Positions 1-63,985 are shown, counted from the first letter of the whole stretch. The stretch is 63,985 bases of DNA, filler included, from Lenisia limosa (GCA_001655205.1; 6 parts of 6 records of this genome joined end to end with filler, not necessarily neighbours in it); one strand, 5' to 3'. Made by a program: numbers and translations. Notes: generated by a model not told the origin, from the letters alone.

Positions 1-1730
1 AAGGTCTACAAGTGTATCTGCAAGCCTGAATTCCCTACCTGCGGCGATCTTTGCTGTGCTGCTGATGAAGAATGCATTAATGGTGTCTGCAGTGTCCCTC
101 AGATGTTCGAGTGTCCCACTGGCGCGACTCTCTGCGGTCCTTTAGAGAATGAGCTCTGCTGTGCCTACACTGAAGAGTGTCGAAATGATGGTTATGGTCA
201 CAAGTGTGTTGTGCCATTCAAGTGTCCAACTGGAACCACTCTCTGTGGTGCTATTGAACACCAGACTTGCTGCTCAGAAGATCAACTCTGTGAGGACGGC
301 ATCTGTGTTGTTCCTCAGAAGACCTGCCCTACTGGTACTTTTATCTGCGGTCCTGAAGAAAATGAGCTCTGCTGCCGTGAAGCTGACCAAGATTGCAAGC
401 AAGAAGTTCATGGTTACCAAAAGGTCTACAAGTGCGTCTGCAAGCCAGAGCTCCCAACCTGCGGTGATATTTGCTGTGCTATTGGAGAGGAGTGCATTGA
501 CGGTGCTTGCACTGTTCCCCAGAAGACCTGCCCTACTGGTACTTTCTTCTGTGGTCCCGAAGAAAATGAACTCTGCTGCCGTGAGGCTGACCAAGAGTGC
601 AAGCAAGAAACACACGGCTACAACAAGGTCTACAAGTGTATCTGCAAGCCTGAATTCCCTACCTGCGGCGATCTTTGCTGTGCTGCTGATGAAGAATGCA
701 TTAATGGTGTCTGCAGTGTCCCTCAGATGTTCGAGTGTCCCACTGGCGCGACTCTCTGCGGTCCTTTAGAGAATGAGCTCTGCTGTGCCTACACTGAAGA
801 GTGTCGAAATGATGGTTATGGTCACAAGTGTGTTGTGCCATTCAAGTGTCCAACTGGAACCACTCTCTGTGGTGCTATTGAACACCAGACTTGCTGCTCA
901 GAAGGTGAACTCTGTGAGGGCGGCATCTGTGTTGTTCCTCAAAAGACCTGCCCTACAGGTACTGCTCTTTGTGGTCCCGAAGAAAATGAACTCTGCTGCC
1001 GTGAGGCTGACCAAGAGTGCAAGCAAGAAACACACGGCTACAACAAGGTCTACAAGTGTATCTGCAAGCCCGAATTCCCTACCTGCGGCGATCTTTGCTG
1101 TGCTGCTGATGAAGAATGCATTAATGGTGTCTGCAGTGTCCCTCAGATGTTCGAGTGTCCCACTGGCGCGACTCTCTGCGGTCCTTTAGAGAATGAGCTC
1201 TGCTGTGCCTACACTGAAGAGTGTCGAAATGATGGTTATGGTCACAAGTGTGTTGTGCCATTCAAGTGTCCAACTGGAACCACTCTCTGTGGTGCTATTG
1301 AACACCAGACTTGCTGCTCAGAAGATGAACTCTGTGAGGGCGGCGTCTGTGTTGTTCCTCAGAAGACCTGCCCTACAGGTACTGCTCTTTGCGGTCCCGA
1401 AGATAATGAGCTCTGCTGCCGTGAGGCTGACCAAGATTGCAAGCAAGAAGTTCACGGTTATAACAAGGTCTACAAGTGCGTCTGCAAGGCACATTTGATT
1501 GCTTGTGCTGACAACTGCTGCCCTGAGGGTGAGGAGTGCATTGATAACATCTGCACTGTTCCCCAGAAGACCTGCCCTACTGGTACTAGGGTTTGCGGAC
1601 CTGAAGAGAACGAACTCTGCTGCCGTAACGCTGACCAGGATTGCGCATATGTTGACGATGGATATGACAAGGTGTACAAATGCATTTGCAAGGATGAGTT
1701 CCCTACCTGCGGCGACTCTTGCTGCCTTCC
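1..1730 (+). repeat. Hierarchical coding tandem repeat (about 420-nt / 140-aa unit with a 204-nt / 68-aa sub-unit)
   Basis: MFECPTG recurs at 103, 727 and 1147 (spacings 624 and 420 nt). Bases 1-280 appear identical by eye to 625-904. Confidence 0.95.
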
Positions 1731-4655
1731 GGATGAGCAGTGCATCGGAGGCGTGTGTTTACCTCCGCAACAAGTTGGATGGGTGAAAACTGAGTTTTAT
1801 ATACATATATATATCGTTTTGTACATTGTTTTGTATTAGGTTTATGCTGATTACACTCAGACCTGTGAGATGGACGAGGTCCTCTGCGGCGAAACTTGCT
1901 GTCCTATGCACATGGAGTGCACCCATGTTTATGGCGGTGTGTGGGTGCCTGTTATAATCGTTATAATCCCTTACTTTTGTATTTCATGGTTGACGCTATT
2001 CAGAAATAACAAATTTTATGTTGCATTAATCTGATATATCAGTCTATGTCTGCCAGTGCCCTGCCGGCCAGACTCTCTGTGACGGGCTTTGCATTGATAT
2101 CATGTCTGACGATGACAACTGCGGCTCCTGTGGTCTTGCTTGTGAGGACGATTTCGAGTGCAAGAGCGGCATCTGTGGTAAGCTGTGGTTCCTTTGCATT
2201 CTTTTTTCGGATATTTTTGACGACTTAGTCGCTGTTGAACCAGCCGAAATCTGTGAATACATTACAATGCCACCCGAGGAGAGCATGGTAACTGAGGTTT
2301 CTCTCGACCCTGCTTCCGACGTTACCGACGGTCTTCTTCACCTCATCATCTGGCGCAATCTTGTTCAGGACTCTACTCTCGAGAGCGTCACTGTTATGGG
2401 ACTTCAAGGCAATGCCAACCCTGCTGTATGTTGAATTTTTTATGTTTATTTTTTATTATTTTCGGATTCTGGTCCGCTGACAATTTTAGGTCTGCTCCTT
2501 CCCTGGTGACAACTTTACTGAGGAACTTGATGAGACCGTTTGTCTCATGCGCATTGATGCCAAGATTCCCTTCGACCAGGCTCTTTGTAAGCAGGATGGG
2601 GATCATCTGAACTTTTTTCTTTAATAATCCATTTTTACTTTACAAAGCTGAGTGCAAGCTGACCATGGAAATGGATAGCTTGTTCTACACCTACACTGGC
2701 AAGGCGGAGGTGGTCATCAATGTTCCACTTTGGGACGGTGTCCAACGCCGTGTCAAGGTTGTCTTGAAGGTTTGTCAACTGCCATTTAAGTAATTCTGCC
2801 TTTTGTGGTGTTAACACTAATTTCTGCTCTGTCATTCCTTCACTGACTTTAGTTCCACATTGTTCTTCCTAAGCAACTCATTGTTTCGGACACGCTTGAA
2901 GTTGTTGCTCCCTTCGACATGAAGGTTTGAGGGAACTTTTATCCAAGAAAGGATCTGCCAATCTCACAATCTTACCATATAGGCTTACCTTATTGACAAA
3001 TCTTGGACATGGCAGACTGGCCTTGTGACAGTGAAATACCTGACCCGTACAACTGGCCCTTACCGTCTTGCTGTTGGCCCTGCACCTTCGGTATGAGCCG
3101 AGTCCTCTTCAGTATTGTATTAATCCTTCACATTACATTGTGCATCTAATATTCTTTGACTTCATTGATTTGCACATTGACACAACAGGGACCTGATGGA
3201 ATGGCACTTTCCCTTGCTGAAGAAGCTGGAACCGGCTGCGGTGCTGAAGGCGACTGCCAACAGGTCTTTATCCTTACCATCGACCCTGGACAAGTGAGCA
3301 ATCCTCTTTTCCCAGGCGATAGTTGGATTCTTTTGACATTTGTAGCTCTGTTCCTTCGCCGGTACTTATGAAATCCCCTTCAATGTCACATGCCGTATTG
3401 CTGACTGTGGAAACTTGGAGAACATCAACGCCCACATCACTTCTACCCTCATTTCGGACGATTCCCTCTGTGATCATCTCCAGGTTTGTGTGGGCTTCTT
3501 TGTACTCGGTTTTGATTATGCAAACTCTCTGTTTCCATTTCCGGCTCTATTTATGACCTCTTCAGTTTGACGTGGATGTGTCAGCTGAGCTTGATGACGG
3601 ACAAGTCAGCATCTACCAGGAGGATGACACTGCTAGCTTCACCCTGACTGCCTTCTCTGACGAAGTTGCCATCCAAGGACTTGAGCCTCTCCTCATTGAG
3701 ATCAAGCTTCTTCCCGGTATGCCTTCTGTCTTCTCCAAGTGGTTGAAACTGACCAAGTAGATGGTGAGCCTATTGCTCTGTTCACAGAAGTTGGCCCCAC
3801 TGCCATTGCTATTGCCAATGGATGGACTCTCGACCTCAAGGAGCCCGGTCCAACCGATAACATCGAATTTAGCTTCGAGTTGGCATGGCTGTAGATCAAA
3901 TTATTACCAGGTTGATATTTCCAGGGCTGTTTTCCATTTTATTTTGGCTTACTCTTCAGCATCAGCATCGGCGAAGAGGAGAATGACTTGTTCCCTACTC
4001 CTGAGGGCTTCACCTTCAGCTTCCTTGTCACCGTGACTTTCAACATCAAGTATGCCGGACAAGAGCGCACAGTTACCATCGGCCACATCACCACCACCGA
4101 CGACATTGAGGTTTGAACATGGTTTTACCGATGTTTACTTCTTTGATTTGTCCCCGGTTTTCACCCTTCAGGTCATCGTGATCACCAAGGACTTCACCCC
4201 TGACGCCCAACGTGCTTCATGTCCCTCTAGCTGGGTTAGTGGCTATGTCTTTCATTCCATGATCTCATGTCAATATTATTTATGCATTTTGCGGACGGAT
4301 CTGGCCTAATGTATGAATTTCCCATGTTTACATTTCTTAATAACCCCCTTAGGTCAGCCCTTGCACCATTGCCAACGGTGGCTGCGAGCACTGGTGTACC
4401 GCCATTGGCTGCTCTTCCGAGGTGACCTGTGCCAAGCCTCCTGCCGAGAGAGATGAGGGTATGTGGACTTTTCAAGGATGAACTCTCATGAACGTTCATA
4501 ACATTCTCATTCTGTCAGATTCTTCTGGATCTGACATTCCCCTCCTCATTGGAGGTGGATCTGCCTTTGCTGCTATGCTTCTTGTTGGTGGTGCTGTCGC
4601 CCTTCGTCGCAAGCGCGCTAAGCCTGCTGAGCCGACCCCCGAGGTCACCCCCTAA
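1..4655 (+). CDS. Cys-rich tandem-repeat type-I membrane (surface) protein, 5' end outside window, multi-exon
   Basis: An open frame runs from before base 1 to 1773 with repeated CPTG..CG....CC units. Spliced exons (1861-1936, 2043-2177, 2229-2425, ...) give a STIG1-like motif (CPAGQTLCDGLCIDIMSDDDNCGSCGLACEDDFECKSGIC), a beta-rich region and an EGF-like stretch (PCTIANGGCEHWC). These are followed by a hydrophobic TM (IPLLIGGGSAFAAMLLVGGAVAL), a basic stop-transfer RRKRAK and TAA at 4653-4655. Confidence 0.85.
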
Positions 4656-4839
4656 ACAACTTGTGACTTGTGGTTAGTCTGTGTGAGTGTGGCTAGGTTC
4701 TGATTTCAGGTCTGATTTGAAAATTATATATGGTGTACAGTACTGGCCAATTTTGGTTTTTCAAGTGTACACTTTCATTCCATAAGAAACAAGAGAAAAA
4801 AAACAAAGAATATGGAGGGAAAATCTATCGTGACAAACG

Positions 4840-6407
4840 TTACATTTCCTCAGGAACAACATCAACAGCATAGTCAAGCTAAATAGGTCAAAATAATCTA
4901 TTAATCAATCACTTATTCAATCGCTACCCCCTCACAAAAGCAACCGCTCTTTGAGTGATGTTTTGGATATTGTACATATCTTCAAGGGTGCATTCGAAGG
5001 TGATATCTTTGTGTGGCGGCTAAAAAAATTAGTATAGAGGCGCGTTGAGTTGTAAAAGAAAGCAATCTGAGCTCAAACAACATGGGTATTGTTTAAAAAT
5101 ACAAAATCGGTAGGTGAAATGATAATGTACCTCCCTTCCATCATAATATCATGTAGCAAAATGAGGAAGTAATGAGTATGGTACTATAAAGCTGGGTCAT
5201 TTTCCCCCTCTGTCCTTGACAACTTTGCATTGAGTGGCAATGAATACCCACTGCAACCTCAATAATATTTTGTAATCATAATTGTTAATACTGAGATTTA
5301 TGTTATGTGGCATTGCCTTTCTTTCTGCGATGATTAATGTGGTTGTTTCTTTGTGTAGTAAACCGCTGGATCTCTATAATCCTAGTTTCAATAGAGACTT
5401 TACTGCAAAAAAAAACAAAACAAGGATTAATAGAACGGGGACATGTCACACATATCACTCATGACTAACTCACCATCATATGTAGCGTCACATGGAAGAT
5501 ATTGGAGTTTATCCTGTCAAGTGTTTTACTACGATGCACGTAATCGTATCGCCAAGCTAAATGAAAGTGAAATTGGCATGCCTTGGCTAAATTCCTTAGA
5601 TGTAATAAGCTGAAACGGGAAAGCACGAAATATCAACACCATCAAGTTAATCAAATAAATCATAATCTCCAGAGTATTCCCCATTTTTTCAAAAATCTTT
5701 TTTCAAAGATTACATTGGCATATGCATAACACGTGTTATTCAAAAAGGCCACAGGGAAGCCCTAATAGTATATCCTCTTACTTAAGTCTAACACGCGAGG
5801 ATTTGTTTGTCCTAAAACAATAAGAGGAAGGTTTACAACATATGCACTATCCAAAACTCTTGCCTACTCAGTCCCAAAAGCTGTTCTCTGATTTGCGGTA
5901 ATATATCTTCCATCGCCGCCATTGCCATCTCTGCCATCTCTTCTGACCATGCACAATTGTCTTGAAGGAAAGTCCTGAAAATGTTATCAGAGGAATTCAG
6001 CCTTTTTCACAATACGAAGAATTTCCATTTGTTGAATATATGTCATACAGTTTGAAAGGACATTGTAATTAAAGATTCCTCACCCTAAACTGGAACTTGC
6101 TGCGTTTTGTCTTGCCACCAAAACAAAGGCTGTGCAAAGGGCAGCGTGAGCCCGTTGCAAAAATGGCCGTTTCTCAGGTTCAAGATTTTTGACTATTTGG
6201 TAAAATTAGAAGGTGGATGAAAAGAAAGAGGGACCTACGCCATTCTGTATTGGTTTTACCGAGGAGATCTTTTCTTGCGACCTTAATTACCATCTAAAAG
6301 GATTATTTCACTAAATTGACAATATAACAAACCTTTATTTCGTCCTCATCGGATTGCGAGAGCTCCTCCAAAACCCCAGTGTGCCTTGAGCATAAATCTA
6401 GTGACAT
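4840..6407 (-). CDS. COMMD3: COMM domain-containing protein 3 (Commander/CCC complex); absent from the ORF track
   Basis: An 8-exon model gives MSLDLCSRH...LQRAHAALCTAFVLVARQNAASSSLGTFLQDNC...PRVLDLTWRYDYVHRSKTLDRINSNIFHVTL...DITFECTLEDMYNIQ...EEM*. This matches the COMMD3 pattern as I recall it (HCHAAAATYILEAGK...STYLEDC; DVSWRLEY; ISFSCSMEQL). All junctions are GT-AG and in frame. Confidence 0.85.
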
Positions 6408-6549
6408 ATTCAGTTTATAGCACTGTTTTTTATAAAGTGTTTATCAGAGAAAGCTTTTGTTTTCAATTTTGAAAAATCAATTGCAAAAAATTACGAATTT
6501 AGACCATATTTAAGTTTTGTGATTATTTTGTTTTAAGCCTTTTTTCAAG
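6408..6549. promoter_or_regulatory. Putative bidirectional promoter (142 bp) between COMMD3 and EIF3H
   Basis: Divergent start codons at 6407 (-) and 6550 (+) with an AT-rich spacer. The regulatory function is inferred. Confidence 0.55.
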
Positions 6550-8365
6550 ATGAAGGCGAACGAACTCGCGTCTATCATCGAAATCGATGCACTTGTAGGC
6601 AGTTAAATCACAAAGAGACACTTTTTGCACATTCTAATTTCTCAGGTTGTGCTCCAAATCGTAAAACATTGCAAGGAACAGCTCCCTACTCTTGTTTCTG
6701 GGCAAATTCTCGGATTGGACTACGATTCTCGCCTTGAAGTGTCTCATTCCTACCCTTTTCCGTTTGTTTCAGCTTTCTGGCCCTATTGTTTTAATTATAC
6801 ATAGATCCACTTCCCAGGATGCAGCTGGTGATGAGTACCAGCTTGAGATGATGCGTTGCTTAAGAGAGGTTAATGTTGATAACAACACTGTTGGATGGTA
6901 TGCGTTTGTGGATTATATGCAGTAGAATCAGATGTTCTGAAGAAAGAAGCAGTATTGTTAATTTTTTTCTTCAGGTATCAATCCACTTACCTTGGTGCCT
7001 ACCTTACTGAGTCTCTTGTTGCCTCTCAGTACAGTTTCCAGTCAGAAATTCCCAATTGCGTGGTTATCGTTTGCGATCCTGTGAGGGGGGGGATTGCTTT
7101 CTAGGTGTACTACCCTTATTTGGATTCCATGGAGTATTATGCTTAAATAATGATTTGGTTAACCTTTTTTAAGCTTCGTGCTAACCAGGGACACCTCTCT
7201 CTCAAGGCTTTCCGCCTAAAGCCTAAGTTCATGAATCAGTTTAAGGAGACTGCTTTCTCACAAGAACAGTAAGAGGGAGAGTCATTGTTCTTTTCCTCGG
7301 TATGGACAGATAGTCAGAGGAATTCATTGGGATGTTTATTTTTTTTATTTTTTTTTTTCGTATATTGTTATTCCGCACCTCTTTCAATCCTCTTTTATCA
7401 CAGCTATGAAGTAAAAGCCGTAGCTGAAGAATACAGAAGAGTTTTTTTTTGAATATTCTTCAAAATGATTACACATATATTCTTTGTAGTTTATCAATGC
7501 TTACCATGTCATAATTTTTCATACCCACGAAAGTCTTAGTTCACTGGAATAACAATTCAATTTTTTCTACTTGTTCACCGCGCCCCCCAGGCTCCAGAAA
7601 GCTCACATGACCTTCCAAGACGTTGTTGAGGAACTCCCCGTCCGTGTCCGCGTCAACTCTCACAGCAAATCCCTCCTTCAGTCCCTTTCTGCCGAATACA
7701 ACCTCACCTCTGAGGTTGGGATGGGTGCTGTTTATGACATGTTTATTAGCAGTGAGTATTTCACATTTTTCGCTATTTTATGCACTATCCATTGGACGCG
7801 ATGCTTAATAACCAATGAAGTCCGACTTCCCCCGCCTGGACCTCTCTGCACAGCCCTTCCTTGAGCGTAACCTCGAGTCTCTTGTCGATTGCATTGACTC
7901 CCTTTCACAAGACCATAACCGTCAACATGTAGGTTGCTATGGGGATTTGCAAACGTTGATTGACCAAAGCAATTTAGTGGTAACTTTTCATCTTCCGCAC
8001 TTCTTTACTTGTTTTATTGTTCCTCTAATCTTCTTAGAACTACGACAGAGCCCTTGCCCGTCAGAAGCAGCTCCAGTCCGCGTTTATGTCACGTCGTCGC
8101 CAAGAAAACGCCGAGAGGAAGGCTCGCGGTGAGCCTCCTCTCCCTGACGACACCTCTTCAAACCCCATCTTCCGTGTCCAGCCTCCTCCTTCTCGTCTCG
8201 GTATGCGGACTTGCATTGGCTGCAACTTGCCTGCCTGACGTCGTTGCTGACCCTTTAGAATCCCTCTTGACTACCAAGCAAGTCTCCGTCTACTGCTCTC
8301 AAATTAACAATTTCGCCTCCGACTCTCTTTCCAGATTATACTTGTCCGAGGCCGTCCAGAACTAA
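6550..8365 (+). CDS. EIF3H: Eukaryotic translation initiation factor 3 subunit H (MPN domain)
   Basis: Spliced translation includes IEIDALVVLQIVKHCKE...[50 protein letters not shown] and PPSRLESLLTTKQVSVYCSQINNF, which are characteristic eIF3h segments. Confidence 0.93.
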
Positions 8366-8655
8366 ATGTTTTGTTGTGAAAATACACAACCCTTTCATTT
8401 CCAACGGCATCTTAAAGGCTTACCCAATTATCATGAATTACTCATCAATATTTTTATTTGACTGGAGTTTCACCTCTTTGATATGTATCAATCTCACACG
8501 CAGGCTAATTCTATGTGGTTCCCTCATGAGTGTCCCCCCCCTCCGCCCTCCTCCCCCCCCACTTTTTTCCCCCCTTCCTTTCGCAACTCACAAAGGCAAT
8601 TTAAGTCTCACTCGAGAGGAGTAGTTGAGTGTAGTTTGTCATCATTCACATCACC

Positions 8656-11484
8656 ATGAGCAAGGATCTATCAGTATGTTCCCATTTATCTTTACAACCC
8701 CAAGACCTTACTTACTCCTGCACTTGTTGTTATCAAGTCTTCTCTGGAGTACAACGTGCAAGTCATGAAACAAATGATGAAGGCTTTCCCGTTGGTTGAA
8801 TGACAGAGTATTTTGAACACCCATCCCCTTCTTGACATTTTAGTAATGTCTCTGTTCGTCCTCACGTTAAAGCGCATAAATCACCACTTTTAGCTCTTGT
8901 TCAGGTGGGGGAATGGTACATATTTGCAGGTATTAGGAAGTATAAATGTACAAAAGCGTTGGGTTGAAGCCCATTACGTTATCCTATCCTAAACCACCCA
9001 ATCATGTCTTAAAACTCCGTCAGCACTTCAATACTTTTGTGCGAATAAATACCTCTTCATTTTTGTGGTATTAATAGTGTTATGATAAAACCAGATAAGC
9101 AGGCGCATTCCGCCTTTATACCGGTATTTGTTACTATAAGTGGGATTGGGCCTCTGAATGATACCCCAGGAAGCTGCTTTCGGAGGTGGAGTTTGTTGTC
9201 AAACGTTTGGAGAGGCCTTGAGCATGGTCAGAAATGATGAGCCAATCAAGGATGTTCTGATTGCAAATGAGGTATGACAACGCAATTGGATATGAGTATT
9301 CCTGCTGACTTGTAAGATTGTCAACAAGGAGGCTCTGAAGCAGATTGCAATGTCATCAAAGTCTCAGAACCTTTCCATCTGCGTTGACTCTGAGTATGGA
9401 ATTGACCTCCTCAGCGAGGTCTGATGGAAGGGCTGTTTTATTTGGATTGTTTTTTGGGTTTCATATACATATTCAACATCTGCATTTACCTTCCTTTTGA
9501 ATAGGCATTCACGGAGAGTAACAAGGAAATTGATATTGTTGTTGAAGTTAACGCTGGTCAAAATCGATGTGGGGTGGAGAGTGGTGCCGCAGCCGCTAGC
9601 CTTGCCAAATACGTCACCTCTAAAATGGGACTCAACTTTAAGGGAATCCAGTGCTACAACGGGTTGGTTTAGTTTAAATTCTGCTACCGTTTCTTTCCAT
9701 GAGTCTTTGTTAACTCCAGTAGTATTAACCAACATGTTTATGATCATGAAGAGCGTCATAAGGCTGTTCTCAAGGTATGGATGGCTGTTTGTTTCAAATA
9801 ATTATGTGTGTGATGATTCAAAAACTACTTTCCAAAAGAAACTATGACAAATATTTAGGTATCTGAAATTGCTAAAGATGCAAAAGCTGCAATCGAAGAG
9901 GCTGGAATTCCATGTAACTATGTCACAGGTTGGGTTTTATGGTAATTATTGAACAGTATACTCATATTTAATATTTTTTTAGTATGATAATTATACTATA
10001 TCAAATCAATATTACACTTCTTCTCAACCAGTTACAGGTGGTGGTACCGGAACTTTTGAATTTGAAGCAGCAAGTGGAGTGTTCACAGAGATTCAGCCGG
10101 TGAGACTTGCTCTATTGTTTTCAATGTGAATGCAGTCATAGTGTTGACCATCTAGGGAAGCTTTATTTTCATGGATGTGGACTACAACAATGTGAAGACA
10201 GATAAAGAAAAGCCGCATTTCAAGCAGGTTTGTCGGATACATCCCATATCATATGATGCAGTTTTTCATCGTTGCCGTTTGTATATTCGGTCGGATTTTT
10301 CAAAACATGACTCATTTTTACCCCTCAAAAATGCAATTACGGGTTCCTCGAACATAAGGGCAAAATGTACCTGCAGCAGTAATTCCTGGGGGGGGGGGAT
10401 TACGTTTCTTAAAGGGAGCAGTCCACACTGCAAGTGAGTTAATTAGTTTTCCAAATTGGCAACATGGATTGACCTCAAGAGCTTGGATTAAGCAAGCGTG
10501 TTTTCAGACCGCTTAAAAAATCTCACATTCTGATTTCAGCAAAAATTGAACCTTACAAAAAGGCAGAAAATGGAAAAATGAAACGCTGAGTAAAAAATAT
10601 AACTATAACATTGCTATATATATCATATAGCTATATAATCCGTCATATTTAGCTCCAAGATTACTCAGTGTAAGCGTACCATTCTTACCATTGCTAGAGC
10701 CTTTTCATTGTTTCTTCCGTCATCTCTGTCAGCCCAGGTCGCTTTGTCGTGGATTGTGGTAAGTGTTATATGATATATTATTTTACTTCACAATGCAATA
10801 CTACTTCTGGGCTTTTGTGATTATAAAGAAAAGAGTTCAAAAATGGGAAGTGAAATAAAGTTGATATTCCAGGTACAAAGGACGTGTCTCTTGACTCAGG
10901 ACCCCCCGTTGTTCACAGTGTTATCAACAAGAATGTGAATGTTGAGGTGGAGGGGTTTTCTTTACTTCTACATTCAGAGTGATAACAATTAATAATTGGC
11001 AGTTTGTGCACGTTATTGTTAATTGTGTCTTTTTTGAAGCAGATAATTGAAGAAAACGCGAAACAATCAAAAATTATTTAAAAATTGAAAACTGTTGTAT
11101 AAACTGTCTAGATGATATCTTTTTGATACGTCTTCCTTTTCACGTATTGAGCAATAAACTTGGTTTGATCGCGATTTACCAAAACAGGGAATGAAGTTCA
11201 CCAGTGGAGGAGATAATCATGGAATTGTCCATACCACTGGAGACAGCCCCTCTGTCGGCGACCGGGTTCTTCTAATTCCAGGACATTGTGACCCCACGGT
11301 CAACCTTTATGTAGGGGTAATTGTTCTGTCTCCAGAATATACAAAGATCAATTTCACGCCTTCAGAATAGAATGCATCTTGTTGATGATGATGGTCTTGT
11401 TGTTGAGTCGCCTAAGGTCTGCCCTTCCACAAACATGGTTCATTTCTAATATTACAGATTCATAGATGCCATGATGAGGAGTAA
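8656..11484 (+). CDS. PLP-dependent fold-type III enzyme, D-threonine aldolase / D-serine dehydratase (DSD1-like) family
   Basis: Exons give LTPALVV, VRPHVKAHKS (PLP lysine), GGVCCQTFGEA...DVLIANEIV, IVVEVNAGQNRCGV, GIQCYNG, GGTGTFEFEAASGVFTEIQPGSFIFMDVDY and VVDCGTKDVSLDSG. The 3' end is approximate. Confidence 0.85.
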
Positions 11485-11706
11485 TTTGTGAAAGAATTCA
11501 ATATAAATTGTGTCAACAAACACCCAAGAAATGTTAAATAGCAAGAAACACTTAAGAAGAGACAAGAAAAGTACAGTAAGAAAAAAAGATTCCATGGGAC
11601 CTATTGGATAGATCCTAGATAATAAGGATTTATGAGCTGTGAGAGGCAACTAACCTGTCTTGATACCAGCAGCATCATTGAATTTTGTGATGTCAGACCT
11701 TGATGA

Positions 11707-12655
11707 TCAGAATTGGTGAACAAAGCTTTAAATAATACAAAGCATCATACTCTCTTCTGCTTACCTTTCTTTTGGCATATGAGTCAAGGCACGGATGGGT
11801 TTGAGAAGACGTGTGGTGTGAATTCCGATTTCTCTGCTCATAGGCCCCACCTAAATAGTGAAAATATGGAGAACAACCATTTTCGGATCCATCATTTTGA
11901 TTGCAAACTCACCATTTCATCATCGTCACTATCCTCAAGCATCAAAGCACCAGTGTTGTTCAAAGGGCTTCCGGAGTCAACTAATACTATTAAAGGACAA
12001 TCATTTATATAATGTCAATCAAATGGTATTTTGCTATACTACACCACTTATATCCTACCGCTTTGTGTTGGTTTAGGAGACGGAGAAGAAGTGTTTGAGG
12101 ACCCTCGCCGTGTGGACCTCAGACTTGCTAGTAGTTTTAAGCTATATCACACCAAGATTACAATGATAAACAACAAACCTTTTCTCCAATGAAGTTCAAC
12201 AAATTCTTCATCTAAGCAATGATAAATCATTTTCGAAACAAAAAAATTAATCCCTACCTTCCTTTGTGAACGCCGGATCAGAAGGGCGAATGTTATTTGG
12301 CTTTTCGGGATAATATTGGACTGAAATAATAATTCATCAAGATTTTGTGATGAAAATCACCACCAAGCTCTACTTCACAAAGATTTGTTCCTTTTCCCTC
12401 AGCCATACTTTGGTTTGCGTTTCCAATGTGGTACTCTTTGTTTAATACAAAACTTTGCTTTTCTTTTCGGATTTGTTCGGCCTTATCGTCAGAGCATGAA
12501 CACATGAACAAAAATACAGAAGCACATGCTTACCAAGACAGCATTAGAAAATACACTGTTTCCTCCAGCGGAACGTCGAGTAGATGAAGAAGAAGCTCTA
12601 AAGAGAGGTAAGAAGAAGACAGTGCAGGCTTTGTTCACTTTGAAGGGGAGGGCAT
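11707..12655 (-). CDS. FAM183/CFAP144-like flagellar protein
   Basis: A 9-exon in-frame model gives MPSPSK...NSVFSNAVLAEQIRKEKQSFVLNKEYHIG...YPEKPNN...EDEEFVELHW...MSREIGIHTTRLLKP...SFVHQF*. The spacing resembles FAM183 as I recall it (HQNQILRELFLKE...RKP...QEIGW). Confidence 0.6.
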
Positions 12656-13308
12656 TGTACTCAAAAGGACTCTATAGTCTTTCTTCTGTTGTACTAAAAA
12701 CTGTTAAGTTAATAAAAAGTACAAAAAGTGATTTTTAGTTGAGTTGTTCCAAGTTCCAGTTTTCTCAAACTTTCAAACGGAGAATCGGAAAGTTCAGTTC
12801 ATTTCAGTCAAGCCTTCTACCATTGCCATGGTTTCATGGTTTAACAAAAAGTCAAATATAAAGATATAAATACATGATGTAGCTTTTGTGTTTTAAAATA
12901 GTTGCGATTCTGAGACCCAATCTGACCACGCTCTACCACTACTCTAAATTGAACAGAAACAGTACATTACAATACAATCAGAAATGTCAACCTAGAAATA
13001 GAAATAGAATAGAAGTAGTAGACCCAAAACAGAATAAACAAAACCAATCACTCCTTCCTAGAAGGGAACAGAGGAACCTCAATACCATCAACCAATACGG
13101 CCAAATTATCGTCAAGCATCCTAGCGGACACCCTGCGGACATCTGCTCGATTACCTATATATGTCATTTGGTAGTCTCTCTACTGAAGCAGAACATTCGA
13201 AAGTGTAAAGTAGTAGCCTGAAAGAGAGATAACATTACAAACCACCACGCATGTCATTTCACTCAAAAAATCATGAAAACAAATACAATTGTAGAAATTA
13301 GATGCTTT

Positions 13309-14406
13309 TTACCAACTTTTCTTGACTTTTCGAAGAGTAGACTCGGACGAAGACTTAACCATTGTACCGGTGAATGACGCCGTCTCCACGATTGCAGGCG
13401 GTGTAACCACAATATGACTGTCATGTGACCTCATGAGCGCAATGCCCTCAGCGGCACGTTCTTGTTGGTAGACCTGCAAGTTAACAAAGGACAGCTGTGT
13501 TATCTTGTTTTTCAATTGGAAAACAAACGGATTGAATTGAAATTACTTTGATATCCATACTAATGTTTTATCAATGTAATTTGAAAAAAAAAAACACAAA
13601 AACAACAAAAAATAATCAGAAGCCCCTCATCATAGACACACATACAACACTCATATCTATTTTTTATTATGTGGTTATTGGGAATCAATAGCGCATACCT
13701 CCCAAAATTCAGCCGGGCATCCAGTAGGCACGTTAGGCGGGCGCCGTCTTGGGCTGACGATCGCCTCCAACTGGGGCGACGGGATGGCAATGGAGGATGG
13801 GAAGCTCGGCCCAGTGATAGCTCGCGACTGGCGCATATCGGGAGATCCTGCAGAAGCAGCTGAAAAGGGGCTGACAGGGGACATGTGTGTCATTGGGGGG
13901 CAGGACGGGGGGCGATGGGTTGCGCGCGGCGGAGATAATACATTTGCCCAGGTAGGCTTAACACCGGGCACGGATTGGACTGACTTGATTGAAGAGTTCA
14001 AAGGATCATCAAGGTCAGAGTCAGGTGGTGGTGAAGTAAGATTAAGACTTTTCAACTCCTCGACAGATACCATCTGAACAGGTTAACACCCAAATAGGCA
14101 ATTTGGTACTCTGAAGCCATAATGTGAAGCTTACGCTGAGAGTTCCAAAGGGATCATGGCGGCTTACGTCTGAAAAGCAACTCTAGGAATTATAAACCAT
14201 TGTAACGATAAAACAAACCTTTATAGAAGAATTGAGCTCATTATCTGGTGAGGGCGACCTGCTCGGTCTGGGCAAGGGGCGGGCCTCGTCTGTCAACTGG
14301 AAGGCTTCCTCCAAACTGAAGAGTTATGCTTATCAATATAAAATGATAACAAAATAAAGCAAGAAGGGAGAGGAAGACGCCAGAGCGATGAGGAGCAAAT
14401 GAACAT
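13309..14406 (-). CDS. Uncharacterised Ser/Pro-rich, probably disordered protein
   Basis: In-frame spliced exons LEEAFQLTDEARP...NSSIK | SCFSDVSRHDPFGTLS | MVSVEELKS...PAEFWE | VYQQERAAEG...KKSW*. The start exon is uncertain. Confidence 0.6.
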
Positions 14407-14760
14407 TTTTACAATACGGCTTTAAAAAGAGAAAAAATGCTGAAATTCAAGTTTCCCACTTACGAGAGCATTGCTGAGCTCATCTAAACAAAACAAATAT
14501 TACTAGCTGAAGCCCTATGTATGACAACAGCAAATCTAGAATCCTAAAGCAGGCTTATACTATCTATTCACAACCTGTCCAAATAAACCTATCATTTTAG
14601 CGCTATTTTGTTAAGAACTTCCACCACAATTCACAACAATTCAGACAGCTTCATGATTGAGAAGTTGGGGGGTACAGAAAAATTCCGATATCCCTTCGCC
14701 TTGCCCCCCCTCTCTTTTCTTTCTCCCATTGATGACAAACAATTTATATTATATTATTAT

Positions 14761-16229
14761 ATGATGATTGAAGCGTTGAGGAAAGTGATGGTAGCTGTCC
14801 TATTGCTGTGCATATTAGAAGCTGTCAGTGCAAGAGATGTACCCAAGCCAGTTGACGACTTTGTGACACACGTGAGTAATCCTTTTTTTTTTTTCACAAT
14901 TTTATTATACTACTATGCGTTTATTATATGCTGATGGGCTTAGTTTTCATACTTCAACAGGGAGTATGACAGCCGACCAACAAAGGGCTTCCAGTTTGAG
15001 GGAAGCGTATCTATTATTTGTAAAAAACACAGAATTTTAAAAGGAAAAGAGGATCTGAAATTTGAATTTCATCTCATGCAGGCAAAAGTATCTTTGTATT
15101 GTAGTTTACCAGTATTTGCGGATTTAACTTGAAAAGATGGCATGATGCTACATCTGGACGCGACCGGACCTACTGGAGAGACAACGATGTCAACCCACAG
15201 GGCTTTGCTGACTTTTATATTCACTATGAAACCGATGACCTTTGGCAGTCTTCTGGTTTGGCATGTGAATGTTTAGGTTTTACTATTATAATGAACCCGC
15301 TTATGTGGTTGTCCTGCGTTCTGCCTTTTGTAATTCAGTGTACTCTCATCATGATGACCTCATGGGAAATATAACAGAATGTTAAAATAAATGTATTTCA
15401 TAAGAAATCAATGGAAATTTCAACATAATTTTCATTCCAATTTCAGCTCCGAAAACACACGATCTATTCCTAAAGTGATTATATAGTATAATGTGATATA
15501 TATTATATATATGTAGCTGTATATAATATATTCTAATATTATCATGAAATGATATCTTCACCTTGTTTGTGATGGTGATTTGTGATGTTATTTATTTTTT
15601 TGACTCTAACCTTCTAGTAAACTTCAAGAAGTGCAACTACATGAAATGTGGAGAAGTGAACCGTTATGAATGGGAGTGGCTTGATAATGCCACATATAAC
15701 AGTATGTTGGCTCTAACACCTTCTTTTTTTGTTGTTTTTGTATTTNNNNNNNNNNNNNNNNNNNNNNNNNNNNNNNNNNNNNNNNNNNNNNNNNNNNNNN
15801 NNNNNNNNNNNNNNNNNNNNNNNNNNNNNNNNNNNNNNNNNNNNNNNNNNNNNNNNNNNNCTGGGAACAACAAATTTGGATTGACACCACATTAAGGCCC
15901 CCTCAACCTATAATTATGCATGTTTTAGGTAAACTTGGGCGACACTGTGTTTGTGACAGAGCTGTATCTTTTATGGCGTAACTCTCACCATGCTCTCGCT
16001 AACACTGCACCGCAACTGTTTTACACAAATGCAAGCTATCGCTTACATCCAGATCTTGATGATGATGCTGCTGAACCACTCGAAACCACGATTTGGCTTG
16101 AGTTCCAATCTCGTGCTCCCACTGACGGTTTGTGAAATAGTTTCATGGAAATTGTAAACATAATCGCGTTTCTGATGCAATATAGAAGAATTGGCAGTAC
16201 CAGACTTCTGTCCCGATCCTGAAGTCTAG
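14761..16229 (+). CDS. Secreted protein with signal peptide, possibly ependymin/LolA-fold-like
   Basis: Signal-peptide-like MMIEALRKVMVAVLLLCILEAVSA, aromatic beta-rich exons (WHDATSGRDRTYWRDND..., KKCNYMKCGEVNRYEWEWLDNATY) and C-terminal FQSRAPTDVPDFCPDPEV*. One internal N gap. The fold assignment is inference. Confidence 0.6.
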
Positions 16230-16354
16230 CTAATACATTGATAGGTACCTTTTTTCGTATCAATTCACACTTGAAGCTGGAATAGTACCTTTCATTGATT
16301 ACAAAAGAAACACTAACAAATATCAAAATATAAAACACTACATACATGTCGTTT

Positions 16355-18886
16355 CTAGAGTTTAGGTGCAGGAACTGGAAGAGGTACCCCCATTTCAACT
16401 GCTACCTGTAAGTGTCAAATGATGGTTTGGTGTTATTTTTAGTTTTGGAAGAAGGAATCTGACCTTCTTGATTGCACGAAGTATATCCGCCATGTCTTCA
16501 CCGTAAAGGTCTCCAATGTTCCCCATTCGGAAGGTGGTAGCCTGAACGGTAAAGAGCTTTGGAGTGGAATGTCAGAAATATCTCACCTGTGTTAATTTTC
16601 CTGGGTAAATCACAAAGCCTTGTTCTTCAAGCTTTGTGTAGAACTGCTCAAAGTCGAAGTTGGGATGACTACAAAACGTCATGTTCCAATTCTAATGGGA
16701 ATGTTATCCTGGTACAACAGCATTGAGGAAATCCGCTTACTCTGGGTAGTGGAAAGAAGTGATGATGTGTCCCATTGTGCTTTTAGGGAGATAGGCCCTA
16801 AAACCAAGCTTCTCCATACCTTCTAACTAAACAGGTAAGGTTCGAGCAAAAAGCTGGTATTGAGTAATACAAGGGGGGTAGAAGGTTTAATGAAGATTAG
16901 AACCTCTGAAAATATAAAAAAAATACTTGACATAAGCACTAAAAAATTCCCCATGGTTTAAATAAAATAGTCCACGCGTCCACCTTCAAAAATTTTGATG
17001 AAACAAAAAAAAAACAAGCTTGTGGGAATTATATACGAGGGTTGAAAAACAAAACAAAAAACAGGACCTAGCGAGTCGCATCCAAATCACTATGAAATAT
17101 GGGAATTATTGACAAACCAAGAAAAATGATAAATAATCATACCAAAAGTAAATGGTTGCTTGTGTAGCGGTCAATGCGACCTTTGACTCCTAAAGAAATC
17201 AGAAAAATGTCTTGGTATTTGATCTAAAAATAAACGCTAACGTGAAGCCACCAACCTCCTTCAAGTCGAAGCTCATCCATCGCTTGCTTGAAAGCTGCAA
17301 TTGTATGCGTGGGTGGGGTGAAACGGAATTGTCCCGTTTTTTCCAACCCTAACAGGAATCAGTTGTAAAGATATACAATACAGTTATTACAGAAACGAAG
17401 AGTCAAAAAGGACATTTTGCCATACCTTTCCATTGGTCAAGAAGACTGAGAGAGACAGAGCGCGCAAAGCCTGTGCATTTTTCCAGCTCACTTGGCTTGA
17501 AAAGAACGAAGCCAAAACCTGAAGCTGGGTAAAACTTGACTTCATTAAAGTAGTGATGGAAGAGAAATCACGATTTTTTTGACCTTTGATAAAGGAATTG
17601 CAGATACTAAGATCGTGCAAGGTTGTTCATGGAAGTGAGTGACAACAAAGCTATACCCAATAGAGCCAATCTCTTCTAAACCCACCAGGAACGCCTTGGA
17701 TGCATTTATTAGCGGAGGAAACAATGAAGTCAGCCTTGTTGGTAGCTAGGTCAAATTCGCAACCAGCAAATGATGACATAGCATCAACAAAGTAAGTTGC
17801 TCCATGTGCCTTCACAACATCTCCAAGAACTAAGCAAGTCAGTAAATGTGGTTTATTCCTATAAAAAGAAGCCTATATGGCACTATGCCTACTGTCAATA
17901 TTGTTCATGATACCAGTGGTAGTTTCACAATGCACAACAGCCACATTGCTAATATCCGGATTGGCCTCAAGATGTTTGGATACCTAAGGCGTCAGTAACT
18001 CATTTAGAAATGTTAAAGATATGGGGGAATGAATATCACAATCATACCTCGACAATATTATGGGTATCGAAATGGTCATTCTCAGGAAGCACCTGCGCGT
18101 TGAGTGAAAGGTAAACGGAATGTCTGAGAATTCAAAAGAATATATAAAGATCAAAGACTATAAACAGGGTTTTTGTACATATGCACACTATTTTCCTCAA
18201 CTTACGATAGTAGACGTTTTGATATTTAGCGTATTAGCAATGCTTGCGATTCTATGTCCATAGACACCATTGATAAGCACCAACAAATGTCCATCGCGAG
18301 GCGTGGTTGATCCTTGGCTGTTATTCATCTTTTAGGCAGTATATTGTGTTTTTACACCAATAACATGACACCTCCCCCCAACCAATGACAGACTCCACAC
18401 TGAAAGTCCCAGCACCCTGCATGAGAACTGCATCGTAGCTGTCTTGAATATCACTTGATGATGTTCTGATACAGTGAGTTTACCAGAAATTACAAACAGA
18501 AACGAAAAACAAAGGTAAAAATAATCTGTGCTTGTTGAATTTTCAGCTTCCGAGGCAAATTTATTTTCCCCACTGCCGAGCATACTCATTAGCAAGGCCG
18601 ACAAGTCCCTTTCTGACACTCTTTACAATATCAAGAAAGGTACCATCTCTGGAGCCTGCCATTGTGAGGGGGTGTTGAGAGAGGAAAAGAGTTCATGCGA
18701 TCAGGACATTTCTTCTTACCATAATCACAAAGAAGCGCTTCTCTGACGGAAGGAGTAGTTGTGAGGGGGCCGGGTGTGAATAATCGTTTCATTGGAAGTA
18801 AGCCTGCCGTCAGTTTTTTTTCAAAAACACGTTTACCTACTTGTTACTTTACTAGAGCCACCAAAGAGTTGTCGAACAATGTTCAT
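16355..18886 (-). CDS. phnW: 2-aminoethylphosphonate--pyruvate transaminase (class V aminotransferase), intron-containing
   Basis: Exons give [121 protein letters not shown] and [10 protein letters not shown]. All are PhnW-type motifs. About a dozen GT-AG introns. Confidence 0.92.
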
Positions 18887-19006
18887 TCTTGATTACCGAA
18901 TCACCCTAACCTTCAAACCCTGACTAACAAACACTACCAGTAATAACTAACAATTACCGGTAAATTACCAAAATGCAGGATTTGCATTTGCAAAGAGGGA
19001 AAAACC

Positions 19007-19468
19007 ATGGGGTGTATATATCTAACGAAAGCGCAAAAAAAAACGGAGGATTTTTATTCTTACATCCGAGCCAGGTTTTTGGCTTGTTGCTTTTTGTGCC
19101 AACGCCACAAAGTGAAAAAAGGTGAACAAAAGATAAAGTGGAAAACAAAAAGAAAGGTGAAAAGAAGAACAAAGTCAAAGAGTGAAGAACAGCAGTCCTC
19201 AATTCCCCCTGTCCTAATCAAGAAGGTTTGACATTGGTTAGAAATAGAAAAATATTTGATCTTTATTTGATTGTTTGTGCAAGAGTATGGGTTCTTTTGG
19301 TGCGAAATTGAAATGTAACATGTTCCTCAACATGCATCTTGGTCCAATTAAAACTAATGTAACCAGATGGAGATACCTACTTCATTGACATCAGTGGTTG
19401 TAGCAAGTACCGATAGCACAGAGTCAATTGTTTACGGAGCAGAAGTTCCTGACTCGTCAATCGAGTGA
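19007..19468 (+). CDS. Candidate small protein with N-terminal MG + Cys cluster + polybasic tract
   Basis: A 3-exon model gives MGFLACCFLCQRHKVKKGEQKIKWKTKRKVKRRTKSK...PPVLIKK|MEIPTS...DSSIE*. It is divergent from phnW (120 bp spacer). Confidence 0.45.
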
Positions 19469-19751
19469 GGTTGGGGTATATCTTTGGATGCACTTTTACT
19501 AAAGTGACGAAGTATGAATACTCAGAAACAAATACACAAATGAAAATTGGAGCACTCCAACAAATAAAATTTCAGCTCAGGCAATTATAAAGGTAGATGT
19601 TGAAAAATGTGTATTAACTAGGTCACATTCTCTACCAATATCAACATGGTATTTGAGTGGTGTGTGAGCACTTTTTGGAGCACTTTTTGGTATTCATAAC
19701 TTATTTCCCAGAATATGTGTTGGACTACTAAATAAGACGCGTGATGAAGCC

Positions 19752-20331
19752 ATGGCAACTTGGGTGCCTGTCAATAACTACAAATATACACTCTATAGGT
19801 TGAGGGATTTTTTAATTCTTTGCTTTGGCATTATCTTTTTTTTAGTTTCAATCCTCTTGATGAACCAACAGTTGTTCTGTGTGTGTGTGTGTGTGTAATT
19901 CTCCTATTCACCATTCCCACCATTATTCCCACCTCTCTAAAGACCCCATTCTCAACCGCTTTAACCCCCCCTCCTCCTCCCATAATTATTTTCATCCCAC
20001 CATTCATTTATTCCCAACTGTATTTCAGAGTATACTATACTCTTTTTCATTTCAGTTGGTTTGACGAAACCAGGTATGATTTACCTGTGCTTACTGGAAG
20101 AACACCATATTCAAAAACTCACCCAGTTGACCAAAAAGGTTTCATAATTTTTCAAGTGAGTACCTTCCGTTTCTTTGATTTGTCACACGACTTTCATACC
20201 ACAAGCAGTTTACTGTTCTTTCCTAGGAATCCACGGCAGTTTATATTGCCTTTTACGACATGCCAACGTTGTCTGCAAAAGCCTTAGACGACCTGAAGTC
20301 TTGGGTATCAACATACAGTTCAACAAAATAG
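19752..20331 (+). CDS. Candidate small protein of about 95 aa, unknown function
   Basis: A spliced model gives MATWVPVNNYKYTLYS...WFDETRYDLPVLTGRTPYSKTHPVDQKGFIIFQ|ESTAVYIAFYDMPTLSAKALDDLKSWVSTYSSTK*. The second exon is uncertain. Confidence 0.45.
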
Positions 20332-20483
20332 TCAATCCCCTATTGTCTCATACCATGAAGTACATTGTTCGCTGTCTTCTGAGATATCAATGGTTTTTGT
20401 TTTCATCATTTTCGTTCATTGTTTTTATAGTTTACAATTCATTTCATTAGAAACCAGTGTGTATTGATAACTGAATTCATATT

Positions 20484-21046
20484 TCAAGACTCTGTATTGT
20501 CCTTAGTATTACATCTCATGAGATTTTGAGCCAACCACAGAAGGGGGTCAAATCCAACTTCTTTTCCATCTTCGACTTGGCTTTTTGTTGGTAGTCCCGC
20601 CTCCTATTACAGTAAAAATCACAATACCTTTTTATACAAAATGTGTGCACAGAGTTGTAAGGCAAATTGGGTGAAATAATATTACACTATAATCCACTAT
20701 AATCCAATATCCCTTAATCCCTTATAGGAAGCCAAAAAAAAAACATCAGAAGAACCAATACAATGGGTGAATAAAATATCTAAATTAAGAGTAGTTTCCA
20801 CTTGCATTTTCCCTGTCCTTTTTATTCTATGTAATACAACTTACTTTTCTTCTTTCAACCTCTTTTAAAAGATTATCAAGACTTCCTTCAAGCTTGGGGA
20901 GTACACTAAATGGTTAATAACGCAATAAACCTCAATAAGTCTACAGGTTAGAAAAGGAAAAAACTCACTTTTCCTTCATATAAGGATCGTCTAAAATTGT
21001 GACATCAAGGAAACAGTCAGAGAGACATACCTGGTATAGGTTCCAT
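20484..21046 (-). CDS. 67-aa microprotein with Dpy-30/RIIa-like dimerisation-docking motif (IQCK/EFCAB5-like)
   Basis: A 4-exon in-frame model gives MEPIPDDPYMKENVLPKLEGSLDNLLKEEAGLPTKSQVEDGKEVGFDPLLWLAQNLMRCNTKDNTES*. FDPLLWLAQNLMR resembles the FDP..WLA.YL.R.N motif. Confidence 0.65.
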
Positions 21047-21285
21047 TACGCCCAGATAACAACAATGAAGTCCAGGAAAATTGATAAGTCAAAATGTAAA
21101 TTTTTTTTCTGCTTGCCAGCTTGTCCTCCTGGTTTAATATGTACAAGTTATTACAAAGCTGTGTGTGTGGGCGCGCGCTTCCAACATATATTCGAAAACT
21201 ACCGATATGATACGAAAAATAATCCATTTAAAAATACAAAAAAAAATTTCCCCGCCTCCTGTTATTTTTTATAAGAAGTAAAAGT

Positions 21286-23430
21286 ATGGGTTGTGCAAGA
21301 TTTTGTGATGTTAAAAAGGTCTCAGAGAAAAATTTGCTGACTTCTTTAGTGAGTCTCGCTGACATCTCCAAGCTCACCATCAAGGACAAGGCCTCTGACA
21401 AGGCACGCATTGTTGAATTTGTCAACTTCCTTCTCAAGGATGGTAAGATTGAAATGCTGTTCTGTAAGATTTCTGACAAATATAGATGCCACTGTTAAGT
21501 CTGTTATCCCTCTTGATTCATCAAAGGAGGATGTTTTCTCTCAAGCCGTCGCCGATGGTGTTTTCCTTGTGTTTGCGGGTTAATCAATTGGTTTCTTTCT
21601 TCTCACTTCATTAATTCGGGTCCGGTATCGTTTTAATCAATTTCACTTTTTTTTCAGGAAACTTCTTGGTGTTGCTAAGCCTGGTTGTTATGATGAAGGC
21701 CGCCTTAATGTTGGAGAAAAGCGCACTGGATTCCAGATTACTTCAAACCACGTATGAATTTATTTGTTGGGTGAACTGTCTTACGTTTAAGAACCTTGCT
21801 ATCGATACCATTAAGGATATTGGTCTTAAGGGCTACGAAGGCCTCAAGAGTGACGACTTCAACGATGCCGAAGAGTCTCTTGTCTCTGAGATTATTGAGA
21901 AGCTCATTAAGGTGAGTTTGTGAAATATTTTATTTACCTTTGACAATTTCCAACAAATTTCTTTCACTTATAACTCTTTCCAGATGTACCTCTTCACTGA
22001 CATCAACGCCAAGAGCGCTGTTTTCGGTAAATTCCTTGAGTACCTTCCTCTCATGCGCAAGCCTAAGGCCGCCGCTGCTTCCGCTGGAAAAATTATGGTT
22101 TGCATTTATGGGAAGAGCATAGTTTTAACATTGATAGCTCGCCAAGAAGGCCCCTGTTGAAGACTTCCTCCTTTCGTGGGTTAACCACCAACTTCGCTTT
22201 GTTCAGTACCCCAAGGTGATCACTAAGTTCGACGAAATGGTTTGTGGGACTTCAATTTTGGATATGATTGTTTTATTCAATGCAGGAAGATTTCGCTGGC
22301 ATAGAGATAAAGTATAACTGTTCTTAGGATCTTGATACCTGGACCCATATCCTCTACGCCATGGAGCCCGAGAAGGTGGATTTCGCTTCTCTTAACATCA
22401 CCGACGTGAGGGGTTTTGTAGTTGCCTTCTTCTGTTCTCTGTTTCCGCTTCTCTGATTAGCACCTACATATATATATATATATTATATACATTTATTCTT
22501 TAGGAGGAGAAGAAGATGGCCCACGTCGTCTCCACTCTTAAGACCCTTGGTCTCGACTACTTCGTCACTGAGGCTGAGATCAAGGACCAGAACGGCAACA
22601 TGTTCACCTACTTCTTTGCCCAGCTCCTCCGCACCGCCCCCTTGGCCAACAAGTACTGGGCCGAGCTTGGTGACAAAATCGTTGGCGAGAAGGACGCCCA
22701 GGCTGCCGCCTACTTTGCCTGGCTCAACGGGATGGGTACTTTCCGTACTACCGACGTCCGCGAGTCCATGCTCAACGGTGTTGACATTTTCTACGCCATT
22801 GACAAGGCTCTCCCCGGCAAGCTTAACTGGACCAATGTCAACAAGGGCAAGCTCAACCAGTTCAAGGCCCAGGGCAACTGGAAGATCGCTATGGACATGA
22901 TCCTTCCCCTCACCCGTTTCCCTCCCAGCCTTGAGGTTCATGAGCTCCATGGAAACGAGGACAAGGTCTTCCAACTCGTCAAGGTCCTCTACGAGTATGA
23001 CCTCAAGCAGAACCTTGTTGCCAAGGTCCCCGCTGCTGACCTCCTCGCCTGGTAAGCTCTTTTGACTATCATTTACGCAGTTATAGTTAATGAATCCCTT
23101 CTAATTAACGCAGGGCCAATGAGTTCGCTGGAGACGCCAAGGTTGACGCTATGGCCAAAGCTGGACCTGCCTACCTCGCCGCTGTCATCAACGGAATCTC
23201 TGCTAAGGTCTGCTCCACCCATGTACCTTCAACTTCATTATATCTCTTCAGTGTGTTAAGTCTTATCCATTCAGTTTGCTTGCGAGCCCACTGCTGAGGG
23301 TGTCCTGAAGTGTGCCTGGAAGCTCGGTTTCCCCACCATGGCTACCGTCCAAGGCCTTGAGAAGCCCGAGGCTGATATGGCCCATTGCTTCCTCATGAAG
23401 CTCAAGAGTGTTATGGATATGGCTTGCTAG
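21286..23430 (+). CDS. Divergent fimbrin/plastin-like actin-binding protein (tandem calponin-homology domains)
   Basis: The model gives MVSLADISK...RIVEFVNFLLKD...VIPLDSSKEDVFSQAVADGVFL.KLL..., EDFLLSWVNHQL, AAYFAWLNGMG...ESMLNGVDIFYAIDKALPGKLNWTNVN and DLLAWANE. Strongly C-ending codons suggest high expression. Confidence 0.75.
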
Positions 23431-23636
23431 GGTGTTTCTGTGTGTTGTCTAGGGCTAGTCGTAGGGATTATTTAATTAGTATACTGTTTCTCAGGAGTGT
23501 TCCAGATGAAGTAGGGGGAGGGGGGGGGGGNNNNNNNNNNNNNNNNNNNNNNNNNNNNNNNNNNNNNNNNNNNNNNNNNNNNNNNNNNNNNNNNNNNNNN
23601 NNNNNNNNNNNNNNNNNNNNNNNNNNAACTAGTAGC

Positions 23637-26346
23637 TTAGTCCATCCAAGTGCGACGCTCTTGTGGAGGGGGTACCCACTTTTGACTAAAATTGTGAGTA
23701 ATGATGTGGCATTTAACAACAACTTGTGAAATTGTAATTGAGTCAATTTGAGTCAATTTGGTTCATCATAGATTGGCACCATTTGAGCCTACGTGATCTT
23801 GCGGCGGGAGGTGACGAGGTCAATGAGGGACTCTCCAGTGATATCATGGCAGCCAAAACGTGAAAGGTTGATACCGCCAAAGCTGAATGGCTCGCGAGGA
23901 ACAGGAACACCTACTCCGACTCCCATCATGCCGGCTACAAAGTTAGAGCCCCATTCACAATAGAAATATTCACATGAAATAACAGCAAACCTTGGAAGCG
24001 AGAAGTGAACCAGTCAGCTTGGTCGCCAGATGAAGTGTAAACCTAAAAAAAATTGTTAAAAAAAAATCTGTGAAAGTGACAGAAATAGAAATAGGAACAA
24101 TCATTCGCCCCTCCATACAGCAGCAGCGTTTCCATAGGGGTTGGAGTTCTCAATATGGATAGCTTCTTCACGATCCTATTGGGTGAGGCACGGGGAGCAA
24201 ACAGAAGCAACCACAACCGTGCTGTATCATTACAAACCTTGCACTCGTAGATTGAGAGGACAGGGCCGAAGAGCTCTTCCTTCATGCAGGGGTGTTCAGG
24301 ATCCTGGAAAAATCATCAGAATGATAAATCTGTTGTGTGACATTCACTGAACTACCCAATAAGCGTACATTGAACTTGAGAATGGTGGGACCAAGCCAGT
24401 TGCCTCCTTCCTTGTTCATCCAGGAGCGTCCGTCAAGAAGGAGCTAAAACCATCACAAAATAGAGGGCGAGAAATAATAGGACAAATGGTGGGAAAGACG
24501 CTCACTTCAGCACCGTCCTTAAGGGCCATGTCAACATAGTACATGATGTGATCACGGCCAGCTGCGTCAATGATGGGTCCCATCTACCGAGTTAATGTAA
24601 CAGGATGACAATGGATTACCAAGGATAGAGAGGGTTATGCAAAATGCACTCTGCAGAGGACAAACCTGTCCAGGTGCCACACCAGGCTGGATCTTGGCAG
24701 CCTTCGCCTTTACGGACTCAATGAGCTCGTTTTGCTTGCCAACGGTGAGGAGAATACCAGCCATCATGCAGCGTTGGCCAGCACAGCCGGTGAAACTGGG
24801 GTAATCATTAATATGGTTCAAAAGCAAACATGAAATGATGAGAAAGATGTGAATCTCCTCGGTACATATCATATCTTATATCGAATACTAGATTGTGTAT
24901 TATATGATATGATAGATGGCCCACGAGTTGACGATGTCGTTGGAGGTCATTTCGAGGCAAGCGTCGGGAACGGCAACGAGGTGGTTCTTGGCAGCTCCGA
25001 GAGCAGTGCAACGCTTGCCGCTATTGGGTAAATGAATTGTACCTAAGGCTTTTCTTTGGGCCGAATAAGTCTGAATTTTCTCAAAACTGTCGATATTTTA
25101 ACAGCCTTATCAGACAGAAGTGAAGTCCTAATTGTACCAAACATGCCAACCTCAGGATGGAACGTTCGTAGACGATTTTGGCAACTGTGGAGGATCCAAC
25201 AAAGGTCACAGCGTCAATACCTTCGCTATCACAGATGGCCTCAACAGTCTTGAATGTAAGTTCATTTCCGAAAAGATGATGATGATGAAAAGTAAACCAA
25301 TTGCTTACATCCTTGGCACCATTGACAACGTTGAAAACACCCTTAGGAAGTCCAGCCTCTTCAAGAAGTTCGGCGAGAATAGCACCGCCAATAGGGGTCT
25401 TTTCGGAAGGCTTCAAGATCATGGTATTACCGCAAGCAAGAGTGATAGGTACAGTCCTTGTTGGTGAGAACTGAAAGATTACTGAATGGACGTACCAGTT
25501 GGGAACCATGAATGGAAAGTTGAAGGGTGTGATAGAGGCCACAACTCCAAGGGGCTTCTTAACCTCTCTGCAGGTAATGCCAGGGCCAACTTCTAGCATT
25601 TTTCCAGCACTAAACTGTGAGAACCTCAGAGCTACCTGGGCTGCTTACATAAGTTGGGGCATGGAGCAAGCATATTCGTTGGTCTCATTAGCCTTAAGGA
25701 CTGAGCCAAGTGCTTCGTTGCGGTTCTTCCCGTTCTCAGCAGTAACGGAGGCAGCCTAGATGATTAAAACAGTAGTATTTGAATGCTGAGCATTCAGTAC
25801 CAAAAACCCCGCCTACAATAGCTTCAAGGTTGTTCTCAACGAGCTGTTGGTAACGGAACAGAACACTGCAACGCTCCTTGACTGACTTTGAAGACCATGC
25901 CCCAAAAGCATCACGAGCAGCATCAACGGCAGCTTCAACATCAGCTCTGCTTGGTTAGATATGTAGCCCTTGAATAAATCAACACCATGAAACATACCCA
26001 GATGACATTGCAACGTCAGAGATCACAGTTCCGCAAGAAGGGGAGACAACTGGCATATATTCATTGGTTGAAGGAGGAACAACCTTTCCAGCAATAACAT
26101 TGTTAATGACTCCAGCAGCTGAAGTACCTATGAAAGTCAGAAGAGTTTGACAGAAACGGAAATCAAGGAAATTCAGAGTATCTCTAATCATTCCCTTAGT
26201 ATACTGAAATTATTATACATTATGTCCAAAGAGAACAAAACTAGGAGAAGAGAGGAACAAAGAGTAAGGTTAAGTAACATACGAGCAGCGTGGAGGCCAA
26301 CTAAGGCAGTAGGGCCGTAGGTTACACCTTTGAAAAAGCTTAACAT
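23637..26346 (-). CDS. mmsA: Methylmalonate/malonate-semialdehyde dehydrogenase (CoA-acylating, ALDH6 family)
   Basis: Exons give PLGVVASITPFNFPFMVPNW, CGNTMILKPSEKTP, FVGSSTVAKIVY, KRCTALGAAKNH (no catalytic Glu of the usual ELGG motif, typical of ALDH6), FTGCAGQRCM, EELFGPVL, VGVPVPREPFSFGG and KWVPPPQERRTWMD*. Confidence 0.93.
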
Positions 26347-26761
26347 TCTAAAGAAAGTCAGTAGCAGCAAAAAAATGAAAAGATTTATCAAAGTGAATGC
26401 TAGATCACTATTTATAGGCCGTATTTTCATTCTTTTGGTATCTCTCCTTGTAATGTTTCAAAAGGAAACGAGTTTAAGGAGACAGATTCCAAATTGTGAA
26501 AAATTGGAAGGGATCAGAAGAACTGTTCAATGTGCAAGCCCTTGCATACCTTAAATTGAGTGCCAAGCCTTAAAAGTAGCTCAAAAAAATAATTTTGACG
26601 CGATAAAAAGGGAATGAACTGAACTTCCTGAAAGAAATTTTACCTTTTTGGAAATCAGTTTCTTTTTATACCGTTTTTTTGAGACGCATCATCTTTTATT
26701 AATTGATAACTCAAATAATTGCTATTAATTACCAACAAAAACAGGTAACTAAAGTTGGACT
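26347..26761. promoter_or_regulatory. Putative bidirectional promoter between MMSDH and the class-III aminotransferase
   Basis: A 415-bp AT-rich spacer between divergent ATGs. The function is inferred. Confidence 0.5.
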
Positions 26762-27513
26762 ATGTTGTCACAACTGCGAACCGCGGTTGTTAGGGCAGGA
26801 ACTCCCTCACTGAGAAGTACTATTGCCAGAGGTAACAGCAGAGCCCTCTTTTGTAAAATAATCTTTTCAGGACTTTTTATTCCGTGCTTTCCTTCGCCTT
26901 CTATCCCTGCTCCATCTTCTGTCGATGATTATGACTGGGAAAAACGTAGGGGCAAGTTATTTTTTGACTTCACTTTATCATTCCAAATCTGTCACTTCCA
27001 CATTTCACTTTCATTCCGCCTAGGCCGGCAGATTGGCCTGAAGAAGTATGAAAAAATTTGGACACCTGAAGCTGTTGAGGAGGCTTGTCGCAAAAATGCT
27101 TTGCTGACTTGGATGCCTTCTGGTATGAGGATGGGATCGATGATTCACATTTCAGGAGGTGGCATTTCAGAAAACATTATTGGTGCTTCTGGATGCTACT
27201 TTTATACATCAACAGGAGATAAGGTTCTTGATATGTCTTCCTCAGGTTTGCATTGGGCATTCATATTATATTCATTTTCAAATATCATTGTTCAGCTGTG
27301 TGTGTCAATGGAGGCTACACCCCCCCACCCGGAATGACCGAGACCATCACCGTTTGCTTGTAATTTCTGCTATTTTGATACTTCCTTTTCAAAAGCACGA
27401 TAACAGTGACAGGATGCCTTGAAAACCCTTCCTTATGTACATGGAGTAGACAGCTGTCACCCACTCAAAGCTAAGGTTTGTTTTCAATCTGTGATTTTGA
27501 ATGTACTTTCACA
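26762..27513 (+). CDS. Class-III (omega-amino acid / beta-alanine--pyruvate-type) aminotransferase, 5' part only, truncated at assembly break
   Basis: Presequence-like MLSQLRTAVVRAG..., then NALLTWMPS...ASGCYFYTSTGDKVLDMSSSAVCVNGGY...DALKTLPYVHG...HPLKAK, the typical N-terminal block of class-III aminotransferases. The PLP-lysine region lies beyond the break. Confidence 0.8.
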
Positions 27514-27613
27514 NNNNNNNNNNNNNNNNNNNNNNNNNNNNNNNNNNNNNNNNNNNNTTAATTAATTAANNNNNNNNNNNNNNNNNNNNNNNNNNNNNNN
27601 NNNNNNNNNNNNN
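27514..27613. other. Artificial 100-bp scaffold/contig linker N44-TTAATTAATTAA-N44 (also 33541-33640, 43900-43999, 60073-60172, 62388-62487)
   Basis: Five copies with exactly 44 N on each side of a 12-mer that has stops in all six frames. Confidence 0.97.
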
Positions 27614-27690
27614 TATGAAAAAAAAAGAAGCCCAAAATCAACTCTGTTGGCTGACAACACACGAGGGTTGATACCAACAAAACAAACAAA
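27614..27690 (+). repeat. Dispersed repeat family R4 (core GCCCAAAATCAACTCTGTTGGCTGACAACACACGAGGGTTG)
   Basis: Related copies at about 35370-35470 (-), 42725-42778 (+), 54260-54292 (-), 61700-61900 (-) and 63895-63985 (+), with partial copies near 29480 and 33310. Confidence 0.85.
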
Positions 27691-27698
27691 GCCCCGGC

Positions 27699-27789
27699 TA
27701 GGGGTTATAGATACGGTCCAAAAAAGACCGTCAAAATATCTATATTTATCGAGGATTTATTCGTCTTTTGGGACCATAGGGAAGCCCTA
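27699..27789. mobile_element. hAT-type MITE, degenerate copy
   Basis: Right end GGGAAGCCCTA and central ATCGAGGATTTAT core shared with the other copies. Confidence 0.7.
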
Positions 27790-27828
27790 GTTATTGACGC
27801 TTTACTTTCTTTGTGGGGGGTTGATCAG

Positions 27829-29786
27829 GTCGAATTATGACAGGTTCTCTCTCATGCTTGAAAGGTAATTTTGTGAGATGATATTGTCACCTTGTCTTTT
27901 TGATCATAATTAACCCAGATTACTAGACATTGTCACCTTGTCTTTTTGATCATAATTAACCCAGATTATTAGACTTTGTCACCTTGTGTTTTTGATCATA
28001 ATTAACCCAGATTATTAGACATTGTCACCTTGTGTTTTTGATCATAATTAACCCAGATTATTAGACATTGCCACCTTGTCTTTTTGATCACAATTAACCC
28101 AGATTATTAGACATTATCACCTTGTTTTTTTTTTATCATAATTAACCCAGATTACTAGACATTGTCACCTTGTCTTTTTGATCATAATTAACCTGTCTAG
28201 GTTGGGCATCATGTCCAGGAGTGTCCAGTATCGCCCTTCTCTCGACAAGTGGGAGGGAAGAGGGAATATTTTAAAGGACAAGAAAATATTAATAAGCTGT
28301 GAAGGTTTCAAGAAACCATTTTATATGATAACCAAAATTGTAACCCAAAAATAATCACTTTTAGAGCTTTAAAGAACCCCCCCCCCCNNNNNNNNNNNNN
28401 NNNNNNNNNNNNNNNNNNNNNNNNNNNNNNNNNNNNNNNNNNAAAATGATTTACCCTATAATGACCACTTTTAGAGCTCTTCAATCCTACAAATTTCTGT
28501 GTCAGAAATCTAAGTTGTTCAAGTCAACCCAGTCATTTGTTCCTGTCATCCCCCATCCGGTATGAAGGAGGACTATACCTTGGGCTTCACTTCGTTCCAA
28601 AAAAGACTGAATTTATCTTTTCGAACTGAAGTGAAGCCCTAACTAAGCCTTGGGTTTCACTTCGTTCTAAAAAAGACTGGTAAAATATCGATATTTATAG
28701 AGGAGTTATCAAGAAATCCAGTCTTTTTTTTTTTTTTTTTTTTTTTTNNNNNNNNNNNNNNNNNNNNNNNNNNNNNNNNNNNNNNNNNNNNNNNNNNNNN
28801 NNNNNNNNNNNNNNNNNNNNNNNNNNNNNNNNNNNNNNNNNNNNNNNNNNNNNNNNNNNNNNNNNNNNNNNNNNNNNNGACGTCTTCTTATGACTGAAGC
28901 TCTCACCAATACTCTGAAAACCGTTTATTGCTACCTTGTACTAAACAAAGCCCTACTTTTCTGCCGCTTTACTACAACTAGCACTCACCTTTTCAGACCT
29001 ATCTTGTTGGCCTTCTCACTGCCCGCAACCGCTTCTTAGGTACGAGGGCGGCGCGATTGATATAGTATGATATAGTATGATATAGTATATTATATGATAT
29101 ATATATATATTTTAATTATTTTTTTTTAAAGAAGGTAGAAATTTTTTAGTTAAAATTGTACTGGGATATTTTTTTTTTTTACTTATTTTAATAATAAATA
29201 TAAAACTCAGTCGCACCCTAAGGGCAGATTAACATTTACCTGTTCTGATTTATAACATTAAAAGCCAGCCAATTGGGTGTAATCTTTTGTATTCATCTTT
29301 CAGCTTCACCCTGCGCAACTGAAGGAATCGTTGAGCACCTCCCTCGACCTCTTAAGGGGCTTCTCCCCGATAGACGTGTAGATGGTGTTGCTGTGGGGGG
29401 ACGTGTATGATATCACACTGTAGAAGGGACTAACGTTTTATGTACAGTTGTTTGGTTTCACATTATTTCCTTCGTTTTTTTGTTTCATAAATTTGCCATT
29501 TTACTCCCCCCCCCNNNNNNNNNNNNNNNNNNNNNNNNNNNNNNNNNNNNNNNNNNNNNNNNNNNNNNNNNNNNNNNNNNNNNNNNNNNNNNNNNNNNNN
29601 NNNNNNNNNNNNNNNNNNNNNNNNNNNNNNNNNNNNNNNNNNNNNNNNNNNNNNNNNNTCTTCGGGATCACTCCCGAGTTCCTGGAGCATGTCAAGTCCT
29701 CCGACTTCCAGGGCTTTCCCTGCAGCCGTATTACTGAGAACAAGCATTATTCCAAGCGCATGGCCCGCGCAGTGAGCAAGGCTTGA
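27829..29786 (+). CDS. 3' part of an uncharacterised multi-exon gene
   Basis: In-frame exons SNYDRFSLMLER|LGIMSRSVQYRPSLDK|ALQSYKFLCQKSK...PHP, LMTEALTNTLKTVYCYL|TYLVGLLTARNRFLG, and last exon FGITPEFLEHVKSS...RAVSKA*. Interrupted by N gaps. No family recognised. Confidence 0.6.
27883..28193. repeat. Intronic 46-bp minisatellite, about 6.7 copies
   Basis: Unit ATTGTCACCTTGTCTTTTTGATCATAATTAACCCAGATTATTAGAC starts at 27883, 27929, 27975, 28021, ... with no spacers. Confidence 0.95.
28580..28730. mobile_element. Two tandem hAT-type MITE copies (first internally deleted, second truncated by gap)
   Basis: TGGGCTTCACTTCG...GAAGTGAAGCCCTA with flanks ACTATACC / ACTAAGCC (6/8 match). Confidence 0.8.
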
Positions 29787-29809
29787 CATTTTTTTTTGAA
29801 CCAGACAAA

Positions 29810-29909
29810 TAGGACTTCACTTCGGTCTGAGAAATACCGGTACAATATCGATAGTTTTCGAGGATTTATCGAAAAATTCAATCTTTCTTCGAACCGAAGT
29901 GAAGCCTTA
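29810..29909. mobile_element. hAT-type MITE with perfect 8-bp target-site duplication
   Basis: CAGACAAA | TAGGACTTCACTTCGGT...ACCGAAGTGAAGCCTTA | CAGACAAA. Confidence 0.9.
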
Positions 29910-30289
29910 CAGACAAATAGTTATGATTCCGTGCAATTCATTTTTGAAACAATTAAATGATATAATTTGAGAATATAGTGTCTGACATGGGGGTTCTTGT
30001 TACATGTCTCTCTGTTAATTTTCAATTAATTGCGGAGTCTGAGAAATAATGTACTACATATATATTATCAAGATATTATTAGAAATCCAGGGAAATACAT
30101 AAATACAGAGGGATATCGCCACCTCGTGAACATCAATATTGACCAAGTATTTATCAATAAAACATATTAAATGACATTTTGGGGGCTTTCAATTCCACGT
30201 TGATAAGTCAACCAGTGTGTATTTTATAGCAAGATTTTATGAAACTTGATTTTATTGCTTCTCATCACTAAATCAATTCACTCATTAGG

Positions 30290-33200
30290 CTCACCTTGCT
30301 GATACCCCCTTTGTTGAAGCTCGTGTTCCACCTCATGTGTATCGGGTAGAAACTGACAGGTTCGTGGTTATGTCTACAGAACACCTGATTGGCTCAACAT
30401 TTATAGAACACTCATATGGGGGAAGGCTATTTAACAAAAGATCACCCCTTCATACATATCCATCTCGGTCAAGTGTGCATTATATCGAACTTGTAGAAAC
30501 TAGAATACTATATCAAATAGATACATTATGTCTTAGTATTGGCCTCAATATAGTTTTTTCTTATACTCTTCACTGCTCCTCTACGATTGTTTTTCTCGCG
30601 TTGCAGTAAAACACCATAATGACAAAACATAATGCAATATTCCTCTGTGTCTGACTTGAGCAGATGGGCACGCCACGCCTTTCCTCGCGTCTACGCCAAG
30701 GACTACACATTGGATGACCTCAAAATGACCCGTCTTGATATAGTGATGGACAGTGAAATCGAGCCTGGCATGGGGGTAATGGGGGNNNNNNNNNNNNNNN
30801 NNNNNNNNNNNNNNNNNNNNNNNNNNNNNNNNNNNNNNNNNNNNNNNNNNNNNNNNNNNNNNNNNNNNNNNNNNNNNNNNNNNNNNNNNNNNNNNNNNNN
30901 NNNNNNNNNNNATCTGGACTGTCGTGGAGTCTTTGGGAGTCATGGTGAAGACAACTCTTGAACACTACAACTCCCATCCCAAGCACACTCATCTTCTTCC
31001 CGCTTACGAGACCCTCAACGCCCCAACTCTTGCTGGTGGGAATGGCTGCTTTTTTCTTTAGGACTTTGAGGTGTTACATTCAGTATTTATTATTCAGACT
31101 GTGAGAAGCTAGTGTTTTCCACCATCCACCGGCTTGTTCCTTTAGTTGGGTGCCGAACTGTTGACACTGGTATGCCCTGTGTTACTATCTCATATGCATG
31201 TTAATATATGATATGATATAGTACATGGATGATTATATGATATACTATTGTAATTAGTACTCCTATAGAATGTTAATACTGGTATGTTAATATCATATAT
31301 TAATACTTCAACCTGAACCTGGGTATCTTGGTTCATAATTCTAGTGAGTGTTTTTGGGGCTTGGGGTGTACAGTAGATTTATAATAATGCGGTATTGTTG
31401 TGTTGTGACAAATGATTAGGTGAATTAATATTATGCTATAATATCCCATATCTCTTATAAGCGTGATGTGGACGGCTTCGGCCAGATACATCTTTATTTT
31501 TAATTTCTCATCTATATATTATATCTCACCCCTCAGGGGGACTGTACCGAGGTTGTGACGTTGACAAGTTAGCTGACGTGGACACCGCCATTCTTCCTGA
31601 AGTGGGTAGCTCGGATTCTATCTCCATCTTTCTATCATTATAGAAACCTCATCATAATAGCCTCGTGTAAATGGACTGAATATCGAAAGCTATAAGATCA
31701 AGGAAGCCTTGATTATTATATTCCTTTGAATTCAGTTCTGGATGACAATCGTAGCCCGCAGTAATGGAGGAAGCAGAAGGCAAAGACACGCAAGAGGAAA
31801 CTGAAGCCGGTTTGTCTATGTAATTAATAATGTATAATTACTATTACCATATCAATATTATATGTATATTATGATATGTAGTAGTAGGATTATACACCAT
31901 TTTGATATTATGATATGAACTATCAATATATATCGATATATGATATCTATTGTTATTTGTATGTTGCATCAGCTGTGCATATTTATCATTTATCTCATTT
32001 TATCAGATAATCAAGATTCGCCTTTATCTCGGGAGGAAGTTGAAAACAACTGGGCCCAAATGGGACTCGTTCAAAGGTGGGGGGGATTGGATCATTTTCC
32101 ATTCGGATTAATGGGCTTTTGTTCATTCGGATGACTTACTTCAGAATGATGTGTGTATCTGCTCTGAGGAAGCAAATGGGCATACTTGATGTTGACCAGT
32201 ATGGGGGTGTTACTTGACCGGTTAGAAAATATCGATAGTTTTCGAGGATTTATCGAGGCATTCAGTCTTTTTTCAACCGAAGTGAAGCCCTAACTATGAT
32301 CACTATTAGTCGACGCAGAAAGTTGTTTGATAACACCCCCAGCGCGCGTTGCAAGCAGCAAATGGATCCAACACGATCTGTTGGCTCGGAGTTTATCATG
32401 CTTCCTATCATGAATGACGATGCTATGGTGAATACCTTTGCTTTCTGTGGCACTCTCTTTGTGGGGGGGGGGGCTATGCATTGAGAGTTTTGAAGAAGTA
32501 TTACATGTATGTATAGAATGTGTATTCTGTGTTTTTCTTCCTTAATTAATTGATACACATTCTTGTTCTCAAATACATGTACATATCGATGTATAGTGAC
32601 CAATTTAAGTCCATTTTTATCATGACTTGTATAATATATATTATCTGATATCATAAGGATGCAACTTTTCATTAATTATGCCAAATAGATAATACATTGT
32701 AAAATATTGTATTTTATGATACATATCATGTGCTACTTAATATGTTATAACTAGGGCTTCCCAACGGTCCCAGAAAAGACCGAAACTCTCAATAAATCCT
32801 TGATAAGTATCGAGACCGTAGGGAAGCCCTGGTTATATTGATCTCTATTTGATGAACGATTGTGCTGACAACCCAGGACTTAATACCCTATGCACTTCAG
32901 AAGTACCAGATCGTAAATGAAGAAACTCCCATCCATATCCCTGGTTGGTTGGGTATTGACTGTTCCTTCTTGCCTATTCACACTTTTCTCTTTGCCCCCT
33001 CAATTAGTCTCTTCTCTCCCTCTCTCATTCTCTCTCCCTCTCCCTCTCCCTCGCTGTCCTCCCCCCCNNNNNNNNNNNNNNNNNNNNNNNNNNNNNNNNN
33101 NNNNNNNNNNNNNNNNNNNNNNNNNNNNNNNNNNNNNNNNNNNNNNNNNNNNNNNNNNNNNNNNNNNNNNNNNNNNNNNNNNNNNNNNNNNNNNNNNNNN

Positions 33201-33540
33201 NNNNNNNNNNNNNGTTTATTGTTATCATCAGCCTCCAGAGTTTATTGTTATCATCAGCCTCCAGAGTTTATTGTTATCATCAGCCTACACAGATTTTGGT
33301 TTTTTTTTCTCATAAATTTCCAATTTTATTAAGAGAGAGCCTCTCGCTCTTGCTGTCTTCTTATTGCACCCAACTCTGGCTTCATCGAAATTTCCTTCGT
33401 TTTACTCCCCTTAGCCAACTCGATTTTTGACAGCACGGTACGTCGAGAGACTCGAAGCCGTCCACTGAACAAATCCTGTACGTACATTCTCAGAGTGAAG
33501 GAGCGTAAGGACGGCAAGAAGAAGAAACCGTCAAAGCCTG
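30290..33540 (+). CDS. Scattered exons of one or more uncharacterised genes, 3' truncated
   Basis: GC-richer GT-AG-bounded segments such as RWARHAFPRVYAKDYTLDDLKMTRLDIVMD, GLYRGCDVDKLADVDTAILPE, DNQDSPLSREEVENNWAQMGLVQ and LTTQDLIPYALQKYQIVNEETPIHIP. The full phase chain was not resolved. Confidence 0.45.
32215..32291. mobile_element. hAT-type MITE, left end missing
   Basis: AAAATATCGATAGTTTTCGAGGATTTATCGAG...ACCGAAGTGAAGCCCTA. Confidence 0.8.
32752..32831. mobile_element. hAT-type MITE (CCTACGG subfamily)
   Basis: TAGGGCTTCCCAACGGTC...GACCGTAGGGAAGCCCTG with flanks GTTATAAC / GTTATATT (6/8 match). Confidence 0.85.
33214..33287. repeat. 26-bp tandem repeat, about 3 copies, beside an N gap
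   Basis: GTTTATTGTTATCATCAGCCTCCAGA at 33214, 33240 and 33266. Confidence 0.9.
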
Positions 33541-33743
33541 NNNNNNNNNNNNNNNNNNNNNNNNNNNNNNNNNNNNNNNNNNNNTTAATTAATTAANNNN
33601 NNNNNNNNNNNNNNNNNNNNNNNNNNNNNNNNNNNNNNNNGTATGGAATAGAGGGGTTTGACTAGTAATGCTGTCGTGGAGGTATGGAATAGAGGGGTTT
33701 TAAAGGCACAATTTCTCCGCACGGGCTTAAATTGACCCCTTAG

Positions 33744-36700
33744 AAAACCGAGAACCGAATAAGACTTGCTGATGAGAAGGCTGAGGTTTGGGGACTGAGA
33801 GGTTTTATCAAGAGGGAATGTACTTGATATGTAAATGGAACAAAGACACATTGGAACACGGAGGACATCCAAATTGCCACTCCTGACATGATCATTCCAT
33901 TCATAAACGTTCACCCTTATAAAACACTATTCCCCTTGCTTCATTCATTCACATTCATTTCTGGTCCCTTTATACCCAGGCCGCGGCACTGCGGCAGAAG
34001 GCAGCAGAAGCGGCGGCTGCGGCGGCTGNNNNNNNNNNNNNNNNNNNNNNNNNNNNNNNNNNNNNNNNNNNNNNNNNNNNNNNNNNNNNNNNNNNNNNNN
34101 NNNNNNNNNNNNNNNNNNNNNNNNNNNNNNNNNNNNNNNNNNNNNNNNNNNNNNNNNNNNNNNNNNNNNNNNNNNTATATACAGTGACTGGGAAAAGTCT
34201 TGACCTGTTTTCCTTGGGAAATCACATAGCAAATCGGTCAAGACTTGTCCCATTCACTGTAAATATATAGCTATATTTAGCTATATGTACATATGTGGGT
34301 CCTCAAAGCTCCGGACAGCATTCAAAATTCACCGGACACATCAAAACTCCCGGACAGCCCCTTGTATGGGTCAACGGTAGTGTTTAATACAAAACTGATA
34401 AACCTCTTAATGTTCCCCAACTTTTTTTTTCAATTTTGAGCAAGTGTCAAAAATCCGTGAATTTGTTCTCTTGGGGGTGGCCCCTTTTGCCTTTTCACCG
34501 GATTTTTTTCTAAATATATCCCTCTTTTAGTGTTAAGAAACAAAAAATTTTACCCCTCGGAGTAATTGGTTATGGATTCCCCCTTGCTTTGGCTATGTAA
34601 TGGTGAATGTTCAAAATAGTGCTTTCTACAAGGTCAAACTTTCCCGGATAGTTGCCATTTATTCCNNNNNNNNNNCATAACGGTTTTGGTTATTTTTGGC
34701 AGTTTAAGGGCCGCAAACGGGTAGCCAAGTGACTTAATTTGGGTTTGAGCCAAGAATATGTAAAAATCGCCATCTATCCTGTGATTATGACTGAAATTAC
34801 TTTCGAAAAAAACATGAAAATGAAGTTTATAGTACTTTTATAGGGAAAATTCAAGCTGTCCGGGAGTTTTGATGAGTCCGGAGATTTTGAATTATGTCTG
34901 GAGCTTTGACTATATATATACAGTATATATTATTCCATCAAACATATAAACCACATTTTAGTACTTCCTTAGATTTGTGAGCGTGACTAATTCCCTCGCA
35001 GGTGTCGGAGGCAAACTCCACTCTCCAGAGTCTCAGAAAACGCGAAGAGGTGGGAGGATAGAGAGTTGAATTAGATCGAAAGTTGGATATTCTGGAAGCT
35101 GTTCTTTCTTTGTTTAAGGGCTTTTGCTTCACCTTTTTCACCGATTCCCTTAAACACCTCCCTCACTTTCCAGGACATATACACGAAGGAATCTGATCTG
35201 CTGTCTCTGGACACTGTTCTTCAGGCTCGAGAAAGTGCCTTGCAATCCAAGGTGCGTGTGAAGCCTTGTAACAGGATTTCTTGAAATATTTTGATCAACT
35301 CTTTTACATTTTCATCATAATCTCATCAAGATATTTGGCCCAAATTCTCCAATTTTACAGTTGATTTTGGGTTTTTTTGTTTCATAAATTGTCCAAATTT
35401 TACTCTCTCCAGTGCTTTTTTTTATTTTTTTTGTTTCATTCAGCCAACAGAGTTGACTTTGGGTTTTATGTAATACAATGCTCCTTTTTACTAAGTTCTT
35501 TTGTAGGTGGACGACCTTCAGAGCCGCGAGCAGCGTGTGCATGATGCCGAGGCCCGGGTTGAGCGGGACCAACACACTCTTGCCGATATGAGGGAACACC
35601 TTGAGGCCTCCCGTGACCAAATGGAGCATGAAAACAGAAGCCAAGTAGGGGGTGCAGTTGGCCATCTATCATTTTCAGAGCTTTCTCCAAGGAGTTGCTT
35701 TCGTATCAAAATCCTGACGTATTCAGGCTATGCGGCTGTCAGAGTCGATGCTCGCCGATAACTCGTCGAAGGCCGAAATTGCCAGCTCCCTTCAGGTTCG
35801 CACTTTGTTTTTCGTCTTCTAGTTAAATACACTTTAAGAGCTGAAACACAGTCATCTTTTTTGTTTTGTTTTTTGTTTTTCTATCTTTAAAGTTATGAGT
35901 GTTTTACTTTTCTATTCCCCCATAAGTCACCTCTTAGCGGCTGCAAGAGAGGGAACGCGCATTGGAACTTGAGGCCAACCAACTCGATATCCAAAACAAC
36001 AAGATCTCTTCTCTCGAGGCTCAGTGGCAGGGGCTATTATTTTTTTTTCTTGGTCCGAAATAATATGAGCATAGTTGTTACCTTCTATTTCCCAGCATTT
36101 CACAACCCTTGAATCAGCCCCTTATTCCGCAGGCTGAAGATGAAAGAAGACAACCTCAGAACTCAGGCCGGCATCATCGCATCAAAAACTGCCGACTTGG
36201 AGCGTCACGCCCGCGTCGGGGGGGGGGGTTCATATTATTTTGGATGAGTCAGATACACATATGATGCAGAGATAAAAAGGGTATTCTCACTCAATTGCAA
36301 ATTGTAGGGGACGCCACGAATACAGAAACATTACTTATTTCTACCTTTCTGGTGGATGCTACGACCTTTTTTTTTACTTTGAAACGGACTGATGTTGTAG
36401 GAAATTGACGAGGAGAAATCAAGCGTCAACCGAGCCAAATCCGAGGCTGAAAACCTCCTCAGACGCGCACGAGATAATGAAGCGGTATGCTGCCGTCATA
36501 GTATCGCTCAAACCATTTTCCACTTGCTGTATAAGGCAGTTTCGGCGCTACTTACTATTACAGGCAACTCGCGAAGCCCATCAGGCTATTGAATCGGACC
36601 GCCAACGGGCAGCCGACACTTTAGTTAGTGCCCAGGACCAGGCCAAGGAGGTTCAGAAGAGCCGCGAGGTTTGCTTCATTGGAGGCTTTCTTTGCGAGTA

Positions 36701-39700
36701 GCGTGATCTACACACACAATTGAACCATCTAATTGTTAAAACTTGTTTTTGTGGAACATCAAGCTATTTCCTCAAATGTTGTTTTTTTTTGTTATTTTGT
36801 CCAAATACTCCCTATACGCCCACATGTATCTCCTATACGCTCCAAAATGACGGTTCAGAGCGCCGAAGCCGCCAACCGCTTACTGGTCTCAGAGGCCGAA
36901 GCCATTCGAACTAACGCGCAGCAGGCTGCAGACCAGGCCAATAAACGGTGGGGGGTGGCGCTGTTTTGATAAGGCTGAGTTGTGGGCATGTACATATGTC
37001 TAAAAATCTCTTTAGAGAGGCAGAGTCGCACGCAACGCTCATGGCTGCGCGTGCTGAGGCGCAGGAACTGCTCACACGCACCCGAACTGAGGTGAGTAAG
37101 GAGGCAATATTGATTCAATCAGTACCCAAACAAGACAAGAACAAAAGCTCGACTCCACTAGCCAAATTGGTTCTTATTCAGTGGTACATTTTGAAAATTA
37201 AGAAGGATCCTTTGCTGTCACACTTACCATATTTAGGTTGACAGCAGCTTAGCACAGGCTGCTGCCGCCCAACAACAGGCAGAGGTGGGAGATTACTTGA
37301 CCATTTATCCATATCCATATCAATATCAATAAAATGCCCTCTCTGAGGAATACCGAAACTTCAAGAAGTATGTTGATGCTGACGGCATAGTCGGCTCTGA
37401 GTCAGAGGGAGGCTTTGGTTGCACAAAAGGAGGCAACTTTACAATCGCAAACCCAGGCTATCACAGAGGTTTGCTTGGATGCTTGTCAGGGGTTATCCAG
37501 TAGCATGTAAGAAGGCACGTGGTGGTAAAAACTGATATTATGCTCTCTTTTATCTTATTCTCTACTTCCCCTTAGTTGCAGTATTAACTCCCCTGTGGAC
37601 GGCTTTGGCCAGATACAACCTTATTCTTTGTTTCCCAAAGATATATTATATACTACATACATATATATGATTTAAACCATCTCCAGCCCCCAATGCCTCT
37701 TTCTATCCCTCCTCAATTGGCATTTCACGCTCCAGAAGGCCAGCCAGCAAGCCGAGCTGCGTATTGCCGAAGCCACGACCCAGGCCGAGGACATTGTCAG
37801 TGCTGCTCAGAGGGAGGCGAGTGCGAGACGCGAGGCTGCTAACCTCGAAGTCAAGGTAAGCCTGGTCTTGACCCAAAATACAAATACCACCACGTACCTT
37901 TGAGATGGGAGAGTGACCACCACGTACCTTTGAGATGGGAGAGTGACCACCAACCTTTGAGATGGGAGAGTGGCCACCAACGTACCTTTGAGATGGGAGA
38001 GTGGCTAGTAAAAGGGCCGAAGTTGGGTGTTGAGGCTGCTGGTGCATTTTGTTGAGAGATTATTTAGACGTATTTTTTTTAACAAAAGCAATAATATAGA
38101 ACTCTTGGGAAACAGATAAATACATGTATTTCTTGCGCTCACATAGCATTGGGCTGAGTAGGGCTTCCCTATGGTCCGAAAAAGACCGGTAATATATCGA
38201 GAATTTATCGATCATTTATCGAGAAATTCAGTGTTTTTTGGGACCGCAGGAAAACCCTAGCCATGAGCGCCATCTAACCCGACTTCAGGCCGACCGTACG
38301 AGCCAGGCGGCGGAGAGGAGAGAGCTCACTGAAGGCCTTGGTAAATTGGCCCAGGAAAAGGCCGAGCTTGCCAGGGTGAGGAGCCAACTCGACCAAGCCA
38401 AGGTGGGCCGTGGCACTCTTGAAACACTTAATATTGTTTCAATTCATGGAGAGCAATTTTGGTTTGCTTGCCATGTTTGTGATACTACCTGAAAACAATA
38501 GCTTATACAGCAAGCGATACGATATCGCCTGAAGCACCGTTATTAATCGACAGGCTGATATGGAGGCGGAGAGGTTGGCGCACACTGCCGATGAAGTTTC
38601 CATCACCGCCCTGAAGCAGAAGCTGAGAGAGGTATGCTGGCTATTCTGGACTACAAAAGGTGAAACAAATATTGAGAATGCGTATATAATATAGTGAGTA
38701 TTCGCCCCTCTTAAGTAACTGTTGGTGCCCATAGATAGACGCATGGACCTTTCAACCCTCACCCATTGACCGCTTTGCAGCTTGAAAAGGCGTCGTCCTC
38801 CGAAATCCAGGGTCTCCTCCAGGCAAATGCGGATACTAAACGCAGCCTTGAGAAGGAGGTTGAGGCAGCAAAGAAGAAAATGGAGGAGGTCGGTGTTGCT
38901 TTGATTCCCAAAAATAATGATCAAGATATATCACCTTGCCTCCTTGTTGATAGAGCAGATTGTGTGGTTCTTTGGTTCGTGATTTTATTTTGTTCACCCC
39001 TCCCCCCAGGTCATAGCCACATCGTCAGAGGCTGAGAAGAAGGCGCGGGAAGCGGAGGAAAAGACCTCCGTCTTCCTGGAGGAACTGAAGAAAAACGAAG
39101 AGGAGTTTAACATTGCCCGAGTAGGGGGCAAATAATGTGAATTTTATTGTTATCTTCCATATATTCACCACCACCTCACATTTGCTAATCCCCCAGGAAG
39201 AAGTCTTGAACGGCCTCAATGCCCGCGAGATGGAGCTTCGCATGCTCGATGCCAAGGTGGAGGAGGAACGCAACATGCTCATCGTCCAGCTGGAGACCGC
39301 TGAAAACAAGGTCTGGTCATGGGAGGTATTTTGTTTATTCAACAGTATATCTTATGGTATGATATGTATGTGGGGCAGAAAGAAGGGGGCATGAGGGGGC
39401 ACTGTGTGAGAGACCATTCATGTAGTGTTGGTATTTTTTAGACCTATTTCAACACCACACTTATCATATTAGGGAGCCAAGCTTCTTTCCGATCTGTCCG
39501 TCAACGGCAGCATCTCACAAAACGAAATTAAGGGTCTGGGGGGGGGGGCTACTTTGGGGTTTCATTTCATTTTACCAAAAGGGGTTCATAAGTGACCTCT
39601 TGACCGATTTGCTATGTCATTTCCCAGGGAAAATCGGTCAACACTTATCCCGGTCACTGTATTATACATGATGTATTGATTTAGCAATTTGACAAGGATT

Positions 39701-40931
39701 GATGTCGTCATCAGAACCGTGTCCTGACCACCCAGGTTTACTGCAGTCCCAACGATCCTCCATGAGATCTATGATCGACCGTATGGCCTCTACGCGGACT
39801 TATTCGGACAACCAGAGTGAAATGGCCTTGTCACGTGACTACTTCAGCACCCCGGCCCGTGATGGTGTTTCAAAGTCTGCCAACCGGGTGTAACACTCTA
39901 TACAATATCTATTAACAAGAAGTCCAATATATGGGGGGGGGGGTGACAACAGTGAAGATGTCATACATGTATATTTGTGCATATTTCTAGTAACCTTCCT
40001 GTTTGTCCCTTTTACTGTGTTAGCCCTCAGAGTATGACTCAGTCCGCTCGTCGTGTGCTTTTCTCCCATGAACGTAAGGGGGAATCTTTACCTTCTCATA
40101 TTGTTAAGATAATGATAAGCTTTTGTCACTTATTTCTCCCCATTCGTACCTTCATCTCCCTCAGACTCTCCTGCCACCTCAAGAAGACTGCCTTTTACTG
40201 TAGGCAAACGGGCGGTCTTATGCATTAACTCATCATTTCCTGTTTTTTTTTTCTTATGGGAAGTACCCCCCCCCCCTACCGNNNNNNNNNNNNNNNNNNN
40301 NNNNNNNNNNNNNNNNNNNNNNNNNNNNNNNNNNNNNNNNNNNNNNNNNNNNNNNNNNNNNNNNNNNNNNNNNNNNNNNNNNNNNNNNNNNNNNNNNNNN
40401 NNNNNAAATTTTCCATTCCCATCACCCCCGCAGGCAACAGGTCAGTCCAGCATAGCGCCAAACCCGGCCGCAGTGGATAGCCCGCTCACTGCCGCAGCTC
40501 TCAAATCGCGAGGCACCCCGAGGAACCCTGGTGGGCGGAATAGTAATAAAGCAATATTGGAGAGGTGGGTGACATAGTAATAAAAGCAATATTGGAGAGG
40601 TGGGTGACATAGTAATAATAGCAATATTGGAGAGGTGGGTGGCATTATCTCCGGCCTGGGGTTCTTTATTGTTCTGTTGACTGCTCTCAGTAACGCCGCG
40701 ACCCCTTGCTTCTACAGTCGCTTCCAACCTGGTTGATAATTTGTTCCAGTATGAGGGGGTTTGAAGGTATAACTCTGGAGGGTGCCTTGTGAACTGTCAA
40801 TGCTAAATACTGCATCCTACTTAAGTTTTATATTTTGACGCTATTCTTAAGCTATTCCTTATTCCTGCATCTATTCATGTTTATGCCTGACACTTTAGGC
40901 CCCGAGCAACAGGCAGCCGAATGTCCACTAA
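33744..40931 (+). CDS. Long coiled-coil protein (many phase-0 exons) with Ser/Pro-rich C-terminus; 5' truncated
   Basis: Heptad-rich exons such as VDDLQSREQRVHDAEARVERDQHTLADMREHLEASRDQMEHENRSQ, KASQQAELRIAEATTQAEDIVSAAQRE and EEVLNGLNAREMELRMLDAKVEEERNMLIVQLETAENK. The 3' end is approximate. Confidence 0.8.
34182..34259. mobile_element. Tc1/mariner-type MITE (CAGTG termini, TA flanks)
   Basis: TA|CAGTGACTGGGAAAAGTCTTGACC...GGTCAAGACTTGTCCCATTCACTG|TA, TIR 22/24 identical. Relatives at 39591-39659 and 58653-58721. Confidence 0.88.
34303..34909. mobile_element. Non-autonomous DNA transposon-like element of about 607 bp with about 55-bp imperfect terminal inverted repeats
   Basis: 34303-34358 (TCAAAGCTCCGGACAGCATTCAAAATTCACCGGACACATCAAAACTCCCGGACAGC) is inverted at 34855-34909. 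No ORF inside. Intronic. Confidence 0.75.
37887..38005. repeat. Intronic 30-bp minisatellite, 4 copies
   Basis: CCACCACGTACCTTTGAGATGGGAGAGTGA and variants. Confidence 0.92.
38159..38259. mobile_element. hAT-type MITE abutting/overlapping a coding exon
   Basis: TAGGGCTTCCCTATGGTCC...GGACCGCAGGAAAACCCTA with flanks GGGCTGAG / GCCATGAG (5/8 match). Confidence 0.85.
39591..39659. mobile_element. Tc1/mariner-type MITE, left TIR partly deleted, opposite orientation to 34182
   Basis: CTTGACCGATTTGCTATGTCATTTCCCAGGGAAAATCGGTCAACACTTATCCCGGTCACTG|TA. Confidence 0.82.
40531..40641. repeat. Intronic 34-bp tandem repeat, 3 copies, starting at a splice donor
   Basis: AGTAATAAAGCAATATTGGAGAGGTGGGTGACAT repeated. 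Confidence 0.9.
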
Positions 40932-41121
40932 GTGGGTGGAATTTAGGCTTTTCATTGCACTTTGCATTCAACATCTCTAAATATGTGACGATTAACCTTC
41001 CTTCTCTCTAATTATTTCAGTCGNNNNNNNNNNNNNNNNNNNNNNNNNNNNNNNNNNNNNNNNNNNNNNNNNNNNNNNNNNNNNNNNNNNNNNNNNNNNN
41101 NNNNNNNNNNNNNNNNNNNNN

Positions 41122-41330
41122 NATTGATATTTTGTGCACCCACTTGCCCCTCACCCCCCACCCCCAGGAGTTTACGGCGGCGTTTCGATGAGAGCTTAAT
41201 GTCGTCTGATTCCGACTTCCGCGCCTCCAAACTCTTCAGCGACTCGTCAATGTCTGAGTAGTTAATATGGCCTTTGTAACATTCTGCTGCTCTTGTACCA
41301 TATTTTAGGTTTCTATTTATTACCATGTAA
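41122..41330 (-). CDS. Possible coding exon of an unresolved gene
   Basis: Stop-free GC-richer segment YKGHINYSDIDESLKSLEARKSESDDIKLSSKRRRKLL followed by a GT donor. Neighbouring exons were not resolved. Confidence 0.35.
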
Positions 41331-41770
41331 GGTTGTATTGTAATGTATTTTTAGTGTATCATTTCGGAGTCTCAGCCACTCAAAGTTTCCATGTTATTCA
41401 AAGAATTTGAGAAAGGAGACCTGATGCGGCCAGGTTTCTTTTCTAAATGTTACCTGAAAACGCAAAATTTCAAAAAATATAAAATCATAAGTAAAGTATT
41501 GGAGCTTCATTGAAAAAGGCAGGATGAACACAACTCGCTCCACAAAAGACCTCTTTGAAAAAGCACTCGGAACTGCCCAGGAATATTATTTCATTTCTGA
41601 TACACAAACCCTATGATTTGTGCTTATTTCCGGAAATGGGAATATATTTTTTAATTTTTTTTGTCGAACACTCTTTCAACTTCTAAAAGTACATTGATTT
41701 TAAGAAAGAAAGAAACAGAGAATTTCAAAAATGGAAACATCAACAAACAAATTTTACCTCTAACTACTAC

Positions 41771-43899
41771 CTAGCCGTCCACACTAGCTACCGTGACCAT
41801 GTTACCGGGGTCATCCTCGTCAACCTATATCAATTAGATGGATATTGAACTCCACTGGTTCTACACCAAAGAAATTAAAGGGAATATTGAGGTACTGTCC
41901 AACTACAATCTACAATAGGACTTTCCTTTGCCTGCTTGGGTTGAATATAATAAGAGTTACCGAGAAATTCTGTCTTTTTTGAGACTGTAGTGAATCCCTA
42001 TTGCCAACCTTTTTGATCTCCTTTGGAGCCTCGTCCTCGACCACAGGTTGGGCAAGGCCCCATTCAGCATAGTCCGCATCGCCGCCGCAACCTCCACCCT
42101 GAAGTCGTGACATCGACAAAAAGCGGCATTAACACCCATCAACTTGGTACCAACACACACCCATCTTAGACACGTACACCCACCTTAGACACGTACACCC
42201 AGGCCTGCATCATCGCTTTAATGCCGCAGAAGATACCGAGTACGACCACAACCGCTCCAATAGCGTCTAAAGGCGCTGCCACCCACACCGCGATGCCCAA
42301 ACCTGAGTGAGATAACTATTTGCGGGTCTTTAATGCTTCTCTTCACTGTGGACGAACATAAAATACAATACAGCAAACTTGGCAGCAGAAACCCTACCGG
42401 CTAAAAGAGAGTCGGCAATGAAGTTCCAGCCCGCGAGGCCATACGAAGGTTTCACCCGGCATGCCATCACCTGCGGTAGTTAAACACTAAGTTATTATAT
42501 TTGGGCTTTCTGAGTAGCTCGTGGACGTTTTGAAAGACTAAAATAGCGTATTTGACTCTTATTTAGAAAATTCGAGTCTGCTTTTGATCTTGGTCTTTAC
42601 CCCCTAGGCCCACCATGACGCCCGGCAGCCACACGCAGCCGAGGCCGACAGCAGTCACGCGCAACATACTCAAAACACTACTTGGCGAGGTGCGGAGTGC
42701 GTAGCCAATCTAGGAAGGGGGATTGGAAAATTTATGAAACGAAAAAAAAGCCCAAAATCAACTCTGTTGGCTGACGACNNNNNNNNNNNNNNNNNNNNNN
42801 NNNNNNNNNNNNNNNNNNNNNNNNNNNNNNNNNNNNNNNNNNNNNNNNNNNNNNNNNNNNNNNNNNNNNNNNNNNNNNNNNNNNNNNNNNNNNNNNNNNN
42901 NNNNNNNNNNNNNNNNNNNNNNNNNNNNNNNNNNNNNNNNNNNNNNNNNNNNNNNNNNNNNNNNNNNNNNNNNNNNNNNNNNNNNGATCAGAAAATGTTG
43001 TTTGTGCAATCTCTACCAAGGGTTCAAGAAGGAAGGAGATAAAGGTGGGTAATCTCAGGTTAAGTTTGACAAAACCTCCCAAAAAGCATGATAATACGGC
43101 AACACTCACCACAATGACACTCAGCAGCTGCACCGAAAGACTTGCCAGCCACCACGATCCGAACAGTACCCCGTCCTTTCCCTTGAGGTTCAACATGTCC
43201 CATGTGTCGGGTGTTGTCACGTCCTGGGCGATGAGAAGATTTACCAGGGTTGAACGACAACGGGTCCATGCAATTTATTATTGAAATTAATTGACAAAAT
43301 TGGAAATTAAAGTGTCTGAAATTGATTCTACAATACAATGTGTTTCACTTCAAATTTTGAATTATTATTTGAATTGCACAGCGTCCTAAAGATAACTCCA
43401 ATGATTTGCCCCACATACCTTGAGATGGTATGCAATGTCTGCACCAAGCACAAAGACAGGAAAGAAGGCTGCAGGGCGGAGAGTAGGGCCTTAAGAGCAA
43501 AGTGAGGGTTGCGTATTAGTTTTGCATGGATTGAACTGAACATTTGGCATAAGAGAACCCCCCATACCAAGTACGAAGTAGGTTGTGAGCAGTCCACACT
43601 GGAGACTTGCATACAGCAGGTGGTATGAGGGGAAAGGAGGGGCCTATACAGTCAGAGACAAGCTTCTTGGAGCACTGATGTTTTAAAGAAAATAAAAGAC
43701 ATGCAATAATACCGGGGAAAAGACCCCCCTTGCCACCTTGTAGTATATTATATACACCATCACGCTTATAATAGATCAGATATTGGATTATAGTATAATA
43801 TTAATTCACCAAATCATTTGCCTTACAACTCGCAGCTTTCTGCGTGCCTCAGCATACCTCGTAGTACAGGAAGGCAGCGGATGCGAAGAGTGACCCGAT
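41771..43899 (-). CDS. Multipass membrane protein of unknown function, 5' truncated
   Basis: Hydrophobic exons IGSLFASAAFLYYE, ALLSALQPSFLSLCLVQTL, FGSWWLASLSVQLLSVIV, VTAVGLGCVWLPGVMVGLG, AGWNFIADSLLAG and LGIAVWVAAPLDAIGAVVVVLGIFCGIKAMMQAW, then an acidic tail ending VDEDDPGNMVTVASVDG*. Confidence 0.65.
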
Positions 43900-43999
43900 N
43901 NNNNNNNNNNNNNNNNNNNNNNNNNNNNNNNNNNNNNNNNNNNTTAATTAATTAANNNNNNNNNNNNNNNNNNNNNNNNNNNNNNNNNNNNNNNNNNNN

Positions 44000-45218
44000 T
44001 TCCATGGTTCAGTTCATGACTGTGCCCAATTGGACGTTCGCGTTTCAATGTGCAGAAGTGGGGGAGGGTTGGTCTAATGAGAGAGGTGGGGTTAATAGAC
44101 ACACATGACACTCTCATTGTTCGTACTGAAATGAGCCCCCAATCATATCAAAGACCACTTCCATTTGGTTTTCACAGGCAACGAGTGTTCTTTCGGCAGT
44201 CTTATGACTCTTCAGACTGCTGTTGCGTCGTATACTGACAGCAAAACTACAAGTTCCATCTTCCAATCCGCCCACACCATCGTTCATATGGGTAAGCTAT
44301 AGCTCAATATTTCCATCATAATGACATATTATATCATATGAGCTGACATTATTGGGTGGTGTCAGTGTGATGAGTTGTATGAAGCCTCTTTGGGGGGGGG
44401 GGGNNNNNNNNNNNNNNNNNNNNNNNNNNNNNNNNNNNNNNNNNNNNNNNNNNNNNNNNNNNNNNNNNNNNNNNNNNNNNNNNNNNNNNNNNNNNNNNNN
44501 NNNNNNNNNNNNNNNNNNNNNNNNNNNNNNNNNNNNNNNNNNNNNNNNNNNNNNNNNNNNNNTCAAAAAAATAACCAAAAACTCTTCCGGTTTGCAGGAC
44601 ATCACCTTTTCAGTAATATAGTATTTGAGAATGGTTTTGTAGTTGGAGAATTATTTTTTCGAGATAACACTTTTACTGTTTACAATAAATCTTTTTCCTA
44701 GTTTTTGTTTACGTTTTAGATATATAGTGTCTCTGGTGGTTCGGCCTGAAGTTTCCCTCTCCGCTTCTACGCAGGTGAGGAGGAGGGGTGCGATATATGA
44801 AACATCAACATGGGATTTATTTGAAATGTTTATCTATCCGAGCTGATGGGGCTTATTTGAAATGTTTATCCATCTGAGCTGATGGGACTTATTTGAAATG
44901 TTTATCCATCCGAGCTGATGGGACTTATTTGAAAAGTTTATCCATCCGAGCTGATGGGGCTTATTTGAAATGTTTATCCATCCGAGCTGATGGGGCTTAT
45001 CTGAAATGTTTATCCATCCGAGCTGATGGGGCTTATTTGAAATGTTTATCCATCCGAGCTGATGGGACTTATTTTTTATTGTCACACCAGTTGTCCACCC
45101 CAGAGGTCTTCAACACCAGTTGTCCATCACTCTACAGGTCTTCAACACGTTCAAGCGCAAGGCTGCCGTGAATCTAGCAGCCCGCCTTGTTGCTCTTGCT
45201 TCGGAGGCTAAGTCCTGA
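44000..45218 (+). CDS. 3' part of a small uncharacterised alpha/beta protein
   Basis: In-frame exons SMVQFMTVPNWTFAFQCAE|TAVASYTDSKTTSSIFQSAHTIVHMG|GHHLFSNIVFENG|YIVSLVVRPEVSLSASTQ|VFNTFKRKAAVNLAARLVALASEAKS*. Confidence 0.6.
44811..45074. repeat. Intronic 36-bp minisatellite, about 7 copies
   Basis: TATCCATCCGAGCTGATGGGGCTTATTTGAAATGTT repeated without spacers. It explains the 12-aa repeat ORFs in the track. Confidence 0.95.
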
Positions 45219-45603
45219 TGTCATGTCTTTTGAATATATTCTGATTTTATTTTTACGGGGAATTTCCAGGTATTTGGGTATTCATTTGATTTTAATCTAG
45301 CATTGTATTAATATGTAAGTTGACAAGACACAGCAGAAATTTACCAATACCCCTCACCCACAAGTGAAACGAGTACCAAACAATATTACCACATTACCAC
45401 AGGTGTACTACAGTATTACTAAACGATTAAGAATTTGAAGAAAATGCTGTTGGGATTTTATGATCAACAGATCCTGTTATCAAGCCAAAACACCAATCTG
45501 ACACCAATACAATAATACAATAATAAATCTCTAAAATCTAAATTATCTCCTCACCTCCTCACAGTCACAGTAATAAATAAGCAACTTTAATAAATTCGGT
45601 GAA

Positions 45604-48292
45604 ATGTCACAAACCGACGAAATCCGCGGAGAGCGTCTTCTTCTTGTCAACGATGTGCAGGTATGGTATTTAAAAGGGGTTACTCACGACCAGGTGCACA
45701 AGATCGTTGGCCCTGAGAAAGAACTTCTCTGTCAAGGCGTCTTCGAGGTCATCGTTGTCCCCCAGGGGGCTGAAGATGGCAGTGACATCTGTTTCTTCAA
45801 CATCGACAACTTACAGGTGGGTCCCTCGCCTCATAATTGGGATTCTAGAAGTTGTGATGAATGGAGTTCTCATTGTTTAGGCTCCTATTTCGAATGAAAT
45901 TCCTTGCTTGAAGATGGACAAGGGACAGTATGTCTTCCCAATGCCTGACTCCATTTTCTACGGAATCACATTCCCAAGGTATGCTGTGGAGATTTAGTCA
46001 ATAATCAGACTTCTAGCTGTAATATTTGTTATCCTAGCAAAGTGTCAAAGTGTTCTTTTCAAGCTTTCTCAGTACATACATATGTTTTCTTCTTGTTCTT
46101 CCCAAGGAATTTGACACCACCCAGCAACGCAGCCCAGGCCGACCTAGACTTGTTCGAAAAGGTCCTTGAGAACTACTCTTCCTTCCGCAAGGCCCCTAAG
46201 GCCGAGGAATCCGCGGTCGTACCTGCCCAGGTGGGCTTTCTGACATGATTATATTGAGCCTGTTATCACCTACTCTCAGTAAACCTATCTAAATCACATG
46301 AAATGAGAGAGAAAAGTATATTCTAACCGAAGCATTAGTATTACCATTTTAATCAGAGCAACATATTCCGATCTCCCAGTGTTCATTAACCCCCTCCTCC
46401 CATCTTACCGATTTGACATCAGTTACATGTGACGTGCTAATGCAATAGCCCTCCACCACAGTGGGCGTTATGGCCACAACCGGTGCGGCTCTGGAGTGGA
46501 CCGGATCTATGATCGCCACCACTCTCGTAAAAAGCGCCAATGTTGTCGGAAAGGGCATTTCAACGTGAGGAGGGGTGAAAGTTACGGAAGTATGTTAATT
46601 AAGGGAAATTATATTCACCATGTCAAGTTTGCATTTTGTTTCTTTACGTTTTAGCTCTGGAAGCTACCTAAAGAGTAAAATCAACCCCAAAGCTGAGCCT
46701 GTGAAGGTGGGAGGACGATCATTATTGGAATTTAGTTTCCATGGCACTCACTATGGATTGGACAGAGAAGGGAGTGTTTGCAATGCCTCAATGTTATGTG
46801 TTACTGTGCCAGGTCCCTGAGTCAGTCAAGTCCAAATTGCAGCAAACCAAGAAGTTTTCTTCCATGACTGTAAATGGTAAGGATGGTTTCATTGGGTATT
46901 TGAAGGGACTTGCAGCATCTCATCATCTTAGTTTCGAGTACCATTGTAAAGGGCATTTCTGATATGACCGTGGCCTTGGCTCAAACTATCGCAACGGAAG
47001 TATCAAAGACAAACATCGGACAGAAGGTATGCAGAGAAAACATCATTAACATTGTATCATTTTGCTTTTAGGTAACTAAGCAACCAGATAGCATCCTTCT
47101 TCCCCGTTTTTTTTTATTTTGCTTTAATTTCAAATAGGACCGATTCCTTTTTATGGATAAATGGTCTTTCTGACCAAGATCAACCCCTCACTCCAGTAGA
47201 TGTCCCCGGGTATCTCATCCCCCACGGTTATGGCCGCAAAGGATCTTGGACGTTCAACCGTCACCGCCGTCGGTGAGTGGGCCGTCAATTAGATGCCGTA
47301 TGGGATTGGATTGGTAAAGGAATGCAAATAGTCTATCACATAGTATATATTAGAATACAGTACACGATGTAATTCGGGCTTATTTACGAGACTAAAAAGA
47401 CGGACTTTTTCGGTTAAGTTGTTAAATATAGAAATGGGAAAACAAATGCATGGACAGGTTTTTTTTTTTAAAATGGACTTTTCCAGCATAGTTCCCTTGT
47501 AACCCCCCCCCCCCCTAGTTANNNNNNNNNNNNNNNNNNNNNNNNNNNNNNNNNNNNNNNNNNNNNNNNNNNNNNNNNNNNNNNNNNNNNNNNNTTGTTT
47601 CCACAGCCAACACTGCTGCTGATGTTGTTGAGCACCGGTTTGTTGAGATGGTGTAGCGCTTGTTTCATTTTGCCATTTTACTTTTTTTTTAGGTATGGAG
47701 AAGAAGTTGGAGATGCTACACGTGATGGCGCTGGTAGGTGGAGGGGGGGGTGTTCTTTCGTATTCATGGAACTTAAGAGGACGAGTATTATTGCGATACC
47801 GACAAAAGAAAACCTGTAATTAGCGTTGACCCTTTAGCTGCCGTAGTCAACACGACCAAGACTGTTCGTAATGTTGCTAAGGTGGGTGAATTGGGATGTA
47901 TTCAAGAATTTTCTGGACGAACAGAACAAAGATTGTGCCCTAATGATTGATCAATTTCTCTTTGTAAAAGCTGTGAGTGGCCGTGTTATCAACATTGTCC
48001 GGATACACTGACCTCCTAGCTTGGCCCTAAAACCATTGCTAAGTCAACCGCCAAGACCACAGCCAAAACACTTGTTCTAGATGACCACTCCGCCAGTATG
48101 ATTGGTTCATAGACTGCAATTTTGATTGTTTTGGTAAAAATACGAATGTTGTACCGCAGAAACGAATTGCAAGGGAAGGGCATGTGTATTGAACGTACAT
48201 TCTTTTGCCTAAGCGCACTGACCTTGAAATAACCTCTTTCAGAAGAGGCTGAGCCTGAGACAGATGATGTTATCATTGCTCCTCTTTCTTAA
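45604..48292 (+). CDS. Spartin/senescence-domain protein (SPG20 C-terminal / plant ERD7-like), no MIT domain seen
   Basis: Exons give IPCLKMDKGQYVFPMPDSIFYGITFP...DLDLFEKVLENYSSF, GSMIATTLVKSANVVGKGI...SYLKSKINPKAEPVKV, TANTAADVVEHRYGEEVGDATRDGAG and LGPKTIAKSTAKTTAK. The last exon (KEAEPETDDVIIAPLS*) is tentative. Confidence 0.8.
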
Positions 48293-48669
48293 GTTATTTA
48301 TTGCAGATTATTGTCCAAGGTGTTTTTTTAATACAATTTTGATGGAATCCAACAATCTCTAGCCTCAACAATCCTTTTGTGGTACCATATCATTAAACCA
48401 CCTTGGTTACGTGGATAAACAATTGGTTCCCAACTAAAGGCCCAAGGTAACTCAGGAAAAACCTTGACCAGCTCGCACCCATTGCACACTTTTTGTTTCA
48501 CAATGCTAATTGTCCTAAAAAGAAGTGTTTTTGTTCTTATTTGATCGGACACTCAACACCACCCCGACTGTTGCTTTTTGACATTTCAAGCTACTGATTC
48601 TCCAGAAAGAAAAAAAGTTCGAGGAAATATAATAACGTACATTCAGCTGTCCATCAGCCGAAGAGTAAC

Positions 48670-50250
48670 TTAGAAGAGCTGACGAATGGCTTCGACAGAC
48701 TCGTGTCCATTGAAGTCTGATAGGGTGAAACTTCAATGATGGAAATAAAGAAAGTAGTTGACTATGTGGAAATTAGAAAACAGTTTACTGTAACAATGAC
48801 TGTAGTAAGGCTGGCAATCAGAAAAATCAGTCAAGGCTATTCACATGAAAAATGATCAAAACTCAAAATGAAATAATTCAGTATTTCTATAAAGGCTTAC
48901 TGGGACAATGGAAGGCAAAGTCCTTGAAAGTGATGTCGTAAGCAGGGGCGAAAGAGAGGAGATCCTGAAGCGTGATTGAAACTCAAAATGGGCTAAGACG
49001 ATTCAGCAAGAGGCAGACCATGTAGAAGTTTTCGTAGATGAGAGCCATGTAAGCACCAGTGTCATCAGCACGGACAATATTCATGTGGAAGTCACCTGAT
49101 AGTTATGGGATGGAATCGAAGGATTCGATGTACCAGGAAAACTCTTCAAATTAAAGAAAAATAATCAGAGTATCTTACCATAGTTTCCAGCGTATTGCCA
49201 GGCGGACTTTCCACGGTAGCTGAGAGGCTATGACTGTAAGACCGCGGACTCAGATTGAGAATATTGAAGAAAAGCTTTACATTTCAAAGCATTAGATCTT
49301 NNNNNNNNNNNNNNNNNNNNNNNNNNNNNNNNNNNNNNNNNNNNNNNNNNNNNNNNNNNNNNNNNNNNNNNNNNNNNNNNNNNNNNNNNNNNNNNNNNNN
49401 NNNNNNNNNNNNNNNNNNNNNNNNNNNNNNNNNNNNNNNNNNNNNNNNNNNNNNNNGAATCGGTCGGGTCCACGCTGAGATGTAATCAATTGGTTCAGGT
49501 TGGTGTATAGTTGTGGTAAATATTTCTTTTGAAACTATAGGACATTGCATCAAATATCTCCAATAAAAGCTAAGCGGGCGAATCAAGATAACATCCGCCA
49601 ATTCAACTCGATTCTGAAAGGACCAGTCAATATTGTGAGTTTCACCATTTCACCATCATGCCATCATNNNNNNNNNNNNNNNNNNNNNNNNNNNNNNNNN
49701 NNNNNNNNNNNNNNNNNNNNNNNNNNNNNNNNNNNNNNNNNNNNNNNNNNNNNNNNNNNNNNNNNNNNNNNNNNNNNNNNNNNNNNNNNNNNNNNNNNNN
49801 NNNCTATCCTACAGTTTGAGGCGATGTCTCGGATTGATATGGATCTGATTACTCAAAAAAAAAAAGCAAAAAGGAACATTGATTATGGTTGTAAAATGAT
49901 TAAAATAAACACTTACAGTGGTGTTGGTATAGGTGGAGGCAAAGTAGCTCACTCCCTTAAAACGATAAGCCACTAAAAGGTTAGAAGATCTCTGCTCTGC
50001 GCGGTTCTTACTATCCATTCTCTTATGTTGGAGAGCATTTGAAGAGAGCATAGCACCAGAGGCCTCTCCAAGTTCTAGGGGAATCAAACACATTCATATT
50101 GAGAAAACTACCATTAGGATCACTTGTTTGTTGAGTAATACTGTATCCAGCATAGAAAGCGCTCATATCAGCGCTTCTAGGGGTAGGAGGAGGGTAGGCA
50201 AAAGCCACCCCCAAGACCGCAATGATCAAAACTGCGATGATTTTCATCAT
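48670..50250 (-). CDS. Secreted protein with signal peptide, possibly ependymin/LolA-fold-like
   Basis: MMKIIAVLIIAVLGVAFAYPPPTPRSADMSAFYAGYSITQQ..., YRGKSAWQYAGNYGGDFHMNIVRADDTGAYMALIYENFYM|DLLSFAPAYDITFKDFAFHCP|NFNGHESVEAIRQLF*. Two internal N gaps. The fold is inference. Confidence 0.65.
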
Positions 50251-50448
50251 TCTCTTCTTTTCTCAGTCCAAATGAAACTGAAGAGTTTTGAATTTCCAAA
50301 AATTATATAAATATAAACACGGGTCCAATATTTTGGTGAACAATTTTCTTCGTCTTGTATTTTGATTAATATGTTGCTGTATTGTAGTATAGTGTTGTAG
50401 TATTTATTTTGATGGTATAGTTAACAAAATTTTTATTACACACAAGAG

Positions 50449-53400
50449 ATGACCCAGCGTTTAACAGCTGCCTTCAGGGCAATCTTGGCTGTCTGTATAT
50501 TAACTTTTATAAAATTTGCCAATAGTTCATCGGTAGCTTCACAACAAAGCTGGTCTGAATCCGTTGACCAGTTGACTCCCACACTCCCAAAGGCCTTCGC
50601 TCCTCCGCATATCCACTTTAGACCACACATTGATGGCTACCACGTAGTGTGGTGGGGAGGTAAGCTCAAAGGATATTTTCTTAATAAGAAAACACTCTCT
50701 TGTTGACTTTTCCAGGGAATACTCTGCCCAATTCAACCTTTACTGGGTTTGACCATCTTAAAATTGATTCCAATACGGAGGAGCTTCTTGTCCATACCCA
50801 CCCGACAACGGAATTGTCTTCATTTCATGTTCCCGATGTAAGTCTGCTGAACCCTTGCAGTATTGATATTCCAGGCGACGAGCAACTTCCAAGCGCCTCC
50901 TATCACAGTGTAAGCGAAGAGGAATCTTTGTTTCTTATTGTTTTTCTCCTAACATAACCATAAGATTTGGTATTCCAGGCTCTTCTTTCCCTCCTGGGCC
51001 TTTGCTCAGGGTGTGTTGCGCATTCGAATAAATTTATTATTGTCGCGCTANNNNNNNNNNNNNNNNNNNNNNNNNNNNNNNNNNNNNNNNNNNNNNNNNN
51101 NNNNNNNNNNNNNNNNNNNTCCTGATATGAAGTCTTCTCTGAATATAACACACTATGCCCCTTGTTAGATGCAATACCGTTAGATGCCTCTAACCACCAA
51201 CTACCAGGCCCCGTTGGCTCTCTCTCCGGCCCGATGAAGGAAGCGTTAACTCTTTTGACCTCTTCAAATGGAAGTTGCCAGTATCGCTTAGGGCTCTCCT
51301 CCCACCACCACCCGGGGTAGACAGTGTCGAAATTCACCTTCCTGCTGTTAAGCCGGTACAGCACATGATTTACCGAAGGTTTGCCAGGAATTTTTTTATT
51401 TTTTTTTTATTTTTTTATTTTTTATCAGGCGAATAATTCCTCAATCTGTTGAATGGTGGTATTTTATGAATTGATTTTTCATATTCTGACTTGACAGGGC
51501 CAATGTTGTCCCGTCGAATCAGCCGCTGGAGGACGAGGTGTTTCCGGCGGCTCTTCGCCTTACTCCAGGTTATGTCGCCTTTCATAATCGGTACGCCAGA
51601 AAGGGTCTGTATGTATCAGGGCGTATTTGAATTGGATGTAGGCAGATGTTGGAGTTTGTTTTTGTGCTTGTTCTGCAAAGGTGTGGCTTCTTTCTTTCAA
51701 ATTCAAATCTGCAAATGCAATTATAGTTTTTCCTTTTTTTTATTGTTCACCCCCCCCCCNNNNNNNNNNNNNNNNNNNNNNNNNNNNNNNNNNNNNNNNN
51801 NNNNNNNNNNNNNNNNNNNNNNNNNNNNNNNTAACACCACCATTGAGTTGGAAAAAGTTAAAGCCTCTATCCCCGAGTTCTCATCGTTTCTCTTCAACTG
51901 CACTGTGGGTTTTTATTTTTTCTTATCGTAAGTTACAAACGCATTTAATGTTCCAGGCGATCCAACCTGGGGGTGCCGCCACCCTGGACATTGCGGTTAT
52001 TCCGCGGGTTGTCGGCAAGGTTGACGCCGTGTTCAGTTTGGAGACGTCACATGGCAGTGCTCTGTTCAACGTAGGCACCGTGATGGCGACTGTCCTTTCT
52101 TGATTTAGTATTTGCTATGCCTGCAGCTGTTTATTTCGCTAATGCCTGAAGGGCTTTGCCACTAATTATCGCATTATTATTTACTCCACAAAGGCCTCAG
52201 TGAGCGGGCAGGCGAACCCCATGAAGATTGGACCGCTGGTACACAACCAAGTGGCACTGGATCATGACTTCGTGTTCTCAATGGAGGTGGGGGCTGTCGC
52301 AATTGATTACAGAACATATGATATAGAGTTTTTTATCGTTATTTTATTTGGCAAAAATATAGTAAGTACCACTTTTCACCCCTACCGCAGTTTTTCACCC
52401 CCCCCCCCTNNNNNNNNNNNNNNNNNNNNNNNNNNNNNNNNNNNNNNNNNNNNNNNNNNNNNNNNNNNNTCGTTATTAAAGGCTCTCAGTTCCACCTGCA
52501 TCATCTCCCTGGTACGAGGAAGGATTGGAATTTTGGTTTTGTGTCTGGATCAAAGTCTTAATATTGTGATAGCAAAGAACCAAAACAAGTAGTATGCCCC
52601 AACCCGTGATTCCATATAGCACGCACTGCGAACACTTCTTTGCCCATGCCGGGTGACCGCGTTCCTCCACTTCAGGTTTGATTCGGGCAATCTGAAGCAG
52701 CATATCATATCATATTTTGATGTAAATTGGAGGTTCATTCTTATGCTTTTGGCGATTCTATTATAAACAGCGAGAATCTGCTTGAATGAGATTTCTCAAA
52801 TAGTGCTTATTTTTTCTCATTCACAGCATACCTGCATACTAATAACCACCCAGAGCGGAATTCTCTTCAACGCTGTATTCCGGGGCAACATTGTGGGTAA
52901 CCACATTGCGATTGTTGCTGTGAAGACTAACCTTGGCGGTCTGGTTATCCCTGTCACCCTCACTGTCGTACAAGGTTGGTCAGTTCTACCGAAACCATTG
53001 GGTCAAGTAGTGTGTAGAATGTATCTTTTACACCTATGATGTTATCTTTCACCTCCTAGGAGGGCTAATGGTGAAACCCATGACTGTCAACTTTGGGACC
53101 CTAACGCGAAGTAAGGCAGAAGCGGAAGAGTCCGTTTTCCTCACAAACTTGTCGCCAGAAACCATCCTCGTCAAGGTTTGTTGTTGCTTTTCATATACGT
53201 CTCCTTAGCTTCATTTTCTCACCAATTTAGGGCATCACACAGCCGTCCGGGAGTCCCCTTGTTATCAAGCAAGTTAACAAGGTCCTGTACCCTTCAACAC
53301 CAACCGAAGTGGGTCTGGACAGCTTGACTGGTTATGCATGCTTAAAATGTATTGGATTTGTACAATAATACAGTAACGCTTATTATGATATGATATGTAC

Positions 53401-56400
53401 AACAAGAATAACGTTTTTTTTGGGTTCAGCATTCACCCTCAGGTCTGCAAAGTGACATACGCCCCAGCCGCTCTCACCTCAGGTGCAGTCAGCTCGGCTG
53501 AATTGGTTCGAGGGGATATGGCAGTTTTTCCTTGGTTTCACAGAACAAGTTGGTAGAATATGAATATATTGGGCTTTATTGAAGTTCGTTACCATATAGG
53601 GTAACACGGAGGGCCAGTTCTCAATTCTCATCAACAACTCAATGGTGCTCGGTCCGGGCGGCCGCTTCGACATTGCCTGGAGTGCCACCATCCGGCCCGG
53701 CTTTCTTGACCTCGTCAACCCCAAGGTACGGGTTATTGACCTGGTGCTTGACCGTATTTGTTTTTGAGCCCCATCCACTCCAGAGTATTAATTGATTGTT
53801 ATTGGGGTAAAAATGGGACCCTTTGGTTCACGTTTTTATTAATGTGATTATTATTAGATTTATTGACACCGAAATATCCGTCTTTATNNNNNNNNNNNNN
53901 NNNNNNNNNNNNNNNNNNNNNNNNNNNNNNNNNNNNNNNNNNNNNNNNNNNNNNNNNNNNNNNNNNNNNNNNNNNNNNNNNNNNNNNNNNNNNNNNGGTC
54001 CTGGTCAATCTCCACAAGTACGCGCATTACTCCTGGATTATTACAACCTGTTGTCACTTTGATGTTCCGAAATACATTGGACTGTATGTTTTTTATGATA
54101 TGATTTTGTTTTTGTTGTTGTTTTTTTCAATTTGTTTTGAGCTTCTCATTAGGTGGTTGACTTATTACAACCTTTTTGTCAAGTATTCATCAAGGTTCCC
54201 TTCCTTCACCGATGGAATGCAGTGCTGCAGTAGCGACTGACCTGGGATTTGTTAGTTTTATTGTTACCAACCCTTGTGTGTTGTCAGCCAACNNNNNNNN
54301 NNNNNNNNNNNNNNNNNNNNNNNNNNNNNNNNNNNNNNNNNNNNNNNNNNNNNNNNNNNNNNNNNNNNNNNNNNNNNNNNNNNNNNNNNNNNNNNNNNNN
54401 NNNNNNNNNNNNNNNNNNNNNNNNNNNNNCGAGGTGTCATCAAGGTGAGGCCTGGATTAGAGTAGTGATTCTCTTATTTGCTTTCTTAGTATTGTTTTCC
54501 GACGGATCACGAACAATACTCGTTTTACGTTTATTTATATTACAATTAGGGCTTCCTTACGGCTCGAAAAAAACTGGTAAAATATCAATATTTATCGAGG
54601 ATTTATCGAGAAATTTAGTCTTTTTTTGTAGGGAAGCCCTAATTACAATGACACACCTTTTCAAACAACGAATTAACGGTTCAGGTGGCCTCGGTCCTCC
54701 ACCCCCCAAAAAGGCATTTCCAAGGGTATTGTCGTGGAGCCCGGTATGCCACTTTTCTTTCACTCTTTGCATTTCTGAATAGTGACTCAAATAATAACGA
54801 GGCATTATCGCCTCCCCTCCCCCAATATTATTCCTCTAACCCCCACCAGGCCAGACCCTTCCAGATCTTGTGATCAGACTCACTCCTCCCGCCTCCGGAC
54901 GGAAGGGAGGCTTCGAAACGACCCTCTCCGTATGCTGGCTTACAAAAATGACTCGATAGAGCTTTGAAACTGTCGATATTGTAGCAGTATATTTTCAAAC
55001 TTGAATGAATCCTTCTCGAGTCACTTTTTGACCATCCAGGTGAACACCAACGTCACCAATGTTGTCTACACAATTCGGGTAGGCGCTGTCGTTTATAATA
55101 ACTGTAAATTTTGGTATCGGTAAATCGCAACATCATCTACAAAAGTAATACAATACCTTATCAACGTAACTCATCTTTTCCTCTCTCATGGCCCTTTAGG
55201 TTGCTGATTCCTTGGTTGACGCGCACTTTGTCCGCACACGTGGGACGGCAAGCCCGGTATNNNNNNNNNNNNNNNNNNNNNNNNNNNNNNNNNNNNNNNN
55301 NNNNNNNNNNNNNNNNNNNNNNNNNNNNNNNNNNNNNNNNNNNNNNNNNNNNNNNNNNNNNNNNNNNNNNNNNNNNNNNNNNNNNNNNNNNNNNNNNNNN
55401 NNNNNNNNNNNNNNNNNNNNNNNNNNNNNNNNNNNNNNNNNNNNNNNNNNNNNNNNNNNNNNNNNNNNNNNNNNNNNNNNNNNNNAGCCTCGGCTGTGCG
55501 CCAGGCCAAAACCGAGGTCATCACCATCCGAAACGTCAACCCCGTGCCGATGGCCGTGTACGGCCTCAATACGACATCGACCGTTGTCAGCATGCGGCCG
55601 GGGAGATGTCGGCCCGGGTTAGATGCTAATACGCCACCGCCAAGCCTGCCTGTGTTGAGAGTGGGGAGGGTGGGGGGTATTAGCAGAATGAGATGAACAG
55701 CATGTTTTTGGCCCAGATGGAAATAGGCTTGGATTATCGTGTTTTATTTACACAGCAAACAAAATACCCTATATTACTGTTCATTCATTTGTTTTGTTCT
55801 CAAGATACAATCCTTTTCCCACCTCACACACAGGTCTTCTCACCCCCCTCAATTGCGACCAAATGGCTGACCTCAGATGATTTGTGTCCTGACGTCTCCT
55901 CAGAGGATATGGCCTTTTTTGCCAAGGGGAGGGAGGTGGGCGGTGTCTGCCAAGTAACTCCTATGTGTTGATGAGTATCAATATTATTAGTACTGTTTTT
56001 ATCCCCCTTGGACTGCCAGATATAATATGCACATGACCATATACATGTACATGTACATATACTATCTGAAATTTGCCATAAACACCTACCATACTATTTA
56101 ACACATAAACCATATTATGGTATTTTTTTTAAAAAAAAATCAGCTTATTGTTTTTTTTTTTTTTTTTTTTTNNNNNNNNNNNNNNNNNNNNNNNNNNNNN
56201 NNNNNNNNNNNNNNNNNNNNNNNNNNNNNNNNNNNNNNNNNNNNNNNNNNNNNNNNNNNNNNNNNNNNNNNNNNNNATTTGCTACTTCCCTTTTGGTAAC
56301 TTACCATATTAGGATGAAGTTCTGGCCTGGATTCCTGCGTGGTGTGAAATGCTCTTCAACATCGACTTGGTGCCAAAATCAACCCAGGGCACTCAGATCG

Positions 56401-59400
56401 TGAGTTGGTCATTAGTGGGCTCTTCCCTGAGTTACCCTAGGTTGTAGTTTTATATATCAATTTTGAATCCTCACCCCCCCCCTCCCAGGTCAAGGCCAGT
56501 ATTGCTACGTCCACTCGCGCCGTGCCCCTCACGTTTCAGTACTCTTCTTACCCGGGTATGCGTTGTCCTAGGTATTTGCAGGAGTACAACGCTCAATTCC
56601 ACTGTACTACCTACTATTTTTCTTTTGCCATCATAGTTCCTTGCTTTACCGACATAACCAGTTGCATGACACTCTTAGGTCGAATCAAGTCCGCGCCGGT
56701 CGCTATCACAGGGGCCTTCCCGGGTATCAAAAAGACCACTGTCCTGGCGCTGACGTCCACATTCACCCTGCCTACAACGCCAGAAGCAGCGTCATCTTCT
56801 GACTGCCGTGTGGTGGTAGCTGTCCGCAACGACACGGTGTTGACGCATCAAAGTGGCCCGGTCGCCGCTGTGGACGTGGAGTATGACGGCCTTCTCGGCT
56901 CGGATCGGGATAACTATTTGATGCCGACGGCGGCAAGATCTTCGGTGGGCCCGGCTTCGGAGTTTGGGATTATTTGTATTATTATTACTAGGGTGGGCAT
57001 CCAATATAATATATAATATAAGTTATCCCATNNNNNNNNNNNNNNNNNNNNNNNNNNNNNNNNNNNNNNNNNNNNNNNNNNNNNNNNNNNNNNNNNNNNN
57101 NNNNNNNNNNNNNNNNNNNNNNNNNNNNNNNNNNNNNNNNNNNNNNNNNNNNNNNNNNNNNNNNNNNNTGTCGAGGTTGTGTCTTCCACTAACCCCCCCC
57201 CCCACCAGATGACAGCCATCGGCGACGCTCTCACCTCGGATGACGCGAAAGTGCTCACCGCACTGAAGGCAAAGCAGGGTGCAATCCTCACGCACAGCGC
57301 GCAGTTCACTTCCGAGGTCGTGGTCCAAGCCAGCCTCGGCACGGTGGCGCTCAATGTGTCCGTCACCCAGGTCGTCCCGACGGTAGTTGTGTCTTCGGAA
57401 CTGAAACTAGAGCCGACCCGAGCCGGAACCATGATTGCTGAACTCCAGGTCACCAACCCTAGTGACTACCCCCTGCGTATCTCGGCGTATATTGACAACA
57501 CGCACGCGCTTGATGCGATTATGTCCGAAGCGGACCCATCCATCCCAGCCCGGCCACCTCAGTCGAGCCCCAGCTTCTTGAGCAGCATGCTTTCGTCACC
57601 GCCCGTGCCGCTGACTTTTGCTGATGGCTCGGAGCGGCTGCCGGCTTCCGTCCTCCCGGCCAACTCCAGGGTGCGGTTCGCGACCCTTACATTACCGTCT
57701 GTGGTCGCCCCGGGTGCTTGCCACTCTGTCTACCTGCACAACAACCTCACGTTCCTGGAACGCGTGGAGGTCTGTACGGCGGCACAACAGCCCCTCAAAT
57801 TCTACCCGATATCGGCCCACTCACTGGAGAGGGACATGAAAATGTCGACAGCTGTGCCACGCACAACTCATTTCATTGAAGGCCTTGTCATGCATCTACC
57901 CATGCATCTGGCAGCCAGAGCGTCTATCATGGACATGACACCCGGCCTGGACAGTTTTGTTGATGACGTGTCAGTTATCAGTCTCCAAGCCGACCCTCCT
58001 GCCGATTCCGCCTCCGCATCAACCGTCACATTGCACACCATCAGTGAGGCGGCCGCAATGGTCAGCATCGGTCCGGCCCAGGCCTCTGTTGAGCGTTTGA
58101 TCGGGGTGCAGAACACCGGTACCCGAGCGGTCTCCGTTACAGCCGCGCATGTTATCGGACCCTTCCGTGCTTCTGACCAATTTCTGGTCCGGGCTCAGAA
58201 GAACTTCCCAGTCACTGTCACTGCTGGTGGTAGCATCATCGTTCGTGTCACTTGGTGAGTTGTTATCATTTACACGGCATCTTTGTTTCTTCAATATGGT
58301 ATTGTTCAGACAAGGAATATAACATACAACAACTAAGCAATTATATTATTAATAACTACATACCTGCATCTTTGTTGATGACTCTTTGCTTTAGGTGGTG
58401 AGGTGTTATTCTTCAGAGTTGACTTACCATATTAGGAGTGTACCTGGTACACCGATAGACCCCCGCCTCCCCCACGGACTGCACCTGGTTCTCGACGTCA
58501 GCTCCGGCGGCTTCGTGTCTATTCCCATTGTCCCCGACAGCGACCAGATCCAGGTTGAAGATGAGTCCTTTGCAGCGGCCTTGACCAAGACTCACTCGTA
58601 GGCTACCCTCAAATATGAGACCATATAAAACGATTGGGTATATACATATGTACACTGACCAGGATAAGTCTTGACCGATTTGCTACCAAGAAAAATTGAT
58701 CAAGACTTATCCCGGTCACTGTACATTCACATCCCGATTCCACATTATAAAGCCTCACCTTCCATTACCTCTCATTTGACCCCCAGGATCGCGGACCCTC
58801 CTGAAGGACTCGAGCAGCCGCTTGTCACGCTCACGCACCACACCCTGCCCTTCGGCTACAGCATGGTCGGCGCCGCCGTCATCACCGCCATCTTCGTCGC
58901 CATAACCCAGGCCACCCTCTTCTCCCACCTCGAAGAAGTGCCGCATCCCGTCTTGGCAAGTCCAGCTACGCCCACTGCCGCCGCCCCGGTTGTCGCCGTA
59001 GAGTCGGAAGTGACCAATCCGGCAACCGAAATCGAAGTTCCGAAGGTTTCGACCGATTTGGAGAGGAAACAGGCCTCGCTGCTGAATGCAGAGTTGCAGA
59101 AAGAGGAGGATAGGAAGAGGAAAATTGAAAAGAAGGAAGAAGAGAAACGCAAGAAGGAGGAGAAGAAAAGGAAGGAAGAAGAGAGGAAGAAGGAGGAGGA
59201 AAAACGAAAGCGAGAGGAAGAGAAGAGGAAGGAGGAGGAAAAGAAGAGGAAGGAAGAAGAGAAGAGGAAGCGAAGAGAGGAAGATAAGAAGAAAAAAGAA
59301 GAAGAAAAGAAGAAAGAAGAAGAAGCCAGAAAGAAGATAGAAAAGGAGAAGAAAAAGAAGGAGAAGGAGCTGGCGAGGCTCAAAGCTGAAGAGGTTAAGA

Positions 59401-60072
59401 AAGAAGAGAAACGAAGAGAAGAAGCACTTGCTGCTCAAAAAGAAGAAGAAAAGCAGAAAATGGAGGAGAAGAGAATTGAGCAAGCGAGGAAGACTGAAGA
59501 AAAGAAGAGGAAGGAAGAGGAAAAGAAGAGGGAAGAAGAACTGAAGGCAAAGAAAGTAGAGAAGAAGGGAGATGTGATATTATCTAAGGTAGAAGAGATA
59601 AAGACCGAAAAGAAAAAGAAAGTTGAGAAAAAGGAAGAAAAGAAAGAAGAGAAGAAGGAAGAAAAGAAAGAAGAGAAACAGGAAGAGAAACAGGTAGAAA
59701 AACGAGTTGAGAAGAAAACTGAAAAGAAGAAGTCAGAGACGAAGGTAGGAGAAAAGCCAGAGAAGAAGGAGAAGACAGGAGAAAAGCCAGAGAAGAAGAA
59801 AGATGACAAGAAGAAGAAGGCTGAGTCGAAGACTGAAGAGAAACTCACACCAACCGAGTCAGTCGTTCGAATTGTGAGCAAAGCCGGCTTGAAAAAGATA
59901 ATTGTCCCGAAAGCGGAGTGGACTGGTCCGATCCGCGACCCTGCCCCCTCGGAAGTGCTTGATATTGGCGAAATTCAGTCTGCCACGGCTAAGAGGAGGC
60001 GCAAGAAGAAGACCACGATTCTTGACCCCGAGTTGCCGCTGAGTCTCAAGCTTCTTGCGCAGTCGCCGCAGG
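50449..60072 (+). CDS. TMEM131-like large membrane protein (signal peptide, serial Ig-like/ASH-type beta domains, TM, Lys/Glu-rich tail), 3' truncated
   Basis: N-terminal hydrophobic signal. Segments IQPGGAATLDIAVIPRVVGKVDAVFSLETSHGSALFNV, SGQANPMKIGPL, VKPMTVNFGTL...SVFLTNLSPETILVK and IAELQVTNPSDYPL follow the TMEM131 layout as I recall it. TM VGAAVITAIFVAITQATLF is followed by a KE-rich tract. Confidence 0.68.
54547..54641. mobile_element. hAT-type MITE with perfect 8-bp target-site duplication
   Basis: ATTACAAT | TAGGGCTTCCTTAC...GTAGGGAAGCCCTA | ATTACAAT. Confidence 0.92.
58653..58721. mobile_element. Tc1/mariner-type MITE
   Basis: TA|CACTGACCAGGATAAGTCTTGACC...GATCAAGACTTATCCCGGTCACTG|TA. 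Confidence 0.88.
59095..59835 (+). repeat. Purine-rich low-complexity coding tract (Lys/Glu/Arg)
   Basis: EKKRKEEE-type repeats in the open frame 58671-60072. Confidence 0.9.
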
Positions 60073-60172
60073 NNNNNNNNNNNNNNNNNNNNNNNNNNNN
60101 NNNNNNNNNNNNNNNNTTAATTAATTAANNNNNNNNNNNNNNNNNNNNNNNNNNNNNNNNNNNNNNNNNNNN

Positions 60173-60218
<46 letters not shown>

Positions 60219-60233
60219 ATGATGATGATGATA

Positions 60234-60268
<35 letters not shown>
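60173..60268. repeat. (GAT)n microsatellite at a contig start
   Basis: About 32 near-perfect GAT units followed by (GGT)n. Confidence 0.95.
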
Positions 60269-60342
60269 AGTGGTGGTGGTGGTGGTGTTTGGTAATGATA
60301 ATGTCGGTGTAAACAAAAAAACAACCAAATCCAATACTCTAG

Positions 60343-62276
60343 CCCATCAAAGACGTTCAAACCGTCACATCTATGTTCTTCAAGGACCCGCTGCTTATCC
60401 CTGCTGGCAACGCTGTCGCTCCATTCCTCTCTGCAATTTTGGCTACAAAAGGTGTGGACCGTTCATTCACTTTTCGTTTACAATATCCTTTTTATATACT
60501 GTTGGAAATCATATGAGGAATATTCCTGGTGTCTATCAACCAATAAGGTTGATTTGGTCTTTTTTGTTTCTTCGTTTTACTCCGCTAGACGTTTCCAGCG
60601 AGGTAATATCCTGCATCGAGTCCGTTCTATCCAAGGCGATCTGCTCCATCCAAGGTACATAATATTATATATAGTAACCGCGTAAAGTCCTGACACGATT
60701 GTCTTAATATACATAGTAACGCTGATAAGTCCTGACACGAGTGTCTAAAAACGGTAAAGCGCAGTATCCGTGTCAGGACTTATCGCAGTGTAAATATCAC
60801 ATTCATCATGATACGGAACCTTTATAGTGGCGGTAACGTCATTGAAAAGTCCTATTAATTTGTGAGTAACATTGCAGTAACGCCGGGAGAACACTTCAAC
60901 GCTGAATTGAATGAGCATATTCTCAAAACCATCCTGGACTGCGCCAACCAGGTGGGGTTATTTCTATTTTACCAGCCTTTTTCGACTGTAGGGAAGTCCT
61001 ATTATTGCTTTTTTAGAAACTGTAGTTCCTGATTCACCTCCTTCCTTATCAGGAAATCACACCTTCCTAATTTGAAAACTGTTGTCCGTATTTCCTCTTC
61101 AATATCCTCATAACTTCCTTCGAATGTCTTCTAAGTTATCACTCACCCGCGGCCTCAAAACCACTCACCATTTCCTCAACTAGGGCTTCACTTCGGTTTG
61201 GGAAAATATCGATAGTTTTCGAGGATTTATCGAGAAATTTAGTCTTTTTTCGAACCGAAGTGAAGTCCTACCGCAGACCTTCTATTCACTTTTTTCCTTT
61301 TTGGGAAATCACACATTCCTTATTTGGAAACTGTTGTCTTCTATTCCCATCCTGTAGGGGTCTCACCAACTCAAGAAAATTGTAGCGTCCACCCTCTTTT
61401 CCTGTGAGCTTCTTAGGGTGGCATCCACACTAAAATATACACTGATTGCGTTAAGTCCTGAAACGATTGATTATAGACAAAGCCTAATATCCATGCTTGT
61501 CGCGTCAGTGTATATGCACATGTTTTTATTATTTATTACAATTATTAAAAAAATGATTCTCTGAAACAGATATTGAGCTTTATCTTGAGTCATTTGTTCA
61601 AAACTTATCGCTGGCAGAGTACGTACGTAATAATAAGCTTTTCCTTTTTTTTTTATGGGAGGAGGGTTCTTTGGGATGGTTCAAGTTATATCGATCTTGG
61701 TCCCTTTTTATTCTTTGTTCGTTTCATAAATTTTCCAATTTTACCGTACGTTGGAGTGATGGGATACGGTGCTGCAGAAGTGACTGGCCTGGGCTTTGTT
61801 TTTGTGTGTTTTGTTGTTATCAACCCTCGTGTGTCAACAGAGTGTATTTTGGGCTTTTTTTTTTGTTTGTTTCATCAATTTTCCAATTTCACTCCTCCGA
61901 TAGACCTTTCCCGTTTCCTGCTTTCCCTCTCCAACCAAACTCGAAACTGTGTCAGCCTTGCCGCCAAAACTATTGCTGCGTCCTGGCTCATGAGGTGGGG
62001 GGTTTATATGGGGTAAATTGGTTTTTTGTGGGGGGGTTTTGTGGGGGTTCTGTTTAAAATATCTATATTTATTGAGGATTTATCACGAAATTCCGTCTTT
62101 TTGGGATATATTAGTAATCTAGGGAAACAAACTCAGGATTCCTAGTTTTACAGTCCAGACCATCCTCCCCCCTTCTCTTCACAACGAATGCTCTCGAGGC
62201 CTTGGTGGGCTATATTGCGACTAGTGGCGACGGCGGCCCGGTGTTCGTCAAAATGCTGACTGCTGCCGTTGGACAG
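60343..62276 (+). CDS. Internal exons of an uncharacterised helical (possibly HEAT/ARM-like) protein
   Basis: Exons PIKDVQTVTSMFFKDPLLIPAGNAVAPFLSAILATK, DVSSEVISCIESVLSKAICSIQ, HFNAELNEHILKTILDCANQ and VQTILPLLFTTNALEALVGYIA..., all bounded by AG/GT. Confidence 0.6.
60714..60789. mobile_element. MITE related to the CAGTG/TA family (GATAAGTCCTGACACG inverted core); relative at 61440-61510
   Basis: GATAAGTCCTGACACG...CGTGTCAGGACTTATC. The 61440-61510 copy is TA|CACTGA...TCAGTG|TA. Confidence 0.65.
61181..61270. mobile_element. hAT-type MITE, full length (CACTTCGG subfamily)
   Basis: TAGGGCTTCACTTCGGTTTG...CGAACCGAAGTGAAGTCCTA. No TSD is recognisable for this copy. Confidence 0.85.
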
Positions 62277-62307
62277 GTAGAGGGGGGTATTATATGCTTA
62301 TCATGCA

Positions 62308-62387
62308 GAAAGCTGTGCACAGAGTTGTAAGGCAAATGATTGGGTGAATTAATACTATACTATTGTCCAATATAAGCGTGATGGTGT
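62308..62387 (+). repeat. Dispersed repeat family R5 (core GTGCACAGAGTTGTAAGGCAAATGATTGGGTGAATTAATA...TATAAGCGTGATGGTGT)
   Basis: Related copies at about 20645-20710 (+), 31405-31490 (+), 37590-37640 (+, partial), 43750-43845 (-) and 63495-63550 (-). Confidence 0.82.
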
Positions 62388-62600
62388 NNNNNNNNNNNNN
62401 NNNNNNNNNNNNNNNNNNNNNNNNNNNNNNNTTAATTAATTAANNNNNNNNNNNNNNNNNNNNNNNNNNNNNNNNNNNNNNNNNNNNACTGAGTAATAAA
62501 AGGCCTGACACGAATGTTGAACGCTTAAAGCGTATTTAAAGCAGTTGTTTTAAAGTGGCATTTTAGTCCACTGTAATAAAACTGCTTTAATATGTATACG

Positions 62601-62712
62601 TTCAAAAACCGTGTCATTAATTCAGAAAACCGTGTCATTAATTCAAAAACCGTGTCATTAATTCAAAAACCGTGTCATTAATTCAAAAACCGTGTCATTA
62701 ATTCAGAAAACC
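62601..62712. repeat. 20/21-bp tandem repeat, 5 full copies plus a partial one
   Basis: TTCA(G)AAAACCGTGTCATTAA repeated. Confidence 0.93.
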
Positions 62713-62834
62713 AACCCCTGCACCTCAATTTTATCGCTATATCCAAAAATATCCTTACAGCCCTCCATAAAACTCTTTTAAGAAAAAACATATACAGTGT
62801 ATATGCTACATGTATATATCGTCCCCCCCCCCCA

Positions 62835-63370
62835 GTTACAGTAAATGTTCAGTGCGGAGAGGTAGACGTTGAGTGAGATTATGAAGAACAGTGTGGGTCT
62901 AAGGGGGTCAAAACGAAGGAAATTTCGATGAAGAAGATTGGCGTAAAGGTACTGCAATAACACGAGCAACCAGCGCTAAACTAGACAAAAACGATGACAA
63001 GGGATGTAAAAACGACTAAAATCCCTGTGTAATATTTCCTTTTATGGTCGTAGTTTCAGAGACGCTTTACTGCAAAAAAACAATCATTACCCTCGCACTT
63101 GAAGAGCAATTGGAAAACGAGAGGACCACAAAGGGCTGTCAAAGGGTACATGATAATCTGGGGGAAATAAGGGGTCCAAAAAACAAAGAAATAAGTAGAA
63201 AAATAAGAGAAAAGAGAGAACAAGAGAAAAAAAAGAGAAAAAAAGAGAAAAAAGAAGCACATCTTTTGTTCACGGGGAAGATACATGATAATCTGTCCCC
63301 AAACAGTTCGAGAGGACACGTCATCGAGGTCCCTTTCTTCCTCAGATGAGAGGTACGGACCAATATCTGC
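62835..63370 (-). CDS. Possible exons of an unresolved gene
   Basis: AG/GT-bounded stop-free segments (DIGPYLSSEEERDLDDVSSRTVWGQ; ALCGPLVFQLLFKCE; THTVLHNLTQRLPLRTEHLL). Phases were not confirmed. Confidence 0.3.
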
Positions 63371-63985
63371 AAAAGTCAAATTAATTAAGAAAAAGAAAAA
63401 AAAAACGGTCAACGTCTATTACAAATTAAAAAAAAACATACGGGTCGGGTCATCTTAAAAAAAACAGCACACATATTATATATTTGCAATGAGAAATAAA
63501 CAAATAAGGCAGTATCTGGTCAAAGCTGTCCACACACCATCACGCTTATTTTGGGACCAGAAACAAGTCCCAAACCTTGCCCCCTAACTAACCTCGGATA
63601 TTCTTGTAACATCCACCATACCCGCGTTCTGATTTTTTTATTTTTTTTTTATTTTTTTTTTNNNNNNNNNNNNNNNNNNNNNNNNNNNNNNNNNNNNNNN
63701 NNNNNNNNNNNNNNNNNNNNNNNNNNTCTTTTTCTTCTTTTTCTTTTATTATTCTGCTTTTTTTCTTTTCGTCTTTTATTATCCTGATTTCTCATTTTGG
63801 AATTCCAAATTTCTCCCCCAGCTGACATGCTAGAAGAACAAAGGTGCCATTGAAGGAGAGGACAATTTGGTACCAGTTGATTACTGCTTAGTGAAAATAG
63901 ATAAAATTGTAAAATTTATGAAACAAAAAACAAAGCCCAAAATCAACTCTGCTGACAACACACGAGGGTTGATGACAACAAAACA

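Follow-up and report, generated by a model that had tools for sequence, protein, structure and literature searches.

PhnW, the 2-aminoethylphosphonate:pyruvate transaminase, interconverts 2-aminoethylphosphonate (AEP) and phosphonoacetaldehyde, and a gene resembling it is found in the DNA analyzed here, a stretch of 63,985 nucleotides, filler included, from Lenisia limosa (GCA_001655205.1) that is referred to below as the window. A substantial part of the dissolved organic phosphorus in the sea consists of phosphonates (PMC8931226, PMC11051927), and there is still debate over which eukaryotes produce or consume them. The question raised by this locus is whether it holds a working eukaryotic PhnW gene and, if so, whether that gene belongs to ordinary AEP metabolism or to a new phosphonate route. 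The explanation that probably accounts best for the data is a functional nuclear eukaryotic gene for a PLP-dependent class-V aminotransferase of the PhnW family, with an ordinary role in AEP metabolism, an inherited N-terminal head and, as a guess, a peroxisomal destination. Many eukaryotes are known to carry such a gene, which is of an ordinary kind, and no sign of a new phosphonate pathway was seen.

The gene model was built from the reverse read of positions 19100-16200. The gene lies on the minus strand between an ATG at 18886-18884 and a TAG at 16357-16355 and comprises 15 exons and 14 introns, every intron having the form GT...AG (Table 1). Coordinates, strand, and the estimate of about a dozen introns had been given correctly by a sequence-only reading of the window. 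The introns span 45 to 316 nt (in order, 49, 64, 120, 70 [or 52], 113, 64, 63, 167, 77, 66, 316, 72, 45, and 58 nt), with phases of 1, 1, 2, 1, 0, 0, 1, 1, 1, 1, 0, 2, 0, and 0, and their GC content is 36.1%, versus 44.8% for the exons. Each of them contains an in-frame stop or has a frame-shifting length, so that all 14 must be removed; removal of these spliceosomal-type introns would leave a single frame of 395 to 401 aa that reads as PhnW from end to end.

Table 1. Exons of the predicted PhnW gene, in order of transcription, with window coordinates and the observations that place them.
Feature	Coordinates	Strand	Basis and remarks
Exon 1	18853..18886	-	34 nt, ATG plus 11 codons; peptide like the N-tail consensus of bacterial relatives; predicted
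Exon 2	18720..18803	-	NCBIfam PhnW profile positions 7-28; LFTPGP motif; alternative start Met16
Exon 3	18586..18655	-	Placed via alignment to homologues; 22 aa, without a family match of its own
Exon 4	18383..18465 (model C, preferred); extends to 18370 in model B	-	Splice-site and loop-length comparison
Exon 5	18206..18312 (model C, acceptor AAG); start 18317 in model B (acceptor CAG)	-	PhnW profile positions 74-108
Exon 6	18048..18092	-	45 nt, 15 residues; sole phase-compatible acceptor; occupies the expected variable segment in alignments
Exon 7	17893..17983	-	VVHCETTTG motif; profile positions 120-151
Exon 8	17686..17829	-	Asp193 (17785-17783), PLP lysine K219 (17707-17705); aligned with 1M32 chain residues 155-199
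Exon 9	17426..17518	-	Profile positions 201-230
Exon 10	17256..17348	-	FRFTPPTH motif; profile positions 232-261
Exon 11	17143..17189	-	47 nt; alignment to homologues
Exon 12	16741..16826	-	NCBIfam PhnW match; preceded by the longest intron (316 nt)
Exon 13	16587..16668	-	VIYPGK motif; profile positions 307-333
Exon 14	16464..16541	-	FRMGNIG; conserved Arg364 at 16529-16527
Exon 15	16355..16405	-	16 residues plus TAG; C-terminal PKL at 16366-16358

Two versions of the junction between exons 4 and 5 were compared. Model C uses the donor GTTGGG, reads ...SVIG|STTPRD, and predicts a protein of 395 aa; model B uses the donor GTGTCA, reads ...SVIGWGEV|QGSTTPRD, and adds six residues to give 401 aa. 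The G at position +5 of the model C donor is also found in 12 of the 13 other donors, and the loop predicted by model C has the same length as that in homologues. Model C is the preferred prediction for this junction.

The neighbors of the gene include an eIF3h fragment near 7.2 kb of the window, a fimbrin/plastin-like CH-domain exon at 22516-23055, and a methylmalonate-semialdehyde dehydrogenase (MMSDH) gene at ~24.0-26.0 kb on the minus strand, the frame of which is broken by insert-like stretches. The window also contains an acidic, Cys-rich ORF of 140 aa with tandem repeats. Look-ups with this ORF and with the CH-domain exon, a PDB search with the latter, and Rfam and tRNA scans pointed to no particular lineage. 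The ORF at 26762-27337 had been considered as a class-III aminotransferase and was rejected, having zero matches in Pfam, NCBIfam, and PDB and a marginal tblastn match (E 0.098). Window DNA is 100% identical to part of a 111-kb metagenome contig (ENA assembly ERZ3820729, ~32x coverage), and this contig supplies sequence for the N-run of the window at 23531-23626.

An artefact, whether bacterial contamination or a dead pseudogene, would be in keeping with the bacterial origin of the best sequence matches and with the failure of prokaryote-style gene calling to pick up the PhnW gene on the ENA contig. Such an artefact is scarcely credible. The 14 GT-AG introns are richer in AT than the exons, and the frame is intact once spliced and retains nearly all conserved positions of the family (see below). 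Both contamination and pseudogene were rejected because the neighbors are eukaryotic and lie on one 111-kb contig that matches the window without a difference at ~32x coverage.

Membership in the PhnW family is secure by homology, as judged from the predicted protein. All exon pieces of at least 26 aa had their best NCBIfam matches among the PhnW models (NF010006, TIGR02326, and TIGR03301), in collinear order and covering profile positions 7-359 of 369. Summed over these pieces, the scores reach ~290, 278, and 255 bits, compared with cutoffs of 296 (NF010006), 400.8 (TIGR02326), and 360.8 (TIGR03301); the sums are of pieces only, each carrying the costs of local alignment, with exons 3, 6, 11, and 15 adding nothing. 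The best PDB matches of exon 8 were the PhnW structures 1M32, 9KK8, and 7E7G, with the lysine motif aligned residue for residue, and in local blastp, residues 17-395 of the joined model aligned with named 2-aminoethylphosphonate--pyruvate transaminases at 52 to 55% identity (E ~1e-140 to 5e-147). An alternative assignment to the alanine-glyoxylate/serine-pyruvate aminotransferases was rejected, since the PhnW models score best and other aminotransferase models score far lower; on exon 8, the pyridoxamine-pyruvate transaminase model reached 34 bits and BhcA 14 bits, versus 53.7 bits for PhnW.

Of the 98 columns with a conservation of at least 93% across 349 full-length homologues, the predicted protein retains 91, and the seven changes are all conservative (K>R, M>L, S>A, P>N, G>A, I>M, and L>I). 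The 11 invariant columns are all intact (D38, G82, Y114, R117, G171, D193, S196, N218, K219, C220, and G226 in model B numbering), and T267 and R364 are also present. Retained family motifs include the Schiff-base lysine in SSANKC, the aspartate in YFVDAM, and the arginine in FR[IM]GNIG. The roles of the PLP lysine, the aspartate facing the pyridine N, and the other residues are presumably those described in the literature on 1M32. These results, together with the introns and the collinear PhnW matches, bear out the sequence-only reading that the gene is a true eukaryotic PhnW homologue, intact and with introns. As judged from its family, the encoded enzyme would convert AEP and pyruvate to phosphonoacetaldehyde and L-alanine and back.

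Relatives were sought by phmmer with exon 8 against 1.84 billion representatives, with two exon-piece plus guide profiles, with a eukaryotic transcript query, and by a metagenome contig scan. The closest sequences among the matches listed are bacterial PhnW proteins of Planctomycetota, Chloroflexota, and other MAGs, at 52 to 56% identity. Among the matches listed (the best 120 to 150, for exon-length queries and at most 8,000 scored candidates), none exceeded 56% identity, which is a weak negative and means that substrate specificity is extrapolated over a long branch. Eukaryotic PhnW homologues are widespread and annotated, occurring in molluscs, cnidarians, echinoderms, hemichordates, Branchiostoma, crustaceans, a sponge, Capsaspora, and EukProt and MERC transcripts, and the eukaryotic clade is 44 to 50% identical to the window protein. 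Maximum likelihood trees, both quick and careful, placed the gene outside the holozoan clade and outside the main bacterial clades, with weak support for its own placement (UFBoot 51) and a long end branch of 1.05 to 1.36. Joining the gene to the holozoan clade was not rejected by the AU test (p 0.427, delta lnL 2.4). By these trees, the gene may have diverged as a sister of the known eukaryotic clade, or it may have been acquired separately.

The core motif LFTPGP begins at residue 19 of the predicted protein and is preceded by a head of 18 residues, the prediction of which depends on the 34-nt exon 1 and the 49-nt intron after it; an in-frame TAA lies three codons 5' of the exon 1 ATG. Among the full-length homologues sampled, the most frequent head length is 14 residues (116 sequences, from bacterial relatives), with the consensus M-K-T-K-K-Q-I-P-G-W-K-D-K-I. 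The window head has in common with this consensus M1, a basic residue at position 5, Q6, [IL]7, and G9, followed by four extra residues before a basic pair. The likeness of the exon 1 peptide to the bacterial tail supports exon 1 as coding, and the shared pattern M-x-x-x-[KR]-Q-[IL]-x-G makes the head look inherited rather than added as a transit peptide.

Mitochondrial presequences are positively charged amphipathic helices, typically of 20 to 60 aa, without acidic residues. The sequence-only reading had described the head as a presequence-like extension, and from this came the proposal of a mitochondrion- or plastid-targeted, stand-alone PhnW feeding an undescribed C-P route. Consistent with such targeting, the head has a net charge of +3 and zero acidic residues, the in-frame ATGs of M1 and M16 could yield a long and a short form, and most holozoan homologues bear arginine-rich, acid-free N-terminal extensions of 21 to 84 aa, which by inference are mitochondrial presequences. 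The window head does not match those extensions, being far shorter than the 30 to 85 aa of eukaryotic (holozoan) homologues, and it exceeds the bacterial tail, with which it shares Q-[IL]-x-G, by only four residues. It also contains GG, SS, and P, which disrupt a helix and make a poor amphipathic one; the best 11-residue hydrophobic moment is 1.64, similar to the 1.63 to 2.05 in the presequences of homologues. The alternative start at Met16 (18792-18790) has the weaker context, with C at -3, versus A at -3 for M1. The description as a presequence-like extension is thus not supported; the short head is most likely an inherited PhnW tail, and organelle import through it is possible but unsupported.

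A more concrete cue lies at the other end of the protein. Alignment of the last exon with homologues runs as far as ...EMGVPLPV, after which come PAPKL and the stop, so that the predicted protein ends in -PKL, a tripeptide of the accepted PTS1 set, though one of the weak class. PKL> is among the established PTS1 tripeptides of plants (PMC9542071) and, according to PMC3709128, acts as such a signal in human, yeast, and Penicillium. A C-terminal [SAPC][KRH][LMI] was absent from all 358 full-length homologues. The -PKL end appears to be a clearer targeting cue than the N-terminal head, and if the protein is targeted at all, peroxisomal import would be the best single guess.

The same ending could be taken to mean that the protein is a PhnW by descent but not by function, namely, a class-V aminotransferase of the peroxisome in which specificity has drifted to another compound, such as glyoxylate, beta-alanine, or taurine-like amines. 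In many eukaryotes, peroxisomes house alanine-glyoxylate aminotransferases of this fold, UniRef names the animal clade "alanine--glyoxylate aminotransferase," and both the long branch and the uniqueness of -PKL among the homologues fit such a change. Drift is nonetheless improbable, given that every invariant PhnW position is kept, the C-terminal arginine included, and that the scores of other aminotransferase models on exon 8 fall far below that of PhnW. An enzyme acting on AEP remains the preferred reading of the protein.

Genes for partner enzymes were sought by tblastn in the window and in positions 1-43.4 kb of the matching contig. Queries were taken from bacterial loci and comprised PntC-PepM and Ppd from a PhnW-methyltransferase cluster; PhnA-like and PhnY-like proteins from a PhnWAY cluster; PbfA, two citryl-CoA-lyase-like proteins, an acylating ALDH, a HAD protein, and an MFS transporter from a Planctomycetes cluster; and PhnX domains from two PhnW-PhnX fusion proteins. 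No PepM, Ppd, PhnX, PhnA, PhnY, or PbfA was found in this sequence, which confirms that the window holds no phosphonate partner, as the sequence-only reading had it, and widens the result to 43 kb of the contig. The sole match of the partner queries was a generic ALDH similarity, at 31.6%, to the MMSDH gene. This neighboring ALDH was considered as a PhnY and rejected, as it scores as MMSDH-type (98.8 bits versus 52.7 bits for PhnY-type).

Pathway genes in eukaryotes are not expected to cluster, so missing linked partners carry no weight for an undescribed route. The step from a stand-alone gene to such a route is not supported, for this reason and because PhnW is widespread in eukaryotes and AEP pathways have already been described: a three-enzyme AEP pathway in a coral genome (PMC3640398) and, according to the passage in PMC6439486 that cites Cui et al. 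(2016), a PhnW-PhnX pathway in dinoflagellates. The lack of partners within 43 kb was the remaining point in favor of the targeted, stand-alone PhnW introduced above; with unlinked partners meaningless in a eukaryotic genome and the head so close to the bacterial tail, that proposal is very unlikely.

The direction in which the enzyme works is a separate matter, as the PhnW reaction is reversible. At about even chances, and held less firmly than the family assignment, the gene may serve the ordinary eukaryotic AEP pathway, in which PEP mutase, phosphonopyruvate decarboxylase, and the transaminase would act in turn, with the partners encoded elsewhere in the genome; the holozoan clade has been associated with AEP synthesis (PMC3640398). 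A simple biosynthetic reading is countered by the bacterial clades at the shortest path length from the gene, in which PhnW adjoins catabolic genes: in one, PhnW lies with a PhnA-like protein, an ALDH, and Aminotran_3, and in the second, with an MFS transporter, PbfA, and an acylating ALDH. These clusters, the reversibility of the reaction, and the dinoflagellate PhnW-PhnX pathway, as PMC6439486 presents the work of Cui et al., would suit catabolism or salvage, in which imported or recycled AEP is turned into phosphonoacetaldehyde and enzymes encoded elsewhere release phosphate from it, PhnX by cleavage or PhnY/PhnA by oxidation and cleavage. This direction is rather unlikely: PhnX, PhnA, PhnY, and PbfA were not found within 43 kb, the adjoining ALDH is of the MMSDH type and not the PhnY type, and the tree puts the gene inside no catabolic clade.

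A further scenario combines the long branch with the C-terminus. The gene may represent a separate, non-holozoan lineage of eukaryotic PhnW, possibly an old transfer from bacteria, that gained a PTS1 and works in peroxisomes, conceivably with a CoA-acylating dehydrogenase, for example the MMSDH whose gene lies 5 kb away, taking over its phosphonoacetaldehyde. Such a hand-over would echo the clusters of PhnW and acylating ALDH in the bacterial relatives, and the scenario as a whole has a low probability. The preferred reading of an ordinary eukaryotic AEP transaminase adds to the record one more intact eukaryotic PhnW gene, on a long branch, and the gene is best treated as routine annotation and should not be read as pointing to a new pathway. 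Its sole unusual feature is the peroxisome-type C-terminus; if this is real, one step of AEP metabolism would take place in a part of the cell where it is not expected. Nothing beyond the -PKL end and the long branch calls for further attention.

Compared with bacterial PhnW (Salmonella 1M32; NF010006/TIGR02326), the window protein is alike in being collinear over its full length, at 52 to 56% identity to proteins of Planctomycetota, Chloroflexota, and other MAGs, and in sharing the conserved motifs, including FRxGNIG, and a similar short N-terminal tail. The differences are the 14 spliceosomal-type introns, the eukaryotic neighbors in place of a phn/pbf operon, and the C-terminal extension of five residues ending in -PKL. 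The holozoan PhnW-like clade (molluscs, Nematostella, Pocillopora, echinoderms, Branchiostoma, and Capsaspora) likewise consists of nuclear eukaryotic PhnW homologues and has a similar EMG[IV]P.P[LIV]-like C-terminal ending. In contrast to its members, to which it is 44 to 50% identical, the window protein falls outside the clade in the best tree and does not have a long arginine-rich N-terminal extension; as weak evidence in the same direction, ORF fragments resembling animal exons start with xYFVDAM and end with KCKG, boundaries unlike those of the window gene.

The dinoflagellate PhnW-PhnX system (Cui et al. 2016, in the passages of PMC6439486 and PMC9765203 that cite it) resembles the window gene, by description, as a protist PhnW for which intracellular phosphonate is the supposed substrate, and the window gene differs from it in that PhnX was not found within 43 kb. 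With the peroxisomal alanine- and serine-glyoxylate aminotransferases (class V, PTS1), the window protein shares the fold class and a PTS1-type C-terminal tripeptide, but it belongs to the PhnW sequence family, and its peroxisomal location is a prediction. In mammalian alanine-glyoxylate aminotransferase, alternative starts switch the enzyme between mitochondrion and peroxisome, an arrangement to which the M1 and M16 starts and the -PKL end of the window protein would offer a parallel.

The gene for 2-aminoethylphosphonate:pyruvate transaminase (phnW) in the window lies approximately 5 kb from an intron-split gene encoding a CoA-acylating methylmalonate-semialdehyde dehydrogenase (MMSDH), one open reading frame of which scored 98.8 bits against its family model. 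Compared with proteins of known structure, this dehydrogenase matched the bacterial MMSDH enzymes 5TJR and 4ZZ7 (80-82 bits) better than the human mitochondrial enzyme (65 bits). The CH-domain exon and the eIF3h_C match are ordinary eukaryotic neighbors of phnW. The acidic, cysteine-rich open reading frame, for which a family match was sought and none was found, runs past the window start in the loci L005 and L090 and contains 2.3 copies of a 420-nt unit (96% identity) plus 204-nt sub-repeats. Where the window has its N run, NODE_36 of the ENA assembly ERZ3820729 carries 61 real bases (L002:4016-4076); elsewhere this contig matches the window at 100% identity.

Features of the window and of loci from bacterial PhnW relatives
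Feature	Location	Strand	Match
Acidic, cysteine-rich tandem-repeat ORF, long and single	103-1839	plus	
eIF3h_C match, weak	~7178-7300		
Fimbrin/plastin-like CH-domain exon	22516-23055	plus	Pfam CH, 21 bits; Atlas CH clusters, 0.92-0.93
96-base N run	23531-23626		
CoA-acylating MMSDH gene, intron-split	24000-26100	minus	TIGR01722
PhnW/citryl-CoA-lyase-like/acylating-dehydrogenase module	L087:7001-11502		
Same module, same layout as L087	L088		
Same module	L086:5310-13688		

A module common to the bacterial PhnW relatives P0387 (from Chloroflexota, and seen on 23 contigs) and P0214 (from Planctomycetes) comprises PhnW, two citryl-CoA-lyase-like proteins (~298 and 340-350 amino acids), and an acylating aldehyde dehydrogenase, whose nearest match was the sulfoacetaldehyde dehydrogenase SauS at 474-487 bits, below the cutoff of 600. 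Neither PhnX nor PhnA was found in the module at L086, L087, or L088; the L086 version additionally includes PbfA and an organophosphate MFS transporter. The module may represent an undescribed CoA-dependent route from phosphonoacetaldehyde, no description of which was found in a literature search.

PhnW also occurs fused to a SAM-methyltransferase domain (P0050, P0416, and P0420-P0436), and at locus L089 such a fusion adjoins PntC-PepM and Ppd, a biosynthetic context. PhnX/PhnW fusions occur in both domain orders (P0046, P0098, and P0002). Both fusion types are handy markers for separating biosynthetic from catabolic PhnW clades. Six short open reading frame fragments (P0029, P0030, P0031, P0043, P0045, and P0052), with PhnW homology extending from xYFVDAM to KCKG, resemble individual exons from PhnW genes of animals, with boundaries unlike those in the window phnW gene.
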